A stretch of DNA of 63,753 bases, the filler included, from Octopus bimaculoides (Eukaryota), in NCBI RefSeq assembly GCF_001194135.2. It is 6 parts of 5 records of this genome, joined end to end, with 100 filler letters (N's around TTAATTAATTAA, not from the genome) between each part and the next. Parts side by side here need not be neighbours in the genome. Positions count along the whole stretch, not along the records: positions 1 to 26,541 come from NC_068981.1; 5 more parts are not named here. One strand, given 5' to 3'. Below, piece by piece: positions 1 through 63,753 of the stretch (the stretch's first letter is position 1; each line of letters begins with the position of its first letter). Both the position numbers and the translations under genes were made by a program. The notes under the pieces were generated by a model. That model searched no databases. It was given only the letters and a program-made list of their open reading frames with translations, and had not been told where the DNA came from.

Positions 1-11364: not shown

Positions 11365-11775
11365 GGCGCAGGAGTGACTGTGTGATAAGTAACTCGCTTA
11401 CCAACCACATGGTTCCGGGTTCAGTCCCACTTCGTTGCACCTTGGACAAGTGTCTTCTACTATAGCCTCGGGCCGACCAAAGCCTTGTGAGTGGATTTGG
11501 TAGACGGAAACTGAAAGAAGCCCGCCGTATATATGTGTATATATATGTGTGTGTGTATGTGTTTGTGTGTCTGTGTTTGTCCCTCCAACATCGCTTGACA
11601 ACCGATGCTGGTGTGTTTACGTCCCCGTAACCTAGCGGTTCGACAAAAGTGACCGATAGAATAAGTACTAGGCTTACAAAGAATAAGTCCTGAGGTCGAT
11701 TTGCTCGACTAAAGACGGTGCTCCAACACGGCCGCAGTCAAAATGACATGAAACAAGTAAAAGAATAAGAGAATA
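11365..11775 (+). mobile_element. SINE family A, full-length reference copy (tRNA-derived head, central (TA)/(TG) tract, hairpin tail)
   Basis: Degenerate A-box region (gagtgactgtgtgataag); B-box gggttcagtcc; MIR/CORE-like caccttggacaagtgtctt; tail cggccgcagtcaaaatgac..aaaagaata. Confidence 0.9.
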
Positions 11776-12514
11776 TGTATATAAATACACACGCGCGCGC
11801 GCCCACGCACACACGCATTGCAGTAATTAAATAAAATAAACAAACAGAAATTAGGAGGAGATTAGTGGAGTGGATTATTACGGTGGTCTAATCTCTCACA
11901 AAACCCGCAGCTCTGCAAACGTAAAACAGGATTTTCTTATCAAATGCCTACAAATCACAAAATAACCCAGAATACATAAAGAGACCGGAGCTATTAAGCA
12001 ATAAAGAAGCTGATACCTACCGGTGGTTGTTCTGTCTCGACAACCTCCATTTCGCTACTGCTTCCCCCATCACAACTAAGATCCCTTTCTCTTCCCTCCA
12101 TCTTAAATTTTAGACCCTGCTTCCCACCCTCGCTCTACGTCGCTCCATTTCCTTCCACCGTTTGCCATTATTTCGCAGTCAGAGTTGTTAGAATTCTTAT
12201 AAACATATATTTATAGCTGGTGTAAATAACGTTTTGTGAGCCATCACGATAGGGTCAGCTCTAAAGTGTGACTATAAAGGTAGACGGTTGTGATTATAAG
12301 CGAAGTTAATTCACATAGTCACAAAGTTTTTCCATATTTTATTTCTTTCATTCTTTTGATATCTCATTGGGTGGCGGTCATACTGGAGCACTGTCTAGAT
12401 ATAAATATCCTAATTCTTCTACCTTTATAGTCAGAAGAAAAGTTAGGAAAGTGATTCTAAGCGAAGTTAATTCTTTTGGTCACAAAGTTAATCATGTGTT
12501 ATTCTTTTATTCAT

Positions 12515-12870
12515 TTAATTATTTCAGTCATTAGATTGTGGCCATGCTGGGGCATCGTCTCGAAGGGGTTCAGCCAATCAAAACCACCCCAGTTCTTTTT
12601 CTTTTATTATTTTATTTGTTTCAGTCATTTGACTGCGGCCATGCTGGAGCACCGCCTTTAGTCGAGCAAATCGACGTCAGGACTTATTCTTTGTAAGCCT
12701 AGTACTTATTCTATCGGTCTCTTTCGCCGAATCGCTATTTTTACGGGGACGTAAACATACCAGCATCGGTTGTTAAGCGATGTTGGAGGGACAAACACTC
12801 ACACACACACACACACGCGCGCATATATAGCTGAAGACACTTGCCCGAGGTGCCACGCAGTGGGACATTT
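12515..12870 (-). mobile_element. SINE family A fragments (two tails, body and partial head)
   Basis: Reverse-complement match to the family-A tail at about 12525-12565 and 12615-12660, and to the body. Confidence 0.85.
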
Positions 12871-14042
12871 AAAGTTTCGAAACTTTTTCTATCGGTCACT
12901 TCTGCTGAAACGTCCTCTTACGGGAACATAAACAAACCAACGCTCGTTGCCATGCGGTGAGAAAACAAACTTCTTCATTGACGCTTCCATCTCTTGTTTT
13001 AGTTGATGAAGCTTCGTGAGTGCAAAAAGTGAGTCACGTATCGGGAACGAATAATAATCTGAAGAAGATGCTTTTCCGCAATCCTAACGTGCATAAACGG
13101 TGACTAAGCAAGGATCAGCTTCCGGAACTTGTTTCCAAACAGGGGCCTTTCGAACGCAAGGTGATGCTGCTCTGCATCAGGTGGAATTGTGAGGGAGTAA
13201 TTCACTAAGAGTTCGATCCGGGAAGTTACGAACGTTTTAGAGCGCTTCAATGGCGTGGCGTAAATCTATCTGAGAGACGCGGTTGAGATTACGCGCGCCG
13301 CGCGCGTGTGTGTGTGACTGACTGTATGTATGTATGTATGTATGTATGCATGTATACTTACATATAAGAGACAGGGTGTACGTACGCCGCTATATATATA
13401 TATATATATATATATATNNNNNNNNNNNNNNNNNNNNNNNNNNNNNNNNNNNNNNNNNNNNNNNNNNNNNNNNNNNNNNNNNNNNNNNNNNNNNNNNNNN
13501 NNNNNNNNNNNNNNNNNNNNNNNNNNNNNNNNNNNNNNNNNNNNNNNNNNAAGAACGCAAAACATCCAGATAGACGATGCAAAGAAAAAAAGGGCAGGTC
13601 ATTCGGAGTTTTCTTTCTTCAGTCGAGATCCAAATTATCCTTGCAATTTCGGCTGGTTATTCTCGATATTGCTCCAATCTGGCCAGCCCCAAGGAAAAAC
13701 TAAGCTAAGAGCATTAGATTCCTTGGAAGAAAGCAGCAAAATTATACAAAAACAAGGACGAAAGAAACGAACAATGTTACACAAATACAGTAGGAATAAT
13801 AACAGGACATAACAACAGACGTCTTTCGACTAAGGACGAATAAAATTAAGCTGGCGTAGATGGAAATAAGGCCTTACAGCAGGGATACAAGATTGTATGT
13901 ATGTATTTGCGTGTGCGTCAGCTCGTGTGTTCGTGTGCGTATATGCACCAATGTGTGTGTGTGTGTGTGTGTGTGTGAATGTACGCATGTGTGCGCTTCT
14001 GCGTAGCATGTTTCGATCAGTATTTAATAATATAAGTGTGAA

Positions 14043-14228
14043 AAGGCGGCGAGCTAGCTGGCAGAAACGTTATCACGCTGGGCGAAATGCTTAGCGGTAT
14101 TTCGTCTGTCTAAACGTTCTGAGTTCAAATTCTGCTTAGGCCAACCTTGCCTTTCATCCTTTCAGGGTCGATAAGTTAATACCAGTTGCGTATTGGAGTC
14201 GATCTAATCGATTGGCCTCTTTCCCAAC
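14043..14228 (+). mobile_element. SINE family B
   Basis: ggcggcgagctagctggcagaaacgtta..gttctgagttcaaattc..gggtcgataagttaataccagttgcg. Confidence 0.85.
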
Positions 14229-14254
14229 CTGTAACTCCGAACAGCCAAAGCAGA

Positions 14255-14568
14255 TATATGCCATTGTGCAACAATGGTTTACGGAAAGCGAGCTCTTCTG
14301 CAGCAAGACAACGGCAAGACTTCTCACCGCTCGAACGATCAAGAATAAACTCTAGGAAGTCGAGAAAATCTAAATCGAACTGATCGTACACCCTACATAT
14401 AATCTAGACTTAACATCCCTCTGATTATTACTTGTCCTATCCGTGGCTCGCTTCCTGCGCTCACAACGCTTCATCACGCAAGAAGAAGTGGAGGCTTTAG
14501 TGAAGGAATTCTTCGCATCGAAGAACAAGAACTGGTATCATCATGGGATCAAAGAACTGGCAGAAAGA
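14255..14568 (+). mobile_element. mariner transposase C-terminal relic
   Basis: ...TARTIKNKL*EVEKI*IELIVHPTYNLDL...VARFLRSQRFITQEEVEALVKEFFASKNKNWYHHGIKELAER, a degenerate HPPYSPDL and C-terminus. Confidence 0.8.
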
Positions 14569-14571
14569 ATA

Positions 14572-14800
14572 TTATTTACATTTGACGGATCTTTGTCCTC
14601 ATCTTGTTTGTTGTTAACACAACGTTTCGACTGATATACCCTCCAGCCTTCATCAGGTGTCTTGGGAAAATTTCGAACCTGGGTTCTCATTCCTAAGGTA
14701 TTTTTCGATGTTATTATTATTTATTATTCAGGTCACTGCTTGGAATCGAACTCGAAATCTTGGGGTTAGTAGCTCGCGCTCTTAACCACTACAACCATAT
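14572..14800 (-). mobile_element. tRNA-headed SINE-like element (family D) carrying a hammerhead ribozyme
   Basis: Reverse complement reads tggttgtagtggttaagagcgcg (A-box), gagttcgattcc (B-box, 14742-14753), a (TAA)-rich linker, then gacacCTGATGAaggctg..cagtcGAAAcgttgtgtt. Confidence 0.8.
14616..14661 (-). ncRNA. Minimal type-I hammerhead ribozyme (predicted)
   Basis: Stem I GACAC/GUGUU; core CUGAUGA(A); stem II GGCUG/CAGUC; GAAA; palindromic AACGUU stem III; GUU cleavage triplet. Confidence 0.75.
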
Positions 14801-14814
14801 ATATACATACATAT

Positions 14815-14878
14815 ATACGACGGGTTTCTTTCAGTTTCCGTCTACCAAATCCACTCACAAGGCTTTGGTCGGCCCGAG
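14815..14878 (-). mobile_element. SINE family A internal fragment
   Basis: tttcagtttccgtctaccaaatccactcacaaggctttggtcggcccgag. Confidence 0.8.
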
Positions 14879-15754
14879 TATATGCTTTATATATACGGGG
14901 GCAGTGGGGGTTGAGGGGTTGGGCTGGCATCGACCACGTTCGATTTACAATTTGTCCTTTTCTTTTTTAAAGAAGGTAGACTCTGATTTGGAAGGTAGGG
15001 TAGATTTGACTGATGTCTCGTGCAGGTAGAGTAACTGCATTAAAAAAAAAATATATTTGTTTCATTTCGTATATTGTTTTAAGTAGACATTCAGTATTCT
15101 ATAATTTTCGTATATCTTAAAGTTGGCATAACTACACAATTCTACCTCCTCCGATTTGTTTCCTCATAACTCACAGAAAAATGGATATTTTTTAATGAAA
15201 TTCACTTCAAATACGCTTTAGATGTTGCAGATTCCGATTATATCGGAATTTAGCATAAAGAAAAATTTGTGGGCTCGCACACATACATACTGACTCATAT
15301 CAGATATTTCTACAAAATGAAACTTGAAATTTCTGTAAAAATTCTGATGTGTTTCGGAATGAATGTTTTCATGCTCACCATTTTACTTTTCGCATCAAAT
15401 TCCAAAATATTCGCAACTTACTCACCCTGAAAAGTATTTGTGGAATATTTCATTAAAAAATACCCATTTTTCTGAAAGTTATGAGGAAACAAAACCGACA
15501 CATGTGAATTTTCTGAAACTCCTCTGCCCATTCACAGAATTTTTTTCCATCACAATTCCGATATAATCAGAATCTACATGCTTATTTGTAGAGAATTCCA
15601 TTAAAAATTATTCATTTTTCTGGATGTTATGAGGAAACAAAGTCGTCGGGGTGGGGGGACACTTGTATAAGTATGCCTTAAAGTTTACGTTTCTTCGTAT
15701 GACCTCTCTCTCACCTCAATTTCTGTCTTGTTTACACACTGCATTTTTTTTATT

Positions 15755-15847
<93 letters not shown>

Positions 15848-16489
15848 AAAAGCAATCCATCTTTATAATTAGTTCTTCATTGGGTCATTTGGTTTATGAA
15901 CATTTTCGCAAAAGAGTTTCTATGTTTCTAGAATAGTCTCTAGATCAATTCACAATAAAACCATTATTTACTGTGACGGACATTTTGTTTTTCTTCAATT
16001 ATCTTTCAAGAATTCTTAATCTTACCATTTTTATGCCATTTGTTTTCCTTTTACCGAAGTTCATGCTCTTTTTCCATATGTACTCCGTACTCTGTACTCT
16101 CTACCGCGATACTCTTTTTATTATTATTTGTGTGGTTTAAAAAAAAATTAGATTCATATCTAAATGGCAAACCTTTCCTTGATTTTACATTCTTTCTTTC
16201 TGTATTTTTAAATCATTTCCACGCTTAACTCTTCTTTTTTTACAGCCATTGATATTTTTAATGATGCTAATGCCAACGTCTTCGGTTAATACTCGAACTG
16301 TTTTGTAAATTTGGTGGTTCCAGCGACATTTGGACCGACACCAATTTGTTTCATTATGTTATGTTTTACGTTGAGTAACGCAATATCCTACCCAGCTGAG
16401 ACTTCTGATGAAATGTTATTTAACTAACTTTTTAATATATTATAACATAACGTTTACGTTAGATAATTATCCCAAAACATTCATGTGAA

Positions 16490-16625
16490 GGCGCGTGGCT
16501 TAGTGGTTAGGGTATAGCACGCACGGTTGTAAAGATCATGGTTTCGATTTCCCGGACCGGGCGACGCATTGTGCTCTTGAGCAAACCACTTCATTTCACA
16601 TTGCTCCAGTCTACTCAGCGGCAAG
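16490..16625 (+). mobile_element. SINE family C, head fragment
   Basis: ggcgcgtggcttagtggttagg..ggtttcgatttccc..ttgagcaaaccacttcatttcacattgctccagtc. Confidence 0.65.
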
Positions 16626-17159
16626 TGAGTAACCCTTCAAAGGACTATCGTCCCGTTCTGGGGAAATGTTATCTCCTCAGTCACAAGTTAACCGGCTCAG
16701 TGAGTCCGAAGACTCGAGGCGGTAATGTACAAGGGTTACGTCAACCCTTTTACTCACTTATTTAGGGACTGATAATTATTTGATATTACTAATTACTGTA
16801 TTTTCCGAATCGTTAACGCGCCGGAGAAAATGCTTATCGGCATTTCTTCCGGTTCTGTGCGTTCAAATACCACAGGAGTTCAATAAAATAAAGTACCAGT
16901 CAAATACTCGGGTTGATGTAATCGATTAATCCTTACTCCTAAAATTACTTGTCTAGGGATGGTGGGGTCGGTCGGCTCCGGATGACGTTTTGAGCCCCGG
17001 GTCTCGGGCAGCATTCTGGCGTCTGCTGTATAAACCTGTGTTAGCAGGATGGTGGTGGGGTTAGCGAACACAAGGACTGGGAGGCACACAATCTGGCTAC
17101 TCCACTGAAAACAATAGCAACAAATAAAGGCCTGCAGCGAGTCCTTTTGACATTTGATA

Positions 17160-18345
17160 GCCGTTACTTTTAGCTTACTTTGGAAGCAAATTGCGCGTAA
17201 TTTTGTTTAACATACAGCTGTTGATTCAATGTCAATTTTAACATGGAATGCAAAAACGAATACTTTCGTTATATTTTGCTTCTTTTATTAGAAAGCTGCA
17301 GAGGTTCACAAAGTGATATGTGAAGTTTATGGTGTTGATTGCTTAACAGAACGCACACGTCAAAAATGGTTTTTAAAAATTCCGTTCTGGAGATTTTTCA
17401 CGCAAAGATGTTCAACATTCTAGTCGACCTACTTAAGTTGATGATGACCGAATCAAAGCCATAATTGAATCTGATTGTCATATAACTGTGCGAGAGATTG
17501 CAGAGAGGTTAAATGTCTCACACACAACGATTGAAAATAACTTAAAATGATTTGGACTCGTTAAGAAGCTCACTATTTGGGTTCCACATAAATTGAAAGA
17601 AATTCACTTAACACAACGAATCAGTATTTGCGATATGCATCTCAAACGCAATGAAATCGACCTTCTTTTGAAACGAATCAGCAGTGGTGACGAAAAATGG
17701 ATTGTCTACCATAACATCAATCGGAGACGGTCATAGTCCAAGCGTAATGAACCAGCACAAACCACATCGAAAGCTGAATTGCACTCAAAAAAGGTCATGC
17801 TGTCAATTTGGAGGGATTACAAAGGTGTTGTGTATTTTCAGCTACTTCCAAGGAACTAAACAATCAATTCAGGTATTTACTGTCAACAACTAATGAAACT
17901 GGAGAAAGCAATCAAAGAAAAACGGTCAGAATTAGCAAATCATAAAGGAATCGTGTTCCACCATGACAACGCTTGACTACACATGTCTTTGCTAACTCGT
18001 GAAAAACTATTGGAACTTGGTTGGGAAGTGATGTCACATCCACCATATAACCCTGAACTTGCACCATTTATTACCATTTATTTCGAAGTTTGCAAAGTTC
18101 TTTGGATGGTAAAACTTTCAATAATGGTGATGATCTGAAATCGCACTCGCTTCAGTTTTTGGCCGATGCGGACGAGAAGTTCTACGAACGCAGAGTCCTG
18201 AAGTTGCCAGAAAGATGGCAAAAGGTCATCGAACAAAATGGAAAATATAGAATTGATTAAAAGTTCATTCTGTGTACGAATAAAAAAAAAAATGACTTTT
18301 TATTTTACACTCAAAAAAGCCGAAATTACTTTCTTGCCAATCCAA
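17160..18345 (+). mobile_element. mariner element (Mos1/mellifera-like), 5' TIR missing, transposase pseudogene at about 17243-18260
   Basis: MECKNEYFRYILL; IWVPHKL; SGDEKWIVY; VFHHDNA; HPPYNPELAP; PERWQKVIEQNGKYRID*; several frameshifts; 3' TIR aattactttcttgccaatccaa followed by TA. Confidence 0.92.
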
Positions 18346-18900
18346 TATATTAATGTGACCTGACATCTCGCTGACATCCCGCTGTCGGCAGTTATCGCAA
18401 TGAAAAGATATTTCTACTAAATCACAGTGTCAGGTCACGCTTACGGGTCCATCCGGAAGTAGATTCATTATATATTTTCATAATACATTCTTCTGGCGTT
18501 AAATAAATAATACAATTATTTGCCCTTCTAACCCGATATAGTGTAACGGGAACGAATCTTCTGGTGGTTCGTACCTGGTCAATATTATATCCGGAGGAAA
18601 AGAGTATTATGATAACCTGCCACTCCTTGGTGTATTATGCGTGTGTGAGTGTGCTTGGTTGTGAACTGAGTATGAAATAGGAGTAAAATATAGGAGGCAG
18701 TGTTATCCCGATACCCAGAGTTTATAATACATACACAGGTAGATTTGTTAGTCAGCTGTTATGTGGACACACACACACACACATAAATATATGCATATAT
18801 TTATATGCATATATAAGTATAAGNNNNNNNNNNNNNNNNNNNNNNNNNNNNNNNNNNNNNNNNNNNNNNNNNNNNNNNNNNNNNNNNNNNNNNNNNNNNN

Positions 18901-18938
<38 letters not shown>

Positions 18939-19345
18939 CAATGGAGGTAAATGGAACAAGTAAACTGTGAGATAAGTAGATAGATAGGTGAATAGGTGAT
19001 ACGAACAGACAAGCACACACATACACATATACATACATGCATGCACAAAAGAAGATTGAAACACATAACCATATATACATATGCATACTTCACACATGCA
19101 TACGCATACTTCACACATACGTATGGACACATGTGGAGACACACATCCACACATCCATACAAGTGTACGTACATAGTCACATAAACACGTACACATAGAC
19201 ACAAATACGCACACACAAGGAGACGGAGATACAAGCACATATGTACACACACATGAATATGCAGAATACATACATTCCAATGCGCACAAACACACACATA
19301 TATGCATATAAACATATACATGCATACATATATGCTTACATACAT

Positions 19346-19378
<33 letters not shown>

Positions 19379-19718
19379 GGCGCAGGAGTGGTTGTATGGC
19401 AAGTAGCTTGCTTACCAACCACATGGTTCCGGGTTCAGTCCCACTGGATGACACCTTGGGCAAATGTCTTCTACTATAGCCTCGGGCCGACCAAAGCCTT
19501 GTGAGTGGATTTGGTAGACGGAAACTGAAAGAAGCCCTTCGTATATATATATATGTATGTATGTGTGTGTGTCCCCAACATCGCTTGACAACCGATGCTG
19601 GTGTGTTTACGTCCCCGTAACTTAGCGGTTCGGCAAAAGAGACCGATAGAATAAGTACTAGGCTTCCAAAGAATAAGTCCTGGGGTCGACTTGCTCGACT
19701 AAAGGCGATGCTCCAGCA
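19379..19718 (+). mobile_element. SINE family A, 3'-truncated
   Basis: Close match to 11365-11775 up to ctccagcat. Confidence 0.9.
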
Positions 19719-19809
19719 TTATTATTTGGGTCCATATGTGTGTGTGCGCGCGGCGATTGATAAGCTAATTATTCGCTTTATACACAAGTAAACTTATTTC
19801 AGTGGATAG

Positions 19810-20015
19810 GGGAATTCGGCTCACAACTGTAAGGTCTTAAGTTCGATTCCCGACGCGTGTCGTGTTCTTGAGTAAGCCACTTTATTTTGCAGGTGGAAAA
19901 AATGCGTCGCACCTGTATTTCAAAGGACCAGCTTCTTCACAGTTTGTGTCACGCTGAATCTCTCTGAGAGCTACGTTAATTGTATGCGTGTCTGTGGAGT
20001 GCTCAGCGTTGCACG
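19810..20015 (+). mobile_element. SINE family C, degenerate
   Basis: attcggctcac..agttcgattccc..gtatttcaaaggaccagc..tgtctgtggagtgctcagc. Confidence 0.7.
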
Positions 20016-20132
20016 TATTAGTTTATCTTGATATATATTCCAAGTCACAGGCCACAATATGTACATACATACAAGGTAACCGAAGTCTTGCATCGGGATA
20101 CATCTTATCATTGAGAATGTTATAGATGATGG

Positions 20133-20226
20133 AAGGCGGTGAGCTGGCAGAAACTTTAGCACGTCGGGCGAAATGCTTAGTTATATTTCGTACGTCTTTG
20201 CGTTCTGAGTTCAAATTCCGCTGAGG
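20133..20226 (+). mobile_element. SINE family B, 5' fragment
   Basis: ggcggtgagctggcagaaactttagcacgtcgggcgaaatgctt..gttctgagttcaaattccg. Confidence 0.8.
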
Positions 20227-20502
20227 CTCTTTGTGTGCCTTGTATTTTTAAGGGTTTTTTGACATATATCTTTTTTTTATTTTTGCATGTCCCACATGCT
20301 ATACCTTAATTTTTCATTTATGTATTCTTTATTATTGTTACTATTATTTTTTTTCTGCTGTACCCTTATTTTTATTTTTATTTTGATTTTAATTCTATTT
20401 TTTATTTTTATTTCTATCTTATTTTTGCTGTTGTTTTTCTTCTGGTCTCTACCACACCTCTGTTTTTACCTCTTGCTCTACATTTATATGAAACCCTTTG
20501 TG

Positions 20503-20631
20503 AATCTCTGAAGAGGCCTAGCGGTTCGGGCATGTAACCCCATTTCAAAATGTCATCCGATAATCACTCCGGAAAGGAATATTCGGATAGAATGGGGCTT
20601 GCTAAAACTAGGCCGAAACAGCTGTAAGATT
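20503..20631 (+). ncRNA. Type-I hammerhead ribozyme with extended stem II (predicted), in a Penelope-pLTR-like context
   Basis: Stem I AAUCU/AGAUU; core CUGAAGA (20508-14); stem II GGCCUAG/CUAGGCC, 7 bp perfect; GAAA (20615-18); palindromic ACAGCUGU stem III; GUA cleavage after 20626. Confidence 0.85.
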
Positions 20632-22055
20632 AAACTTCTGTTCATCCTCTAATTCCTTATGTACTTTGTACTTCTATATGTAAACCAGGTTGGCAAAATA
20701 ACATAGTCTGCCATGGACACCTGTGCTTTGGTTCTTTCTTTCTTTTTCTTTATTTTTTTGTCACTTTTGCTATGAATTAAATTAATGAATTCAACGGGAT
20801 ACACCGTCTGCAAGTAGTTGGGTTCAGCATATTATCCTCCATTTTCTAATTGTTATACAAATTTGGGGTAAAACCTCCACTTTTACCCGCTCCCTTTGAT
20901 TGCACTTAGTATAGCACTAGTGTAGCAACAATTGGGTACCCTCCCAGCAGTATACTGGATAGATACTATCCCTTAGTGGGTTGAACCCCCAACCCCTAAC
21001 TCTCTCACGTTATATATATATATATATTTGTTTGTTTATATTACACTTACCTTTTTTTTTACAAACATACAAGAGTTTATTACCAGTTAACCACCCGTTA
21101 ACCGTTCGCTACCCACCCACTAAGCATCACAAAGAGAGCGGGAAGAAAGATGTTCTAATGCATTAAACATTACAGAGGACGAACGACATCTTGGGAGAAA
21201 ATCTTGTCGAAGGTTCGACAGAAGGTTAAAATGTCCAGGGTGAAACGGGTGGTGGGATTCATCGAGTTGTTATCGAGGGAGTTACAAGCTTTATAATAGA
21301 ACGAATTTTATGACGATTGTCTGTAAACAGTACCGCAATCCCTGGGAAGATATTAAGGGCTGTTGGCGTTGGGGTTACCCTCTTTCGCTCTGTCTCCCTT
21401 TCTCTTTTAGGACCGCTTTGTTTTATACATATATCTTGTGAAATAAAATCCCCCCCCCACCTTTTCGTTGTTGTTTCTTTGTGCGATTATGGCGGCGGTG
21501 GCGGTGATGGTATTAATAATACTAATAAAGTCCCCATGTTTTTTTTTTCTGCTCTCTTTTCTTTTCCTCCATCTTCATAAGACAATTCGGTTATCTTCGT
21601 TATCTTCGTCGGACTGTTTGTTTGAAATAAATGTAAACAATTCTAGCCTGCGTTTGGTAAAACCCAAGCACCCCTCCCAAATTCCTTACATTTGTGGCCA
21701 TGCACGTGTATCTATGATAGGTGGGGGTACGTGCGTAAATATACACATGTACGTGTATATATGAAGATGTTGGTGGGGGGTTTTTTGTGTGCGTATGTGT
21801 ATATATTTGTTGTATATACGTGAGAATTCTATTTCTTTTTGAGCAACAGATTTCTAAAAATAATAAAATAAAAATCACATAAACAAAAAAAAAATTGCTC
21901 CCCAAAATAACAGCGAGATATCTTTTGACAGCAAACGATTTAAGTAGTGAAGGAGAGGGGGGCGTTGGTAACTGCTCTCGTGGCTTCTTGACGCCACCCG
22001 CACCTCCAGCTTCTCATTTACTTTGACTCTCTTTCTGTGTTACCCGATGTGTCAT

Positions 22056-22093
<38 letters not shown>

Positions 22094-22366
22094 TTATGTA
22101 TATATATATATATATAATTATGTTTAATTATGTGTGTGCGTATGTACACACACACATCAGTGCATATAGGAAAAAAAGAACTCAAAATATGAGATATAAT
22201 TTGGTAAGTGCCAACGCACGAAACTCTCGGATCGTCAGTCACTTTGTTACTTGTGCTAAAAATGTATATATATATATATATATATATTAAACGCACTCAC
22301 TCACACACATATGACTGTAGAGGAATGGTTTATGCGAACCTTGCAAATCCTACCCAAAGAATGTGT

Positions 22367-22420
22367 CAGCAAGGTAAGAGTTAGCAGCAAGGTAAGAGTT
22401 AGCAGCAAGGTAAGAGTTAG
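22367..22420 (+). repeat. 18-bp tandem repeat x3 (CAGCAAGGTAAGAGTTAG)
   Basis: Directly visible. Confidence 0.9.
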
Positions 22421-22624
22421 CGGCAAGCTCAACGTAGAATTTCGCAGGTGAGGTGTTCAGCAAGGCTCGGTTATCATTCCCCTCCTAAACAGGTTTTAAT
22501 GCGAGGATTTAGATGAGCTGTACGTAGAAACAACCCTATGGCAATAACCAAGTTCTCGCAGAGGAATCTCTCGAAGAAATTTTAAACCGAAATGCAAAAC
22601 AAAGTTTATTATTTTTTTAATTCT

Positions 22625-22840
22625 TTTATTTCTTTATTAGTTTCAGTCATTTTGACTGCGGCCATGCTGGAACAACGCCTTTAATCGAACAAATCGCCCC
22701 CCGCCTCCAGGACGGACTTGTTCTTTGTAAGCCTAGTACTTATTCTATTAGTCCCTTTTGCCGAACTGCTAGTTTACGGGGACGTAGACTCACCAACATC
22801 GGTTGTCGAGTGATGGTGGGGAGACAAACACAGACGCACA
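22625..22840 (-). mobile_element. SINE family A, 3' half
   Basis: tttcagtcattttgactgcggccatgctgg..gtaagcctagtact..accaacatcggttgtc. Confidence 0.85.
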
Positions 22841-22975
22841 AATACATACATACATACATACATACATACATACATGTGTGTGTGTGTGTGTTTAGAGAGT
22901 TTTTGAAGTGATGTACAGATATTGTATATTGAAAACAACAAGGTAGTCAGAATGTTGGCCAATTATATATGTATG

Positions 22976-23046
<71 letters not shown>

Positions 23047-23061
23047 GTATATCTGTGTACG

Positions 23062-23148
23062 ACTATTGCGGTTATTATGTGTCAAAATTCCCAAACCCCC
23101 TGCGATAGGAGAACCGCGATAGGAGAACTGCGATATAGTGAGGGATTA
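23062..23148 (+). mobile_element. pogo/Tigger-like MITE, 3' end fragment
   Basis: ccgcgataggagaactgcgatatagtgagggattactg matches the right end of 27961-28188. Confidence 0.7.
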
Positions 23149-23179
23149 CTGTTAATAATATTAACTAATTAATTAATAA

Positions 23180-23325
23180 AGGCAGCGAGCTGGCTGGGTC
23201 GTTAAGCACGTCGGGTAATATGTTTCGCGGCATTTCGTCCGTCTTCACGTTGTGAGTTCAAAATCCGCAAAGGTCGACTTTATTGTTCATCCTTTCAGTG
23301 TTGATAAACTAAGTACCAGTGAAAC
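23180..23325 (+). mobile_element. SINE family B
   Basis: ggcagcgagctggctgggtcgttaagcacgtcggg..gagttcaaaatccgcaaaggtcgact. Confidence 0.8.
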
Positions 23326-23441
23326 ACATACATACCATGATGTACATAGGTACGTACATCATCATCATCATCACCGCCATGACAGCCAATCATTTTATCA
23401 AATTGACATCAAGGGAGGTACATAATCGCCACAACTGCATG

Positions 23442-23508
23442 TTCTTCTTCTTCTTCTTCTTCTTCTTCTTCTTCTTCTTCTTCTTCTTCTTCTTCTTCTT
23501 TTTTTCTT

Positions 23509-23599
<91 letters not shown>
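23442..23599. repeat. Compound (TTC)n-(TTA)n microsatellite
   Basis: Directly visible. Confidence 0.95.
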
Positions 23600-23600
<1 letters not shown>

Positions 23601-23785
23601 GGCGGCGAGCTGGCAGAAACGCTAGCATGCCAAGCAGGATGCTTAGCCCTATTTCGCTCGTTACTAATTACTTCCGTGTTCAAATTCCGTCGAGGACGAC
23701 GTTGCTTTTCATCCTTTCGAGGACGATAAATTAAGTACCAGTGAAACACTGGGGTAGGTGTGATCCCCTAAAATTTCAAACTTAA
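23600..23785 (+). mobile_element. SINE family B
   Basis: ggcggcgagctggcagaaacgctagc..gtgttcaaattccgtcgagg..gataaattaagtaccag. Confidence 0.85.
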
Positions 23786-24115
23786 TTGATTAATAAAAAG
23801 AAGATGCGTCATGTACTCACCTTGATAAGCTTACAGCTGTTTCTGCTGTGAGAAGCAGTGCTCTCAGAGCCGAGTCAGTGTGCAACAGCTTAAAGTTTCT
23901 TCGGAGCCATTAAAATATTAGTGATAGCACTCTCTCTATTTAACCTCGTTTTTCTATATATCTTTTACCTTCTCACTTACACACACATCCACATAATCTA
24001 TTTAGCAACACACACTCACCCACTTATGTAGACGTGTATTCCTCTGTGCGATTTTATATGTATCGATGTGTGTGTGTCTGTGTATATTTACGCGCGTGCA
24101 CACACACACGTTCGA

Positions 24116-24392
24116 ATTCGTAGCCACTTCGACATCCCTCTTCATTCGAACGGACTCTACTGCGATTTTTTAACCCCGAGAGGACATCTCCTCTAGCTAG
24201 TTAACGATGCAAAACTGCATCCGATAAATTGCGAGCAGGGGAGTGAACCCCATACCAATTTCTAGCAAGTAGACCAGTCCTAGTTTCGTGCAGCTCTGCA
24301 TCGTTAGCCAGCTGCTGGAGATGTCCTCTTGGGGTTAAAAAATCGCAATAGAGTTCGTTCGAACGGACAGCCATGTTGAAGTTGCGACGAAT
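24116..24392. mobile_element. MITE/foldback element with about 95-bp imperfect terminal inverted repeats
   Basis: gactctactgcgattttttaaccccgagaggacatctcc pairs with ggagatgtcctcttggggttaaaaaatcgcaatagagtt, and the match extends to both ends. Confidence 0.85.
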
Positions 24393-24483
24393 ATTACTTG
24401 TCAGTACAACTACTGCGTTGATCTCTTAGAGGGATTTTAGAACGGGTGTTTTTGCTTATATATATATAAGTGTGGATGTGTGC

Positions 24484-24914
24484 TTTATGTTTTATGGGTT
24501 TCAGCCAGAGGCTGAGGCCATGCTGGTGCACCGCCTTTATTGCATCCGGGGATTTTTCCAGTATTGCTTCTGGTGAGGTAGCGAGTTGGACGTTACCGTT
24601 CTTCATTGTGCCTCCTGCCGCGATGTGGGTTCATCTTGACATTTTTTGAAGACTTCCATGTCTACACCTGGCAGACCTCGGACGTTCTGTGGTAGGGCAT
24701 TAAAAAGTTGTGGTCCCTTGAATCCCAAGCTATAACAGTATTGGGTTCGTATCCTCGATGGAGAAGATGGGACCTTTGGTACTGTGCAGTGCCGTCCAGT
24801 TCGGGGATTGTTGTAGATTTCAATTCCGATATTTGGAGTCAGACCCTCCATTATTTTCCACATGTATAGCACTGTATATCTCTCACATCTCCTCTCAGGG
24901 GAGTAGACTCCCAG

Positions 24915-24915
<1 letters not shown>
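24484..24915 (-). mobile_element. CR1-group non-LTR retrotransposon 3' end (ORF2 C-terminus + 3' UTR)
   Basis: YSPERRCERYTVLYMWKIMEGLTPN..GRHCTVP..SLGFKGPQLFNALPQNVRGLPGVDMEVFKK..DEP, matching the SLERRRERY..WKI..GPxLFNxLP..FK..DEP pattern; clade assignment is by eye. Confidence 0.75.
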
Positions 24916-24953
<38 letters not shown>

Positions 24954-25712
24954 ATATATATATATAATATATATATATNNNNNNNNNNNNNNNNNNNNNN
25001 NNNNNNNNNNNNNNNNNNNNNNNNNNNNNNNNNNNNNNNNNNNNNNNNNNNNNNNNNNNNNNNNNNNNNNNNNNNNNNNNNNNNNNNNNNNNNNNNNNNN
25101 NNNNNNNNNNNNNNNNNNNNNNNNNNNNNNNNNNNNNNNNNNNNNNNNNNNNNNNNNNNNNNNNNNNNNNNNNNNTGTATATATATATATACATACATAT
25201 ATGCATGTATGTATGTTTGTATATGTATGAATATGTACGTATGTATGTATATATGTATGTATACACGTGTATGTATATAAATATATATGTATATACATGT
25301 ATATGTATATACATGTATGTATATATATGTATATGTATATATATGTATGAATATACATGTATGAATGCATGTGTGTATATATGTATGTATACACATGTAT
25401 GTGTATGTATATATGTGTTTGTATTTACATGTATGCATCTGTATATGTATATATATATGTACATGTATGTATAAGTGTGTGTGTGTGAAAGAGAGACACA
25501 CACACACACACACACACGCACGCGCAGGTATCATATAGCAACGCAATAGGCTAATATCACTAGTCTGCTGTCAAACCTATTTTCTATCAGACGTTAAACT
25601 CTACCACTTGGCGTGTTATGCTTGCTTTTTGCCTAAATTATTTAACAACACGCGCGTGTCCAAACTTCTTTATACCCCACTTCATTAATCCACTACTCTT
25701 CCCCTCTCTCCT

Positions 25713-25752
<40 letters not shown>

Positions 25753-25967
25753 TCTCTCTCTCTCTGTTTCTTTTCTCTCTCTTCTCTTTCTTTCTGTCAT
25801 CCATCTCTATATCTTCCATTTCACATATTTACTAAGCCATTCTTTCTTTTTATCCATTTTCTAATTTTTTTCTTTCTTCGTTTTTTCTCTTCTGTTTTGG
25901 GAAACAAACACAAATACCTACATACATACATACATGCATACATAAATACATTAGACACACGCGCACG

Positions 25968-26009
<42 letters not shown>

Positions 26010-26010
<1 letters not shown>

Positions 26011-26160
26011 GGACCTCCACACAGTTTCCGTCTACCAATGACACTCACAAGGCATTTCTTGGTCCGGCACTATGGTAGACAACATTTACCAAAACTGCTG
26101 TGCAGTAGGACCGAACTCAAAACCACGAGTTTGCTAAACGAGCTTCTTAACCGCGCATCC
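26010..26160 (-). mobile_element. SINE family A, degenerate 5' half
   Basis: cagtttccgtctaccaatgacactcacaagg..gcagtaggaccgaactc. Confidence 0.7.
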
Positions 26161-26465
26161 AACCCTATAGCTATGTTGTGCAATAGAACGCTGGGTATGT
26201 ACCCTCAAAATATCTATGATACAGTGCGTGTTGAACAACTTTTGAAACAGAAAATATAAAAGCGCGCGAAACAGACTATCGGTTCGCTTGGAGCGGCCGC
26301 CGCAACAATCACCTGTGCTCTACATTGTATATTGAGTATTCCAACTTCTTTGTAATAAACGCACACATACACACCCGTACATTTAATTTTATTGCGGCAA
26401 TGCTGGAAACCATTCAAAACTAATTACTCTTGCCAGTCAACATAGATACTTTGGAATTTCGAAAC

Positions 26466-26496
<31 letters not shown>

Positions 26497-26641
26497 CCCC
26501 CTGTTTGTATATTTGTCTGTCTGTCTCTCTCCCTCGGTATANNNNNNNNNNNNNNNNNNNNNNNNNNNNNNNNNNNNNNNNNNNNTTAATTAATTAANNN
26601 NNNNNNNNNNNNNNNNNNNNNNNNNNNNNNNNNNNNNNNNN

Positions 26642-26674
<33 letters not shown>

Positions 26675-27960
26675 CATATATATGTATGTATATATGCATA
26701 TATATATTATTTATATTATATTATATAGAGAGAGATACATACATACATACATGCATGCATACATACATACATACATACATACATACATACATACAAATAT
26801 ATATATACATGTTCTTTCGTTCCTTTATACGTTTCAGTCTAGCTGTGGCCATGCTAGGGCACATGCAGATAAAGTTTTGGTACTTTTAAAAATTTTCGTA
26901 AAGAAAAATTGCAACAGATGTAATTGTACCTCGTTATTCTACCACACGGAGGGACTGAAGCTGAAACCACGTGGTTAGGAAGGAAACTTCTTAACATACA
27001 GCCAAACTTCCAAAATTCAAAACAATTTAGCTTTGATATTGTTAATATGTATGATGCGCTTTCTGTACGCATACTGCGTGTGTCTTTAATGGATTGTGGT
27101 AATCTTCGAGAACGAAACGTTATACATGTTTGCTTATGAATTGTGTATGATTGTTAATCCATAGCAACAGGTCAAAGGGCTTAATTAATGCAGTATTCTA
27201 GTTAGTTCAAAATCCTTAGTGCTGGTTACGACGCTACCTTAATCAATAAATTTACATAGTAACATACGCATCATTGAAATGGAGTAATTATCTATATATG
27301 AGATTGGAGATGATAAATGAAAATCTTTTAACAGTCCGTATAATACTTCTAATATATTTCTCCGGAATCTCGTTATATCAGATATTGGAGTGAGCAGTCT
27401 TATTGACGAATATATGCATATACACGTAATATATGTATGTATGTATATATATANNNNNNNNNNNNNNNNNNNNNNNNNNNNNNNNNNNNNNNNNNNNNNN
27501 NNNNNNNNNNNNNNNNNNNNNNNNNNNNNNNNNNNNNNNNNNNNNNNNNNNNNNNNNNNNNNNNNNNNNNNNNNNNNNNNNNNNNNNNNNNNNNNNNNNN
27601 NNNNNNNNNNNNNNNNNNNNNNNNNNNNNNNNNNNNNNNNNNNNNNNNNNNNNNNNNNNNNNNNNNNNNNNNNNNNNNNNNNNNNNNNNNNNNNNNNNNN
27701 NNNNNNNNNNNNNNNNNNNNNNNNNNNNNNNNNNNNTATATATATATATATATATTTTTCTAATAGTTCTACTAATATCAGATTTCATTGGATTAATTAG
27801 TCTTAGGACGAAAATTTATGTATGCATGTTTAAATAGATATATGAGCATGTTTTTGTATTTACATATAGTTATATGTTTGCATAAATAGGTGTATATAGA
27901 GAAACAGATGTAGATAGATATATAGATAAACAGACTGAGACACAGAGAGACATATAAATA

Positions 27961-28188
27961 CAGTAATCCCTCGACTATCGCGAGTGTTACCTTCCACTCC
28001 ACCCTGCCCCCGCAATAGGTGAAAATCCACAAAGTAGAAACAGTACTGTACTGTATATTTTTAAGATTATTTTTATAATTTGTATATATTTATTTTATTA
28101 TAGATACAAAACAACACGTCGGAGGAATGGATGTAAGCTTAAATAATAAACCGCGATAGGTGAACCGCGATATGGCGAGAGATTACTG
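27961..28188. mobile_element. pogo/Tigger-like MITE, complete (228 bp)
   Basis: TIRs CAGTAATCCCTCG / CGAGAGATTACTG with TA on both sides. Confidence 0.88.
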
Positions 28189-28517
28189 TACATGTATATC
28201 TATCTATGTATAGACGTATAAGAATTTATGTACATGCGCATATGAGTTTAATCTTTCAATGTATTTATATGGTTTATATATGCGTATATTTGAATAACGT
28301 ACGATTACACACACATACACACACGCGAATGTGTGTGAGAGTGTGTGTGTGCGTGTGTGTTTCTGTCTGTCTGTGTATGTTTTCTTTCTGTCGAATGAAA
28401 ACGAGAAGAGTGTTTAATATCTCTTGTACAAGATATAGCTTTTATATCCTCTACAACCACAAGGTTGACCACTTCCAACGAACCGAGAAACAAACAAAAC
28501 ACTCAGAAAAGAACATA

Positions 28518-29707
28518 CGAAGGTGGACTGCAAAGTTCATAGGCTGACTATGAAGGAGTGATGCTAGAAATGTGAAATCTTGCAGGCATTAATTTCAACG
28601 CATTTTATAAATAACAGCAGTGTTTCTTTCCAGGCAAACTGACATCTGACTGTTTAAAGAAGTAACTAATAGCGACTTCTCTTGAAAATGGACAAACTTT
28701 GGCAACGTGGTGTTATCAAGTACCTGCAGAAAAAGGGCTTATCTCCCAAGGACATTCATGCTGACACAACTGCTGCATTGGTGCTGACACATCGGCTCAG
28801 CAGTGCAAAAGTGGGTAGCTGAATATAGGAGGGAAACAGAGTCTTGAAGCTGGCCTGAGGTCTGGGTGTTCTGCAACTGCGACCACTGAGGAAAACATTG
28901 ACTGTTCATCTCATGGTGATGGATAACTGTTGATTGACTATAAATCAAATAATCAATGCTATTAGCTTATCCCGTGAGAAAGTTTAGAATGTTCTACACA
29001 ATGAACTTAGCACGAAGCAAGTTTCTGATTAATGGGTGCTATGTTTTCTGATTCCTGATCAAAAGCACACCAGGCAGATCACATCACTGGAAAAGCTGAC
29101 ATTGTTTGAGATAAATCCGGCTAGTTTCCTTGAACGTTTCCTAACCCAACATGAGTGTTGGGTTCGTCATTTTGAGTCAGAGACCATACAGTGGAAACAC
29201 ACCTTATTTGCTCCAAAAAATACTAAAGTCGTTTCACCTGCAGAGTAGGTGATGGCAAAAGATATCATGCTAATTGACTATCTTCAAAAGAGCCACCACA
29301 TCATTGGAAAGTATCATGCTAAATTGCTGAGGCATTTACGAAAGACTATCAATACGAAACTGATTTTCTTGCATCAGAACAATGCTCCAGCACACAAGTT
29401 TTTGGTGTCAATGGCTGCAGTGTGTGAACTGGTTGATCATCTGCCCTGACCTCTTGTCTTGCTTCTCATTTGAGTATCTTCTGTTCCCCCAGGTGAAAAG
29501 ACACTTGACTGGGATCTAATGTCGCAGTGATGATGACATCATATCTGCTGTTGATGAAATATTATTCACCAATAGGATCTAAGCATTGCAACGCCGATGG
29601 AAGTAATGTGTGGACCGCAAGGGGGACTATGCTGAAAAATAAACCTTATTTGATCACATTCCATTAAAATGTCTTGGGCAGCTTATGAACTTTTCAGCCA
29701 ATCTTCG
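28518..29707 (+). mobile_element. mariner element with both TIRs; decayed transposase at about 28688-29642
   Basis: TA-cgaaggtggactgcaaagttcataggctg ... cagcttatgaacttttcagccaatcttcg-TA; MDKLWQRGVIKYLQKKGL; LHQNNAPAH; GDYAEK*. Confidence 0.9.
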
Positions 29708-29899
29708 TATCTATACCATCAAAAAAGCATTGTCTAGAATGCCTGATCTGCAAAGTCAAAGATATAATAAAAAAGAACTGCAGCGTTAAAAAATTCCCAA
29801 TTTCAGTTTCAATAAATTTTAAAATTTGCATGTACGTATGTGTTTGTATACACACACACACACACCACACATGCATGCACACACACACACACACATTCT

Positions 29900-30093
29900 T
29901 TTTCTAGTTTCAATCATTAGACTGCGGCAATGGTGGTGTGCCACTTAGAGGAAATTTTTGCCGAACGAATCAACGGCAACACTTTTACTTTTTAAGCCAT
30001 TTTATCGTCACTTTTGCCCAACCACCGTTACGGATGCGTAAATACACCAATCTGTAAAGCGGTATTGGGGGAAGACAAAGACATGAACACTCA

Positions 30094-30095
<2 letters not shown>
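29900..30095 (-). mobile_element. SINE family A, degenerate 3' half
   Basis: tttcaatcattagactgcggcaatggtgg..ttttgcccaaccaccg..aaatacacca. Confidence 0.6.
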
Positions 30096-30182
<87 letters not shown>

Positions 30183-30184
<2 letters not shown>

Positions 30185-30680
30185 TCTTTTATTCTTTTAC
30201 TTGTTTCAGTCATTTGACTGCGGCCATGCTGGAGCAGCAACTTTTAGTCGAGCAAATCGACCCCAGGACTCATTCTTCGTAAGCCTAGTACTTATTCTAT
30301 TGGTAACCTTTGCCGAACCGCTAAGTTACAGGGACGTAAACACACCAGCATCGGTTGTCAAGTGATGTTGGGGGGACAAACACAGACACACAAACATATA
30401 CACACGCATACATATACATATACATACATATATACGACGGGCTTCTTTCAGTTTCTGTCTACCAAATCCACTCACAAGGCTTTGGTCGGCCCGAAGCTAT
30501 AGTAGAAGACACATGCCCAAGGTGCCACGCAGTGGGACTGAACCCGGACAGAACCACATAGCCACTCCTGCTTACCACACAGCCACTCCTGCTTACCATA
30601 CAGCCACTCCTGCTTACCACACAGCCACTCCTGCTTACCACACAGCCACTCCTGCGCCTATACCACACAGCCACTCCTGC
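30183..30680 (-). mobile_element. SINE family A, full length, with a tandemly amplified 5' (A-box) segment
   Basis: Whole body matches the reverse complement of 11365-11775; six copies of agccactcctgc at 30560-30680. Confidence 0.92.
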
Positions 30681-30935
30681 GATATATATTAAAGCCCTTG
30701 TAAAAATTACTTGATACATGTTCATAGAATTAGAATTTAAAAAGGTTATTAACAATATTGAAAATAAATATCTAACAAAATGTCATTAATCTTTGTGAGA
30801 GACGTTTGTGTATAGCGTGTATTTTATGTCTAGTTTGTATATGTTGTGTGTAAGCGCTTTCGTTTTTCAGCTTTCAAATACACACATTCTGAACTAATGC
30901 ATAAAGTGGTAGTTGTTCTTTTTGTAATCGTATTT

Positions 30936-31175
30936 ACTATTTCCGATGTGGTTTCGGATTTAAAACTTTTATAAAATATTCTTCTATTGTCTCGTAATTG
31001 ATCGTTTCCATTATTTTTGGGGAAAGGGGGATATTCTAAATTGCTGACTATTTCAAATGTGGTCTATTTCCAATGTGGTTTCGGATTTCGAACTTTTATA
31101 AAGTGTTCTTCTGTTGTCTTTCATAGTTGATCATTTTCATCTTTATTTTGTAAAAGGGGAATATTTAAAATTTTC
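30936..31175. repeat. Degenerate tandem duplication, about 125-bp unit x2
   Basis: ctatttcc(g/a)atgtggtttcggattt..aacttttataaa..ttcttct(a/g)ttgtct occurs twice. Confidence 0.8.
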
Positions 31176-31261
31176 CATTTGCGCAAATGTCTAGATGTTT
31201 ACCACATGGAACATTTCTAAGAGGTGAATCTTTAACATATACATACATACATACATACATT

Positions 31262-31347
<86 letters not shown>

Positions 31348-32005
31348 TTCTGTTTGTTTTTTTCGTTGTTCGAAAAGAAAGTTCGTTTTCTGTCTTCGTA
31401 TTTATGTTTTCGTTTCTCATTGTGTTTAATCCGCTCACTTTCGGTACAACTGCTTTACAAGAACAACAGATAAGTCAGAACAACGTAATTAAGATATTAT
31501 ACACCCTCAAGCATAACATATGAGCATTCCCGTATACTCATGGGCATCTTTCAGCTTCTGTCTACCGTATCCACTCACAACGAAAATCTACCGGTTGTTT
31601 GTAGTTCCAAAAAGACCGTGGTTTGATTTGTTCTTAGGAATATGCAGAAAATACCTACATATAAAACTACTAGTTACAAACACTTGAGTACCACGTATGC
31701 CACTTTCTAAATATTTAAAGCCGTTCAACTGGCTGCAAGCAAAAAGTTGGCTACATACACAAAGATATGAAAAGCAAGCAAGTTTCACGTGAGAATATCC
31801 GTTTCACATGTAAATACATACGTATACGTACGGTTGTATGGTTAAGAGGCTCAATTTGCACATATGTAAATATCTGTGTGTGTATGTACGCGTGTATTAT
31901 ATGTATATCTTTATCTATCTATTTATCTATCTATTCATCTATCGGTCTGTCTGTCTGTCTATCCATTCGTCCGTCCGTCTCTCTGTCTATCTACCCATCC
32001 ATCAT

Positions 32006-32041
<36 letters not shown>

Positions 32042-33161
32042 GTATTCAGTATGCTTCACAGTGAGAGAAACTGATGTAAGTTCATATGTTCAATAAATTT
32101 CATAGCAATAATGTTAGAAATCAGTTCAACAGATTTCAAAGCAGTAAGTTATGTTAGTAATTAAATATGATATAGTTTTTAAAGAATAAAAATAATTCAT
32201 TTTACTAGATCTGTTGTGTTATGAGAAGGATCGTTGTTCGTTGTTTGCTTTTCTCGTGGAAATTGAGTCCTGATTGGTTACTTACTAAAATATGTCACTG
32301 GATTTTGTCCGAGCGAGGCCAAGCGCTCTTAATGTCTGACTGCCTAAGTACGTCCATTTGTTTGTCAACTGTTCTGGACACTTATTGCTCGACAGTAGTC
32401 CAGCATTCTGGTTGGTTGACTACCGTTGGTCATCATTTGTTTAACAACTGTTTTGATGAATTTGTTTTGTCCGATGGCAGCCCAGTGCTTTGGCTGGTTG
32501 ATTTTCTGTGGATTTCACTTGATTATCAAATGCCTTGGTCACTTCCTTTTGTCTGACAGCCATCCAGCGTTCCGCTTAGCTAATTCCTTTAAGACGTCAC
32601 TTCTGTGTCTGGTGTTAGAATCAGTTAGATATTTAATAGTATCATTTGATTTCTACTTTTTTTCTTTGAGAGTTCGGTTTTAACTAAAAGCAATGTTCAA
32701 TTGGTCAAACCTAGGTTGGCAGCAGTAAATAGTACTAAAATGTGTAAAAGGAAAAGGACTAAGGTGATCCCGATGACTTCAATAAAATGAAAATTTGGTA
32801 GTCTTGATGTTTGTTTGATGGGCGAATATCTAGTTGTTTACAGACTATTTTGAGCGACGTAGAATCTCGTATCTATTGAAGGGGCGCCGTCATTCTTTGC
32901 TTCAAAGTAAAACTAATTTGTCCGATATGATCTTCATCATACAATTGCATTTGAACATTCTATTTCTTTTCTTATCTGATTGCCTGTAAGAAAGAAAACC
33001 TATTTTCTTGCATACATACATACATACATACATACATACATACATACATTCATACATACATACACGCATACATACATTTATGTATTTCTCCCTACATTTG
33101 TATATTTCTCTCATACTGCACTCTCTGCACATTTTGATTGAATCTTTCATGNNNNNNNNNN

Positions 33162-33206
<45 letters not shown>

Positions 33207-33563
33207 CACATACATACATGCGTACATATATAAGTACATATATATGCATATATATACACTTATATATATACTTATATGTGTGTGTGTGTATGTGTGTATA
33301 CTCCACATAGTAGTTCGTCTATATATATGTGCGTATATGTGTATATTAAACACATACGTATACATGCATGCATGTGTGTACGCACGCGCACGCGAGTTTA
33401 TGTATCACACGACAAAATGAAGGAGTAGGGGAGTAATTTCTTATAGAAATAAATACTTCACAAATGCAAAAAATATCTATGAAATCTTTTGAGATATAGT
33501 CTTTGAAAACAAATAACTTCAGGTTACAGAGGTGGGCTTAGAGAGAAGACTAGAAAATAATGC

Positions 33564-33604
<41 letters not shown>

Positions 33605-34283
33605 TGTACACGATTTCAGTTTTCTAGTTACAAACACGTTTGTAAAAAATATATTTGTTTGTCCTTCGTAACCGAACGGCAGAAAGACTGATAAAAAATG
33701 AGGCTGCTTTTTATTCGCGTACGTAAACACAAAAAATATGTCGGTGAAAATAGTAAACAACAGAATCATTTTTTATGGGAGTACGGCCCCTCTGCATGTA
33801 GAACTTGACATCAACATATTTACACTCACTTATAAACTCTGTCTAGGAATTTTTAATTTTAAGTTAAGTACAGCTGAAAGTTATAATATTAATTATAGAA
33901 ATAAATATCTCGTAAATACAAGGAATATTTTATTTCGCTGTAAACCTTTAGTTTTGTATTTTCTAAATATAATCAAGTCTGATTCTCAACATTAATAAAA
34001 TAATATATAATGCCAACCTATGAAACATACTACTAATAATACTAAGAAGGTATATATTTTAAGTTAAAGCATGCACACAGTACACACACATGTAAGTATG
34101 TTCATATATCTGCGTGTGAGTGTATGTATTTGGAAAGAGAGAGAGGGGGGAGAGAGAGGAAAGAGAGAGAATGTATATACAATGCGTACAAGATAAGCTC
34201 CTATTTGCTATATGTGCAGGAAATATATGCGTTTGCATTTTCTACATGACCACCCATTTATTTTTCAATATAACATCATCATA

Positions 34284-34452
34284 AGGCGGCGAGCTGGCAA
34301 AAACGTTAGCACGCCGGGCGAAATGCTTAACTGTATTTCGGCTACCAATAAGTACCAGTTACGCACTTGGGTCGATGTAATCGACTTAATCCCTTTGTCT
34401 GTCCTTGTTTGTCCCCCCGCCTCTATGTTTAGCCCCCTGTGGGTAATACAAA
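34284..34452 (+). mobile_element. SINE family B, internally deleted, alternative tail
   Basis: ggcggcgagctggcaaaaacgttagcacgccgggcgaaatgctt..ccctttgtctgtccttgtttgtcccc..tgtttagcccc. Confidence 0.85.
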
Positions 34453-34552
34453 AATAAATATATAACATCAATACTTTCCAATATATAACATCAATACTTT
34501 CCAATATATAAATCAATATTTCAGTGAATATTATAAATGTATATATATATAT

Positions 34553-35238
34553 ATTAGGTTGGCAACTAAATTCCTGCCTTTTTTTCTTAAATTTAATTTT
34601 TTTTAAAGGTTTAATAAAAAAAAATAACAACTAATTAATCCATAATGTATTCACCCTTGTTGGTTACAACTTCTTCCCAACGTTCAACAAGATTTTCAAT
34701 ACCTCTTTGGTAGAAATCGCTCGATTTCGACTCGAAAAACTGATCCAACCAAGCTCTCAATTCTGCATCAGTATTGAACGAAACGCTGCGCATAACATTT
34801 GAAAGAGATCGAAAGAGGTGGAAATCCGTTGCTGCCAGATCAGGAGATTACGGCGAGTGTAGCAGCACTTCTCAAACATACGTTTGAATGGCTTCCTTGG
34901 TCATATTGGCGATATGAGGGCGGGCGTTGTCGTGCAGCAGAAGAACTCCATGCTGACAATTAGGTCTTTTCTCTTGAATAGCCGTGATGAGTCGTTCCAT
35001 CTGTTGAACATAGAGTTCCGCGTTGACCGTTTGGTTCCGTTCAAGCAATTCGTAATGGATAATCCCTTCCCAGTCCCACCATACACCCGACATCGTTTTA
35101 CGCAGATTAAGATCTTGTTTCACGCGCGGTGTCACTTGTTTACCGGGGCTAAGTCATTCCTTACGCTGCTTCGTATTGATGTACAGGCACCATTTTTCGT
35201 CGATTCGGTAAAGAAATCGTTGTTCGTGTCCATGAGTT
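34553..35238 (-). mobile_element. mariner element, 5'-truncated
   Basis: VWWDWEGIIHYELLERNQTVNAELYVQQM; LLLHDNARPHIA; HSP*SPDLAATDFHLFRSL; VERWEEVVTNKGEYIMD*; TIR ttaggttggcaactaa preceded by TA. Confidence 0.92.
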
Positions 35239-35679
35239 GAGCAGTATATATAGATACAGACAAACATAGAAAGATAGAGAATATAAGTTTATAGTTACAT
35301 AGGAATTATATGCACACAAGCATGCACGCACGCACACACACACACATACACACACACACACGCACAAACACGTAAGCATTTAGTTAAAGATTGTCATATG
35401 GTAAAATAAGGCATGAGAGAAAGTGTATATTAAATAAACGTAATAGCTAAATAATAGTGATAAACATACATTTGTGCGTCTGTTTGTTTATAACAGTATG
35501 CGTAGAGATTTAGGTGTACGACTATGTATATATAAGCTTATGAACACATCACTGTATTTCTCTCTCTATCTCTCACCCTGTTTCCCTTCCTTTCACCCTC
35601 TGTTTCTCTTCATATATATTTGTTTGTTTGTTTGTTTGTATGTGTGTGTATGTGTGTGCATGTGTGTGTGTGTGTGTGC

Positions 35680-35722
<43 letters not shown>

Positions 35723-36103
35723 NNNNNNNNNNNNNNNNNNNNNNNNNNNNNNNNNNNNNNNNNNNNNNNNNNNNNNNNNNNNNNNNNNNNNNNNNNNNNN
35801 NNNNNNNNNNNNNNNNNNNNNNNNNNNNNNNNNNNNNNNNNNNNNNNNNNNNNNNNNNNNNNNNNNNNNNNNNNNNNNNNNNNNNNNNNNNNNNNNNNNN
35901 NNNNNNNNNNNNNNNNNNNNNNNNNNNNNNNNNNNNNNNNNNNNNNNNNNNNNNNNNNNNNNNNNNNNNNNNNNNNNNNNNNNNNNNNNNNNNNNNNNNN
36001 NNNNNNNNNNNNNNNNNNNNNNNNNNNNNNNNNNNNNNNNNNNNNNNNNNNNNNNNNNNNNNNNNNNNNNNNNNNNNNNNNNNNNNNNNNNNNNNNNNNN
36101 NNN

Positions 36104-36199
<96 letters not shown>

Positions 36200-36238
36200 A
36201 TATATATTTATATATATATATATATATATATGTAGGCA

Positions 36239-49765: not shown

Positions 49766-49945
49766 AGGCACAAGGCCCGAAATTTGGGGTGACGGGGAAA
49801 GTCGATTAGATAGACCCCAGAACGCAACTGGTGCTTAATTTATCGACCCCGAAAGGATAAAAGGTAGAGTCGACCTCGGCGGAATTTGAACTCAGAACGT
49901 GGAGACAGACGAAATACCGCTAAGCATTTCGCCCGGCATGCTAAC
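49762..49945 (-). mobile_element. SINE family B, tail-to-tail with the preceding copy
   Basis: taggcacaaggcccgaaatt..gtcgacctcggcggaatttgaactcagaacgt..gaaataccgctaagcatttcgcccgg. Confidence 0.88.
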
Positions 49946-49949
49946 GTTT

Positions 49950-50172
49950 CTTATTTCAATGGGCTAAAAATAGAGGGGACAAACAAGGACAGACAAAGGG
50001 ATTAAGTCGATTACATCGACCCCTGTGCGTAACAGGTTCTTCATTCATCGACCCCGAAAGGATGAAAAGCAAATTCGACCTCGGCGGAATTTGAACTCAG
50101 AACGTAACAACAGACGAAATACCGTTAAGCATTTCGACCGGCGTGCTAACGCTTCTGCCAGCTCGCCGCCTT
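49950..50172 (-). mobile_element. SINE family B with alternative tail
   Basis: ggggacaaacaaggacagacaaagggattaagtcgattacatcgaccc..gccagctcgccgcc. Confidence 0.88.
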
Positions 50173-51904
50173 AAATTTGAAATAAATGCTAGTCCCTCAA
50201 TCTGGTCTGTATTTTCTTTTTAATTTATCAGATCAAATTAATAATTATTCTCCATGTATAAGCCTCAGTATGTGTCTGTCTATAAAGAAGTCGATGATTT
50301 TTCAAAGAACCTTACCAAAATTCTCATAAACCTTTCCAATCAATAATGAATGCAATAAAAGGATGGACAGTGAAAATTTTCCAGCACCAGTCTGTGTTTG
50401 TCAGAAAAAAAAAAAAGACATGCTCTTGACAGGCAGGATGGGTCATCAGCGGCACGCTGACGGAGATCTTGACAGAATTAGGCGCAATGTCCATGACAAA
50501 ATCGCAGATGATCACACGAACATAATTCACAACTTGCGAAGTAAACACTGCGATATCACTCGGCATACTACCCCATGAAGGACAACCGTGTGCCGCCATC
50601 TGATGGTGTGCTACAGAACTAGACGTATACAAATAGAACTTTGGTGTCTATGTTCTCGACGAACGTATCTTTACATATATAATTGTCCTTCTAATAACAA
50701 CTAAAATTAATACGAAAATATTTTTAACCAGACAACGTTGTATTTATATGAATATCAAGGCGATACATTAGCACCCCCTGTCCGAAATTGTGTGCGCATA
50801 ACTTTCATAATATATATTTTTAACGACATTTTCCGCTATAAAATTTTTCCAACGTCTACATGACGATTATGAAGTTCAAACGAAAATAAACTTTTTTTAT
50901 TTTTGTATCCACAATGAAAGATGCTTACAAGTGTTACACTTCGAAATACTTTTTTTAGTAATCATTTCACCCCTCCACATTTTTTTTGATTTGCGAAATT
51001 TGTATTTGACTCTGACAAAAAAAAAGTGGGGCTTCGCATACATGGCACTCAATACCGAGTAACTCGGCTAGGATTCACAAGGTACCATATATTTTAAGAG
51101 TTGGTGCGTTCTCGGAATCGTTATAATGTTGGATAAAGTCTCTTGGTTGTTGAGTTATGGTACTTTTCTTTCTCTATTCAAATATCACTGTTGTAAAGTG
51201 AATTTACATGTCTGACAAAAAAAATCGATAGACATATAAATGCACAGATCAGATGAAATATGTTATTGAAGAATTTATTAATATGTTATTGTAGAATGTA
51301 AGTAATTAACAATTACCATATTTTTCATATATATATATATATATGTATATGTATATGTATATGTATATNNNNNNNNNNNNNNNNNNNNNNNNNNNNNNNN
51401 NNNNNNNNNNNNTTAATTAATTAANNNNNNNNNNNNNNNNNNNNNNNNNNNNNNNNNNNNNNNNNNNNTTGCAATTATCTTAACTGGTTTAACGTTGTTG
51501 GTATAATACAAATACAATTTCAGCAATATGAAATGATATGTATGTATATTATGTTATACCTTTAACTCAAATTTATTATTCTTGATTTATTTGTATGTTA
51601 TCGGTTGAAATAATATATTTGTGTATAAATTTTTATATTATATGTTCTATATTTTGCATCTAACTTCTTATATATTTCTTATTCTTTTATTTATTTTATT
51701 TTTCTTACGTTATTTTTATATCCCTTTATTCCTTATGTTTGGTGGATTATGTTGTATTTCTTATATATGATCATTGAGGGAGTGTAGTATGTTGAGTCGT
51801 TAACCTAACGTTTTTATTCTATAACTAATATTTTACTCTTGTCTCAATTATTCTGAGCACTTGCAGCCCTGTATAAAATCTATTAGTTTCCTAATAAGAA
51901 ACTA

Positions 51905-51952
<48 letters not shown>

Positions 51953-51984
51953 CTACTGTTCTGTTTGCTTATTAATGGCAGTGG

Positions 51985-52590
51985 TGCAGTACCGCCATCT
52001 TTTGAAAAATTGCGAAAGGTTGACTTCTCGTGTCAAAGAACAGGAGTTTGTTTCTGCAATCTTGAGCGTTTAGAATTTGGTTCATTTGCATCAGACTTTT
52101 ACTGTAGTCACAAATCATTTCAAGTCCTGCAAATTAGCTCCTTCATCTATGGCAGGTGTATCAAGGAGGCATGAATATAATACCACGTTTCAATTAGTAG
52201 TAGTGCAATATACCGAAGAACGTGGGAAAAGGGAAGCAGAGAGAAACCTTAAACTTCTAACTACCGGGAAGCTGATTCGCCAGACGAGGAACAGGAAGAA
52301 GAATTTTAAGAAAGATAATTTGCAGAAGTGTAATCTTCGAACACTGCCAGCAAAATGACCATGCTTAGAGGATATTAGACTGAAGAAATTTATATGTGAT
52401 GACTACATAGATGATAATTTGGAAACATTCTTGCTTAAGGAATGAATGATTTCAAAGGAACTGATTAAAATGGTTTCGTTTCATGAAATGAAATGGTTTA
52501 GGTTCCCGAATAAGAATGTCGTAAGCTCAGAAAATGCCTGCAGAATACAAAGAGAAAATAGTGGACTTTTAGAATAGCTGTCACGAATAA
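51985..52590 (+). mobile_element. pogo-like transposase N-terminal relic (Brinker-type DBD / CENP-B HTH-like)
   Basis: MAGVSRRHEYNTTFQLVVVQYTEERGKREAERN..KLIRQ..NLRTLPAK*PCLE resembles RRSYTAxFKLxVVxYAExxGxRxAxR..AKWPxLE; by-eye similarity only. Confidence 0.55.
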
Positions 52591-52863
52591 AATGGAATTT
52601 ATTGATTTTTGGGGGGGATTTTTTTGTTAATTTTTAATATCCTAAATTCTAAGACATGTAATTTGCATTAAAAAATTATTTTTCAATCCATGTTTCTCAA
52701 ACTTCTTAACCACCTACCCCCATCGTGCTTCGGAATAGCTGTCACGATTTACTTTTTTTTCAATATTTTTCGCTATTATATAATGTTGCACGTTCTAAGC
52801 ACTTTATAATTCCACACTAAAAAGCTACCTTTCAGTTTAGGCTGTTACTATTTTTTGACAAGA

Positions 52864-53085
52864 AGGCGGAAAGCTGGCAGAATCGTTAGTGTGACAAACA
52901 AAATGCTTAGCGGCATTTCGTCCGTCTTTACATTCTGAGTTCAAATTCTGTCGAAGTCGACTTTGCCTTTTATCCCTTCGGGGCCGATTAAATAAGTACT
53001 ACTTGAACATTGGGGTCGATGTAATCGATTTACCCCTCCCCTAAATTGCTGGCATTGTGCGAAATTTTGAAACCAATATTTCTTG
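52864..53085 (+). mobile_element. SINE family B
   Basis: ggcggaaagctggcagaatcgttag..attctgagttcaaattc..ggggtcgatgtaatcgat..gctggcattgtgc. Confidence 0.85.
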
Positions 53086-53089
53086 ACAA

Positions 53090-55417
53090 AAGTCTCTCCC
53101 GCCACTACTACTACCAAGGAAGGAAATGTTCAGAAATAATAGAAAAAAAACTATTTCACTGGCGGGAAATGCATTCTTTCAGAGTGCTATTGCAAAATAT
53201 TCTATCACTGTGCATCAGGTGGCTTCGCCCACACTTCATCCCCGATCTGAATGGATGCAGACGCTTCTCATTTTCGAAATTCTGCGGTACAACGCTCAGG
53301 TGTCTTCATTCGTACTTGAACATAGATCTTCGTGGAACCAACTCTTCAGTTTGTCCTACTCCGGGCGACATATGGTGAAAAACTTCCCTAATGAGGAAGA
53401 TTCACTTCCTTTCATGGCTTTCAACTTTCCCGGTCCAAAACCAGCTCCGGTACACTCCCATATGATACACTTTGAATCACGACAGCACGCAGTCCTCATC
53501 TCAACGTCAAGTTCACATCCTTCAACGCATCCAGTTCAACCACACTAATGTGACTGTAGTTATCCTTCTTCCTGAACCACGCTGCATCTTCCACCTCAAC
53601 ACCTCCCATTTTCAAAACGACTCCTTCTTGCTATGCTACTCACATTACACCATACAATCCTCTTTGTGTGTGTGTGTGTACATGCTAACTTCCCCTCACC
53701 GAGTTCTCCGCTCTCACTCTCTTCAGAATGTCTTGCATCATGGCAGCTGTATTCTCCCTTGCTTTGTCTTCCCAGCTCGCTCTTTCAGCTTACTTCTTAA
53801 TCCTACCATTTTCCGACAAATTAAGAACACTTTTTGTCAGTCCATGTCCTTGTTCAGGTATGGACGGCGGCGGCGGCGGGGCTTCTTCCTTCCAGAAGTA
53901 TTCCACTGTCCATTGTTTACCATCAATCTCAACCCGGAAATCATCATCTTCGATATTAGTTGCAAGTTTTCCTTCTCTCTCCGCTCGACTGGTCGATCTT
54001 ACAGCCTTCTTCCTCCGCTACATTCTCACAGCACACGGAACACCGATCCCCAAATTCTACCTCCATCTTGCCAACCGTCACGTCACCCAACCGGACAATC
54101 ACATCCATTACTACAATTACATCAACACCATCCTTAATCTCATCGACAACAATCGCCTGTACCATTAACTCCACCACACTGATGCCTCTACACCTAACCT
54201 CTATACCATGCACAGCACTCAGGGTGGATTTTTGCTCCAGTTCTCAACTGTTTTCACGGTTTTTCCCAGAGTTGTTGAGCAGCCCGTATCAACAAAGGCT
54301 CGCGCTTCCCTTGCACCCACCAGAACCTTTATCAAAGGTGCAGTTCTAATCGGTTGTCAGGGCAACTACCGGAGCAGCAGCTTCTCTTCCTCCGTTAATT
54401 TGTTTGCAATAGATTGCTATGTGCTCAGGCAAGTCCCAATGTTAGAGCATATCACTATGGATTTGGGCTCCTTGCAATCTCTGAGCATGAGAGAACCCCG
54501 ACACCTGAAACATGGTCCTTTAAGTGACCGTGTCGGCTCACCTACTCATCTACAGTTCTCATTACTCGCCACCAACTTCTGTCCTGCTAGTCTCTATCTA
54601 TCATGGCCATTTCCGTGACATCACCAGTGTCGTTTTGCGTCAACACCGGTGTCCTCTATAGCAAATCGATCACCGACATTGTGTCAATGCCCAACAGTTG
54701 CAACCTCACAGAGATATGATCGGGGAATGCAGTCATGAAAGACAGCTTTACAATTTCTCCAATAATCCACCAGTAAACCCTGCTACCCAAGTTTGTCTCC
54801 TTATCTCACTCACGTAGTTGTCCACCTGCTCTTCTTTCCATCTCACTCTACCCAGCTTGTTGTATACCTTAAAAGTATCTTCTGTAAACGCATCCTTCAG
54901 TCACTCTTCGATCTTTTCGACTTATAGTTGGTTCGCTCCATCCATCTCTAAATACAAATTCAGAGCACTTCCTTCTAAGTACAGAGGCATAACACTGATC
55001 ATGTCTTGTATGCACTGCAGCTTCACAACGATCCTCACTTTTTTTTTATCCAGGTCACAACGTCACCTACCCCGAAAAACAATCTCAAAACATTGCTACC
55101 GATTCTAATCCTCGTGACCATGTTGAACGTCGGCAGGAAAAAAAGGGGGAAAATCCCAACAGATAAACAACATGCCGAAATAGCTTGCAAAAGGGACGGT
55201 AAAGTAAAACGCTCTTACCTTGAGACGAACTTCAAACAGGAGGAACCACTCTCTACACAAGCCTAAATGGTCTCGCTACTCAACCTCTGGTCAGAATCTA
55301 CCATCCCCCAAAACTCGTTCGCAACGGATGCCCTACGAAAAAAGGAGCAGATCGTATCCCTCACTTCACTCACCCTCCTTCGCTTCCAGTCCTGACGTCT
55401 CCCTTCAACCTTCCACA
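53090..55417 (-). mobile_element. Ty3/Gypsy-like LTR retrotransposon relic (5' LTR, PBS, gag, protease, fragmentary pol, PPT); heavily deleted
   Basis: gag-like MPLYLEGSALNLYLEM; GPCFRC zinc knuckle (about 54496-54519); AFVDTGCSTT protease (54279-93); RNaseH-like HISVVELDA; GDEVWAKPP; PPT-like GGCGGGAGAG at 53093-53103. Confidence 0.85.
55121..55417 (-). repeat. 5' LTR (297 bp, TGT...ACA) followed by a PBS
   Basis: Reverse complement begins TGTGGAAGG and ends TTCAACA, immediately followed by TGGTCACGAGGAT, a degenerate complement of a tRNA-Ser(GCU)-like 3' end. Confidence 0.7.
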
Positions 55418-55632
55418 GAAGGTGAACTCGCAAAATCGTTAATGTGTCGGACAAAATGCTTAGCAGCATTTCTTCCAGCTCTTTATACGTTCTGAGTTCA
55501 AATACCGCCGAGGTCTACTTTAGCTTTCAAACTTTCATAGTCATAAAATAAATAACAGTCATGTACTGAGTATCGATGTAATCTACTAGCCCATTTCCCC
55601 AAAATTACTGGCCTTGTGCCAAATTTTGAAAG
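55418..55632 (+). mobile_element. SINE family B, degenerate
   Basis: aaatgcttagcagcatt..gttctgagttcaaataccgccgagg..aaattactggccttgtgcc. Confidence 0.75.
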
Positions 55633-55894
55633 GACTATTTTTATTACTGTTACTGTTTACGTTGGAGGAGGAGCGCTAACCTAAATGCTTCTTTCTCTGT
55701 ATTTAGTTCCGTTTGTTAATGTTAAGAATTCGATTCCAACCTGGTTCGATAAAATCAATACGAGTATTATACTTATCTTCGATTCGAATAATTAAATATA
55801 CAATCCCTCTGCCTTCTACGGATTTTATAGATTTGGGTAAATGGGGAAAATCCTCTCCTTCTTTCTACAGTAAAAAAGAAAAAGTAAAAATGGT

Positions 55895-56320
55895 TTCAAA
55901 TTTTGGCCCAAGGATAGCAATTTCGGGAGAAGGGTTAAGTCGATTATATCGACTCCAGTGTTCAACTGGTACTTATTTTATCGACCCCGAAAGGATGACA
56001 GACTAAGTCGATCTCGGCGGAATTTGATCTCGGAATGCATAGACGGTCGAAATTCCTCAAAGCAATTTTGCACCTTAAAGGATGTTTCCCCAGCTCATCG
56101 GCTTAAATCGTTGTTACAATTATTTCCAGTTTAGACAAAGCCAACACGCTTGAGTTGGTGTTGGGGTAGTTGATTATATCGACTGTCTCTACTTGACTTG
56201 TTCTTATTTTATCTACCTCGAAAGAATGAACAGGTAAGTTGGCTTCTGCGAGATTTGAACTCGGAATGTAAAGACATGAAATAAATTCATTTTGTTTTTA
56301 TAATGCGCTAACGACTGCTT
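55895..56320 (-). mobile_element. Two degenerate SINE family B copies
   Basis: atcgaccccgaaaggatga..gatctcggcggaatttga (about 55980-56030) and gagatttgaactcggaatgtaaagac (about 56250-56275). Confidence 0.7.
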
Positions 56321-56505
56321 GCTCGAATAATGATAATTACTTTATTTACGAGATGTACAGCGAATGAGACACATCACAAAAACGAAAGCAAAAAAAAAAA
56401 AAAAANNNNNNNNNNNNNNNNNNNNNNNNNNNNNNNNNNNNNNNNNNNNTTAATTAATTAANNNNNNNNNNNNNNNNNNNNNNNNNNNNNNNNNNNNNNN
56501 NNNNN

Positions 56506-56542
<37 letters not shown>

Positions 56543-56605
56543 TGTTTGCCCTACTATATGTCTATCTATTTGCTATCCTGTTGGTTTGTTTGTGCTGCCT
56601 AATAA

Positions 56606-56638
<33 letters not shown>

Positions 56639-56885
56639 TATATATGTGTGTGTGTGTGTAGGTGTGTATGTATATATGTATGATGTATGCAGGGTCTCTG
56701 TCTGAAGAATTTCTAATAGGAAATTTCTTGCATGTTTACCATGTAGAATTCTGTTATTCTTAGCAAATGAAATATGTGTAATGGTGAATAGATAAAGTGA
56801 AAAAATTTTTCAATCTCCTATTTTGCTATATATATGCGCATGTATGTATATATACGATATATATGTGTATACGTGTGTGTATATA

Positions 56886-57772
56886 TTGGGTCATTCCATA
56901 AATAATGCTGTTTTTTTTCAATTGCATGAACTAAAAGTGAGGTGGGGACAGGATAAACTACTTGCATATCTTACTATAAAAGCAGGTAGTCATTTTACCT
57001 TGTGCTTATTCTTAGTGCAAGTTATGAAGAGTGCAGTTTGATTTTAACAGTTATTTTTTCAATGATATAATGTAGGTGACAAAGGAACATATTCGGCATA
57101 TTTTGCTTTATGAATTCAAGAAAGACAACAACGCAATGGAAAATGCAAGGAATATTATATTAATATATGGGGATCGGACAATAAGTGTAAGCCAGTGTCG
57201 ATGGTGGTTCCAGAAATTGCAAGCCAGAAACTATAGCCTTAGAAGATGAGCCTCGTCCTGGAAGATTTGTAGAGCTCAACGAGGACATTCTGCAAACCTT
57301 GGTGGAACAAAATCCTATGGTAACTGTTGAGAAACTGGCAGAGAAATGTGGATTTGGTCATTCAAGTTAGCACTAGAAGAAAAATGACCATCTTTGGTTT
57401 GAAGACGAAAGGTGGTCATCCATCAGGATGACTTCCTCAAGGCTGGACCAGTTTGAATGGGAAACAATGACCCACCCATCATATACGATGGACATTGCCC
57501 CATCTGATTATCATTTATTCCAGTCTTCAAAATCATTTGGACGGAAAAAATATGAATTCTGTAGATGAGATCAGAACAGTATTGGAGAAGTATTTTTCAT
57601 CATGGACAAGTGAATTTTGGAAGAGGGGCCTTGCACATCTACCAGATAGATGGAAGAGCATTGTAAGAAAATGAAGGAGAGTAGATTTTAGATTAAAAAA
57701 GAACTTTGTTTATCTTAATTTTGAAAAATAAAACAAGTATCAAAAAACCGCATCATTTATGGGTTGACCCAA
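56886..57772 (+). mobile_element. mariner element with both TIRs and a large internal deletion
   Basis: TA-ttgggtcattccataaataatgc ... gcatcatttatgggttgacccaa-TA; M*VTKEHIRHILLYEF; DEPRPGR; IAPSDYHLF; LPDRWKSI. Confidence 0.9.
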
Positions 57773-58260
57773 TATCTATGTATATAAACACACACACACA
57801 CACACACACAATAATTCAGGTGGCTGTTTAGCATCTAAGCAGTGTATAAAATCTTTATTTTGTTATGTTGCTACAAATTTGTTTGCATACATTTTTAATA
57901 CAATTTTGTGTATTTTCTTGTGAATGTCTTTTGACATACATACGCATGCACGCACGCATACATTCATACGTACATATACACACATACACACACATATTCA
58001 TATACATATACATACACATACACATGCATACATATATACATTGAATCCACCACGAGTTAAAACAGGATCTTCTAACGGCAAAGTAAATTTCTCGTTATAA
58101 AGGCATCTTTGGCCTGAAGAGTGGCTTGTGGTCAACCCCTTGTTTGGGTAATTTACAGAAGGAAACATGTAGAAGGAAACATGTAGAAGGAAACATGTAG
58201 CCTGGACTTTACTCCATCCCCTAATCTTTGGATTATATATATATATATATAATATATGTG

Positions 58261-58311
<51 letters not shown>

Positions 58312-58718
58312 NNNNNNNNNNNNNNNNNNNNNNNNNNNNNNNNNNNNNNNNNNNNNNNNNNNNNNNNNNNNNNNNNNNNNNNNNNNNNNNNNNNNNNNNN
58401 NNNNNNNNNNNNNNNNNNNNNNNNNNNNNNNNNNNNNNNNNNNNNNNNNNNNNNNNNNNNNNNNNNNNNNNNNNNNNNNNNNNNNNNNNNNNNNNNNNNN
58501 NNNNNNNNNNNNNNNNNNNNNNNNNNNNNNNNNNNNNNNNNNNNNNNNNNNNNNNNNNNNNNNNNNNNNNNNNNNNNNNNNNNNNNNNNNNNNNNNNNNN
58601 NNNNNNNNNNNNNNNNNNNNNNNNNNNNNNNNNNNNNNNNNNNNNNNNNNNNNNNNNNNNNNNNNNNNNNNNNNNNNNNNNNNNNNNNNNNNNNNNNNNN
58701 NNNNNNNNNNNNNNNNNN

Positions 58719-58750
<32 letters not shown>

Positions 58751-59060
58751 GAGTAATAGTAGAGGCACCCATCTATATTTTATTCACCTATCTTTGAATC
58801 TGTCCTTTGTAAATATTATGGACCATATATTTAATATTAAGTACATGTCTGAATAGGTTCAAGAGCGGATTTGTTTATTCAGCTGGGTCTAATTATCTTC
58901 ATACACTGCAAGAATATAATTTGGCCGGTACTTGTGTACCATGTTTGATTTTTACATAATATTCTTGTGTGTGCATAGTATTCCAATCTACCAAGGTGCC
59001 TCAATTTAAATATCTAATTTAACTGATTCTTTCTTATATTTTATGCATATATACTTTCAG

Positions 59061-59095
<35 letters not shown>

Positions 59096-59269
59096 AATAT
59101 ATATGTAAATGCATATGTATTATATATCTAAATATTATATGTATTTAGTTAAATAAGATTTGTAGAATGCTATGTAAAGCCCATCCACATTTATTGGCTA
59201 GCTGATGTCATCATACATTAAATAAAGAATGGTACTCATTCCATTTTTTAATCTACATACATACATACA

Positions 59270-59311
<42 letters not shown>

Positions 59312-59494
59312 CTGAATTGATGCAACATACCCGTTTCTTCCTGGGAAAACGAAGCATCCAAATGTCTATAAAACATGATTAAGGTTTTATTTTACTGAAA
59401 CGCCATAGGTCGTTGATGACAAGAGAATTCATCATACATACATACATACATACATATACATATATATATTTATATATATAAATGTATGTATATA

Positions 59495-59532
<38 letters not shown>

Positions 59533-59828
59533 GACGAAGGCCTTGATGAATACCACAAGTTATTGAAAATACGTATTTGCCTTTATATATTTAATCCTTT
59601 ACATTGAACACTCAATATTTCATATATTCAATAAGACATTCAATACTTCATTTCATTGTACCATCCATTTTTATATTATATATTATATGTTCCATATTCT
59701 ATATCCCACATTAATTTTACAAGAATATAAATAAAACAAAAAACAGACAGAGTTGGAACTCTTTTAAATAAAATAATATATTCCTCTATACACGATCATA
59801 TAAAACCCTTTTTTTGTATTTATTTTTA

Positions 59829-59863
<35 letters not shown>

Positions 59864-60054
59864 NNNNNNNNNNNNNNNNNNNNNNNNNNNNNNNNNNNNN
59901 NNNNNNNTTAATTAATTAANNNNNNNNNNNNNNNNNNNNNNNNNNNNNNNNNNNNNNNNNNNNTGCATGTATGTATGTATCTATATATGTATCTGTATAC
60001 CTATATATACATACATAAACATACACACAATCACACGCGCATATATAAAATTTT

Positions 60055-60250
60055 TTTACTCTTTTACTTGTATCAGTCATTTGACTGTGGCCATGCTAGA
60101 GCACCGCCTTTAGTCGAGCAAATCGACCCCAGGACTTATTGTTTGTAAGCCTAGTACTTATTCTATCGGTCTCTTTTTGCCGAACCGCGGCGACGTAAAC
60201 ACACCAGCATCGATTGTCAAGCGATGGTGGGGGGAAAAACAGACACACAA
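60055..60250 (-). mobile_element. SINE family A, 3' half (runs into a gap)
   Basis: tcagtcatttgactgtggccatgctagagcaccgcctttagtcgagcaaatcgacccc. Confidence 0.9.
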
Positions 60251-60855
60251 NNNNNNNNNNNNNNNNNNNNNNNNNNNNNNNNNNNNNNNNNNNNNNNNNN
60301 NNNNNNNNNNNNNNNNNNNNNNNNNNNNNNNNNNNNNNNNNNNNNNNNNNNNNNNNNNNNNNNNNNNNNNNNNNNNNNNNNNNNNNNNNNNNNNNNNNNN
60401 NNNNNNNNNNNNNNNNNNNNNNNNNNNNNNNNNNNNNNNNNNNNNNNNNNNNNNNNNNNNNNNNNNNNNNNNNNNNNNNNNNNNNNNNNNNNNNNNNNNN
60501 NNNNNNNNNNNNNNNNNNNNNNNNNNNNNNNNNNNNNNNNNNNNNNNNNNNNNNNNNNNNNNNNNNNNNNNNNNNNNNNNNNNNNNNNNNNNNNNNNNNN
60601 NNNNNNNNNNNNNNNNNNNNNNNNNNNNNNNNNNNNNNNNNNNNNNNNNNNNNNNNNNNNNNNNNNNNNNNNNNNNNNNNNNNNNNNNNNNNNNNNNNNN
60701 NNNNNNNNNNNNNNNNNNNNNNNNNNNNNNNNNNNNNNNNNNNNNNNNNNNNNNNNNNNNNNNNNNNNNNNNNNNNNNNNNNNNNNNNNNNNNNNNNNNN
60801 NNNNNNNNNNNNNNNNNNNNNNNNNNNNNNNNNNNNNNNNNNNNNTATATATATA

Positions 60856-60901
<46 letters not shown>

Positions 60902-61431
60902 TAGTAAGGAAAGGCAATAAATTAGACAATGCATAACAAGGAAATTTAATTACATTTAATTCAATCTAAATTTAGCGACATGGTGTACGGTAGACACTTT
61001 GGTGGTACACCTATTTGGGGACTCAAAATGCATGCTTATTTGTTTGAGTCATCCTGACGAAAACACCTCATATTTTCTCTCTCTCTTTCTTTCCCTCCAT
61101 CTTCCCCTCTCTATCTCTCTCTCTCTATATATATGTATGTGTCTACACACACACACCCATACATACAGTAATGCATCGATATACGAGTTAATTTGTTCCC
61201 GGAGACTGCTCATAAAGTGAAAACTCGTAAAACAGAGCAACAATTTCCCATAGTGGCAATGCTATAAATCCTAATCCATTCCCAGAAAAAATATTTTACC
61301 AATAAAATTTACAATACTCGTAAATAAATGACAATAAAATAACAGTAGAATGTACAGAATATTTTATGTAAATTAAAAAGAATATCAATATCGTTTATAA
61401 TAAAATATTATTGTTATTATTATTATAATTA

Positions 61432-61478
<47 letters not shown>

Positions 61479-62382
61479 GTTGTTGTTATTGTTGTTGTTG
61501 TTGCTGTTGTTTTGTGAACCACTTTCACTCACACTACACATGCACACCATCACTTGTAGACACAATCGCCGATTCACGAGCACTCGTAGACGGACTTGTA
61601 GATTACTTTTTAAAGACAAGTCTAGCGTTGTTGGCTTAAAAGAAGCTTTTTTCCGCTCTCTATAAATGTATTTGTAACACTCAGAAGCATACTAGAAAGT
61701 TCTTTGTACTTCGTCGGAAGTTTGGATTTTGTGCTTGAAAAATATAACTCTTTCTAAACCAAGAATGCGTCTATGATTAACTAAGGCTCGTTAGTTTCGT
61801 TGTTTTTTCTTCTTGCTTTGCTTTATGAGTTACAAGTATTGCTATCTGTTGGAGTTTCAGCGATTTAGCTGCTATTTCTGAACTTCGGTATGTGGTGAAG
61901 CAACTGTTGCTGATCCCTTAATTATGTCTATATATATATTATATATGTATATATGTGTGTATGTATGTATATGTGTGTGTATATGTGTATATATGTACAT
62001 GTATATATATATGTATATATGTATGTTTGTATGTGTGTGTGTGTGTGTATGTGTTTATGGCTTGTGAACTTGTGTTTATGGCTTGTGAACTTTGTATNNN
62101 NNNNNNNNNNNNNNNNNNNNNNNNNNNNNNNNNNNNNNNNNNNNNNNNNNNNNNNNNNNNNNNNNNNNNNNNNNNNNNNNNNNNNNNNNNNNNNNNNNNN
62201 NNNNNNNNNNNNNNNNNNNNNNNNNNNNNNNNNNNNNNNNNNNNNNNNNNNNNNNNNNNNNNNNNNNNNNNNNNNNNNNNNNNNNNNNNNNNNNNNNNNN
62301 NNNNNNNNNNNNNNNNNNNNNNNNNNNNNNNNNNNNNNNNNNNNNNNNNNNNNNNNNNNNNNNNNNNNNNNNNNNNNNNNNN

Positions 62383-62417
<35 letters not shown>

Positions 62418-62589
62418 TGTATATATTTATGGATATATGTATTTTGGCTAGAGTTACCTCCCTTGCACGTATTTGTTTGCATGTGTGATATGTGTGTGTG
62501 TCAAGTGGTGATGGGGGAGGGACAGACTGAGAAACAAAAACACACACACCCGCATATATGCGCCAACACACACACAGGCACATACACCC

Positions 62590-62690
62590 CTAATATTCGA
62601 CAGGCTTCACTTAGTTTCCATCTACCAAATCCACTCACAAGGCTTTGGTCAGCCTGAGGGTATAGTGGTAGAAGACTCGTGCCCGAGTTT
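62590..62690 (-). mobile_element. SINE family A, 5' fragment
   Basis: agtttccatctaccaaatccactcacaaggctttggtcagcctgagg..gtagaagac. Confidence 0.75.
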
Positions 62691-63009
62691 ACTTTTGTTT
62701 CTATTTTTGGAGCTTATGACCCTTTTTGCGTTCATGACTCTTTTTATTTATGGGTTTATAACACTATATGGGAGAAAGGGTGATACACCCATAAACAATC
62801 TAGACTATCTGAAGCCCTTAATGGGTCGTAAGGTACAGATGATGAAATATACTCGAACCGGGAATATTTTCCACATAAATAGCCTCCAACGAGGGTCATT
62901 TGCTGACAACCTACTCTCAGACACATACTTAGACAATCAATTTCTGTGCACAAGCCATAAATTACACAAACACAAAACATAAAAATAAAATAAACTTACT
63001 CATGTGCTC

Positions 63010-63087
63010 TCTATTATAGTTTCGGACTACCAAAGCCTCCTGAAGTCTTGTGAGTGGGCTTGGTAGGCGGAAACTGAAAGAAGCCCG

Positions 63088-63092
<5 letters not shown>
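63010..63092 (+). mobile_element. SINE family A, internal fragment
   Basis: ctattatagtttcggactaccaaagcc..ttgtgagtgggcttggtaggcggaaactgaaagaagcccgtcgta. Confidence 0.75.
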
Positions 63093-63143
<51 letters not shown>

Positions 63144-63153
63144 NNNNNNNNNN

Positions 63154-63186
<33 letters not shown>

Positions 63187-63297
63187 AACATATGACCAGA
63201 TAATTATTACCTTTGATGGTTTTTTATTCCCATGATGGACACCTGATAGAATCGGTATTTAAATATCGATCTTAACCTCATTTATATAAATTGATAT

Positions 63298-63753
63298 ATT
63301 TATTTCGTCATTATATTCACTGCGGTGATATTCTGACCATATCGCACGAGGAGTTTTTAGACGGGCAATTTAAACTGGTCCTGTACGTATGTACATATAT
63401 ATGTATGTATACTTTCGGATATGTAAGCATACCGTATGTTGTCTAAATATATATTTGTATTTATGTGCTTTTCTGAGTGTATTCCACTGATGAAGACAGA
63501 GCATTTCTTACACAGAGCCAGAAATCTGGGATCTGGAATTGTCCAGTAATTTTTTACTAGTTCATTTTGTCTCTTCGTCTTCTCTCCTGGTGCTACATGA
63601 ACATTTAATGTGGTTTTAAAGTAACGTTTTGACTGCTATTTCCAGCGTGGTGGAATCTCTTAGATACCCTAAGTTACGTTTTGTTGCCCGTCTAAAACCT
63701 CCTCGTGCGATATGGTCAGAATATCATCGCAGTGAATATAATGACGAAATAAA
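63298..63753. mobile_element. Foldback/MITE-like element with at least 70-bp inverted arms (right arm runs off the window)
   Basis: tttatttcgtcattatattcactgcggtgatattctgaccatatcgcacgaggagtttttagacgggcaa (63298-63368) is the near-perfect reverse complement of 63684-63753. Confidence 0.85.

What the first reader, a model, noticed from the sequence alone, without database searches (positions are those of the whole stretch)
24484..24915. LINE 3' UTR matches the tail of the dominant SINE-A, with a compensatory hairpin: likely SINE-LINE partner pair
Right after the CR1-group ORF2 remnant, the 3' UTR (sense) reads TAAAGGCGGTGCACCAGCATGGCC-T-CAGCC-TCT-GGCTG-AAAC..TAAAA. The SINE-A tail (e.g. reverse complement of 12619-12660) reads TAAAGGCGGTGCTCCAGCATGGCC-G-CAGTC-AAAT-GACTG-AAAC..TAAAA. 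That is 23 of 24 identical nt, followed by a 5-bp stem whose sequence differs (CAGCC/GGCTG vs CAGTC/GACTG) while pairing is kept. Shared 3' stem-loop tails are the established mechanism by which stringent CR1/L2-type LINEs mobilise SINEs. This points to the probable autonomous driver of the most abundant SINE here.
Basis: partly seen in the sequence, partly recalled or inferred. Interest (0 to 1): 0.78.

Follow-up and report, generated by a model that had tools for sequence, protein, structure and literature searches.

The report
Octopus LINE and SINE share tail
A decayed copy of an octopus LINE retrotransposon ends in the same roughly 60-base, two-hairpin 3' tail as the commonest SINE around it, so this LINE lineage is the likely engine that copied that SINE; this is a new example of a well-known partnership, not a new mechanism.

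Summary

- **The remnant.** Window 24914->24483 (minus strand) is the 3' end of an APE+RT LINE. It holds 125 ORF2 codons, the stop TAA at 24539-24537, two hairpins, GAAAC and short A-rich repeats.
- **Match to SINE-A.** The 24 nt from the stop codon match the SINE-A tail at 23/24. No shuffle of the window gave a match.
- **The refutation test fails.** Five independent LINE copies from elsewhere all carry the same tail joined to ORF2. One of them is from Octopus vulgaris. Their coding DNA is only 65-76% identical.
- **LINE type, not SINE type.** The window's tail has the hairpin-2 variant seen in LINE copies.
- **Structure.** Hairpin 2 keeps its stem while its loop varies from 3 to 8 nt. One pair in each hairpin covaries. 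92.9% of cells pair, against 19-45% in slid controls.
- **Extent of the match.** SINE-A matches the best-matching LINE copies from the stop codon through the terminal repeats (57/63 and 54/62).

Three points remain open: the exact master subfamily, CR1 clade placement by phylogeny, and mobilisation itself. I rate it a new member of a known kind, of moderate interest.

The parts
24540..24914 (-). LINE ORF2 C-terminal remnant of 125 codons. It has one in-frame TGA at 24605-24603 and an 8-codon deletion, and is 5'-truncated at a microsatellite.
   Evidence: Translation. 62% identity to residues 851-974 of P0207, a 984-aa protein with Exo_endo_phos and RVT_1 domains. 60% identity to P0122/L009 through the last codon.
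24537..24539 (-). ORF2 stop codon TAA, which is also the first three bases of the block shared with SINE-A.
   Evidence: The frame is continuous into TAA here and in L009 and L010.
24516..24535 (-). Hairpin 1: GGC.GUGC[ACCA]GCAU.GCC. This is the sequence-conserved box GGTGCNCCAGCATGG.
   Evidence: Single-sequence fold, z = -3.4. RNAalifold gives the same structure. 18-22 of 23 positions are identical among the LINE copies, against 65-76% identity in coding DNA.
24502..24514 (-). Hairpin 2: CAGCC-UCU-GGCUG. The structure is conserved while the loop sequence and length vary.
   Evidence: Loops seen: TCT, ACT, ATAT, AACTC, GTAAACTA and GCAT in LINE copies, AAAT in SINE-A.
24483..24501 (-). Conserved AAAC after hairpin 2 (GAAAC shares its G, at 24502, with the stem), then terminal short repeats CATAAAA CATAAAG. 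This is the 3' end of the LINE copy, with no poly(A).
   Evidence: L009, L010 and SINE-A end in TAAAAGAATAAAAGAAT.
11365..11778 (+). Full-length SINE-A copy. It has a head with A/B-box-like motifs, a CCTTGGRCAAGTGTCTTC motif, an internal microsatellite, a body, and a tail at 11709-11756.
12590..12865 (-).
   Evidence: 73.6 bits.
22621..22849 (-). SINE-A copy; tail at 22684->22638.
6045..6385 (+). SINE-A copy; tail at 6314-6361. Its 5' arm is CAGCC without a compensating change, plus an indel.
19379..19719 (+). SINE-A copy cut off inside hairpin 1.
5789..5993 (-). Diverged SINE-A relative with the same tail box.
   Evidence: 72% identity; 27.4 bits.
12499..12600 (-). 5'-truncated SINE-A-like element ('SINE-B') with a related tail, CCAGCATGGCC-ACAATC-TAAT-GACTG-AAAT.
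   Evidence: 54.8 bits.

Best explanation
The window holds a dead, 5'-truncated copy of an autonomous non-LTR retrotransposon (LINE). Its ORF2 has an AP-endonuclease and a reverse transcriptase, and its C-terminal domain and 3' end are CR1-like.

The whole 3' untranslated end of this LINE lineage is a module of about 60 nt that starts at the ORF2 stop codon:
1. Hairpin 1, with an almost invariant sequence and an NCCA loop.
2. Hairpin 2, with a conserved stem but a free loop.
3. GAAAC.
4. Two or more copies of an A-rich 7-8-mer.

The abundant octopus SINE-A carries the same module as its tail. It has a tRNA-like head and a CORE-like motif. It most likely acquired the module from a member of this LINE lineage.

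Inferred mechanism: the LINE's ORF2 protein recognises this structured tail on RNA. It primes reverse transcription at a nicked target (target-primed reverse transcription), with the terminal repeats allowing slippage or annealing. SINE-A transcripts that present the same tail are copied in trans.

Shown here: the tail is integral to the LINE, is conserved above coding level, folds with covariation, and is shared with SINE-A through the terminus.
Inferred: the direction of capture, RT recognition, and that this lineage rather than a particular subfamily drove SINE-A amplification.
For: - **Chance excluded.** 23/24 identity against 0 matches in shuffles.
- **Six independent LINE 3' ends carry the tail next to ORF2.** These are the window, L002 from O. 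vulgaris OX597818.1, L003, L008, L009 and L010. In three of them the stop codon abuts the tail.
- **Tail conserved above coding level.** Coding DNA of these copies is 65-76% identical, while the hairpin-1 block is 18-22 of 23.
- **Structure.**
  - The same two hairpins come from single-sequence folds and from RNAalifold.
  - 92.9% of cells pair, against 19-45% when partners are slid.
  - The covariation score is 0.221 against 0.166 in shuffles (0 of 500 reach it).
  - Two pairs change on both sides, each with a G-U intermediate.
- **Full-tail match.** The SINE-A consensus tail against LINE L010 is 57/63, against L009 54/62 and against the window 49/58, including the terminal TAAAAGAATAAAAGAAT.
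- **Same genome.** The LINE and SINE-A co-occur in one 20-kb stretch of O. vulgaris.
- **Autonomous relative.** An intact 984-aa APE+RT relative exists.
- **Deeper conservation.** A distant relative (48% aa identity, L040) keeps GUGC-CCCA-GCAC plus a second hairpin and A-rich repeats.
- **Precedent.** The mechanism is established for other pairs (eel UnaL2/UnaSINE1 and others, reviewed in PMC3747384). Bivalve CR1/SINE tails with compensatory changes are in PMC4824008.
Against: - None of the six sampled LINE copies has the SINE-A stem CAGTC/GACTG. The closest is L002, with CAGTT/GGCTG.
- Only two base pairs covary, and the sequences are related by descent.
- The sample is small and was found through protein similarity. 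The hosts of four of the external copies are unknown.
- CR1 placement is not tested by phylogeny.
- ARAGORN finds no tRNA in the SINE-A head.
- There are no activity or age data and no experiment.
Confidence: 0.85

Rival explanations
1. The tail at 24539-24483 is a separate SINE-A 3' fragment that happened to insert next to an unrelated LINE piece.
For: SINE-A fragments, including tail-only pieces, are frequent in the window.
Against: - Five other independent LINE copies have the tail in the same position.
- The ORF2 frame runs into the TAA of the block.
- The window's tail has the LINE-type linker, stem and loop shared with L009, not the SINE-A type.
- No other SINE-A body sequence is adjacent.
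Confidence: 0.02
2. The tails are homologous, but the subfamily in the window is not the driver. SINE-A was mobilised by an unsampled sister subfamily with the CAGTC/GACTG stem, or by a different LINE that tolerates this tail.
For: - The SINE-A hairpin-2 variant is absent from all six LINE copies.
- The lineage has several diverged subfamilies with different stop-codon positions.
- The window copy is old and broken.
Against: - Hairpin 2 looks shape-selected. Its loops and one stem pair vary freely among the LINE copies themselves, so the RT may not discriminate between the two stems.
- SINE-A shares TAA-AGGCGGTGC and the terminal repeats best with the window/L009/L010 subgroup.
Confidence: 0.3
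3. Reverse direction: the LINE lineage captured its 3' end from SINE-A.
For: Template switching between SINE and LINE RNAs is known in principle.
Against: - The tail is present across LINE subfamilies that are 65-76% identical in coding DNA.
- A partial form is present in a relative at 48% aa identity (L040). SINE-A's version clusters with one subgroup only.
- The block begins exactly at the LINE stop codon.
Confidence: 0.04

Closest known systems
Eel UnaL2 LINE / UnaSINE1 (stringent 3'-end recognition; Kajikawa & Okada 2002, as reviewed in PMC3747384)
   Same: A tRNA-derived CORE-type SINE and a LINE share a 3' tail of about 60 nt with a conserved stem-loop, followed by short tandem repeats instead of poly(A). 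The tail is the RT recognition site.
   Different: - UnaL2 is L2-clade, with one hairpin whose loop sequence matters, and (TGTAA)n repeats.
- Here there are two hairpins. The sequence-invariant one is hairpin 1, and the loop of hairpin 2 is free.
- The repeats here are A-rich 7-8-mers.
- There are no functional data here.
Bivalve CR1-14_CGi with BivaV-SINE2 / BivaCORE-SINE1 (PMC4824008) and the bivalve HCD-SINE partnerships with CR1-Zenon, Nimb and others (PMC11481361)
   Same: Mollusc SINEs with a conserved central domain share 3' tails with CR1-type LINEs. The stem-loops are supported by compensatory mutations, and several SINE families use one LINE tail.
   Different: The host class (cephalopod) and the tail sequence differ. 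I could not compare the sequences themselves, because the supplement is not held.
Octopus SINEs OR1/OR2/OK (Ohshima & Okada 1994), and the 'tRNA-Core' SINEs that dominate octopus repeat annotations (PMC8967140)
   Same: SINE-A has a tRNA-like head and the CCTTGGGCAAGT motif typical of CORE-type SINEs. It occurs in Octopus vulgaris (L002).
   Different: I could not check identity with the published OR1/OR2 consensus. No LINE partner for an octopus SINE appears in the 2013 pair table (PMC3747384) or in the octopus repeat papers I could search.

Membership tests
SINE/LINE common-tail partnership (stringent type) | The SINE 3' tail is homologous to the 3' end of a LINE. | tested here: met
   23/24 in the box. 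49-57 identical of 58-63 aligned over the whole tail.
SINE/LINE common-tail partnership (stringent type) | The shared region is the LINE's own 3' UTR in independent copies, not a chance juxtaposition. | tested here: met
   Six copies from different contigs and sources, all next to ORF2.
SINE/LINE common-tail partnership (stringent type) | Conserved stem-loop supported by compensatory change. | tested here: met
   Two covarying pairs with G-U intermediates, loop-length variation, and 92.9% of cells paired.
SINE/LINE common-tail partnership (stringent type) | Both elements end in the same short tandem repeats, not poly(A). | tested here: met
   TAAAAGAATAAAAGAAT ends SINE-A, L009 and L010. Related repeats end the other copies.
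SINE/LINE common-tail partnership (stringent type) | The SINE and the LINE are present in the same genome. | tested here: met
   The window itself. L002 from O. vulgaris has the LINE tail at 10472-10517 and SINE-A tails at 7700-7745 and 10992-11037.
SINE/LINE common-tail partnership (stringent type) | The SINE has an internal Pol III promoter (small-RNA-derived head). | tested here: inconclusive
   A-box-like TGGCTGTGTGG and B-box-like GGTTCCGGGTTCAGTCCC at 11365-11430. ARAGORN and Rfam find nothing.
SINE/LINE common-tail partnership (stringent type) | Overlapping periods of activity, and trans-mobilisation by the LINE protein. | not testable with these tools
   This needs whole-genome copy landscapes and a retrotransposition assay.
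CR1-clade LINE | ORF2 with an N-terminal AP endonuclease, a central RT and a C-terminal extension; no RNase H. | tested here: met
   P0207 (984 aa, 62% identical to the window remnant) has only Exo_endo_phos, Exo_endo_phos_2 and RVT_1. RVT_1 lies upstream of the C-terminal domain in L035. The feature is shown in relatives, not in the truncated window copy.
CR1-clade LINE | The 3' end has a hairpin and short microsatellite-like repeats, with no poly(A). | tested here: met
   More distant relatives end in (ACTA)n, (GATTCAGTAA)n or (AAAAGTA)n-type repeats.
CR1-clade LINE | The RT domain groups with CR1 reference elements in a phylogeny, as opposed to L2, Rex1, Jockey, I or Nimb. | not tested
The SLERRRERY...WKI C-terminal motif resembles CR1-type C-termini only from my memory.
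CORE-SINE superfamily | A CORE central domain downstream of the tRNA-like head. | tested here: inconclusive
   CCTTGGRCAAGTGTCTTC is present at 11440-11457, 19454-19471 and 12850-12833. The match to the CORE consensus is recalled, not computed. The literature says tRNA-Core SINEs dominate octopus genomes (PMC8967140).

The most novel reading that the evidence does not exclude
One CR1-like LINE lineage, recognisable by the near-invariant GGUGCNCCAGCAUGG hairpin, is the engine behind the octopus-specific SINE expansion. SINEs make up about 11.6% of the O. vulgaris genome (PMC13282606).

On this reading, hairpin 1 is an old protein-recognition element kept even in relatives at 48% aa identity in other marine hosts, while hairpin 2 is read only as a shape. 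That would give a defined, testable RNA-protein pair for the SINE burst that has been linked to cephalopod genome and neural evolution.
Probability: 0.4. Interest if true: 0.55.

Novelty: new member of a known kind. Interest (0 to 1): 0.35.

Why it matters
SINEs are among the largest repeat classes in octopus genomes and are octopus-specific expansions. The repeat papers I could search classify most of them only as 'unclassified' or 'tRNA-Core' and name no autonomous partner.

Pinning the tail to a defined LINE lineage does three things:
- It gives a handle for annotating these SINEs.
- It allows the bursts of the SINE and the LINE to be dated together.
- It allows a standard retrotransposition assay.

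Conceptually it adds a cephalopod case to a mechanism already documented in vertebrates, sea urchins, cnidarians and bivalves. The value is therefore for annotation and comparison, not as a new principle.

Tried and rejected
- **RNA and tRNA scans.** The Rfam gathering scan of the window gave 0 hits. ARAGORN found 0 tRNAs.
- **First protein search.** The degraded fragment alone found only 2 proteins. P0001 is not on record as a gene. Profile searches were needed.
- **Tail pattern scans.**
  - IMG/VR gave 0 hits.
  - JGI metagenomes gave 0 hits for the full pattern.
  - The scan of GTDB genomes gave 24 hits, all in bacterial genomes or MAGs (many soil or freshwater types). I estimate about 17 by chance for 596 Gb, so I treat them as background.
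- **Loci that encode relatives but lack the tail.**
  - L001, L005, L006, L007, L035-L039 and L041-L053 have 55% aa identity or less over most of the query, or only short matches, and end in other repeats.
  - I read these as other LINE families or hosts, not as counter-examples.
- **L004.** It is 68% identical, but it stops in a (TG) run at about 940 and continues into unrelated sequence that looks bacterial. I judge it truncated or chimeric, so it is uninformative.
- **More copies in the window.** The covariance model found no further tails beyond those the regex and BLAST searches had already found.
- **Literature dead ends.**
  - The accession search for the host of GCA_024449705.1 and the ENA samples found nothing.
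  - Albertin 2015 is not held.
  - The MetaSINE supplement is not held.
- **Homology upstream of the stop codon.** I considered that the LINE/SINE-A homology extends upstream of the stop codon, but the alignment there is no better than noise.

Full report
**What is in the window**

On the minus strand, 24914->24540 reads as the last 125 codons of a LINE ORF2: LGVYSPERRCERYTVLYMWKIMEGL...FKKCQDEPTSRQEAQ*RTVTSNSLPHQKQYWKNPRMQ. The frame ends at TAA (24539-24537). After the stop come:
- GGCGGTGCACCAGCATGGCC (24535-24516);
- T;
- CAGCC-TCT-GGCTG (24514-24502);
- AAAC;
- CATAAAACATAAAG, ending at 24483.

The copy is dead. It has an in-frame TGA at 24605-24603, at a position that is Arg in an intact relative. 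It has an 8-codon deletion. It is cut off at its 5' side by an (AC)17 microsatellite and an assembly gap. It is the only copy of this LINE in the window.

**Check of the observation**

The 24-mer TAAAGGCGGTGCTCCAGCATGGCC of SINE-A (12660->12637) matches the LINE with one mismatch. With up to 3 mismatches it is found 5 times in the window, against none in 100 shuffles.

SINE-A occurs as six copies or fragments at 72-89% identity to the reference copy, plus tail-only pieces. The stems differ by one base pair, U-A in SINE-A and C-G in the LINE.

**Is the tail the LINE's own?**

The degraded fragment alone found almost nothing. Profiles built from the first hits found closer relatives, and I fetched their DNA. 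Five independent copies carry the same tail directly after ORF2:
- L002, Octopus vulgaris chromosome OX597818.1;
- L003, L008 and L009, ENA metagenome contigs;
- L010, NCBI assembly GCA_024449705.1.

In L009 and L010, as in the window, the stop codon TAA abuts the box (TAAGGGCGGTGC, TAATGGCGGTGC). In L008, L003 and L002 the ORF ends 25-140 nt (about 25, 50 and 140 nt) upstream of the GGTGC box.

L009 is the same subfamily as the window copy (…HQMHYWKKARVH* against …HQKQYWKNPRMQ*). It has the same linker T, the same CAGCC/GGCTG stem and a 3-nt NCT loop.

The window's tail is therefore of LINE type and not a SINE-A fragment.

**Conservation and structure**

The six LINE copies are 65-76% identical in aligned coding DNA, but 18-22 of 23 in the hairpin-1 block.

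Single-sequence folds give two hairpins for both the LINE and SINE-A, with z-scores of -3.4 and -4.7. RNAalifold on 13 tails predicts the same 12 pairs.

Pair counting on those 13 tails gave:

| Measure | Proposed structure | Control |
|---|---|---|
| Cells forming a standard pair | 92.9% | 19-45% with partners slid |
| Covariation score | 0.221 | 0.166 in shuffles (0 of 500 reach it) |

Two pairs change on both sides:
- Hairpin 1, pair 9-24: C-G in ten sequences, U-G in L008, U-A in L003 and L002.
- Hairpin 2, pair 31-44: U-A in SINE-A, C-G in five LINE copies, U-G in L002.

The hairpin-2 loop is TCT, ACT, ATAT, AACTC, GTAAACTA or GCAT in the LINE copies and AAAT in SINE-A, and L010 adds a sixth stem pair.

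So hairpin 2 is kept as a shape, while hairpin 1 (GUGC-NCCA-GCAU) is kept as a sequence. The covariation evidence is modest, with two pairs among related sequences, but it is consistent. The loop-length variation adds to it.

**Extent of the SINE/LINE match**

Homology starts at the stop codon and runs to the end of both elements. The SINE-A consensus tail matches as follows:

| LINE copy | Identical / aligned |
|---|---|
| L010 | 57 / 63 |
| L009 | 54 / 62 |
| window | 49 / 58 |

Upstream of the stop there is no convincing similarity.

**What the elements are**

*The LINE.* P0207 is a 984-aa protein with Exo_endo_phos and RVT_1 domains and no RNase H. It is 62% identical to the window remnant over residues 851-974. 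An RVT_1 gene lies just upstream of the C-terminal domain in L035.

More distant relatives end in other short tandem repeats, which is the CR1/L2 style of 3' end. One of them, L040 at 48% aa identity, keeps GUGC-CCCA-GCAC, a second hairpin and A-rich repeats.

I accept 'CR1-like' as the best label. CR1 elements are among the recently active LINEs of O. vulgaris (PMC13282606).

*SINE-A.* The full copy is at 11365-11778. It has A- and B-box-like motifs, a CCTTGGRCAAGTGTCTTC motif reminiscent of CORE-SINEs, an internal microsatellite, and the tail. ARAGORN does not call a tRNA in it. SINE-A copies occur in the O. vulgaris locus L002, so the window is from an octopod.

**Mechanism**

By analogy with experimentally tested stringent-type pairs (PMC3747384), the ORF2 protein would bind the structured tail of its RNA. 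It would start target-primed reverse transcription in the terminal repeats. SINE-A RNA carrying the same tail would be copied in trans. This step is inferred.

The sampled LINE copies do not include the exact SINE-A stem. The master subfamily therefore remains open. I give about 0.3 to the view that a sister subfamily, and not the window's own, was the driver.

**Novelty**

SINE/LINE tail sharing with compensatory stem changes is textbook. It has been shown in molluscs for bivalves (PMC4824008, PMC11481361).

I found no report of an octopus pair:
- The 2013 table of known pairs has none.
- The octopus repeat papers I could search do not name a partner.
- Repbase and Dfam could not be consulted.

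I rate it a new member of a known kind.

Noticed in passing
window 3662-3985 (+): An open frame encoding part of a T-box DNA-binding domain (Pfam T-box, E 3.4e-31). The repeats studied here probably lie in or beside a T-box transcription factor gene.
   Followed up: partly
window 24116-24392: A long inverted repeat with 104-nt arms, 83% complementary, and a 69-nt spacer. It sits about 90 nt beyond the LINE's 3' end and looks like a foldback or MITE-type element.
   Followed up: no
L002 10540-10800 (Octopus vulgaris): Tandem units of about 60 nt (…GCCGTTGCCAGCCTCGCCTGGCCCCCGTGCCGGTGGCACATAAAAAGCACCATCC…) lie directly 3' of the LINE tail. They probably belong to another octopus repeat family.
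   Followed up: no
L040 930-1010 (JGI marine metagenome contig Ga0163179_10411998): A LINE relative at only 48% aa identity keeps GUGC-CCCA-GCAC, a second hairpin (CAGU-GAUCA-ACUG) and A-rich terminal repeats. The hairpin-1 motif may be much older than the octopus SINE.
   Followed up: partly
P0001 (NCBI/UniRef 'hypothetical protein, partial [Escherichia coli]', 563-bp contig): This protein is 64-71% identical to the octopus-type LINE ORF2 C-terminus. It is almost certainly animal DNA contaminating a bacterial assembly.
   Followed up: no
window 11460-11580, 12790-12830, and other SINE-A copies: SINE-A carries an internal (TG)n/(TA)n microsatellite of variable length between its CORE-like part and its 3' body. 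This may seed many of the window's microsatellites.
   Followed up: no
L008, L003, L002 versus window, L009, L010: There are two LINE subgroups. In one the ORF2 stop codon abuts the tail. In the other the ORF ends 25-140 nt upstream of the GGTGC box, and hairpin 1 starts GGU instead of GGC.
   Followed up: partly
window 6555-6574 (-): A further B-box-like SINE head motif (GGTTCCAGGTTCAGTCCCAC) that does not belong to the SINE-A copies listed. It may be another SINE with the same head.
   Followed up: no
L004 about 940-1600 (ENA contig): The LINE ORF2 remnant stops in a short (TG) run, and the contig continues into unrelated sequence of different composition. This is probably a chimeric metagenome assembly.
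   Followed up: no
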